From Candidatus Stahliibacteriota bacterium (GTDB lineage: Bacteria > Hydrothermota > Tepidihabitantia > B3-TA06), in assembly GCA_030670165.1 (NCBI GenBank), contig DAOVCF010000003.1, positions 1 through 34,860 of the forward strand: DNA of 34,860 nucleotides, in the 5' to 3' direction. This document shows, piece by piece, positions 1 through 34,860 of this stretch (positions are counted from its first letter, which is position 1; every line of letters begins with the position of its first letter). The notes beneath the pieces are model-generated. The model was not told the DNA's origin. It ran no database searches and was given only the letters and a program-made list of their open reading frames with translations. The position numbers were made by a program, and so were the translations under genes.

Positions 1-26
1 ATAAGCCAATTCTCCGGCAATGTCAA
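1..26 (-). promoter_or_regulatory. sigma70-type promoter firing out of the left edge of the window
   Basis: Minus strand reads TTGACA (26-21), 17 nt, then TAT, where the window edge cuts the -10 box. Confidence 0.5.
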
Positions 27-30
27 GGCC

Positions 31-59
31 AAGAGAGAGGAGGGGCAAAGCCCCTCCTC
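31..59 (-). terminator. Intrinsic terminator-like hairpin downstream of ORF 73..624
   Basis: Perfect 10-bp stem GAGGAGGGGC-aaa-GCCCCTCCTC (37-59), followed on the minus strand by TCTCTT, 13 nt after the stop codon. Confidence 0.7.
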
Positions 60-72
60 CAAAGGTTCAGGT

Positions 73-624
73 TCAATCGGGGAGGTAGCCCGTCCCCGTG
101 CCGGTACAGGTGCCGCCTCCAGTAATGCCGTCAGGGTCACTGCCGGTTACAAGCCAGCTTGCTGTATAGGTGGGATCAGGTCTGGTGTTGTAGTTGAAGT
201 GGTTACCGGTACTCCACCAGGTGCCCCAGACGGAGTCGAACACCACAGGGGGTAGCCCGGATCTCCTGAGAATCGCCGTACCTAACCAGACACCGCTGCC
301 TTCCTTTGTGCCGCTGTCACCTGTCGGTTTGCTGCCGGTGAACACAGTATCCTCAAACTCGATTGTGTCTTCTATCTCACCGATAACATAGATGAAATTC
401 AGTATAACATCCTGAGGAAGGTAGAATGTATCCGTGAACTCTGTGAACGAGGAGTCGGAAACGTAGCCACTGTCGACAGCGGTATAGTCGTGGCTGTTAT
501 AGGTGAGGGTTCCTGAATACCACCAGCCGTCCCAGGTTTCGTAATAGCCGTAAGCGCTTGTGGCGGCCATGAGCATCATCGCAACCGCGGCGATGAGAAG
601 GAGAGTTTTAGGTTTATGCTTCAT
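73..624 (-). CDS. Secreted hypothetical protein, 183 aa, rich in G/T/S/Y/W
   Basis: Signal peptide MKHKPKTLLLIAAVAMMLMAATSAYG; SD-like AAGGAAG upstream; has its own promoter and terminator; no family recognised. Confidence 0.8.
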   Translation of the reverse strand: MKHKPKTLLLIAAVAMMLMAATSAYGYYETWDGWWYSGTLTYNSHDYTAVDSGYVSDSSFTEFTDTFYLPQDVILNFIYVIGEIEDTIEFEDTVFTGSKPTGDSGTKEGSGVWLGTAILRRSGLPPVVFDSVWGTWWSTGNHFNYNTRPDPTYTASWLVTGSDPDGITGGGTCTGTGTGYLPD

Positions 625-685
625 TTGAAGCTTCCTTGGTTTGTTTATTTATAGAGAGATTTTAATTTCCTCCCTATACAAACTT

Positions 686-713
686 ATTATAGGCAAATTT
701 TACGACGCGTCAA
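686..713 (-). promoter_or_regulatory. sigma70 promoter for 73..624
   Basis: TTGACG (713-708), N16, TATAAT (691-686) on the minus strand. Confidence 0.7.
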
Positions 714-838
714 GGTAATTCTGCCAATTAAAGATGATACTATGTTTTTGGCATTGTTTTGCATAAACTTTTGAGGGGGGGGCAACTTAGGAGTGTAATT
801 CTAGAGGATATGTAGGGGATTTAGGGGGGTATAAAAGC

Positions 839-2263
839 TTAGCTTCTGGTTGAGTCTTGTCCTACAGTTTTATCTGGCGGTTTGTATTCGCCCTTGGCAA
901 GCTTTTCTTTAACGAGCGCCAGTCCTTCCTTCTTAGTGGTGATCTTGCGCTCCCACTGTAGTTCCTCCAATTCCCCAAGTATCACCTTGAATACAGGGCC
1001 TGGTTTGAGTCCGAGAGCGATGAGATCATACCCGTTGACCAGAGGCACAAAAGCGGCGCGCTTTGCGTCCTGGATGGCAAGTTCCAGTATCTTGACGATA
1101 GTGTACTCCAGATGTCTGGTCCGGCCAGCAGTGGCGAAGCCATCTGCAAGATCGAGCAGCATGACCTCCGAGGCCACGTCCGCGCAAATCCTTGCAAATC
1201 TCCGCATCGCACGCTCGGTAAGTTCGGGTGCGGTGGCGATTAGATGAAGGTGCATGTGCCTTGCTACTGTTTGCTCCACCCTTTCCGCGTCCTGGTTTGA
1301 GAACCGAAGTTCCTTTGAGAGTGCGCGGCGTATCTTTTTGGCCCCCTTGGTGTCGTGTCCGTAGAAGTGCAGGATGCCGTCCTCCATTCTTATGCGCGTT
1401 TCCGGCTTTGAAACGTCGTGGAACAACGCGGCAAGCTTAAGAAGCGCCGCACGGTGAGGATCAAAGACAATCTCTTCTATCTTCTCGCGGATGTGGGGAG
1501 CCCAGCGATCAGGCTCCTGGTAGAGTATGTGTTCCAGACTCACAAGAACCATCAGCGAATGTGAACGTACCCCGTAGTCCGCCCAGAAGTTTGCAAATGG
1601 GAAGATCTGCTGCATCAGTCCGGCGACGATCATACGGTTGATCAGTGGATAGATATGTGGTAAACCCAGAATTAGCATTAGTTCGTAGGCGATGCGTTCG
1701 CGAGCCATGTTCCCAAGTGAAATGAACTCCGCTTCCCGCTCAAGCAACGGGTCTATGCTGAATCCAAACTGAGCGGCGAATCGGTAGGCACGAAGTATTC
1801 GCAGTGGATCGGACTGGATAGAATCCGGGCCTACCTTGCGGATAAACCTCCTTTCCAGATCCCTCTCTCCGCCAAAGGGGTCGATGATTGCGCTTGAGCG
1901 CTTTCCTTCCAGGATTTTATGCACATCCAAAGCCATGGCGTTGATGGTGAAATCACGGGCGGCAAGGTCTTCCTTGATTGAATCCTTGAAGCCCTTGAAG
2001 TCAAGCACAAGTTCCTTGCGGATCACCACCCTTGCCTCGTCCTCTGCCTCTGATAGCGGCACGAACGCGCCCTTCAGGTTTCTGGCAACCCTGGAGGCGA
2101 ACCTGACACCCGAACCCTTCACCGCGAAGTCAAGGTCCAGGATCTTTCGCTCAAGGCTGAGATCGCGCACCGCACCCCCCACAAGGTAAAGTTCTTTGTC
2201 TCCAGTCAACCCTGCTATCTGTTTGAGGATATCATTGTAGGGCTTCAGCCCCGAAAGCTTCAC
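839..2263 (-). CDS. cca: Class II tRNA nucleotidyltransferase with HD-like domain (probably CC-adding type)
   Basis: Motifs VGGAVRD...[35 protein letters not shown] and LFHDVSKP...HFYGHD; the GTG start overlaps the uvrA stop. Confidence 0.88.
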
Positions 2264-5067
2264 AATATCTCCTTAAGTACCCTGCCGGTGTAGGATTTTG
2301 CGACCTTTGCTATCTTCTCAGGCGGACCCTGGGCTACAATCTGACCTCCTTCATCACCGCCTTGGGGTCCCAGGTCTATGATCCAATCCGCACACTTGAT
2401 TACATCCGGATTGTGTTCAATCACTATCACCGTGTTGCGTTTTTCAACCAGCCGCTGCAGGACCGCAAGAAGCATCTTTACATCCTCAAAATGGAGCCCT
2501 GTTGTGGGTTCATCCAGGAGGTAGACCGTATGTCCTTTTGGGATCTTTGCCAGCTCCTTTGCCAGCTTGATGCGTTGCGCCTCGCCTCCTGAAAGCGATG
2601 GAGCCGATTGTCCCAGCTTAATGTAACCTAATCCTACGTCCTTGAGAAGCCTTAACTTGCGAGCCACAGGCGGAATATTCTTGAAGAACTCGAACGCCTC
2701 ATCAACGGTCATATCCAGCACCTCTGCGATGTTTTTACCCTTGAAGTGCACCTCCAGTGTCTCGCGGTTGTAGCGCTTTCCACCGCAGACCTCGCAGCGA
2801 ACGTAGACGTCGGGCAGAAAGTGCATTTCTATCCTCAAGGTTCCGTCGCCTGAGCAGCGTTCGCAGCGCCCGCCACGGACGTTGAAGCTGAACCGCCCTA
2901 GCTTGTAGCCCCGGATGCGGGCCTCCTTGGTCTTGGCAAAGAGCTCCCTTATTGGCCCGAACGCCTGGGTGTAGGTGGCCGGATTGGAACGCGGTGTGCG
3001 GCCTATGGGCGACTGGTCAATGTTTATGACCTTATCTATATACTTAAGGCCCTGGATTCCGTCGTGATCGCCCGGCTTGGAGCGGGATCGGTAGAAGCGG
3101 CGGGCAAGCGCCTTGTAGAGGATATCGGAGACCAGCGAGGACTTGCCCGAGCCGGATACGCCGGTGACGCAGATAAAAAGTCCTAAGGGGAATTCTACGT
3201 CTATATCCTTGAGGTTGTTGTGGCGTGCCCCTTTCACCACCAGTTTGTCAAGATTCGGGGAGCGTCTGTGGGATGGAATCTCTATCTTGCACTTTCCGGT
3301 AAGGTAGCGACCGGTAAGTGAACGCCTGGCTCGCTTGATCTCGGAAGGTGTTCCCTGTGCTACGATCCGCCCACCCGCGGCACCCGCACCAGGACCAAGG
3401 TCTATCACGTGATCTGCAGACTCGATCGTATCCCGGTCATGTTCGACAACCACCACCGTGTTGCCCAAATCACGCAGCTTACGAAGCGTTGACAGGAGTC
3501 TTCTGTTGTCCCTGGGATGCAGACCGATGGTCGGCTCATCGAGTATGTAGATGACGCCCACAAGCCTTGAGCCGATCTGGGTGGCAAGCCGCACCCGCTG
3601 CTCCTCGCCGCCTGCAAGGGTGTCCGCGGTTCTATCCAGAGTCAAGTAATCTACGCCTACCTCCAGGAGAAACCCCAGTCTGTTCGAGATCTCCTTGATT
3701 ACCTCCTTGACGATGGTGCGTTCGTATCTGGTGAGCTTGAGGTCTGTAAAGAACTCGGCCGCCGTGCGTATCGAGAACCGGCTTATGTCGCGGATGTTAA
3801 CCTCGCCGAGTCTTACTGAGAGCGCCTCTGGTTTGAGACGGTCACCGTTACAGGCCGGACAGGGCAGGATGGACATAAAACCCTCGATATACCGTCTGCG
3901 ATAGTCCGATTCGGTCTCCCTGTGCAGCCGCATCAGGTTGTTGGCTACCCCCTCGAAACGCTCGTAGCCCTCGTAGCGATGGCCTGAGCGGCCAACGTAT
4001 TTCACATCTACCGAATCAGGTGAGCCGTAAAGGACGACATTACGAGCTTCCTCTGAGAGTTCGGCCCAGGGTGCGGCAAGATCAAAGCCGTATCGCTTGG
4101 CAACCGCTTTTAGGATTGCAAGAAGCCAGCCCTGCGGTTCGCCCCAGGGTGCGAGTGTGCCTTCGAGTATGGAGAGTCGGGGATTGACAATTAAGCGGTC
4201 CGGGTCTATCTCCATCTTGGTGCCCAGGCCGTGGCATACAGGGCAGGCCCCGTAAGGGGAGTTGAAGGAAAACAACCTGGGTGTGATCTCCTGGTATGCA
4301 AACCCGCACCGGGTGCAGGCAAGCGACTGGCTGAAGGTGCGTTCCTCCTTGTTGTCCACTAGAACACTGCAAAGCCCCTCGCCCTCGGACAGGGCAAGCT
4401 CCACCGAGTCGGCAAGCCGTTTGCGGATGTTGGGCTTCAGTACTATCCTGTCTATCACCACCTCTACGGTGTGCTGTTTGTACTTCTCAAGCGTGGGCGG
4501 ACTATCCAGTTCAATTATTTCTCCATCCACCCTTGCCCGCACGAATCCTTTGCGCGCGAGCTTGCCCCAAAGGTCCCGATACTCCCCCTTTCTCCCTCGA
4601 ATCTTGGGAGCAAGGATTACAAGCTTTGTTCCCTCCGGGTACTCCAGGATGGCGTCTATGATCTGGTCGGTGCTCATCTTGGATATGGGTATCGAGCAGT
4701 TGGGACAGTAGGGCTTGCCTATTCGTGCAAAGAGAACTCGCAGGTAGTCGTAGATCTCGGTCACGGTTGCGACTGTAGAGCGGGGATTCCGTGCCGAGGT
4801 GCGTTGCTCTATGGCTATGGCAGGGGAGAGGCCCTCGATGAAGTCAACGTCCGGCTTCTCCATGGCACCCATGAACTGGCGCGCGTATGCCGATAAAGAC
4901 TCCATGTAGCGACGCTGACCCTCGGCATAAAGGGTGTCGAAGGCAAGAGATGACTTGCCCGAACCCGAAAGCCCGGTTATCACTACGAGCTTGTTGCGCG
5001 GAATCCTCACGTCTATGTTCTTTAAGTTATGCTCCCGCGCACCTTTGATGAATATATCCTGTTCCAT
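2260..5067 (-). CDS. uvrA: Excinuclease ABC subunit A
   Basis: [10 protein letters not shown]; two Walker A motifs ([18 protein letters not shown]); CxxC zinc modules; LSGGEAQR; [10 protein letters not shown]; 935 aa. Confidence 0.99.
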
Positions 5068-5079
5068 AGCGTAACCGTA

Positions 5080-5108
5080 ATTTTAACGCTAAAATCATCC
5101 TCAGTCAA
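5080..5108 (-). promoter_or_regulatory. sigma70 promoter of uvrA-cca with a very short leader
   Basis: TTGACT (5108-5103), N17, TAAAAT (5085-5080); the ATG is 12 nt downstream and there is no SD. Confidence 0.7.
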
Positions 5109-5219
5109 GACTGATAATTCCCCTCGGCCCCCCTCGGCAGAAGAAGGTAAGGTTTTCTATAAAACGAGAAAAGATATGGAGTGCCACTTTTGATTACTAA
5201 AGGAGTATAGGGGAAACCT

Positions 5220-6374
5220 TTAGTTTCCCAATAGTATAACCTTCTGGGTGATGTTTGATCTACTCAGTTTATATCCCTCTCCGAGTGTGGCGGAAAGCTG
5301 CACAAAGTAAACGCCGCAAGGCAGTGAGAGCTGGTGGGTTATGTGATGCCAGCCGGCTTGTCTCTTGCCATCCTCAATAACACCGACCCTCTTTCCGGCT
5401 GCGTCATACAGCTCCACCCTGGCAAGGCCGGAAGTAGGCAGGAAGAACGAAAGATCAAGCTCGCCTTCAATGGGCGATCGAACCTCAAGCAAGAGTCCAG
5501 AAGCAGGTTTCGTTTCCTTATCTTCTCCTATGTAATCGGAGTTCCCATCGGCATCGGTCTTGATAAGGTAGACATCAAACCCGCCAGCGCCGAAGGAGAA
5601 TGTCCATCCGGCGATGATATAGCCTTTATCCGAGGTCTGTTGCACAGAACTTCCCCCCTCATCCTCGCTGCCGCCGTAGGTTCTGGTCCAGATGGTGTCA
5701 CCCGAGGCATCGGTCTTGATAAGGTAGACATCATACGAGGCAGCGCCGAAGGATAATGTCCCTCCGGTGATGATATAGCCTGTATCCGAGGTCTCTTGAA
5801 CAGAATTGCCCCAATCATCCTCGCTGCCGCCGTAGGTACTGGTCCAGATGGTGTCACCCGAGGCATCGGTCTTGATAAGGTAGACATCATATGAGGCAGC
5901 GCCAAAGGAGAATGTCCCTCCGGCGATGATATAGCCTTCATCCGAGGTCTGTTGCACAGAACTTCCCCCCTCATCCTCGCTGCCGCCGTAGGTTCTGGTC
6001 CAGATGGTGTCACCCGAAGCATCGGTCTTGATAAGGTAGACATCACCGAGAGTGTCACCGAAAGAGCATGTCTGTCCGGCGATGATATAGCCTCCATCCG
6101 AGGTCTGTTGCACAGAATTGCCCCCATCATAGCTGCTGCCGCCGTAGGTCCTGCTCCAGATAGAATTACCCGAGGCATCGGTCTTGATAAGGTAAACAGC
6201 AGATGGACCAGCGCCAAAGGAAAATGTCCATCCGGCGATGATATAGCCTCCATCCAGGGTCTCTTGAACAGAATAGCCCACATCATTGTTGCTGCCGCCG
6301 TAGATTCTCTCCCATGCCTGAGCGGGAACGAAAAAGACGAGAAGCAGGATTAATATAACTCCTAACTTTTTCAT
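5220..6374 (-). CDS. Secreted beta-propeller-like repeat protein with T9SS/FlgD-like C-terminal sorting domain (384 aa)
   Basis: Start moved to ATG 6374 (AGGAGG SD at 6385-6380; signal peptide MKKLGVILILLLVFFVPAQA); five 52-aa repeats GGYIIAGxTxSFGA...DVYLIKTDAxGDTIWTRTYGG; C-terminus LYDAAGKRV...GVYFVQL...KVILL. Confidence 0.85.
   Translation of the reverse strand: MKKLGVILILLLVFFVPAQAWERIYGGSNNDVGYSVQETLDGGYIIAGWTFSFGAGPSAVYLIKTDASGNSIWSRTYGGSSYDGGNSVQQTSDGGYIIAGQTCSFGDTLGDVYLIKTDASGDTIWTRTYGGSEDEGGSSVQQTSDEGYIIAGGTFSFGAASYDVYLIKTDASGDTIWTSTYGGSEDDWGNSVQETSDTGYIITGGTLSFGAASYDVYLIKTDASGDTIWTRTYGGSEDEGGSSVQQTSDKGYIIAGWTFSFGAGGFDVYLIKTDADGNSDYIGEDKETKPASGLLLEVRSPIEGELDLSFFLPTSGLARVELYDAAGKRVGVIEDGKRQAGWHHITHQLSLPCGVYFVQLSATLGEGYKLSRSNITQKVILLGN
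5545..6315. repeat. Intragenic tandem repeat, five units of 156 bp
   Basis: GCATCGGTCTTGATAAGGTA recurs at 5551, 5707, 5863, 6019 and 6175, an exact 156-bp period. Confidence 0.95.
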
Positions 6375-6395
6375 ATCGTCCTCCTTTATTATGTA

Positions 6396-6424
6396 ATTAT
6401 GGAGATAAAACCAGACTTTGTCAA
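6396..6424 (-). promoter_or_regulatory. sigma70 promoter of the repeat protein gene
   Basis: TTGACA (6424-6419), N17, CATAAT (6401-6396); back-to-back with the divergent promoter at 6460. Confidence 0.7.
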
Positions 6425-6459
6425 GCCCTAGGAGTCTGTGCATACGTTTCCCTGAGCGC

Positions 6460-6488
6460 TTGACTTGGTGGACTATCTCTTCTATAAT
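6460..6488 (+). promoter_or_regulatory. sigma70 promoter of cdaR-like/tsaD/recJ-like operon, leaderless
   Basis: TTGACT (6460-6465), N17, TATAAT (6483-6488); ATG at 6494, 5 nt later. Confidence 0.75.
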
Positions 6489-6493
6489 CCTTG

Positions 6494-7411
6494 ATGCCTG
6501 CACCGCGGTTTATCCGTTGGATAGTCAAGGACTGGTGGCTTAAGCTGATAGCGCTTGTTGCCGCCGTTGTTTTGTGGCTTTTTGCCAGACTTGAGCAGGA
6601 GTATACGCGTGAGTTGAAGCTCGGTCTTGATATGTCACTTCTTCCAACCGAATACGTGGTGGTCGAGCAAAACGTGGATTCGGTGAGCGTGGAGATACGG
6701 GGCAAGGGGAGATATCTTGTTCAACTGGGTAAATTCGAACCCAGGATTGTTTTGCCTCTCGTATCCATGAGGGAGGGTAGAGAGCGATTGAGGATCGGCC
6801 CTGAGAACGTGAATCTGCCTGAACAGATCGAGGTGCGTTCACTTGACCCATACCAGATTGAACTCGTGATAGAGCGCCGGGCCAAACGCAAGGTAGCGGT
6901 TATCGTTCGTTCGGATGGCATCCCGGCAGAGGGATTCGCGATCTCGGATATAGATTACGATAAAACGGTTGATCTATACGGAACTAAGGAGGTGGTTTCG
7001 ACTTTTAGCCATCTTTTTTCAGAGCCTTTGAACGTGGATGGCGTTTCTGAGAGTTTTTCCACAAAGCTGGCAATTCAGGTCCCGGACACGGCAGGGTTGG
7101 CGACCGAACCCTCATCCATCCTGGTAAAGGTAAGGGTCGAGCCTGAGACGACCGTGGTGCTTTCGAATGTGCCTGTAAGCCTTAAGGGAGTGCCTCTTCA
7201 AGGACAGGCTTACCTCTTGAACAAGGAAGCAAAGTTGACCCTAAGGGGGCCTGTGAGTCTCCTGCGGGGTTACAGCAAGGATGAGGTCGAGGTAACTATC
7301 TCGGTTTCTTCCTTGATGCGTGGCGACTACCGATTGCCTGCAGACGTTTCACTGACTCCGGGGGTTAGAGTCGAGAGTGAGCCCGCGGTATTCCGTTTGC
7401 TTGTCAGATGA
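6494..7411 (+). CDS. YbbR/CdaR-family membrane-anchored protein
   Basis: N-terminal TM segment DWWLKLIALVAAVVLWLF followed by about three beta-rich YbbR-like domains (VSVEIRG, VDLYGTKEVV, LTLRGP); start placed at ATG 6494. Confidence 0.8.
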   Translation: MPAPRFIRWIVKDWWLKLIALVAAVVLWLFARLEQEYTRELKLGLDMSLLPTEYVVVEQNVDSVSVEIRGKGRYLVQLGKFEPRIVLPLVSMREGRERLRIGPENVNLPEQIEVRSLDPYQIELVIERRAKRKVAVIVRSDGIPAEGFAISDIDYDKTVDLYGTKEVVSTFSHLFSEPLNVDGVSESFSTKLAIQVPDTAGLATEPSSILVKVRVEPETTVVLSNVPVSLKGVPLQGQAYLLNKEAKLTLRGPVSLLRGYSKDEVEVTISVSSLMRGDYRLPADVSLTPGVRVESEPAVFRLLVR

Positions 7412-8400
7412 TAACCCTGGGGATAGACACGAGCTGCGACGATACCAGCGTTGCAGTAGTGGGGGAGGGGCAGATTTTTGCGAATCTCGTTTCTTCGCAT
7501 CTTATACACTCCGAATACGGAGGGGTGGTTCCGGAGTTCGCTTCCCGTGCGCATACATGCTTGCTTTATCCTATGACGGAGCTTGCCATCAAGACCGCTG
7601 GCATTTCCTTTGATGAGGTGGATCTGGTTGCTGCGACCGCAGGACCAGGGCTTATGGGTTCTCTTCTGTGCGGACTTTCCTTTGCCAAGGGACTGGCTTG
7701 TGCCTCAGGTAAGCCGTTCATCGCCGTAAACCATCTCGAAGGCCATATCTACAGTATCCTTCTCTCTCATCCCCACCTCGTCCCTCCCGTCCTTGTTTTG
7801 CTGGTATCAGGCGGGCACACTGAACTCGTCCTTGTACGAGCCGAGTTTGAGTACCTTGAGATCGGTGCGACCCTTGACGATGCCTGTGGAGAGGCACTTG
7901 ACAAGGTCGGTAAGCTTATGGGGTTGGGGTATCCTGCCGGGGCTGCCGTAGAACGATTGGCCAAAGAAGCATCCAACCCTGTTCCGCTTCCGCGTCCGAA
8001 TCCTAAGGCACTTGACTTTAGCTATTCAGGTCTGAAGACCGCGGCTCGCAACTATTTAAAGGCTCACTCCGACACCTCGTCAGCCGACATGGCCAGAGGT
8101 CTCGAGGAGGCGGCCTTTGACCATCTTACGGATCGCGTTGTGCGTGCGGTAAAGAAGTCTGGTGTTTATCAGGTGGGTTTGTGCGGAGGGGTAGCCGTTA
8201 ATAAGAGATTGCGGTCCAAGCTTTCGGCTGCCGGGGATGAGGCAGGGTTTAAGCTTTACTTCCCCTTGCCAGAGCTGTGCACCGACAACGCCGCGATGAT
8301 TGCTGTAGCAGGCAGGGCGCGCTACGAGACGTTCGGGGAGAGCCTTTTTGACGCTTCTGCCTTTGACCGTGTTGCTTTTGCTCAAAGATCCAGGTCATGA
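7408..8400 (+). CDS. tsaD: tRNA N6-threonylcarbamoyladenosine transferase subunit TsaD
   Basis: LGIDTSCDDTSVAV, YGGVVPEFASRAH, GPGL, VNHLEGH, VSGGHT, TLDDACGEALDK, FSYSGLKT, CTDNAAMIA. Confidence 0.97.
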   Translation: MITLGIDTSCDDTSVAVVGEGQIFANLVSSHLIHSEYGGVVPEFASRAHTCLLYPMTELAIKTAGISFDEVDLVAATAGPGLMGSLLCGLSFAKGLACASGKPFIAVNHLEGHIYSILLSHPHLVPPVLVLLVSGGHTELVLVRAEFEYLEIGATLDDACGEALDKVGKLMGLGYPAGAAVERLAKEASNPVPLPRPNPKALDFSYSGLKTAARNYLKAHSDTSSADMARGLEEAAFDHLTDRVVRAVKKSGVYQVGLCGGVAVNKRLRSKLSAAGDEAGFKLYFPLPELCTDNAAMIAVAGRARYETFGESLFDASAFDRVAFAQRSRS

Positions 8401-9941
8401 AAATCTCGAACGAGTTACTGCGTTACCTTTCCCTTAAAGGGATTACCGATCCTCATGAGCAGCGTCGGTTTCTCTTTCCGCAGCTTACGGATCACTACGA
8501 TTCGTTTCGCATGAACGAGATGGATAAGGTGGTAGAGGAGCTCCGAAGGGCGGTGAAGGAGCATCATAAGATACTTGTTTGGGGCCATGCCGATCTTGAC
8601 GGGATTGCATCCGCTGCAATGCTCAAATTCGCGCTCGAAGATTTGGGGACCGAAGAGGTTGGGGTACGCATTCCTTCACGGGAAGTGGAGTGGTTCGGGC
8701 TGATTCCAGATGAGCTGCGTGAGTTCAAGGCGTCGGGGGTGGATCTGGTAGTTACTGTAGATGTAGGGATTACTAACGTTGCCGAAGCGGCACTCGCTCG
8801 CGAGCTGGGCCTTGGCCTGATCATCACCGATCATCACGAGTTGATGGGTAAAGCGCCGGATGCGGTAGTCATAAACCCGAAGCTTCGAGAGAGCGGGTAT
8901 CCGTGGCGTCAGCTTGCAGGTGCAGGCGTGGTGCTGAAGCTCGTGTGTGCGTTATATCAACGTATGGTAGGTATGTCTGTTGAGGAACTCGCGCGTCTGC
9001 GGCCTCATTACTGGACATTTGCCGCTTTGGGGACCATCTCCGATCGCTGCCCGCTTCTTGACGAAAACCGCCTGATCGTTCGAGCAGGTCTGGATCACCT
9101 TCGTTCCGGGGCGTGGCCTTCACTTGAGATTTGGCTTAAAGAGATGGGGTTTGAGGCGGAGAGATTGACCGTGTTCGATCTCTACAGCAGGGCTATATCG
9201 GTTTTCTACGCCGCCGAGCCTGAGGAGGCGGTGAGGATTTTGCTCTCCAAAGATCGCCGGTGGCTTGGCGTTCGGTACGCCGAGCTTAAGGAGAGTGCAA
9301 TTGAATGGCAGCGCGGCAAGCAATGGATGATCGAGGAGGCGGAGCGCTCGGCACGTCATATAGGCGGGATGGTTATATCGGTTTCCGAGGATATCGGTCA
9401 GGCCTACCTGGGTACTACAACCCACGCTTTGCGTGAACGCTATAATCGACCGGCGATTGTTCTCGTTCCAAAAGGAAAACTGTGGCACGCGGAGTGCCGA
9501 GGCATCGAGGAGGTTGATCTACTTGAGTATCTCTCGCAGTTCGAAAGCATCTTCGTGACCTTTGGCGGTCACCGTAAGGCCTGCGGCTTCACCCTTGAAC
9601 CTATGGGGTTGGAGGAGTTTTTGAGTGCCGTCGAAGCGAATCCCATAAAGCTACAACCATCACAGGATAAAGAGGAGGCCGTGTTTGAGCCGGATATTGA
9701 GACAGACCTTAAGGATTGGAGCCTTCTTGCTCCGTTCGGTGAAGGGAATTATCCCCCCAGGCTGTTGGCTCAGGGTGTGCGTATCGAAGAAGCCGGTGAA
9801 GGATACCGCGCCAATGGGATCCCCGTTTATCTCCCGTTTGCCCTGCGTCCTCTTCCCCAGCCTGAAGGGAAATTCGATATGGAATATACCGTTAAGGCCG
9901 ATGGAACGATTAGGGTGTTAAGTCTTGAGCCGGCGGGCTAA
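8397..9941 (+). CDS. Divergent RecJ-like DHH/DHHA1 phosphoesterase
   Basis: GHADLDG, TVDVG, ITDHH, INPK...LAGAGV, LGTISD, DENRLIV, FGGHRKACG, LAPFGEGN; several canonical RecJ motifs are altered. Confidence 0.8.
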   Translation: MKISNELLRYLSLKGITDPHEQRRFLFPQLTDHYDSFRMNEMDKVVEELRRAVKEHHKILVWGHADLDGIASAAMLKFALEDLGTEEVGVRIPSREVEWFGLIPDELREFKASGVDLVVTVDVGITNVAEAALARELGLGLIITDHHELMGKAPDAVVINPKLRESGYPWRQLAGAGVVLKLVCALYQRMVGMSVEELARLRPHYWTFAALGTISDRCPLLDENRLIVRAGLDHLRSGAWPSLEIWLKEMGFEAERLTVFDLYSRAISVFYAAEPEEAVRILLSKDRRWLGVRYAELKESAIEWQRGKQWMIEEAERSARHIGGMVISVSEDIGQAYLGTTTHALRERYNRPAIVLVPKGKLWHAECRGIEEVDLLEYLSQFESIFVTFGGHRKACGFTLEPMGLEEFLSAVEANPIKLQPSQDKEEAVFEPDIETDLKDWSLLAPFGEGNYPPRLLAQGVRIEEAGEGYRANGIPVYLPFALRPLPQPEGKFDMEYTVKADGTIRVLSLEPAG

Positions 9942-10053
9942 CTCCCCCTTTATCTTAATCTCCATCGTGATTTATTCAACCCCGCATATTATCACAAGAA
10001 CGGCCCGTATCACACCGCAATGCTCTTTACCCTTGTCTGCGTTACTTTGAGAA

Positions 10054-10611
10054 CTAAGTCCTTTCCAGATACTCACCGGTTTCGGTGTTGACCTTTATCT
10101 TGTCGCCTGGCTCGATAAACGACGGCACGTTTACCTTAAGACCCGTTGTGGTTGTAGCCGGTTTTAGTTGTGCCTGGGCTGTGGCATGTTTCAGAGCGGG
10201 CTCGGTTTCCGCAACCTCCAGCACAACCGCTTTGGGAGGCCTCACGCTTATAGCTTTGCCTTCAAAGAAGGCAACCGAGATTACAAAACCTTCAGTAAGG
10301 TAGTAGCGGTTATCGCCGATCAACCTCATCTCGATGGCAACCTGCTCGTAGTTCTCGGTGTTCATGAAGTGAAACAGTTCGCCGTCTTCGTAAAGATACT
10401 GCATCTCGCGCTCTTCAAGGGTAGCGAGTTCAACCCTGTCGCTTGAGGCGAATCTTTTTTCAGTTGAAAGACCTGTAAGCACGTTGCGCAGTTTAAGTTG
10501 AATCTTGCCCGGTTTACGTCCCTGAGTCACGTGGCGGCTCTCGATCACCACGTATGGTTCACCATCCACAACGACGCAGTTGCCGGTTTTTACCTGAGTT
10601 GCCGGGATCAA
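10054..10611 (-). CDS. efp: Translation elongation factor P
   Basis: 185 aa; MQYLY...FMNTENYEQ, KPATTTTGLKVNVPSFI..GDKIKVNTETGEYLER; the TTG start overlaps the upstream stop. Confidence 0.95.
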   Translation of the reverse strand: MIPATQVKTGNCVVVDGEPYVVIESRHVTQGRKPGKIQLKLRNVLTGLSTEKRFASSDRVELATLEEREMQYLYEDGELFHFMNTENYEQVAIEMRLIGDNRYYLTEGFVISVAFFEGKAISVRPPKAVVLEVAETEPALKHATAQAQLKPATTTTGLKVNVPSFIEPGDKIKVNTETGEYLERT

Positions 10612-11984
10612 AGAACCTCCTTGGGCTCTACGTTTTGTTCTTTAAGCTTTGCAAAGAAAAGGTCACGGATACGCTGCAACGCATCGGTGGTTTTGGCCTC
10701 AAAGCGCAATACAAGCACCGGCTGGGTATTGGAGGCTCGAACAAGTCCCCAGCCGTCGGGGAACACTACTCGCGCCCCGTCTATGGTGATGGTCTCATAG
10801 TCCTTGGTAAACTCCTCCTGCAGAGCCTTGACGACCTCGAACTTGCGTTCGTCAGGGCAGGGAACGTGGATCTGGGGGGTGTTGATGTAGGAGGGGACCT
10901 CGGCTGCAAGCTCCGATAGGGGTCTCTTTTGATTCTCAAGAAGCCCAAAAAGTCTCAAGGCCGCATACAGGGCATCGTCGTAACCAAAATACTCGTCGGC
11001 AAAGAAGATGTGTCCGGACATCTCACCTGCGAAGGGAGCTTGTTCTTCGCGGAGCTTTGCCTTGAGGAGCGAGTGGCCCGTTTTGTACATTATAGGATTG
11101 CCGCCTCGCTCCCGGATATACTCCACTATGCCCTGGGAACACTTCACGTCGAATATAATTTTGGCTCCTGGATGTTGCTCCAGCACCTCCGAGGCCAGGA
11201 TAGCCAGAAGCTTATCACCGAAGATCAGCCGCCCCTTCTCGTCCATCGCACCGATCCGGTCGCCGTCACCGTCGAAACCCAGACCCAGATCGGCTCCGTG
11301 CTCCTGCACTAGCCTGCCAAGCTCTTCCATATACTTTGGAACAGTGGGATCGGCAAGATGAACAGGGAAGCGTCCGTCAGGCTCAAGATTTATGTAGGAG
11401 ACGTCAAGAGCAGGGAAGCCGGCAAAAAGCCGCTCAAGCAGCATCCCGGTAGTTCCGTTACCAGAATCTATGATTACCTTTCTCGGTTCCGTAAACTCAA
11501 ACGAGCGGTGCATGTAATTAAGATACGCATGGGTAGGATCGAGTTGCTCTATTCTTCCCGTTCCTTTGCTGAATCTTTCTTCCTCTATTCGTTTTTTAAG
11601 TTCCTGGATGGCATCACCGTACAGGCTTTGTTTCGCTTCGCAGATCTTGAACCCGTTCTGATCAGCGGGGTTGTGGCTTCCGGTAATCATCACCCCGGTA
11701 TCCAGATCGAAATGGTGCAGGGTGAAGTAAAGCAAAGGGGTGGGTATAACGCCCAGATCCACCACGTTAACGCCTGCAGCTTTGATTCCTTCTGAGAGAT
11801 TATCAAACAACCTTGGCGAGCTTAACCGGATGTCACGTCCGACCGCGACCCACACAACCCCGCGCTCGGCTGCTCGTGATGCAAGTGCCCGACCAATTGA
11901 GGCTACCGCCTCGTGGGTGAAATCCCGATCGGCTACACCGCGGATGTCATAGGCACGGAAGATTAAAGGATTTACATCCCCCAT
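10608..11984 (-). CDS. Phosphomannomutase/phosphoglucomutase (AlgC-like)
   Basis: IFRAYDIRG, catalytic TGSHNP, metal loop FDGDGDR, GEMSGHIFF, GWGLVRASNTQP. Confidence 0.95.
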   Translation of the reverse strand: MGDVNPLIFRAYDIRGVADRDFTHEAVASIGRALASRAAERGVVWVAVGRDIRLSSPRLFDNLSEGIKAAGVNVVDLGVIPTPLLYFTLHHFDLDTGVMITGSHNPADQNGFKICEAKQSLYGDAIQELKKRIEEERFSKGTGRIEQLDPTHAYLNYMHRSFEFTEPRKVIIDSGNGTTGMLLERLFAGFPALDVSYINLEPDGRFPVHLADPTVPKYMEELGRLVQEHGADLGLGFDGDGDRIGAMDEKGRLIFGDKLLAILASEVLEQHPGAKIIFDVKCSQGIVEYIRERGGNPIMYKTGHSLLKAKLREEQAPFAGEMSGHIFFADEYFGYDDALYAALRLFGLLENQKRPLSELAAEVPSYINTPQIHVPCPDERKFEVVKALQEEFTKDYETITIDGARVVFPDGWGLVRASNTQPVLVLRFEAKTTDALQRIRDLFFAKLKEQNVEPKEVL

Positions 11985-12042
11985 CTACATCTCCTTGTTA
12001 CATTGCGGGTTACGCTTATGTTGATCTATCCCGGCTATTTCC

Positions 12043-12753
12043 TTATTGAGCAATTATACCCAGCCACTCCCTTAGAAGGAACTGAACGCGACCTATCAGG
12101 AGCGAAACACGCGACATGACCGTAAGCCCGAAGGTGGCGCCGAATCCCAGCATGATGAATACGATGCCTACCTTGGAAACAGGGCTCAACACACTTTTTT
12201 CTTTGCGTGAGAAGAAGAAGTAGGCGAGGGTGGTGAGTATTCCTATAAGCAGTATAATCGCCCAGATGCCTGGCCAGGGGTTTCCGGGTTGGAACATCTT
12301 AGGCAAAACCAGGGATGCCTTGGTCTGCTCGAATATGGTGGCCTGGAAGATGAGCGGGATTGCGATACCCGATCCTATACCCAGAGCGATTGAGATGGGG
12401 ATTCGCACCAGCCAGGAGACTTTGGGTATGAGTCGTGTGAAGTAAAGGAGTCCTATAGCGATGGGTATTATGAGGATGAGACGCCCTTGCACGAACAAGG
12501 GGCGCAGCGCGATCTGCCATAAGCCCAGCCACCAGGTCAGGGCCAGGCCGTAACCTAATGCAAGGCCCACGAAGAGGTGTTCGGCTACCCTGTAGATCGG
12601 ATTGTCACGGTAGAGTATGCTGAAGATGGCAAGCGTAAGTAAGGCGGCGATCCAAACCCATACGCTCTTTGAGACCGGAAGGAAGACGATGGCTAGAACG
12701 ATCAATACCACTGCGACTGCCAGGAAAATTACTGTAGGGATCCACTTCTTCAT
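12043..12753 (-). CDS. Uncharacterised polytopic membrane protein (about 7 TM), cluster gene 4
   Basis: Strongly hydrophobic; motifs YRDNPIYRVAEHLFVG and GFGATFGLTVMSRVSLLIGR; ATGA overlap with the upstream gene. Confidence 0.85.
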   Translation of the reverse strand: MKKWIPTVIFLAVAVVLIVLAIVFLPVSKSVWVWIAALLTLAIFSILYRDNPIYRVAEHLFVGLALGYGLALTWWLGLWQIALRPLFVQGRLILIIPIAIGLLYFTRLIPKVSWLVRIPISIALGIGSGIAIPLIFQATIFEQTKASLVLPKMFQPGNPWPGIWAIILLIGILTTLAYFFFSRKEKSVLSPVSKVGIVFIMLGFGATFGLTVMSRVSLLIGRVQFLLREWLGIIAQ

Positions 12754-14297
12754 TTTTTCCTCCCGGTTGTAAAGTAGCTTATGTTGCCGAGGATCACAAA
12801 CAGGATGATTATGAGAAGGGAGGCCGAGAGAGCGGGTAGTGCCTGTGTGCCTCGCAGGAAGATGCTGCGCTGTACTTCTTTCTTAAGCTCCGTTGGTTGC
12901 TCCTCTTCCAGAATCTCGGTTAATTCGGTTCTCAGGATTTCCTCAGCCATAGTCTGGGTGGTTTCAGTACCGGGAAAGTTGATGCTTATCTTGTCTTTCA
13001 AGGCTTCCTTGAGTTCTTGTCTTAATCGGGCTTTTGCTGGCAACTCGGCGGTTAGAATCTCCGGGGGCGGTGGTTGGAAAAGCCCGGTCAAGATATCCCT
13101 TAGTTCAGTATTGATAAGGGCATCCACTTTGGCTTTGATAACCTCTGGTTTCTTCTGCTCTGGCTCGATTTCTAGTCTATCTCCAAGGATTACCCCTAGA
13201 AGTTGCTTTAATTCGATCTTTAGAATGGTGTCCAGCATGACATTAGACACATCGTAGAGGTTGGCGATCGCCAGCATCTTATCTCTGTTCAGTGAAAGCT
13301 CCTGGCCTTCCAAGGTTACGGTGGTGTTTTTGTGTTTTTGTTTTATCACCAGGTTGCGGTAGTAGACGGTGGTGTCAGAAAACTCAATTAAGGAAAGTGG
13401 CTTTTCAAATCTGCTTTTCGATTCTAGGGCTTTTTCTATGCCGGGCAAGTCAAGATCGAACCGCCGGGCCAGACTTACTATGTCGTTTGAATCAGCGTCA
13501 TAGCTCTGCTTTTCTATGGTTACATTGTAGGAGTCCTTTCCAAGGTATTTGACCACCACGTTGGGGTAGTAACGATCCTTTGCCAGGCGTTCGTATTCGG
13601 CGCCCGCCTTCATCCCGGCAAGCATCCCTACGAACTGTTTGGAACCAAGGAAGGGATAGATATCCGCTACTGATACCGCGGTTACGCCTGTAGCCACCGG
13701 AACATCGTAGGGTGTATGGGCGTAGTAGACCCAGTAGCCGTAAAGGCTTGATCCGGTGAAGTCCATTGCAAGGCCTAGGTTGTCGTAGTTCCTTATTCCC
13801 TCCATGACGGGCAGTTCAGACAAAGGGGTGTCGAAGTAATCGGTTGGGAAGACCTGGTCGATAAAGTTGCCCATACCGAGAACTACTGCAACCGGGCTGG
13901 GTTTCCAGCCGAGAAGAACGTAATCTATGCCGTATTCCTTGTTGTGTTCTTCAGCCAGTCTTGTTAGAACCTCAAGGCCGATATCGGTTCCCTGGATAGG
14001 AAGGGCCATAACCAGTAGCGGGATATTCCGAGCGAAGGCGTGACGGATAATCGCTTCGAGTTGAGGTTTAAGCTCGGGTTCGGTCTGGGGATCGAAATCA
14101 ACTGACAGCAAAATGGCCTTTCGTTGACCGTTGGGGTCTATGCTCTCGATGTGATCGAATACGCTTTTTGTCCGTGGCATGGCGCGAACCTTGGACGGGA
14201 GTTTCACCGTGAGTATAAGGGGTACGATCACTGTAACAGCCAGAACCATGTAGATGATGCGGCGATCTATCTTACCTAGTTTTTCCCAGAAGTTCAT
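12750..14297 (-). CDS. Uncharacterised membrane protein with large extracytoplasmic alpha/beta domain, cluster gene 3
   Basis: N-terminal TM after IDRRIIY; EYGIDYVLLGW; GMLAGMKAGAEYE; C-terminal TM ending ILGNISYF; ATGA overlaps on both sides. Confidence 0.85.
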   Translation of the reverse strand: MNFWEKLGKIDRRIIYMVLAVTVIVPLILTVKLPSKVRAMPRTKSVFDHIESIDPNGQRKAILLSVDFDPQTEPELKPQLEAIIRHAFARNIPLLVMALPIQGTDIGLEVLTRLAEEHNKEYGIDYVLLGWKPSPVAVVLGMGNFIDQVFPTDYFDTPLSELPVMEGIRNYDNLGLAMDFTGSSLYGYWVYYAHTPYDVPVATGVTAVSVADIYPFLGSKQFVGMLAGMKAGAEYERLAKDRYYPNVVVKYLGKDSYNVTIEKQSYDADSNDIVSLARRFDLDLPGIEKALESKSRFEKPLSLIEFSDTTVYYRNLVIKQKHKNTTVTLEGQELSLNRDKMLAIANLYDVSNVMLDTILKIELKQLLGVILGDRLEIEPEQKKPEVIKAKVDALINTELRDILTGLFQPPPPEILTAELPAKARLRQELKEALKDKISINFPGTETTQTMAEEILRTELTEILEEEQPTELKKEVQRSIFLRGTQALPALSASLLIIILFVILGNISYFTTGRKK

Positions 14298-14956
14298 TTC
14301 GTACCTCCGATGTAGCCGCGTTCAATGCCGAGTATGATCTTCAGTGAGGTTGCGATTCCGCCGAGGCTTGCCCCAAGGAGTATTCCGCGCTTGGCAGCCA
14401 TGTTGGGTACTGAAAGCAGCCATTCGCCGAGGTCTCCGAGAGGTAGCACGTTATAGAAGATGATGGAGAGCATGATGATGAAGGCCGCGATTAGAAGAAG
14501 AATGGAAACCAGCGACTTTGCACGGAACGAACGGTAGGCCGCAGATGCGATGTAGAAGGCAAGCACCGAGAACATCGTGGCTCCTAGAGGAACCATCATG
14601 TAGTTGTAGAAGTTGGCGAAAAGGTAGGTGAAGACCGGGATCTGCTGTCCATGAACGGTTACTGGAAGCCAACTCATGTTTGGAGCGCGTCCGATGATAC
14701 CGATTACGGCCATGATAACTAGTGCACCAAGGGCTATTGGGCTGTAGGCCCATCCTTCCTTCTTGTGCCTGATCTTGGTCGCGTGGTGGGTGACGAAGCT
14801 TGCAAGACCGATGATGAAGGCGAAGGAACCTATAACCCTGAGCCATTCCAGGGCGGTGTTCTTGAAATACTGGGAGAACTGGTGAGGTATGAAGAACTGG
14901 ATCATCAATACGATACCAAGCACCAGGGTTATAGTTAAGGGTATTCTGCGTTTCAT
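14294..14956 (-). CDS. Uncharacterised polytopic membrane protein (about 6 TM), cluster gene 2
   Basis: Hydrophobic; motifs PLGATMFSVLAFYIASAAYRSFR and VPNMAAKRGI...LKIILGIER. Confidence 0.85.
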   Translation of the reverse strand: MKRRIPLTITLVLGIVLMIQFFIPHQFSQYFKNTALEWLRVIGSFAFIIGLASFVTHHATKIRHKKEGWAYSPIALGALVIMAVIGIIGRAPNMSWLPVTVHGQQIPVFTYLFANFYNYMMVPLGATMFSVLAFYIASAAYRSFRAKSLVSILLLIAAFIIMLSIIFYNVLPLGDLGEWLLSVPNMAAKRGILLGASLGGIATSLKIILGIERGYIGGTK

Positions 14957-14965
14957 GCCGCCCCC

Positions 14966-16111
14966 TTAGACCGAGGTGACGATTTTGGTTGCGAATTCAA
15001 GACCGAATAGAGCAAGAATAGTCAGTACAACAAGGAGTATGCCGATGGTGGCTTTACCCCAGTCCTGGGCCTTGATGGTTCCCACAAGATTGGGTTCCCG
15101 TGAAAGATATGCCGAGGCCGCGTAGAGCTCCTCCCCGATGATGGTGTAGTCGCAGGCGGTGATAAAGAAGGGCAGCTGTGCCGAGGCGTCGGTGCCCGCG
15201 ATCTGGATCGCACCCGAGATGTTACCGGTCTCGGCAAGAAGCAATGATTCCGCGTAGAACATTCCCAGGAAGAAGTTGGTGGCTGGTTTTTCACGAAGCA
15301 TTATCCCGTTGACTGCGGCAACGTAGGCAAACTGACTGGTGGTTACGAAGAATACACTGTCCGGGTTGAATGCGTCAGGACGACCTGCATCAGAGTAAGC
15401 TTCTTTAACGATTTCCCGGGCAACGGTGTACACGATAGGATCTTTATTTGGAACAATGATGGGGGTGTCGTACTGGGCCGCCTTCTTGGCTATCCCTTGC
15501 AGGATGTTAAGCGCCGCGATTGTTGCGATATCACCGATGCCCGAGAGTCCGGGCACGAACAGAATGGGGCGCCCCATCTCTGTGGCGCGGCCTACCGCCT
15601 CGTCAATAGCTTCCAACCCGGCGATCTTTCTGAGAAACAGATTCTTGCCTCGCTTCGCCTGAGAGATGAAGAACGTAACCAGAGAGAAGAAGAAGATCAT
15701 CGCAACCAGAACGTTGATCCTGCCTATATGGAACCACTGTCCAGCGGCCTGGGTTGCAGCCGAGGGCTCTGATACAATCGTTTCTTCCCCGCGAACCGCA
15801 GCCACCTTGTAGGTATAGTCCGTGAAGTTTGCGATCCCTCCGTCATCCACGATACTATCCGTACCTGGTGCGATAACCGCCACTGCTTGGAACTCTCCTC
15901 CTTCTTTAGAACGCAGGATGATGTAATCATCCAGGAGCTTGTCGTCCGGTGAAAGCTTCCAGCGTACTACCAGCTGATGACCTTCGTCGTTGGGAAAGTC
16001 TGAGACTTGGACTTCTGTCGCCGGTCTGATTGGCGGCAGCAGCTCTGCCAGCGAGTCCACTGGCGGTTCCGCCTGGGAGAGGAGAAGCGGAATTAGCATA
16101 AGTAAGGTCAA
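14966..16111 (-). CDS. Fibronectin type III plus DUF6754-like membrane protein, cluster gene 1
   Basis: TTG start with AGGAGG SD; signal-like N-terminus; FN3 pattern (VRWKLSPD...YIILRS...YTYKVAAV); TM; then LRKIAGLEAIDEAVGRATEMGRP...QLPFFITACDY..IGEELYAASAYLS, recalled as DUF6754. Confidence 0.8.
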   Translation of the reverse strand: MTLLMLIPLLLSQAEPPVDSLAELLPPIRPATEVQVSDFPNDEGHQLVVRWKLSPDDKLLDDYIILRSKEGGEFQAVAVIAPGTDSIVDDGGIANFTDYTYKVAAVRGEETIVSEPSAATQAAGQWFHIGRINVLVAMIFFFSLVTFFISQAKRGKNLFLRKIAGLEAIDEAVGRATEMGRPILFVPGLSGIGDIATIAALNILQGIAKKAAQYDTPIIVPNKDPIVYTVAREIVKEAYSDAGRPDAFNPDSVFFVTTSQFAYVAAVNGIMLREKPATNFFLGMFYAESLLLAETGNISGAIQIAGTDASAQLPFFITACDYTIIGEELYAASAYLSREPNLVGTIKAQDWGKATIGILLVVLTILALFGLEFATKIVTSV

Positions 16112-16120
16112 ATGCCCCTC

Positions 16121-16429
16121 CTATTTAAAGGCTTCTTTACATTTGCACGGCTTTGACCCGCACCGCGGGCAGCCCTTTCCGTATTTTGCTCTGGCTTTTT
16201 CCTCAAGGTCTATTCCAGCAAGATTGGCCAAAGTGCACAGCCACGCGAGAACATCGGCAAACTCCTCCCCTTGAGCCTTTTTGTCTGCGTACCTTATTGC
16301 CCGTGCCAATTCACCGACTTCCTCACTGAACCACACAAACGTTCGTGCCAGCCCACGGCCAGAATCCTTGTGGAAGAACTCTTCCTTAATCAAATCTTGA
16401 AACTCACGTACTCCAAGCTTATCTTCCAT
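16121..16429 (-). CDS. MazG-like nucleotide pyrophosphohydrolase with C-terminal Cys cluster
   Basis: WFSEEVGELARAI...EEFADVLAWL (all-alpha NTP-PPase EExxE...ExxD pattern) and CPRCGSKPCKC. Confidence 0.85.
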   Translation of the reverse strand: MEDKLGVREFQDLIKEEFFHKDSGRGLARTFVWFSEEVGELARAIRYADKKAQGEEFADVLAWLCTLANLAGIDLEEKARAKYGKGCPRCGSKPCKCKEAFK

Positions 16430-16437
16430 TGGCGCTT

Positions 16438-16465
16438 ATGATACGGTTCAGCGGCGCGTTGTCAA
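16438..16465 (-). promoter_or_regulatory. sigma70 promoter of the mazG...efp operon, leaderless
   Basis: TTGACA (16465-16460), N16, TATCAT (16443-16438); ATG 8 nt downstream; no SD. Confidence 0.75.
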
Positions 16466-16621
16466 TACCTACGATCCTTCATGGCTGTTAGACGAATTTT
16501 AGCTGAACCGGGTTTGCACCTGTAATGTCAGTTTAACTTGAGAGAAAGTGTATCTCGATGGCTCACAACACCCTGGGCAGCGCAGCTGTCCGATGGGTAA
16601 AATCAATACAGGCAGAGCGTT

Positions 16622-18043
16622 CTATTCGACCAGTACGACCTTTCCTGCGGTCGCACTGCCCGAAGAGGAACGGATAAAGTAGACGCCAAGCTCGTAACAC
16701 CCGTAACACCCGTAACACTTCCCCCAGGTGATCATTCCAGATGACTCGGTAGCGTGCAGCTCGTCCACCTTGCGGCCAGTTGCGTCAAAGATGGAAGCAT
16801 GAAAGCCTTGTGGGTGATCCGCGTAGCGCAGTACAATCTGTGGGCCGATGGAAGTTACCAGCTTCCAGTTTGGTGCTTCAACAACCCGATCCTCAACAAC
16901 AGCATCCACGTAACCCAGGGAATCGGTCTTGATGAGCCAAAGATCCCTTTCCTCTGCACCAGAAGGGTGAGTAGACCCCACGATGATATAACCCCCGTCG
17001 CTTGTTGCTTGAACACAGCTTCCATAGGCATGGCCTTCTCCTTTATAGGTTCTTTCCCAGCGAGGAACACCACCCAGATTCGTCTTAATCAAAACCGCCT
17101 CATCCTCAGGGTTTGACGCCACTATCACGCAGCCATCAGAAGCCAGGGCCATCGAATTGTACCAACCGTCATAATCTACCCAAATCTGGGGCGTAGGGTA
17201 TATGTAGCCATCTTCATCCGCTAAGAATAGACCTAAAGCAAAACGCATAGGCATTATTTCCCAGACCCCACTAATCATGTAATCTCCATCTTCTTTTTCA
17301 CGTACCACAAACCCTTCCGATGCCCCTCCTTCAATGTCATCAAAGGCAGCCGTCCAAAGGGTATCTCCCTGATCGTCAACCTTTAAAAGCCAAAGATCAT
17401 GTCCATATTCTTCTAAGCTGGAGGTATAGCCTGTAACTATATACCCACCATCAGAAGCCTCTTGAACGCAGTGGCCTTCATCATACCATTCTCCTCCATA
17501 GCTCCTCTCCCAAAGAATCTCTCCAAGCGAATCCAGTTTTACTAGCCAAAGATCGCTGTGTTTTCTGCCAGTAATGATGTAACCGTTATCTGTGGTTTGT
17601 TCTATCCAGTTACCTCCTTGCCCCCAGGAGCCTGTTCCCTCATATGTTTGAGTCCACAAGGTGTCTCCAAGGAAATCAGTCTTTAGAAGCCAGGTTATGG
17701 GTAGTCCTGAATCGACCGGGAAAGTCCCTCCAAGGATGATGTAGGCGCCGTCAAAGGTTTGACGCACCCGGAACCCCCAATCCCGGTTCTTGCTTCCGTA
17801 TATCTTTGTCCAGACCGTATCCCCCAAAGGATCGGTTTTTAAAAGCCAGAGATCGCTCTCTCCCGCACCGAATGAGCGAGTATATCCTGTGATAACGTAA
17901 CCTCCGTCATCTGTTTGCTCAACACATCGACCTGCATCGAAACCTACACCGCCGTAGGTGCGTGTCCAGCCGGCGTAGATTGTCTTAGGTATGACGGCAA
18001 ACGTTGTAGCCGACAGTAGAATGAATAAGGGCTTCCTACACAT
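16622..18043 (-). CDS. Secreted beta-propeller-like repeat protein with variant C-terminal sorting domain
   Basis: Start moved to ATG 18043 (AGGAGG at 18054-18049); signal-like N-terminus; diverged GGYIVTG...DLWLLKTD..GDT.W repeats; C-terminus IFDATGRKV...GVYFI...KVVLVE. Confidence 0.85.
   Translation of the reverse strand: MCRKPLFILLSATTFAVIPKTIYAGWTRTYGGVGFDAGRCVEQTDDGGYVITGYTRSFGAGESDLWLLKTDPLGDTVWTKIYGSKNRDWGFRVRQTFDGAYIILGGTFPVDSGLPITWLLKTDFLGDTLWTQTYEGTGSWGQGGNWIEQTTDNGYIITGRKHSDLWLVKLDSLGEILWERSYGGEWYDEGHCVQEASDGGYIVTGYTSSLEEYGHDLWLLKVDDQGDTLWTAAFDDIEGGASEGFVVREKEDGDYMISGVWEIMPMRFALGLFLADEDGYIYPTPQIWVDYDGWYNSMALASDGCVIVASNPEDEAVLIKTNLGGVPRWERTYKGEGHAYGSCVQATSDGGYIIVGSTHPSGAEERDLWLIKTDSLGYVDAVVEDRVVEAPNWKLVTSIGPQIVLRYADHPQGFHASIFDATGRKVDELHATESSGMITWGKCYGCYGCYELGVYFIRSSSGSATAGKVVLVE
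16693..16719. repeat. 9-bp tandem repeat (CGTAACACC)x3 inside a CDS, encoding CYGCYGCY
   Basis: cgtaacacc cgtaacacc cgtaacact. Confidence 0.9.
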
Positions 18044-18128
18044 TGCATCCTCCTGGTTTTTGCCGGTTGCCCGGCGTTTACCTGAGCCAAAGACCATCTT
18101 GTAAAAACCGCTCTATGTCATTTTATCT

Positions 18129-18156
18129 ATAATAGGTTGATTTTAGGGTTTGTCAA
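18129..18156 (-). promoter_or_regulatory. sigma70 promoter for 16622..18043
   Basis: TTGACA (18156-18151), N16, TATTAT (18134-18129). Confidence 0.6.
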
Positions 18157-18214
18157 GCAGGAAAAACCCGAAATTATCAGAAAAGCACAACAGATTCGTG
18201 GGGTGAAAAGAATG

Positions 18215-18242
18215 TTGACAACTTATCTTGACGGAGTAGAAT
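18215..18242 (+). promoter_or_regulatory. sigma70 promoter of tRNA-Thr
   Basis: TTGACA (18215-18220), N16, TAGAAT (18237-18242). Confidence 0.7.
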
Positions 18243-18255
18243 TCCGATAGACTAT

Positions 18256-18329
18256 TCCGGAGTAGCTCAGTTGGTCAGAGCAGCGGTTTTGTAAACCGCA
18301 GGTCGGGGGTTCGACTCCCTTCTCCGGCT
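18256..18329 (+). tRNA. tRNA-Thr(TGT), CCA not encoded, U1xC72 mismatch
   Basis: Cloverleaf: TCCGGAG TA GCTC AGTTGGTCA GAGC A GCGGT TT TGT AA ACCGC AGGTC GGGGG TTCGACT CCCTT CTCCGGC T. Confidence 0.93.
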
Positions 18330-18339
18330 TTTTTCTCGG

Positions 18340-18367
18340 TTGACAATCCTGTCACCTGGTGTAAAAT
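18340..18367 (+). promoter_or_regulatory. sigma70 promoter of tRNA-Tyr
   Basis: TTGACA (18340-18345), N16, TAAAAT (18362-18367). Confidence 0.7.
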
Positions 18368-18393
18368 TTAGGTCCGAATAATCTTAAATGATC

Positions 18394-18476
18394 GGGTAGG
18401 TACCCAAGTGGCCAAAGGGGGCAGACTGTAAATCTGCTGGCGAATGCCTTCGGGGGTTCGAATCCTCCCCTGCCCA
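18394..18476 (+). tRNA. tRNA-Tyr(GTA), long variable arm, CCA not encoded
   Basis: GGGTAGG...GCAGA CT GTA AA TCTGC, variable arm GGC-GAAT-GCC, GGGGG TTCGAAT CCTCC CCTGCCC A. Confidence 0.97.
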
Positions 18477-18510
18477 TTATTCTTCCTTTCAAAAGATGTG
18501 GCAAATAAGC

Positions 18511-18550
18511 TGGACAGAAGATGGACAAAAGGTGGACAAATCAAGGACAA
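18511..18550. repeat. Four (T/A)GGACA direct repeats with an exact 11-bp period
   Basis: TGGACAG at 18511, TGGACAA at 18522, TGGACAA at 18533, AGGACAA at 18544; a further GGGACAA at 18604. Confidence 0.8.
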
Positions 18551-18611
18551 TTTCCCCGGGGTTCCCATAAAGCTACGAAGTAGATTTATGGGGTAAAAAA
18601 AGTGGGACAAG

Positions 18612-18686
18612 GCGCGACTGCGTCGCAATTACAGATTACAGATTGAAGATTCAAGATTGAAAGATTTAAAGATAGCTCCGCAAGCG
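18612..18686. repeat. Small palindrome plus 7-8 bp degenerate tandem repeat (REP-like)
   Basis: GCGAC-tgc-GTCGC, then ATTACAG ATTACAG ATTGAAG ATTCAAG ATTGAAAG ATTTAAAG (18628-18671). Confidence 0.7.
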
Positions 18687-19340
18687 TCATCCTTCGGTAG
18701 CGAAGTCGGTCTTCTTTGGCAAATACTGCCTGACCAGACCATTGGTGTGCTCGTTGGTTCCTCTCTGCCATGAAGAGTAAGGTTCGTAGAAGAAGCACCG
18801 GATGTCTGTTTCTTTAGAGATGACTTCATGCTCAGCATTCTCTGGGCCATTGTCAAGAGTTAGAGTGCGGCGAGCGTCTTTTGGAAAGCGGATCAAACAG
18901 TTGATCATCGCCTGGGAGGTTAAAGAAGCAGTTCTGGCATCCAACCTCTCGACCTGAACCAACCTGCTTGAGCGTTCTACCATGGTTAATATAGCCGCCC
19001 TGCTCCGGCGTGAGATCAAGGTGTCTGCCTCCCAGTCCCCAAACCTAGCTCTGGTCTCAACTTCAGACGGCCGGTGCTCTATCCCTATCCTGCCCGCTAT
19101 CTGTTCCGGCGAGGAGTCTTCCTTGAGCTTGGACACCACGTAATCCCTGATCTTATCGTTCTTTAATCGCATCCTGCGGCTCGCCTTTGACCTGCGCTTA
19201 TCCGCTCGCACCTGAGCACGGTGGTCTATGTAGGAGTGGTGGACAGGCGATCTGTTGCGCCGCAACTCACGCGAGATGGTAGAGGGACTCCTGCCTAAAA
19301 CACGGTCCATCTCTCGAATAGATCGCCCGTCTCTACGCAT
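18687..19340 (-). pseudogene. IS30-family transposase pseudogene
   Basis: HTH LGRSPSTISRELRRN, FGDWEADT, TLDNGPE, PYSSWQRGTNEHTNGLVRQYLPK; the N-terminus, the ISHETIY region and the C-terminal LNxRPR segment are missing. Confidence 0.88.
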
Positions 19341-19497
19341 CGTATCTATACCCTATGAGCGCATAAAGCGCTCAAGGGGCACGCTGTCACCTCACGCTCC
19401 TTGAGTCCAAGATGTTGGTATCTTGAGTGCATACATCCTCAGGATAACGAAATCCCTCTCGCTTTCCAAGGTGTTGCACTTCATTATTGAACCCACG
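18687..19497 (-). mobile_element. Decayed IS30-family insertion sequence (left IR kept, right end lost)
   Basis: Minus-strand CGTGGGTTCAATAATGAAGTGCAACA (about 19497-19472) resembles IS30-family terminal IRs; a transposase remnant follows; no matching right IR was seen. Confidence 0.8.
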
Positions 19498-19499
19498 AC

Positions 19500-19527
19500 T
19501 TGCATAGTGAGTACAACCCAGTAGACT
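19500..19527 (+). promoter_or_regulatory. Putative sigma70 promoter of the antiporter, leaderless
   Basis: TTGCAT (19500-19505), N16, TAGACT (19522-19527); ATG at 19534, 6 nt later; abuts the IS30 end. Confidence 0.5.
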
Positions 19528-19533
19528 TTGCTG

Positions 19534-20553
19534 ATGATCTGGTTGTGGGTGCAATTCTTGGTATGTGTGGGGGTGATCGTTGCCGCCGGCACCTATCTCG
19601 TTAAGTTCGGCGACGTGATCGCGGAACGCACCAAGCTGGGAAGACTCTGGGCGGGGGCGATTCTCGTGGCCACCGCCACCTCGTTACCTGAACTCTTCAC
19701 CGGCGTCAGCTCCGTTCTCATATTTGACGTTCCGGATATCGCGGTAGGCACCCTGCTCGGCTCCTGCGTCTTTAATCTGCTTCTTCTGGTCATCCTTGAC
19801 TTTGCCTCCAAGAAAACATCGTTCTTTGACGGGGTTCATCCGGCATACATCGTAGAAACATCTTTCTCATTGGTTATGGTAGCAATCGTTGCTCTGGGGT
19901 TGTTCTTGTGCAATGCTTTGGAGTGCTTCCCTTGGGTTTGGCCTGGGAGCTTTCTTATTCCGATTATATACGTCTTTGCTGTACGCATCACTATGAGGGA
20001 AGGCAGGTATCCTCCCTATACCCAGGAGATGGTTGTCAGAGAAGAACCCAAGCCGAAGAACCGCTCCAAACGGAGACCTGTCAGTTTAGGCAAAGCCATA
20101 CTTGGCTATGCGATCTCGGCTGTTCTGGTTATCGCTGTTTCCCTGTGGCTGCCCGGGGTGGCCGCGCGGATCGCCGCCCGAACCGGCATCGGTACCAGCG
20201 TCATCGGCGGCATCCTGGTGGCGCTCACCACCTCCTTGCCCGAAATCGTCACCACCCTGGCCGCGTTACGCATCGGCGCGGCGGATATGGCGTTCTCCAA
20301 CGTGGTCGGCTCCAACATGTTCAACATGCTGATACTTTCGGTGGACGACATGCTCTACTTCAAGGGACCGATCACATCACACGTGTCCTCAATCAACCTC
20401 GCCACCGCCGTTATCGTTATGGGTATGACCGGGGTGGTGATCACCGCGCTCGCCGTGCGCAGACAGCGTAAGTTTCTCAGACTCTCCTGGGCCAGCTGGG
20501 CGCTGGTGGCAGGGTTTATCATAAACATCATCCTGGTGGTCTCCTCAAAGTAA
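19534..20553 (+). CDS. Ca2+/cation antiporter (CaCA, YrbG-like)
   Basis: Two alpha-repeats (ATSLPE...GSCVFN and TTSLPE...GSNMFN); about 10 TM segments. Confidence 0.92.
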   Translation: MIWLWVQFLVCVGVIVAAGTYLVKFGDVIAERTKLGRLWAGAILVATATSLPELFTGVSSVLIFDVPDIAVGTLLGSCVFNLLLLVILDFASKKTSFFDGVHPAYIVETSFSLVMVAIVALGLFLCNALECFPWVWPGSFLIPIIYVFAVRITMREGRYPPYTQEMVVREEPKPKNRSKRRPVSLGKAILGYAISAVLVIAVSLWLPGVAARIAARTGIGTSVIGGILVALTTSLPEIVTTLAALRIGAADMAFSNVVGSNMFNMLILSVDDMLYFKGPITSHVSSINLATAVIVMGMTGVVITALAVRRQRKFLRLSWASWALVAGFIINIILVVSSK

Positions 20554-20636
20554 GCTGCACGAGGGCTCAAGCAGAGGGCAAGTTTGGGTATTAAAAATGA
20601 CATAAAAGCCTTCCGTATCCGCGGCTGGTTTTGTCC

Positions 20637-20664
20637 TTGACAAGGAATGTGGGGTGGGTATCAT
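20637..20664 (+). promoter_or_regulatory. sigma70 promoter of the glmS...porU operon, leaderless
   Basis: TTGACA (20637-20642), N16, TATCAT (20659-20664); ATG at 20673, 8 nt later; no SD. Confidence 0.75.
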
Positions 20665-20672
20665 TAAGTTCC

Positions 20673-22481
20673 ATGTGTGGATTCTTTGCAATCTCCTTCT
20701 CCAGCCAACGTGCCGATCTCGGTAAGATACTCTACCGGGCCGGAACAAGGCTTGCTTACCGCGGATACGATACTGCAGGGGTGGCGACTATCTCTGAAGG
20801 CGGGAGGCTTGATCTCAGAAAGGACGCGGGTGAGGTCGAAGAACTCAACGAAAAGCTGGGGTTCTCGGAGATGACAGGTCAGCGCGGGATAATCCAGCTT
20901 CGTTGGGCCACTTTTGGATTTCCTAATCATCAAAACTCCCAGCCCCATCACGATTGCCGCAGGTTTCTCGTGGGGGCCCACAACGGGAACATAATCAACA
21001 CCCGCAGCCTGCGCGATGAGCTTTCCTCAAACGGTCATATACTGCTCGGTGAGAACGACGGCGAGGTGATACTGCATCTTTTGGAGGAACCTTTCTATCG
21101 TAGCAGGAATCTTGTCTATGCGGCCAAGGAGGCTGCTGCCAGAATGAAGGGTGCCTATGCTTACGTTACTACCTCCCTTGACGGCGACGGGTTCGTGTCG
21201 GTAAAGAACGGTTCTTCGCTTTTCCTGGGAGTCGGGGATGGATTTCGTTGTGTTTGCAGCGATCTGGTTGCCATCCTTGACCTTACCCGAAACGTGATAC
21301 AGCTTCAGGACGAAGACCTTGTCCACTTCACCTCGGATTCCCACAGGATTTACAATATCCGAAATATAGATGACCCGATCGAGCGGGAAACGCAGACCCT
21401 TTCCATTACCCCTGAGGAGATAACCAAGGGTGACTACCCCCATTTTATGCTCAAGGAGATTCACGAGATTCCTTCGAAGGCTCAAGAACTCATACGTTAT
21501 CTTCCCAAAGCAGAACATACTTCCACGGTGATTGAGAAGCTTGCATCTGCGCGAAGGGTTTTCTTCGTGGGTGCTGGTTCATCGCACTTTGCAGGGCTTT
21601 TAGGCTCGTTCTACTTCGGACGACTGGCCAAGATTCCGGTAACCCCCTCATTTGGCAGCGAGTTTCTGGAGAAGTATAAGGACTGTGTTGATGAACGAGA
21701 TGTAGTCCTTCTGATCTCCCAGAGCGGGGAAACCAAAGATATAAAGAACGTTCTTGACGCAATCCAGAATCGAACCCAGATTATCTCACTTGTGAACAAC
21801 ATCGGCTCAACCCTTGCCATGCGTTCGAGTTACGTTCTGCCAATAGCCTCCGATCTGGAGATAGCCGTGCCTGCAACCAAGACCTACGTTAACCAGGTTA
21901 TTGCCCTGCTCTACCTGGCGCTCAAGATTGCGCAGACTAAAGGCACGAACGGGCTTTCGGCACGCGAGTTCCTCGCTTTGCCCGATATGCTGCAGACCGT
22001 TCTCGACGATGAAGAGAAGATAGCACCATTTGTTGATTCCCTTATCAACTGGCCTGATGCCTACTATCTGGGTTACGGGATGAGCTATCCTGTGGTGCTT
22101 GAAGGGGCGCTCAAGATGAAGGAGATAACCTATCTCCATGTGGAAGGGATGTATTCCGGGGAGTTCAAGCATGGTTCTATCTCGCGACTTGAGAAAGGCT
22201 ATCCAGTGCTATTTGTGGTTTCTGCGCCTGAGAAGTACTACGTGCTTTCCCATGTTAACGAGGTCCGCACCCGCAAGGGCAGGGTTTTGACCATAGGTCC
22301 ACCCGATGAGGAGCTTGAGGCGGAATCCGATCTCTACTTCAAGTTGCCCCAGGCTCACCCGGTGCTCATGCCCATCCTTTCGACCGTTCCCCTGTACATG
22401 ATTGCCTATAGAACCGCGGTGGGTAGAGGGTTTAACCCGGATCGGCCTCGCAACATCTCAAAGACCATAACAGTGGATTAG
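20673..22481 (+). CDS. glmS: Glutamine--fructose-6-phosphate transaminase (isomerising)
   Basis: The start must be MCG at 20673 (Ntn catalytic Cys); YRGYD.AG, RWAT, HNG, FMLKEIHE, SQSGET, EGALKMKEI, GEFKHG, PRNISKTITVD. Confidence 0.92.
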   Translation: MCGFFAISFSSQRADLGKILYRAGTRLAYRGYDTAGVATISEGGRLDLRKDAGEVEELNEKLGFSEMTGQRGIIQLRWATFGFPNHQNSQPHHDCRRFLVGAHNGNIINTRSLRDELSSNGHILLGENDGEVILHLLEEPFYRSRNLVYAAKEAAARMKGAYAYVTTSLDGDGFVSVKNGSSLFLGVGDGFRCVCSDLVAILDLTRNVIQLQDEDLVHFTSDSHRIYNIRNIDDPIERETQTLSITPEEITKGDYPHFMLKEIHEIPSKAQELIRYLPKAEHTSTVIEKLASARRVFFVGAGSSHFAGLLGSFYFGRLAKIPVTPSFGSEFLEKYKDCVDERDVVLLISQSGETKDIKNVLDAIQNRTQIISLVNNIGSTLAMRSSYVLPIASDLEIAVPATKTYVNQVIALLYLALKIAQTKGTNGLSAREFLALPDMLQTVLDDEEKIAPFVDSLINWPDAYYLGYGMSYPVVLEGALKMKEITYLHVEGMYSGEFKHGSISRLEKGYPVLFVVSAPEKYYVLSHVNEVRTRKGRVLTIGPPDEELEAESDLYFKLPQAHPVLMPILSTVPLYMIAYRTAVGRGFNPDRPRNISKTITVD

Positions 22482-22484
22482 ATT

Positions 22485-25286
22485 ATGAGATTTTTGAAGG
22501 TCGTCGGGCTGTTGTTTATTTTCGCCGGGGTTCTTTCCGCTCAGTATTACTACGGCAAGAACAAGGTCCAGCGAAAGGTTGAGCCGACGTATACCTATGA
22601 AACCGAGCACTTCTCCATCTACATCCAAGAGGGTGGAGAACCCTTGGCCCGGTTCGCCGCCGAGGTACTTGAGGAGGCCTATAAACAGCACTCATCTGAT
22701 TTTGGGTTTGATCTCGGTGTAAAGATCCCGGCGATCATCTATAAATCCCAGCCTGACTTCGCCGCCACCAACATTATCCTTGAGCCGATTGAGGAGTCCA
22801 TAGGCGGGTTCTCAGAGCTTTTCAAGAACCGAATCGTGGTACCCTTCACCGGCTCCTACAAGGAGCTGCGCCACGTGCTTTACCACGAGCTTACCCACAT
22901 CTTTCAGTTCGAGCTTTACTTCTCCCTTACCATCTCTAACCTTTTCTCGCTAGTCCCCGGCTTTATGCCGCCTCTCTGGGTTATGGAAGGCTCGGCGGAG
23001 TTCTGTTCATCCCACGGCGGGGAGGATGCAGACGCCTTTATGCGCGACCTTCTTGTATCAAATAACGTAATCCCTTTAGAGGAGTTTGAGTACTACGCCG
23101 GCTACGTCGTCTACCGGCAGGGTGAGAGTGTGTTCCTTTTCATCGAGGAACGCTACGGACGGGAGAAGGTCTTTGAACTGCTGCATGCTATCAAACTCAG
23201 AAGCAACATGGATGCGGCTTTTAAGAAGGTCTTCGGGATGAACGTCGAGGATTTCGGTACCGATTGGCTTAACTGGCTCAGGATGCGTTACCTGCCGGAT
23301 ATGGAGAATCTTGAGAACCGAAAGACCCAGGCACGACTCCTTACCGATCACGAGAAGGACTTCAGCTACTACAACGGCAGCGTGGCGCTTTCGTCTTCAG
23401 GAACCAAGATAGCCTACGCCACCAGCAAGGGTGATTACATCACCGTAAATGTCATAAGCGCCTTTGACGGCAAGCATCTGAAGAGGCTCATCAAGGCAGG
23501 ACGTTCCGCCACCTTCGAACGCCTTCCCCTTCTGCGCAGGAGCCTTGCCTGGTCGGCTGACGAATCTCATCTTGCAGTAGTTGGCTTTTCACGAAGCAAG
23601 CCGGTGCTCTTATGGATTGACTATGCCTCGGGAAAGACAGAAAAACGATACGAGCTCAAGGTAGACGACGCCTATGCTCCGGCTGTCTCTAGAAACCGCG
23701 TTGTCTACGTAGGCATCAAGGAAGGGCAGAGCGATCTATATTCCCTCGATCTTGCCTCCGGTCGTATCGAGCGTCTGACTTATGATCTGTACGAGGAGGC
23801 CGATCCTTCCTTTGACCGGGACCTCATCCTTTACGTTTCGGACAGGCCCGATGCCGGTGAAACCTGGGAGGTGGGAAGCTATGCTGTATGGGAACTCCTT
23901 GTATCCGGACGCACGAAACGCATCACTCACCGGTTTGCGCATATTGCTTCCCCGTATCGAATAGAGGAAAACCTTTACTTCATCGGCCCGGGTTTTCAGC
24001 TTTATACCTTTTCTCAAGACGACTCGACCCTTACTGCGCTCACCAACTGGTTCGAGAAGATCGAGGAGTTTTCTCCTTCCTTTAGCGGCAAGACGGCGAT
24101 GCTTGTCTACAACAACACTGGCTGGGACGTGGCCATGCTTAACGGTCAAATTACCTCGTTGGTATCCACACAGGAGGCTGATACATCAGAGGTTACTTCC
24201 GAACCTTACCTTTACGAGGAGGAAGAGGTTACGCTCGAAGATTTTTCACGCTATCGCGCCTCATTCTCGCCCGACTACATCTACGGTTCAGGGGCCTACT
24301 CCAGTCTTTACGGGGCAATGGGAAACTTCAGTTTAGGCATAAGTGACATGCTTGGGGATCACCGTATCTACATAGACGCAAATCTTTACGGTGACATACT
24401 TTACTCCGATATCGCGGTCTCTTACTGGTATCTCAAGCACAGGGTAGACTTTGCAGTAGGTGCATTTCAGTTTGCCGATTTCTTTATGTACTGGACCTCG
24501 GATTCAACCTTTAATTACATTGAACGAGCCCGCCGCGGTGTAAGCACCCTGATCTCCGTTCCTGCAAGCAAGTTCTTCCGCGTCCAGACAGGGGCGGATG
24601 CGATGGCGGTGACTCAGCACGAATATCTGGACTGCCGGTTTGTGAGCTACTCGCAGTTTGAGCCGACTTACGACACGTTTTACACCCAGCCTTTGTTCCA
24701 GACCAGCGGTGCTATTATCTTTGACAACGCCTTGTGGAACTATGCTACGCCTATGCGTGGCTTAAGGTTGAGGCTCGGCGGATACTCCTCCGTATTCTCC
24801 TCGCTTAAGTATCAAACGGTTATGACCGATCTAAGGGGGTATCTGGGGATCACACGTAGTGCCTCGTTCGCCATTCGGGGTTTTGGTGGCGCAAGTTTTG
24901 GTAAGGATAACGAATACTTTACCCTGGGAGGAGCCTATGACGTTCGCGGGTACAGTACCTACTACCCCGACTTTGGATCGAAGGTGTTTTTTTCAAATTT
25001 AGAACTGCGAGTGCCGTTTGTTAATCAGTTGGATATTGCCTTTCCGGTTCCACTCACCATTAGCGGCATCCGCGGAGTAGTGTTTACCGACGCAGGTTTC
25101 ATCTGGGATGAGGAATCGCCTGTGTTATGGGAGAACGGCAATCTTGTTGACCTCAAGGCGAGCTACGGAGCCGGTATCCGTTGGCTTTTCGGCTACTGGA
25201 TGCTCAAACTCGATTTTGCAAGACCGTATCAAACAGAAGAAGATAAACCATGGCGCGTTCACTTCAGACTGGGAGCGGATTTTTGA
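22485..25286 (+). CDS. Omp85/BamA-superfamily outer-membrane protein with N-terminal zinc-peptidase (MA-like) and TolB/PD40 propeller domains
   Basis: Signal peptide; HELTH plus WVMEGSAE; PD40-like repeats (SDLYSLDL...RLTYD...DPSF...YVSDR); barrel with LGGAYDVRGY and NLELRVP; terminal Phe. Confidence 0.85.
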   Translation: MRFLKVVGLLFIFAGVLSAQYYYGKNKVQRKVEPTYTYETEHFSIYIQEGGEPLARFAAEVLEEAYKQHSSDFGFDLGVKIPAIIYKSQPDFAATNIILEPIEESIGGFSELFKNRIVVPFTGSYKELRHVLYHELTHIFQFELYFSLTISNLFSLVPGFMPPLWVMEGSAEFCSSHGGEDADAFMRDLLVSNNVIPLEEFEYYAGYVVYRQGESVFLFIEERYGREKVFELLHAIKLRSNMDAAFKKVFGMNVEDFGTDWLNWLRMRYLPDMENLENRKTQARLLTDHEKDFSYYNGSVALSSSGTKIAYATSKGDYITVNVISAFDGKHLKRLIKAGRSATFERLPLLRRSLAWSADESHLAVVGFSRSKPVLLWIDYASGKTEKRYELKVDDAYAPAVSRNRVVYVGIKEGQSDLYSLDLASGRIERLTYDLYEEADPSFDRDLILYVSDRPDAGETWEVGSYAVWELLVSGRTKRITHRFAHIASPYRIEENLYFIGPGFQLYTFSQDDSTLTALTNWFEKIEEFSPSFSGKTAMLVYNNTGWDVAMLNGQITSLVSTQEADTSEVTSEPYLYEEEEVTLEDFSRYRASFSPDYIYGSGAYSSLYGAMGNFSLGISDMLGDHRIYIDANLYGDILYSDIAVSYWYLKHRVDFAVGAFQFADFFMYWTSDSTFNYIERARRGVSTLISVPASKFFRVQTGADAMAVTQHEYLDCRFVSYSQFEPTYDTFYTQPLFQTSGAIIFDNALWNYATPMRGLRLRLGGYSSVFSSLKYQTVMTDLRGYLGITRSASFAIRGFGGASFGKDNEYFTLGGAYDVRGYSTYYPDFGSKVFFSNLELRVPFVNQLDIAFPVPLTISGIRGVVFTDAGFIWDEESPVLWENGNLVDLKASYGAGIRWLFGYWMLKLDFARPYQTEEDKPWRVHFRLGADF

Positions 25287-26479
25287 TGAGAAGATTGGCT
25301 TCTTTTGCGTTTTTTGCGGTAATCGTGGGTGCAGGTTGTGTTCGGGTTGTAAGGCCGCCTTCTGATTTGATCTACGAGGATGTTCCCCAGTACGCATGGG
25401 AAAGCCTTAAACAGCAGGGTTCTTTCAGGTTTGATTACTACGTGGTTCGCAGTTCTATGCAGTTTGAGGTTCAGGGTTCAGGCGTCGTGGTTTTGCCGGA
25501 TGCCCTGCGATTTAAGGGCACATGGCGGATGGGGGAAGAAGAGCGCGTTCTTAATCTGGCCGCCGCTGGAGACTACCAGCTTGAGAGGCAGGGCAGCGAA
25601 TGGATACCCCGACAGAAGAGTGAGGAGGCGAAGATCCTTGAGCAGGCCGATCGAGTGATCCGCAAGGCGCTTCTTCGCAGGAAGGGAAGGGGATTTGAGC
25701 TGGTTGAAGACGATGGGGAAACGATTACTTACTCATTCCAGCCGAACCTCTTTTATCTTGACCCCGGCTTTGAGAAGAAATACACCGCCGAGCTTGTGGT
25801 GGATGGACGCACGTTTCTTCCTAGAAAGATAAACGCCCGCTCCGATGATGACGACATCCAGTTCAAATTCAGCGTCTTGGGTGTCAACAGGCGCAAAAAA
25901 ATCAGGATTCCGTTTTCGGAAAACTTCAAACTCACCTATGCTCTTGAAGAAGGTAGATTTGCCGAGGCTAAGTCGGTGCTTCGCAAGCGCCTGAAGGATG
26001 TGGGCCGCGCATCGCGTATGCGCATCAAAGCAGGGAACCTCGAAGCAGCACTTACATTTCCCGTGGACAAACAAGTGGCAGAGATCCTTGGCGAACCGGG
26101 CCAGCTGGTTATTCTGGGTCTTAACCTTGAGGGCGCAGGTCCACAGATCAACACGCGAGGGGAACTCTCGGATATCTTCCACATCGCCGATACCGTAGCC
26201 GTGCCCGTGGTGCGATCCGTAGGGGTTGGTTTCGACTCACTCAGTCGGCCCCTGCTTGAGTTAACCATTACAAACCCAGAGCCTCGATCACGTGCCTTTG
26301 ACTATCTTGGGGTGGCGGTCGATGGGGTGCTTTATGAGGTCCTTCCGGTTGACAATCCCACGGATGTCCTTAGGATTGCTAACGTGACCACATACGAGGA
26401 AGCCATTGCATTGAGCATAAAGCTGCAGAGGCCGTTCAACGGGCAACTGCGGTTCCTGGATCAGGAAAGACTCAGATGA
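25286..26479 (+). CDS. Lipoprotein of unknown function (LolA/LppX-like N-half, SecD-P1-like C-half)
   Basis: Start moved to ATG 25286 (TGATG overlap); lipobox-like VIVGAG-C; no further TM segment; domain resemblances by eye only. Confidence 0.75.
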   Translation: MRRLASFAFFAVIVGAGCVRVVRPPSDLIYEDVPQYAWESLKQQGSFRFDYYVVRSSMQFEVQGSGVVVLPDALRFKGTWRMGEEERVLNLAAAGDYQLERQGSEWIPRQKSEEAKILEQADRVIRKALLRRKGRGFELVEDDGETITYSFQPNLFYLDPGFEKKYTAELVVDGRTFLPRKINARSDDDDIQFKFSVLGVNRRKKIRIPFSENFKLTYALEEGRFAEAKSVLRKRLKDVGRASRMRIKAGNLEAALTFPVDKQVAEILGEPGQLVILGLNLEGAGPQINTRGELSDIFHIADTVAVPVVRSVGVGFDSLSRPLLELTITNPEPRSRAFDYLGVAVDGVLYEVLPVDNPTDVLRIANVTTYEEAIALSIKLQRPFNGQLRFLDQERLR

Positions 26480-27975
26480 GATTCGATTTTGTTCTTGCAC
26501 TCTACGCAGTCGTTATCATGATCCTTACAATGTATGCCGTGCATGCCTGGATTATGTTCTTCTACTACATCCGCTCTCGCCACAAGAAGCCTCTGCAGGC
26601 CAAGGCCATCGAGAAGTTCCCTCTGGTATGCGTCCAGCTGCCGATGTACAACGAGAAGTATGTGGTTGAGCGTCTTTTGAAGTGGGTAACCAGGCTTGAT
26701 TGGCCCCGTAATAGACTGGATATTCAGGTGCTTGACGATTCAACCGACGAGACCACTGAGATATGCCGTCGTCTGGTTAAGTATTACCGTGCAGAGGGCT
26801 TTCGCATACGTTTGCTGCACCGGACGGATCGCGAGGGCTACAAGGGCGGTGCGCTTACCGAGGGTCTTCGTAAGACTCGCGCGTCATTGGTGGCGGTTTT
26901 TGATGCCGATTTCCTGCCCCCGCCGGATTTCTTGAAAAGAACCATTCCCTATTTCTCTGATCGGAAGGTTGCAGTGGTGCAGTCGCGCTGGGAACACATA
27001 AACCACGACTACTCTATACTCACCCGCGTACAGGCCATCCTTTTGGATCAGCACTTTGCCATCGAGCAGCAGATGCGCAACCGTTTTGGCCACTTCATGA
27101 CTTTTAACGGAACCGCCGGGGTGTGGCGCAAGCGTGCCATCGAGGACGCAGGCGGCTGGGACGGCAACTGCCTTGCCGAGGATGTAGATTTAAGCTTCCG
27201 TGCCCAGCTGAAAGGGTGGAAGTTCATCTATCTCAACGACTTGAAAAGTCCATCAGAACTTCCCATTGATGTCGCCGGCTTCAAATCACAGCAGTTCCGC
27301 TGGGCCAAGGGAACCATCCAGGCCGGTAAAAAGCTCCTGCCCTCTATCCTTTCAAGCAAACTGAGCTTCCTTTCCAAGTTCGAAGCGGTGGTTCACGTTA
27401 CGGCACATCTGGTGTACCCTCTTCTATTGATGCTTGCACTTCTCACCTTGCCGCTTCTGTTGGTTCGTAACTCGGGTGCAGATTACCGTTCCTACTTTGT
27501 GTTCATGAGCGTATTCTCTATCGGGGCTTTACCGTACTTTCTGCTTTACTTCTTTGCCCAGAAGGATTCCTATCCGGATTGGAAAAGCCGTCTGGGTGCC
27601 ATTCCCTTTGTGATCTCGGCTGTGATGGCGCTTTGTGTGAACAACAGCATCGCAGTGATTGAAGGTTTCCTGGGCAAAGCATCTGAGTTCGTGCGAACCC
27701 CCAAGTACAACATTACGGCCCGGGACATAGCTGATCATAAAAGGGGATATCGTGCCAAGCTTAAGCCGTCGACATTTGTCGAGCTTGGGCTGGGGATCTA
27801 CCTTACCGCGACCGTCGTCTACGCTCTTGTGACCATGCAGTTCGCCATACTTCCTTTCATTGTACTTTACGCATTCGGCTTCCTTTACTTCAGCCTTTCT
27901 GCGATCTCGACTGCGCTTAAGAAAGATCGGGTGAGTGTAAGGGTACCCGTGTATGATAGAGCTGAAACCCCCTGA
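26476..27975 (+). CDS. Processive GT2 glycosyltransferase (cellulose-synthase-like, CslA/CslC-type)
   Basis: QLPMYNE, QVLDDSTD, GYKGGAL, FDADF, FNGTAGVWR, EDVDLS, QQFRWAKG (D,D,D,QxxRW); N- and C-terminal TM segments. Confidence 0.92.
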   Translation: MRFDFVLALYAVVIMILTMYAVHAWIMFFYYIRSRHKKPLQAKAIEKFPLVCVQLPMYNEKYVVERLLKWVTRLDWPRNRLDIQVLDDSTDETTEICRRLVKYYRAEGFRIRLLHRTDREGYKGGALTEGLRKTRASLVAVFDADFLPPPDFLKRTIPYFSDRKVAVVQSRWEHINHDYSILTRVQAILLDQHFAIEQQMRNRFGHFMTFNGTAGVWRKRAIEDAGGWDGNCLAEDVDLSFRAQLKGWKFIYLNDLKSPSELPIDVAGFKSQQFRWAKGTIQAGKKLLPSILSSKLSFLSKFEAVVHVTAHLVYPLLLMLALLTLPLLLVRNSGADYRSYFVFMSVFSIGALPYFLLYFFAQKDSYPDWKSRLGAIPFVISAVMALCVNNSIAVIEGFLGKASEFVRTPKYNITARDIADHKRGYRAKLKPSTFVELGLGIYLTATVVYALVTMQFAILPFIVLYAFGFLYFSLSAISTALKKDRVSVRVPVYDRAETP

Positions 27976-28110
27976 GGCTCTTCGTTCTCCTTGCTGCGGC
28001 CTCAAATTAAACTATAATCGAGAGGAGTTGTTTGTAAAAAATGCAGACTGGTTTACCATTTAAAAGATGGTATACCTGTTATACTCAGAGAGGAGGCCGG
28101 GGAGAAATAA
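27953..28110 (+). pseudogene. Trm112/YcaR-like small protein gene split by a 1-nt frameshift (missing from the ORF track)
   Basis: Frame 2 from ATG 27953 reads MIELKPPEALRSPCCGLKLNYNREEL; frame 1 from 28030 reads VCKKCRLVYHLKDGIPVILREEAGEK*; its TAA overlaps the next ATG (TAATG at 28108-28112). Confidence 0.8.
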
Positions 28111-31100
28111 TGAAAAGAATCGCTATCTATCTTTTGTTGATTGCTTCTGGATTGTGGGCACAGCCGCGAGTTGTTTCAACCTCCCTTGCAGGGGTTCAGG
28201 TTAAGATTGACGCTCCCGGTGAGATTGGACTTTTACACTCTCACGGCAGGATAAATCTTGCCTCGCTTTATCCAGATGCCTGGGTGATCGGTGAGCCAGG
28301 AGGTCCGGCGTTGCCTCGTTATCGAATCATACTCGGGGTTCCGACCGAGGGGGATGTGCATTTTAGCTACTCATTCGGCCCCTCACGTGAGCTTCGTGGA
28401 ATCGAAGTTTCCACCTACGAGGTCCCGGCGATCGGCCCTGAGCCAAAACCGGCGCTTGATTGGGCAGACGACCTTGAGCCAGTGAGTTTTAACCTCACGC
28501 GATGGCGCGGATGCCGGGTGGCCGTTATTGAGGTTACCCCCTTGCGTTACGATTACGACGAGCGGCGTCTTATTCTCTACGATGGGATAACCATTAACCT
28601 GACCTTTGAGAATCCTTCGTCGACCGGGGTCATTCCCGCGCGGAATGATCCTGCGGAACGCATCTATGAGGCTGCGCTTTTGAACTATGATCAGAGCAAG
28701 GGTTGGCGTCTTTATCCCCAGGCCGTTCCTTCAAACCCCTTTGAAGGATCAACCAACTGGGTCAAGGTAACCGTTTCAGAAGACGGTGCCTACAGGATTC
28801 GTTTCCGAGACCTTAAAAAGATCGGGGTCGATCCAAAGAAAATAGATCCACGAACCCTGCGGTTGCTCTACCCTGACCAGCGAGGCCCTGAGGAGCCATT
28901 GCCGGATACGTTGGCAGAACTGCCTGTCTACGTGCATGGGGAATCCGACGGGTCGCTTGATCGCCACGATTACATCGTTTTCTTTGCACGCGGTGCAAAT
29001 CATTGGGACTTTGATGAACGAAGCTTTAAGGTCAATCCATTTGTTCATGAGAACGTCTACTGGTTAACCTGGGGCGGTGAGAAGGGACGTCGCATCCGGA
29101 CTCGCGCAGCTTATCCATTATCTGAGGATGCTGTAACTACTGCCCAAAGCGTGCTTCACTTTGAGGAAGATCATGAATGTCCTGGTCGTTCCGGGCTCCT
29201 GTGGTTGTGGAAGGCCATTACGAAGAGCACGGTCGCCGCTGTAGATACGTTTCTTCTGGATCTCTCCGGCGTGACTCGGATAGATACATTTACCTTTAGA
29301 GCTTACACTACTACTGAGGAGACGGGTTTTCGTTTGCTTTTTGAGGGTGATACGCTTTATTACAGGGATGTAGCCGGATGGGGTACCAATCCGCCATACT
29401 ATACCGTTGTTTCTCCGGATGTGGTTATAGATGAGGAGTTGTTTTTAGAGATAGAGGTATTCGGACCCGGACAGCAGGAGTTGTATCCTGACTGGATACG
29501 TGTGGTAGCAGAGCGTGAGCTTTCATTCAAGCATGGGTCGTTCTGGGTTCAGCTTGACGGACAAGGTACTTATCTCTTTACCAACCTCAGATCGGCTCCG
29601 TTCATCTTCGACGTCAGCGAGCCTTCTGATCCTGTAATTTTGACGGACTGGGAACTTAGCCGTGGAAAGCTCAGGATGAGTGCTCGGACAGTGAAAGATG
29701 TGCCGATCTGGGTAACTGAGGAGCGCAGGTTGCTAACTCCAGGTCTAGAGAAGGCCGAACCAGGAAAGCTTTGGAACGAGGACTGGTCGGTTGACTATCT
29801 TGTACTCTCCACCAACGAGAACCTGGATGCCGCTCAGGCTTTTGTGGAGTACCGCAGCCAGAATCTGAAGATGAGTGGGGTGAATTTCCCAAGGGCAAAG
29901 GCAGTTGCTTTGGCAGATGTAGTTCAGGACTTCGGCTACGGATTGGCCCAGCCGCAGGCAGTACGCCACTTCCTTTCCTACGCCTACGAGAAAGGTGGTG
30001 GCCGTCCGTTCTACGCTTTGATCCTTGGCGACGGGACCTACGACTACAAGAACAACCTGAACTATACGTCGAGGCCCGAGTATTTCCTCATCTACACCTC
30101 GGGTTACGTAATCGATCCCAATGTTTACGCGTCTCAGGCTGCCGCTAAGGAAGGCTGGTTTGTAGAATTCGATGAGGAAGGGAAGTTTTTCCCTGAGATG
30201 TCTATAGCAAGGATTACCGCACGCGACCTTCGAGAGGCTTACGCGGCGCTCGATAAGATAAAGGCCTACGAATCCGCCCCACGCGAGGCTTGGAGTACAC
30301 GGGTACTCTTGCTTGCCGACGATTACTACAAGGGTACGCCTACAGAGATTGACTCAGGGATGAATCATATCCCTGCCAACGAAGGTATTGCCAAACTGCT
30401 TTCCCCGGAGTTCGATCCGGTCAAGGTTTATCTTTCCGATTACGCACTCGTCGGTGGAAAGAAGCCCGACGCCGAAAAGGCGCTGATTGATGCGTTGAAT
30501 CAAGGGGCGTTGCTTTGGTTCTTCTTCGGACATGGTAACGGAAGCCAGCTGACCCATGAGAAGGTGTTCATGAATACCGACGTTCCAAAGGTACGCAACG
30601 GCAGCAAGCTTCCTTTCGCAATGTTCTGTTCGTGCGGGGTGGGTCGTTTCGATGATACCCGTTGGGAGTGTGTCGCAGAGGAGCTTTTACGTAGCGAAGC
30701 AGGAGGCGTGATCGCCGCCATTGCGGCTACCAAGGGAACCGAGGCCGGTTCTAACAAGCTACTCGCGGATAGCTTGGCTCGCGCGTTCCGCAACGTAAAA
30801 AATTTGAACGTTGGGGACCTCTTTTTCGCCATGGGCTATGCGCCCGATTCATTTGGCAATCCTAGTAAAGATCAACTCTATGTCCTGTTCGGGGATCCGG
30901 GTATCCCGTTGCTATTCCCGACAGCGCAAAGTTTTGAATCGGAGGTGGAGAGCTTCGCTACTGGAGATACCGCAGTGATCTCGTTTGAGCCACCGATGAC
31001 TTCGGGGAAGTGGTTTTCTTCAGCCTATGGGAGTTGGGTGAGAAAGACATCTTCTGGAATAACGGAGACTTACTACGCCAAGGGAGAGGTGCTTTACCGC

Positions 31101-31937
31101 GCCCGTGGTGAGCTTGACGGTGGAGAGCGAACCCTGCGGTTTCTTGTTCCAGCAGGGATAAAGCAAGGGGATTCCGCCTACTGGCACGTGGCTTGTGCTG
31201 ACGAGGACTCAATCTATACCTACCCTCTCCTTCTCGACGGAATCAGCGTAGACAGTGTTGGCTGGACAACCACCGACTCCGCAGGACCTCAAGCTCGGCT
31301 TTTGGTCAACGGGCTTGAGGTCGTCGACAGGGACACGGTGCCGCCGTCTTTTACCCTGACGGTCGAGCTCGAGGATCCATCAGGGATAAACCTTACCGGA
31401 CTGGCCGGCTGGAAGGGCGACTCACTCAGCCTTGTGATCAATAACAAGGTTATCGATCTGGCGAACTATTTCGAGTACGAGGTGACTGGCGATGGTCTTG
31501 CAACGAGGGGGGCTGCAGACATTCCGGTTGACCTGACCAGCGAAGAGAATTCACTTACCCTCCACGCGGTTGATAACCTGCTTAATTCAAAAGACTACAA
31601 TCTTACCCTCTATACCTCTTTTGTGCGTGAGCTTGAGATCGCGGACCCGCTGGTTTACCCCAACCCTGTTTCTATCACAGCCGAGTTTACGTTCGATTTG
31701 AGCGCCGCCTCAAGGGTAACGATACAGATCTTCACGGTAAGCGGTCGGCTGGTGCGTCGGTTGCCTGCGTTTTCTTACCCGGCAGGGTTCGGTGCTTACT
31801 TCTGGGACGGCCTTGATGCGGAGGGCAGGCCTCTGCCAAACGGGGTCTACATCTACCGTTTGAGTGCCGAAAGCGAAGACGCGTGGTTGCCTAACGCACG
31901 TACCGCGGTTACCGGAAAGTTCATCGTCGTTCACTAA
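28110..31937 (+). CDS. porU: PorU-like C25 (gingipain-family) cysteine peptidase/sortase with propeptide and FlgD/T9SS-like CTD
   Basis: Start moved to ATG 28110 (signal MKRIAIYLLLIASGLWA); WVKVTVSEDGAYRI, ENVYWLTW, LILGDGTYDYKN, catalytic FFGHG and CSCGVGRFD, YVLFGDP, DPSGINLTG, VYPNP...WDGLDAEGRPLPNGVYIYRL. Confidence 0.82.
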   Translation: MKRIAIYLLLIASGLWAQPRVVSTSLAGVQVKIDAPGEIGLLHSHGRINLASLYPDAWVIGEPGGPALPRYRIILGVPTEGDVHFSYSFGPSRELRGIEVSTYEVPAIGPEPKPALDWADDLEPVSFNLTRWRGCRVAVIEVTPLRYDYDERRLILYDGITINLTFENPSSTGVIPARNDPAERIYEAALLNYDQSKGWRLYPQAVPSNPFEGSTNWVKVTVSEDGAYRIRFRDLKKIGVDPKKIDPRTLRLLYPDQRGPEEPLPDTLAELPVYVHGESDGSLDRHDYIVFFARGANHWDFDERSFKVNPFVHENVYWLTWGGEKGRRIRTRAAYPLSEDAVTTAQSVLHFEEDHECPGRSGLLWLWKAITKSTVAAVDTFLLDLSGVTRIDTFTFRAYTTTEETGFRLLFEGDTLYYRDVAGWGTNPPYYTVVSPDVVIDEELFLEIEVFGPGQQELYPDWIRVVAERELSFKHGSFWVQLDGQGTYLFTNLRSAPFIFDVSEPSDPVILTDWELSRGKLRMSARTVKDVPIWVTEERRLLTPGLEKAEPGKLWNEDWSVDYLVLSTNENLDAAQAFVEYRSQNLKMSGVNFPRAKAVALADVVQDFGYGLAQPQAVRHFLSYAYEKGGGRPFYALILGDGTYDYKNNLNYTSRPEYFLIYTSGYVIDPNVYASQAAAKEGWFVEFDEEGKFFPEMSIARITARDLREAYAALDKIKAYESAPREAWSTRVLLLADDYYKGTPTEIDSGMNHIPANEGIAKLLSPEFDPVKVYLSDYALVGGKKPDAEKALIDALNQGALLWFFFGHGNGSQLTHEKVFMNTDVPKVRNGSKLPFAMFCSCGVGRFDDTRWECVAEELLRSEAGGVIAAIAATKGTEAGSNKLLADSLARAFRNVKNLNVGDLFFAMGYAPDSFGNPSKDQLYVLFGDPGIPLLFPTAQSFESEVESFATGDTAVISFEPPMTSGKWFSSAYGSWVRKTSSGITETYYAKGEVLYRARGELDGGERTLRFLVPAGIKQGDSAYWHVACADEDSIYTYPLLLDGISVDSVGWTTTDSAGPQARLLVNGLEVVDRDTVPPSFTLTVELEDPSGINLTGLAGWKGDSLSLVINNKVIDLANYFEYEVTGDGLATRGAADIPVDLTSEENSLTLHAVDNLLNSKDYNLTLYTSFVRELEIADPLVYPNPVSITAEFTFDLSAASRVTIQIFTVSGRLVRRLPAFSYPAGFGAYFWDGLDAEGRPLPNGVYIYRLSAESEDAWLPNARTAVTGKFIVVH

Positions 31938-31941
31938 CCCT

Positions 31942-32763
31942 GTGGCAGAGATACTCTGGTTGGAGCCTACCCGAGAGACTAACCTGCCTCCTACCAGTAT
32001 CTTCTTTGCTTCGGGTAGATTTGTTCTTTCCACCTTTGTGCTTGGTGATCTCGATGTTGATAGACGAAGTAAAGCCTACCGGAGGATTGTTGAGGTTATC
32101 ATTGAGCGATCCCAAGAGCTCGCTTTGGGTGATGTCAGGGTGAAGCACTCCAGGTTGTCCAGCGAGATAGTAGGTTCAGTCTTTCCCCCCTATTCTTTTC
32201 CTAAACCACCGAACGATCTTTCACCCGCAACATCCTTTCCAGATATTATTGCGGAACAGGAATTACTCCATGGGAAGCTGGAGAAGGCCGATAAACTCAA
32301 GCTTATCTTCCAGGCGGTCTACGGCGGTGAGCATCTGCTTCCCGATCCTGAAGCGGCGTGGAAGTGCCTAGAGAACGAATGGGATTCCATAGAACCGGAA
32401 AGTAAGGCAGGAAAGAGGCGTGTTACGGGTACGGGTGTTATGGGTGTTATGGGTACGGGTGAGCCGCTTGCCGAGCGAATCTCGCCTGAAGGTGATCTTT
32501 ACCGAATCAATCTGAGGCCTGCGAAGGAACTTGGGGTTGATCTAAGGGAGTTTTTTGAGGCGGTGAAGCGGTCGGCAGAGGTCGTTACCGCGGATCGCGC
32601 AAGGAGTGAGGCTCGCATACTACCCCAGTCCCGGTCGGTTGGAATAGAGCCGGATATGGTTCCCAAGGGGCCTTTTCACCACTCGAAATCCTATAGAGAG
32701 AGGGTTTCGCCTGCCTACCGTCTGATTCATGCGGCCGAGATCGGGGGTCTTTTGATTAAATGA
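31942..32763 (+). CDS. Hypothetical protein
   Basis: Likely GTG start 4 nt after the porU stop (uncertain); the C-terminal half has conserved-looking DKLKLIFQAVYGGEHL, RINLRP and FHHSKSYR...PAYRLI. Confidence 0.7.
   Translation: MAEILWLEPTRETNLPPTSIFFASGRFVLSTFVLGDLDVDRRSKAYRRIVEVIIERSQELALGDVRVKHSRLSSEIVGSVFPPYSFPKPPNDLSPATSFPDIIAEQELLHGKLEKADKLKLIFQAVYGGEHLLPDPEAAWKCLENEWDSIEPESKAGKRRVTGTGVMGVMGTGEPLAERISPEGDLYRINLRPAKELGVDLREFFEAVKRSAEVVTADRARSEARILPQSRSVGIEPDMVPKGPFHHSKSYRERVSPAYRLIHAAEIGGLLIK
32417..32460. repeat. GTGTTA(C/T)GG 9-bp repeat cluster inside a CDS, encoding RVTGTGVMGVMGTG
   Basis: ggcgtgttacgggt acgggt gttatgggt gttatgggt acgggt; reverse complement of the 16693 and 33141 unit. 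Confidence 0.85.
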
Positions 32764-32791
32764 TTGACAAGCGGGAGTTGTTTACTATAGT
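32764..32791 (+). promoter_or_regulatory. sigma70 promoter of the cupin gene
   Basis: TTGACA (32764-32769), N16, TATAGT (32786-32791), followed by an AAGGAGG SD. Confidence 0.7.
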
Positions 32792-32809
32792 GAGCAAGAA
32801 GGAGGATAG

Positions 32810-33151
32810 ATGCTCGTTCGTCACTTTACCGAGGTAAAACAGGACAAGGTAGATACTGAGGGTGCGAAGGGTGTAAAGATCCGCTGGCTTATATCCAAGA
32901 ATGAAGGGGCACCGACCTTCGCCATGCGTGAGTTTGAGGTTGAACCTGGCGGTTACACCCCTTACCATTCCCACGACTGGGAGCACGAGGTGTTTATCCT
33001 TGAAGGCGAAGGTGTAGCGGTTGGTGCCGACGGTGAAACCTCTATCAAACCTGGCATGGTGGTTTTCGTGCCCGGCGGCCAGATGCACAACTTCCGCAAC
33101 ACAGGTACCCAGACGTTACGTTTTCTATGTCTTGTTCCGCATAACCCGTAA
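32810..33151 (+). CDS. Cupin-domain protein
   Basis: FAMREFEVEPGGYTPYHSHDWEHEVFILEGEG...PGMVVFVPGGQMHNFRN (cupin motifs 1 and 2 with HxHxxxHE...H). Confidence 0.93.
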   Translation: MLVRHFTEVKQDKVDTEGAKGVKIRWLISKNEGAPTFAMREFEVEPGGYTPYHSHDWEHEVFILEGEGVAVGADGETSIKPGMVVFVPGGQMHNFRNTGTQTLRFLCLVPHNP

Positions 33152-33180
33152 CACCCGTGACACCCGTAACACGCCAACAC
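33141..33180. repeat. CCCGTAACA 9-bp tandem repeat spanning the cupin stop codon
   Basis: ataa cccgtaaca cccgtgaca cccgtaaca cgccaacac. Confidence 0.85.
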
Positions 33181-33249
33181 GTTACTTCAACGTGGTGGCA
33201 GGTTGTGAGTTTTAAGAACCTTGTAAGGATCAAACAAGGAGGAGATATT

Positions 33250-33552
33250 ATGAATCAATCCCTCGAAGATTCCTTAGTAGAGTTTTTCAGACATACAAAC
33301 GTTTCTTGTGCAATTTTAAAGACCCTTTGCGAATTCAAGGAGCCTGTTAAGTTCGATCAACTGGTGGATAGGGTAGGTTCAGTCATGACCGACCGCATCC
33401 CGGATTACGCGATTGAAGGAGCGGTTCGGGCGGCTTTAAAGCTTCTGAAAACCACGGGATGGGTTCACAAGTCCGACGACGGGTTTAGCCTGACCGATTT
33501 AGGGCGCGACCTGGCATCAAGGATCACGGAGTGTAAACCGAGAGGGTTTTAG
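33250..33552 (+). CDS. Small hypothetical protein, probable winged helix-turn-helix
   Basis: Start moved to ATG 33250 (AAGGAGGAG SD); ILKTL...VRAALKLLKTTGWV...FSLTDLGR is a typical wHTH wing pattern. Confidence 0.7.
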   Translation: MNQSLEDSLVEFFRHTNVSCAILKTLCEFKEPVKFDQLVDRVGSVMTDRIPDYAIEGAVRAALKLLKTTGWVHKSDDGFSLTDLGRDLASRITECKPRGF

Positions 33553-33588
33553 CATTAGAAGTCTTGAGGTGTAACGTATCCTTAATCC

Positions 33589-33639
33589 GTAGGGGTCGAC
33601 GTTGGCGTTTTGGACGCCCGCTTCGCCTCAGATCGGCCC
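33589..33639. repeat. GTAG-type REP-like nested palindrome between convergent genes
   Basis: GTAG, then GGGTCGA pairing with TCGGCCC (33633-33639), with an inner hairpin GGCGTT-ttg-GACGCC. Confidence 0.5.
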
Positions 33640-33667
33640 ACAATCTTATTATTGAATCGAGGACTTA

Positions 33668-34860
33668 TCAACTCGGTCGGGTTCCCTTCTTGAGAATCTC
33701 CTTGTCTATCTTTAGTTTAAGTTCACTGATCCGGTCGCGGTAGATGACTGCTTTCTCGAAGTCCAACTGATCAGCCGCCTCCTTCATCTCCTCCTGTAAC
33801 CTGGCGATCGTCGCCAGACGCTCCTCCTCGTCTTTTGGCTCGTGACCAAGATCAATCTCTTCTATCTTCCTGGCGTCGGCGACCCCGGTGGTGGCCATTA
33901 CCTGCTGGATGGATTTTTTTATGGTCTGCGGGGTTATCCCATGGTCGGTGTTGTATCGGATCTGTTTTTTTCGGCGCCGCTCCGACTCTTGCATGGCCGC
34001 CCGCATGGAGTTTGTTATCCTGTCTGCGTAAAGGAGCACCAGACCTTCCACGTTTCGCGCGGCCCGGCCCGAGGTTTGAATCAGCGACCGTGTATCGCGC
34101 AGGAACCCTTCCTTGTCCGCGTCCAGGATCGCTACAAGCGAGACCTCGGGTAGATCAAGTCCTTCCCTTAAAAGATTTATCCCCACCAGCACGTCGAACT
34201 CGCCTAATCGCAGACCGCGTAACAATTCCACCCTCTCAAGCGCGTTGATCTCCGAGTGCATGTAGTGCACCTTAAGCCCCATCTCGGCAAGGTAGGTGGC
34301 GAGGTCTTCGGCCATCCGCTTGGTCAGGGTTGTAACCAGGGTACGCTCCCCCCGCTCAACGCGCACGCGTATCTCCTCTATGAGATCATCCACCTGATTG
34401 GCGGTTGGCCGGATTATCATCGGCGGATCAACCAGACCGGTTGGACGTACCACAAGATCGATTATCCTGTCCTTAGAGTTGATGAGTTCGTAGGCTCCAG
34501 GAGTTGCCGAGGTGTAGATGCGCTGACCGACCAGCGACTCGAACTCGGCGAACTTCAAGGGCCGGTTGTCAAGCGCCGATGGCAGTCTGAACCCGTGATC
34601 CACCAGGTTCTGTTTGCGAAAGCGATCGCCCTTGTACATCCCGTCCACCTGAGGCACGCCTACGTGCGATTCGTCCATGATGGTCAAAAAATCCTTGGGA
34701 AAGTAGTCCAGAAGACACCAGGGTCTGGATCCAGCCGCTCTGCCTGAAAGATGCCTGGAGTAATTCTCGATACCCGGGCAATAGCCTACCTCCCTGAGCA
34801 TCTCGATGTCGTAGCGGGTTCTGGTTTTCAGTCTCTGCGCTTCAAGGAGCTTTCCCTGGC
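33668..34860 (-). CDS. uvrB: Excinuclease ABC subunit B (3' part; start lies beyond the window)
   Basis: Frame open to the window edge ([20 protein letters not shown]); [50 protein letters not shown]; C-terminal UVR domain. Confidence 0.99.

Follow-up and report, generated by a model that had tools for sequence, protein, structure and literature searches.

We find that four consecutive membrane genes, termed here g1 to g4, form part of a larger system: gene order in several bacterial phyla, and presence/absence in two of them, show that this four-gene cassette belongs with two further genes, u1 and u2, the second of which encodes a protein of the ASKHA superfamily. The original prediction had described the four proteins as an ATPase-independent uptake or signalling system, a designation that has become doubtful because both synteny and presence/absence tie the cassette to u2, whose phosphate-binding motifs are invariant.

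Results

Organization of the locus

The window, by which we mean the whole stretch of 34,860 nt that was analysed, contains the cassette together with the features listed in Table 1. The genes g1 and g2 are separated by a spacer of 9 nt (14957-14965), and g2/g3 (14294-14297) and g3/g4 (12750-12753) each overlap by 4 nt, exactly as originally described. The genes g4, g3 and g1 are each partly covered by contigs from an RNA library, one of which bridges the g2/g1 junction. A motif scan detected no Walker A, LSGGQ, CxxC or CxxCH motif in g1 to g4, which contain 1, 0, 0 and 0 cysteines, respectively; together with Pfam and NCBIfam searches, this agrees with the earlier statement that ABC, TRAP, PTS and redox-cofactor signatures are lacking. 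The products of g2, g3 and g4 had no match in Pfam, NCBIfam (E<=0.01) or PDB sequences, and only chance-level matches when the threshold was relaxed to E<=5; nor did Pfam recognise a signalling output domain in any of the four proteins.

Table 1. Features of the cassette and its surroundings (positions in the window)
Feature	Position	Strand	Size or extent	Description
g1	14966..16111	(-)	381 aa	TTG start; ORF, PF20539, AF2 model pLDDT 85
FN3 domain of g1	15746..16018	(-)	aa 32-122	predicted outside cytoplasm
DUF6754 region of g1	14981..15745	(-)	aa 123-377	predicted cytoplasmic
g2	14294..14956	(-)	220 aa	polytopic, 6 TM; no family match
g3	12750..14297	(-)	515 aa	TM, Rossmann-like domain, insertion, TM
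g3 insertion	12858..13568	(-)	aa ~244-480, ~235 aa	lineage-specific; absent in most homologues (alignment, AF2)
g4	12043..12753	(-)	236 aa	polytopic, ~7 TM; no family match
MazG-like small pyrophosphohydrolase	16121..16429	(-)		PF03819, E 2e-9; 9 nt upstream of g1
PMM/PGM	10608..11984	(-)		Pfam; downstream of g4, co-oriented
EF-P	10054..10611	(-)		Pfam; downstream, co-oriented
Promoter-like site	16438..16465	(-)		11/12 consensus positions; upstream of MazG

Architecture of the four subunits

From N- to C-terminus, g1 consists of an exported FN3 domain, a TM helix (132-150 by hydropathy scan), the Rossmann-like DUF6754 domain and a C-terminal TM helix (356-374). Its resemblance to DUF6754, suspected at the outset, was confirmed by a Pfam scan (PF20539, E 5.8e-120, 399.6 bits vs a cut-off of 27, model positions 2-256 of 257), making g1 a clear full-length member of a family that is a catalogue entry without assigned function. 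The N-terminal domain has the seven-strand beta-sandwich fold of fibronectin type III and matches Fn3 domains of solved structure; relatives carry one to several such domains, and bear the database names "DUF6754 domain-containing", "fibronectin type III domain-containing" or "hypothetical". In both fold searches with the full g1 model, the listings were filled by Fn3 matches, which masked the alpha/beta domain (~160-340). A KR-rich loop following the first TM helix suggests that the DUF6754 domain is cytoplasmic. Across 52 homologues, 47 positions of this region never vary, and many of these are polar residues that follow beta-strands; such conservation would suit catalysis no less than docking.

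The product of g3 has a soluble domain between TM helices at 14-32 and 486-504 (hydropathy scan), as had been anticipated, but the large size that had been ascribed to this domain is atypical: at 515 aa the protein greatly exceeds the family median of 285 aa, owing to the insertion that follows a single-lobed Rossmann-like domain (aa 41-243). Within the insertion, the AF2 model assigns pLDDT 85-94 to a beta-rich part (247-347) and low confidence to a helical part (352-465), and in the contig of a related strain positions 12869-13261 are replaced by 85 other letters. The polar residues E75, D153, Q221, Y235 and E236 remain invariant in the alignment. Other long g3 relatives carry CARDB, HEAT or DUF2795; the HEAT repeats, present in one relative, are more usual in proteins of the cytoplasm and are hard to reconcile with a g3 domain outside it. 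A fold search with g3 returned no clear match to a characterised family, and homology between the alpha/beta domains of g1 and g3, proposed as a check on the original prediction, was not detected (hhalign probability 0.3%).

Hydropathy scans agree with the expected six TM helices in g2, whose N-terminus lies inside, and about seven in g4, which displays six clear hydrophobic segments plus a further one at aa 33-48 and thus has one additional N-terminal helix relative to its ~209-aa, six-TM consensus. The motifs that had been singled out in these proteins (SAAYRSFR, AAKRGI, GFGATFG and VMSR) are all present. Among 26 long g2 relatives, 15 contain FG-GAP and one contains Kelch; these propellers fall in the loop between TM3 and TM4, which places that loop outside. 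Judging from the distribution of charges, g2 and g4 probably adopt opposite orientations in the membrane.

Conservation, spread and paralogy of the cassette

In 48 of 55 WOR-3 cassettes, which are loci that we selected from the list of DUF6754 matches, g1 is followed by g2-g3-g4, and the order g1-g2-g3-g4 recurs in 73 of the 97 cassettes examined in other phyla (76 loci), with 19 more running off the locus. Gaps at the three junctions have medians of 9-10, -1 to -4 and -4 nt, and more than 120 cassettes in all share the fixed order and the overlapping junctions. Carriers include WOR-3 (DUF6754 in 185 of 201 genomes, 1-7 matches each), a Zixibacteria-type phylum (that of genome G201; 208 of 208 genomes, mostly five matches each), Planctomycetota including anammox lineages (56 of 201 genomes), Armatimonadota, Eisenbacteria and other groups. 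Recurrence had been stated for anaerobic bacteria and archaea alike: it extends across many bacterial phyla, but the 76 non-WOR-3 loci included no archaeal member, nor did archaeal control genomes yield one.

Cassettes usually occur in multiple copies (in the genome of the window, another lies on contig C15), and paralogous copies evolve as whole units: the pairing of paralogues by g1 was matched by g2 in 182, by g3 in 169 and by g4 in 171 of 186 comparisons, among which no exchange of subunits between paralogous cassettes was seen. With order, tight junctions and unit-wise evolution holding across many phyla, the description of g1 to g4 as a conserved but undescribed four-subunit module is upheld.

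Flanking genes

The MazG-like gene is probably on the same transcript as g1 to g4. The linkage to MazG, PMM/PGM and EF-P on which the original prediction remarked is real in the window, but these genes adjoin the cassette in only 11, 7 and 7 of 118 loci, respectively, those with PMM/PGM and EF-P all falling within the window's family or order; as judged from these loci, the linkage is lineage-specific, with PMM/PGM and EF-P lying outside the conserved system. The promoter-like site upstream of MazG is a lead only, as such sites are no more numerous in the region than in shuffled controls. A gene for a Wzi-like outer-membrane protein lies downstream of the cassette in 13 loci. Among 22 recurrent neighbour clusters, pilin, secretin and motor genes were not found, and B12 mutase genes were not seen among the scanned neighbours.

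An ASKHA protein and its companions

The partner u2 is a GlmL/MutL-like ASKHA protein of ~600 aa (PF13941 over its full length, E 6.7e-129, 431 bits vs 27), u1 is a barrel-sandwich/KOW-like protein of ~375 aa, and a third gene, u3, encodes a small hydrophobic protein that is associated with the cassette in some loci. In several phyla u1 (16 loci) and u2 (15 loci) are situated immediately upstream of the cassette on the same strand; at least 10 WOR-3 genomes have u2, u1 and g1 as direct neighbours, and 24 of 54 Planctomycetota genomes place u2 at a distance of 1.6-3.0 kb upstream of g1, with u1 in between.

Presence and absence follow the same pattern, although among related genomes such data amount to few independent events: of 201 Planctomycetota genomes, g1 and u2 occur together in 54, g1 alone in two, u2 alone in two and neither in 143, and u1 was found in 53 of the 54 genomes with both. 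In WOR-3, g1, u2 and u1 are each absent from the same 15 genomes, all of genus g42, which counts as a single loss; g2, g3 and g4 were likewise not found in the five genomes of this genus that were tested, with a positive control run. Neither u1 nor u2 is linked to a cassette in the window's class, and in the genome of the window they lie apart from both cassettes (u2 on contig C135, u1 on C195).

Mostly single-copy, as opposed to the several paralogous cassettes per genome, u2 is 60-71% identical across phyla and retains the phosphate and adenosine motifs of ASKHA proteins without variation (D14-G16-S17-T18-T19-T20-K21, D288-G290-G291-A292-T293-T294-D295 and G422-S423-G424-G425).

Relationship to known systems

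With its full-length PF13941 match and conserved nucleotide motifs, u2 resembles GlmL/MutL of glutamate mutase, in the hydantoinase branch of ASKHA proteins, from which it differs by an additional C-terminal part of ~120-150 aa and by its link to a membrane cassette. It does not qualify as GlmL itself (NCBIfam NF040745, 233.8 and 226.6 bits vs a cut-off of 475), as Or-4 (218 vs 600) or as a member of the NCBIfam GlmL subfamily (167.7 vs 204). Elsewhere, proteins of the GlmL type are regarded as chaperones or reactivases for B12 mutases and, given such roles, u2 could serve an enzyme instead of powering transport.

The cassette recalls Rnf/Na+-NQR in its two ~210-aa six-TM subunits of apparently opposite orientation, its membrane-anchored subunit with an outside domain, and the sub-threshold RnfC_N and NqrA_N barrel-sandwich matches of soluble u1 (E 3e-4 to 6e-3). 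Unlike those complexes, it lacks flavin, Fe-S and paired cysteine motifs; g2 and g4 have no PF02508 match at E<=5 and score hhalign probabilities of only 0.2-0.4% against two 43-sequence RnfA/E alignments from WOR-3 genomes, and the window's genome has separate Rnf genes on contig C107. Binding-protein-dependent ABC importers also pair an outside alpha/beta domain with two polytopic subunits, whereas g3 has one Rossmann-like lobe held by two TM helices; neither g1 to g4 nor adjacent genes have an ABC match in Pfam. TRAP, TTT, PTS and other catalogued permeases are likewise rejected for g2, g3 and g4 (Pfam, NCBIfam). The likeness to PTS and ECF transporters is one of logic only, in that a mostly single-copy cytoplasmic u2/u1 pair accompanies several paralogous membrane modules; no relationship in sequence or fold was found, and the cassette has no phosphotransfer or ABC domains. 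The absence of a characterised counterpart, as originally claimed, is thus borne out by the profile and PDB-sequence searches and, for g3, by the fold search, and a literature search found no publications on DUF6754 or its partnership with g2, g3, g4, u1 or u2.

Discussion

We tentatively favour a reading in which g1 to g4 would supply the integral-membrane part of a larger envelope system, as yet uncharacterised: an ATP-coupled platform for translocation or assembly at the inner membrane. The four proteins may assemble as one hetero-oligomer, with g2 and g4 as membrane core, the Rossmann-like domain of g3 outside, and g1 presenting its FN3 domain outside and its conserved DUF6754 domain inside, where a cytoplasmic u2/u1 pair would hydrolyse ATP and dock. 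If it does, one energising module would therefore serve several specificity-giving membrane modules, following the logic of PTS and ECF systems. The outside domains are adhesion-type and variable (FN3, FG-GAP/Kelch, CARDB and the g3 insert of the window), which would favour a ligand that is polymeric or bound to a surface over a small solute. Because no subunit has detectable homology to transporters, secretion systems or motors, the word translocase derives from architecture alone. It is possible, if somewhat doubtful, that these genes represent a new class of membrane machine, in which a shared ASKHA ATPase (u2 with u1 and u3) drives several interchangeable g1-g4 modules, and in which the outside adhesion-type domains would suit each module to its own macromolecular cargo or partner at a surface.

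Rather unlikely, in our estimation, is an enzyme complex in the membrane that makes or modifies the envelope, acting for example on a lipid-linked glycan or lipid, with DUF6754 and g3 as catalytic or substrate-binding domains on opposite faces and u2 as a kinase-type or reactivating ASKHA enzyme. The many polar invariant positions of DUF6754 and the small invariant polar set in g3 would suit such a complex, as would the Wzi-like and PMM/PGM neighbours, but these neighbours are lineage-specific, no catalytic family was recognised, and multiple paralogues with differing outside binding modules would be odd for a housekeeping enzyme. Substrate phosphorylation is known from the hydantoinase/oxoprolinase branch of the ASKHA superfamily, and a weak PF01968 match points the same way.

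ASKHA-fold proteins are also cytoplasmic components of pilus and secretion platforms, and u2 might by analogy be a scaffold, like PilM, FtsA and GspL in other trans-envelope machines, for a structural or mechanical platform in adhesion, surface-layer or appendage anchoring, or motility. We regard this as improbable: adhesion-type modules and a variable copy number of the cassette are consistent with it, but u2 belongs to the GlmL/hydantoinase branch and not to the PilM or FtsA type, and the 22 recurrent neighbour clusters lack pilin, secretin and motor genes.

We give slightly less credence still to an ATPase-independent secondary uptake system or sensor made of the g1-g4 proteins only. It would account for a window operon without an ATPase gene, for u1 and u2 being unlinked in this class and, were the variable outside domains sensor modules, for their diversity; against it stand the tight co-occurrence with u2 and u1 in two phyla and the six-gene arrangement in many lineages, and, for a sensor, the lack of an output domain and the surplus of four subunits with ~16 TM helices. 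That the four proteins form no single complex and are only co-regulated members of a pathway is highly improbable: physical contact is deduced from genes, but fixed order and overlapping junctions, the lack of subunit exchange, and the membrane location of all four without recognisable stand-alone functions speak against it.

The set of about six genes was encountered in almost all genomes sampled from two phyla, WOR-3 and the Zixibacteria-type phylum, and in roughly one in four of those sampled from Planctomycetota; we found for it no name, solved relative or publication, and three of its four membrane subunits are absent from Pfam. Were it an ASKHA-powered machine for translocation or assembly, it would constitute a new energising principle for bacterial envelope biology, and would make sense of a large group of membrane genes now called "hypothetical" in bacteria from sediments and wastewater, among them anammox organisms that grow in enrichment culture. 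Should it prove to be a membrane enzyme complex instead, the defined list of components still opens the question to experiment.

The cassette and the architecture of its products

The four membrane genes (g1 to g4) lie consecutively on the minus strand, and the reading frames agree exactly with the arrangement of one 9-nt gap and two 4-nt overlaps described in the original prediction. All of the motifs quoted there are present in the encoded proteins, and the claimed absence of Walker A was borne out by a motif scan, from which LSGGQ, CxxC and CxxCH were also missing; the four proteins together contain a single cysteine. The DUF6754 domain expected in g1 was recovered by Pfam at residues 123-377 (E 5.8e-120).

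Features of the cassette and of the genes that flank it
Feature	Position	Strand	Description
g1	16111-14966	-	381 aa, TTG start, ORF reading
g2	14956-14294	-	220 aa, ORF reading
g3	14297-12750	-	515 aa, ORF reading
g4	12753-12043	-	236 aa, ORF reading
MazG	9 nt upstream of g1	-	co-oriented
PMM/PGM	58 nt downstream of cassette	-	co-oriented
EF-P	4-nt overlap with PMM/PGM	-	co-oriented

The AF2 model of g1 (pLDDT 85) consists of an Fn3 sandwich (residues 32-122), a transmembrane helix (129-153), a six-stranded Rossmann-like domain (164-337) and a C-terminal transmembrane helix (346-368), and its charge distribution would place Fn3 outside and DUF6754 inside. That of g3 (pLDDT 83) has a transmembrane helix (12-29), a very confidently modelled Rossmann-like domain (41-243), a beta-rich insert (247-347), a low-confidence helical stretch (352-465) and a second transmembrane helix (482-514). 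Because charge distribution puts both short tails of g3 inside, its domain is predicted to face outward. By the same measure, g2 probably has six transmembrane segments with its N-terminus inside; its TM3-TM4 loop would be outside, since relatives have propellers inserted at that loop (of 26 long relatives, 15 have FG-GAP and one has Kelch; P0124 was read directly). A fusion of DUF6754 to g2 (P0123) was set aside as a sign of contact between the two, its Arg/His-rich junction looking like frameshift read-through.

Two of the window's genes depart from their families. The g3 family has a median length of 285 aa, and the atypical g3 of the window carries an insertion at residues ~244-480 that, by alignment, is only partly common to close relatives, while g4 has one additional N-terminal transmembrane segment relative to the consensus. 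On the contig of a ~92%-similar strain, 12869-13261 is swapped for 85 other letters and 13318-13453 for 137 letters, such that variation between strains falls in the helical part of the g3 insertion (12869-13453).

Genomic surroundings and expression

A promoter-like site lies upstream of MazG, in a window where counts of promoter and terminator sites are not above those of shuffled controls. Among 118 loci, MazG is found in 11, PMM/PGM in 7 and EF-P in 7; these neighbours are confined to the window's own lineages and say little about function. Contigs from a metatranscriptome library match g4 at 12452-12652 (no differences), g3 at 13573-13655 and g1 at 15024-15506, with another contig spanning the g2/g1 junction (14872-15050); the rest of the operon was not covered, which carries no weight either way. 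These matches are compatible with expression, but contigs reveal nothing of the strand and do not establish one continuous transcript, and DNA may be present in RNA libraries (X19, one entry in this matching, is probably DNA). DNA nearly identical to 10054-16429 occurs in metagenome runs whose labels are marine sediment, cold seep and salt marsh. At least half of the sampled words are found in thirteen metagenome rows, two of which are marked as potential sources of the DNA itself; the matching runs come from 13 studies.

Beyond MazG, 16622-18097 (minus strand) encodes a repeat-rich protein of 491 aa, whose hydrophobic N-terminus and many 'DGGY' and 'LWL.KTD' repeats suggest an exported, beta-propeller-like protein; its Pfam match is at chance level only. 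Farther on, a 217-aa reading frame (18687-19340, minus strand) with a helix-turn-helix N-terminus followed by a DDE-like part reads like a truncated transposase or integrase. Elsewhere, cassettes repeatedly have proteins with T9SS-type sorting tails nearby, and in 13 loci of the window's class (L018-L029, L032, L057) an outer-membrane protein of ~520 aa, Wzi-like (PF14052), follows g4 on the same strand.

The four genes are a fixed unit, usually in several copies

The cassette is a fixed four-gene membrane unit that is usually present in multiple copies per genome. Of 201 genomes sampled from the window's phylum (candidate division WOR-3, or Stahlbacteria, in record titles), 185 contain DUF6754, at 1-7 matches apiece; among the 153 of high quality the figure is 146. 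We examined 40 regions chosen from the best 150 DUF6754 places and spread over families (not a random sample), which together with two contigs of the window's own genome contain 55 g1 genes: 48 lead into g2-g3-g4 on their own strand, every gap being under 400 nt, which upholds the prediction of a conserved neighbourhood, and the remaining 7 comprise three additional g1 genes immediately ahead of a complete cassette, two lone genes and two cassettes interrupted by 2.2-2.7 kb. Scanning a single genome from each species gave at least 633 matching stretches, from which 76 loci were kept. Their labels are WOR-3, Zixibacteria, 'Ignavibacteria' (MAGs), Eisenbacteria, Fermentibacteria, Latescibacterota, Edwardsbacteria, CSSED10-310, Armatimonadota, Brocadiaceae, Scalindua and other Planctomycetota. 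Of 97 g1 genes in these loci, 73 are the first gene of a complete cassette, 19 are too close to a locus end to judge and 5 deviate; median intergenic distances along the cassette are 9-10, -1 to -4 and -4 nt. The families are large (5239 g3 representatives at 50% clustering; at least 8000 g1 clusters at 90%), and all 208 genomes in the phylum of genomes G201 and G204 have DUF6754, mostly with five matches each.

Cassettes often stand in tandem, two or three in a row, and the window's genome itself has a second cassette (contig C15:114-3755) that keeps the order g1-g2-g3-g4, with g1 cut at the contig end and an insertion in g3 as well; in a concatenated tree, it and the window cassette belong to different deep clades. 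Across 120 non-identical cassettes, paralogue pairing by g1 agrees with pairing by g2 in 182, by g3 in 169 and by g4 in 171 of 186 comparisons, which are non-independent and for which chance would give half. This agreement indicates that cassettes have been inherited as units since old duplications. Orphan g1 genes sit beside a cassette at loci L014, L029, L042 and L077, and lone ones at L052, L100 and L024:10105-10887; such extra DUF6754 genes without their own g2-g4 are either remnants or a sign that a cassette works with more than one g1.

A GlmL-like protein and a second soluble protein accompany the cassette

Both synteny and co-occurrence join the unit to a mostly single-copy GlmL-like ASKHA protein (u2) and to a second soluble protein (u1). 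Clustering of flanking reading frames placed u1 (~375 aa) directly upstream on the same strand in 16 and u2 (~600 aa) in 15 of 118 loci, labelled WOR-3, Zixibacteria, 'Ignavibacteria', Eisenbacteria, Armatimonadota, Planctomycetota and Scalindua. The u2 protein matches PF13941 ('MutL', GlmL-like, ASKHA superfamily) over its full length (E 6.7e-129) and falls under every NCBIfam GlmL cut-off; its identity across phyla is 60-71%, with invariant ASKHA phosphate and adenosine motifs. Three loci have a small hydrophobic protein (u3) encoded ahead of u2, as does the window's own genome, where u3 and u2 (contig C135:12765-14937) and u1 (C195:2166-3287) are unlinked to either cassette. Hand-counted from the best 150 places per query, at least 32 WOR-3 genomes have u2 next to u1, and in at least 10 u2-u1-g1 are contiguous. 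One WOR-3 genome has an additional, shorter PF13941 gene (G022:C3:27095-28480; 476-aa frame, E 2.2e-164) that far outscores the system's u2 and is perhaps a true GlmL-type paralogue.

Among the 201 WOR-3 genomes, u2 and u1 are each present in 180 and g1 in 185, and one set of 15 genomes, all in genus g42, lacks all three; profiles of g2, g3 and g4 found nothing in the five of these 15 that were searched, the g3 profile recovering its targets in the window's own genome as a positive control. Among 201 Planctomycetota genomes at least 90% complete, g1 and u2 are found in 56 each, which by hand-counted overlap resolve into 54 genomes with both, 2 with g1 only, 2 with u2 only (one a weak match, 3e-29) and 143 with neither. 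Of the 54, 53 also have u1, and in 24 the u2 gene is found 1.6-3.0 kb upstream of g1, in the same orientation and separated from it by u1. Several complete Planctomycetota genomes have all six genes as one operon. Since genomes that are related do not count as independent samples, the true number of evolutionary events is smaller than these tables suggest, and the agreement of synteny with co-occurrence is nonetheless strong. We rejected a tie between loss of the system and aerobic respiration: COX1 is in 26 of the 201 WOR-3 genomes, all 26 of them DUF6754-positive and none in g42.

Relationship to known families and folds

Of the four membrane genes only g1 is already catalogued, in Pfam and just as a DUF: g2, g3 and g4 match no Pfam or NCBIfam family even at E<=5, and u1 belongs to no family in the libraries searched, having sub-threshold matches to RnfC_N, NqrA_N and biotin-lipoyl barrel-sandwich models along with KOW-like ones. 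Relatives are named 'hypothetical', 'DUF6754' or 'fibronectin type III' in their sources, and ESM Atlas sequence matches for g2 and u1 were confined to 'hypothetical' clusters. Profile searches against all PDB sequences returned only Fn3 domains for the g1 N-terminus, chance-level matches for g3 and u1, and none for g2, g4 or u2. Foldseek and VIA-align with the full g1 model gave only Fn3 domains and poorly superposed Nir2 rows (rmsd ~25), lists that, being filled by Fn3, speak for that part of the protein and not for its alpha/beta part; for g3, Foldseek gave nothing convincing (one match at E<=1e-3, TM 0.09) and VIA-align only generic Rossmann matches. The suggested homology between the alpha/beta domains of g1 and g3 was not detected, hhalign probability being at most 1.5% for all six pairs among the four proteins.

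Pfam, NCBIfam and motif scans found no likeness of g1-g4 to ABC, TRAP, TTT, PTS or Rnf/Nqr components. The Rnf lead had arisen because of the weak RnfC_N matches of u1 and the two ~210-aa six-TM subunits, and was rejected at hhalign probabilities of at most 0.4% against RnfA/E alignments from WOR-3 genomes; ordinary RnfA/RnfE genes are present in the window's genome (C107:3251-4445) and in 25 of 26 close relatives. A full-text literature search returned no papers for DUF6754 or for the Brocadia sinica locus tags BROSI_A1847-1851, and we found none on the system among the papers listed for WOR-3/Stahlbacteria, GlmL and the Kuenenia complexome; proteome or complexome tables supplementary to PMC12285271 may contain relevant rows. 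We rate the system as outside every known kind, though the fold of DUF6754, u1 or u2 alone might yet connect it with a superfamily already known.

A candidate ATP-coupled platform

Our tentative preference is for an ATP-coupled translocation or assembly platform. The g1-g4 proteins would form one hetero-oligomer across the inner membrane that exposes conserved Rossmann-like domains to either side, and u2 and u1 may act at its cytoplasmic face, using ATP. A two-faced membrane enzyme complex we consider unlikely. Less probable still is a structural or adhesion platform, a reading that the Fn3 domain and propeller insertions would suit. We give yet less credence to the ATPase-independent transporter or sensor of the original prediction, which is in keeping with the lack of Walker A in g1-g4 and leaves u2 aside. 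That four products encoded in so constant an order form no physical complex is highly improbable.

An ATP-coupled platform would resemble PTS or ECF systems in the logic of one energiser serving many membrane modules, but there is no homology between these and the g1-g4 system. Its paralogous modules would differ mainly by adhesion-type domains on the outside, such as Fn3, FG-GAP/Kelch propellers, CARDB and the insert in the window's g3.
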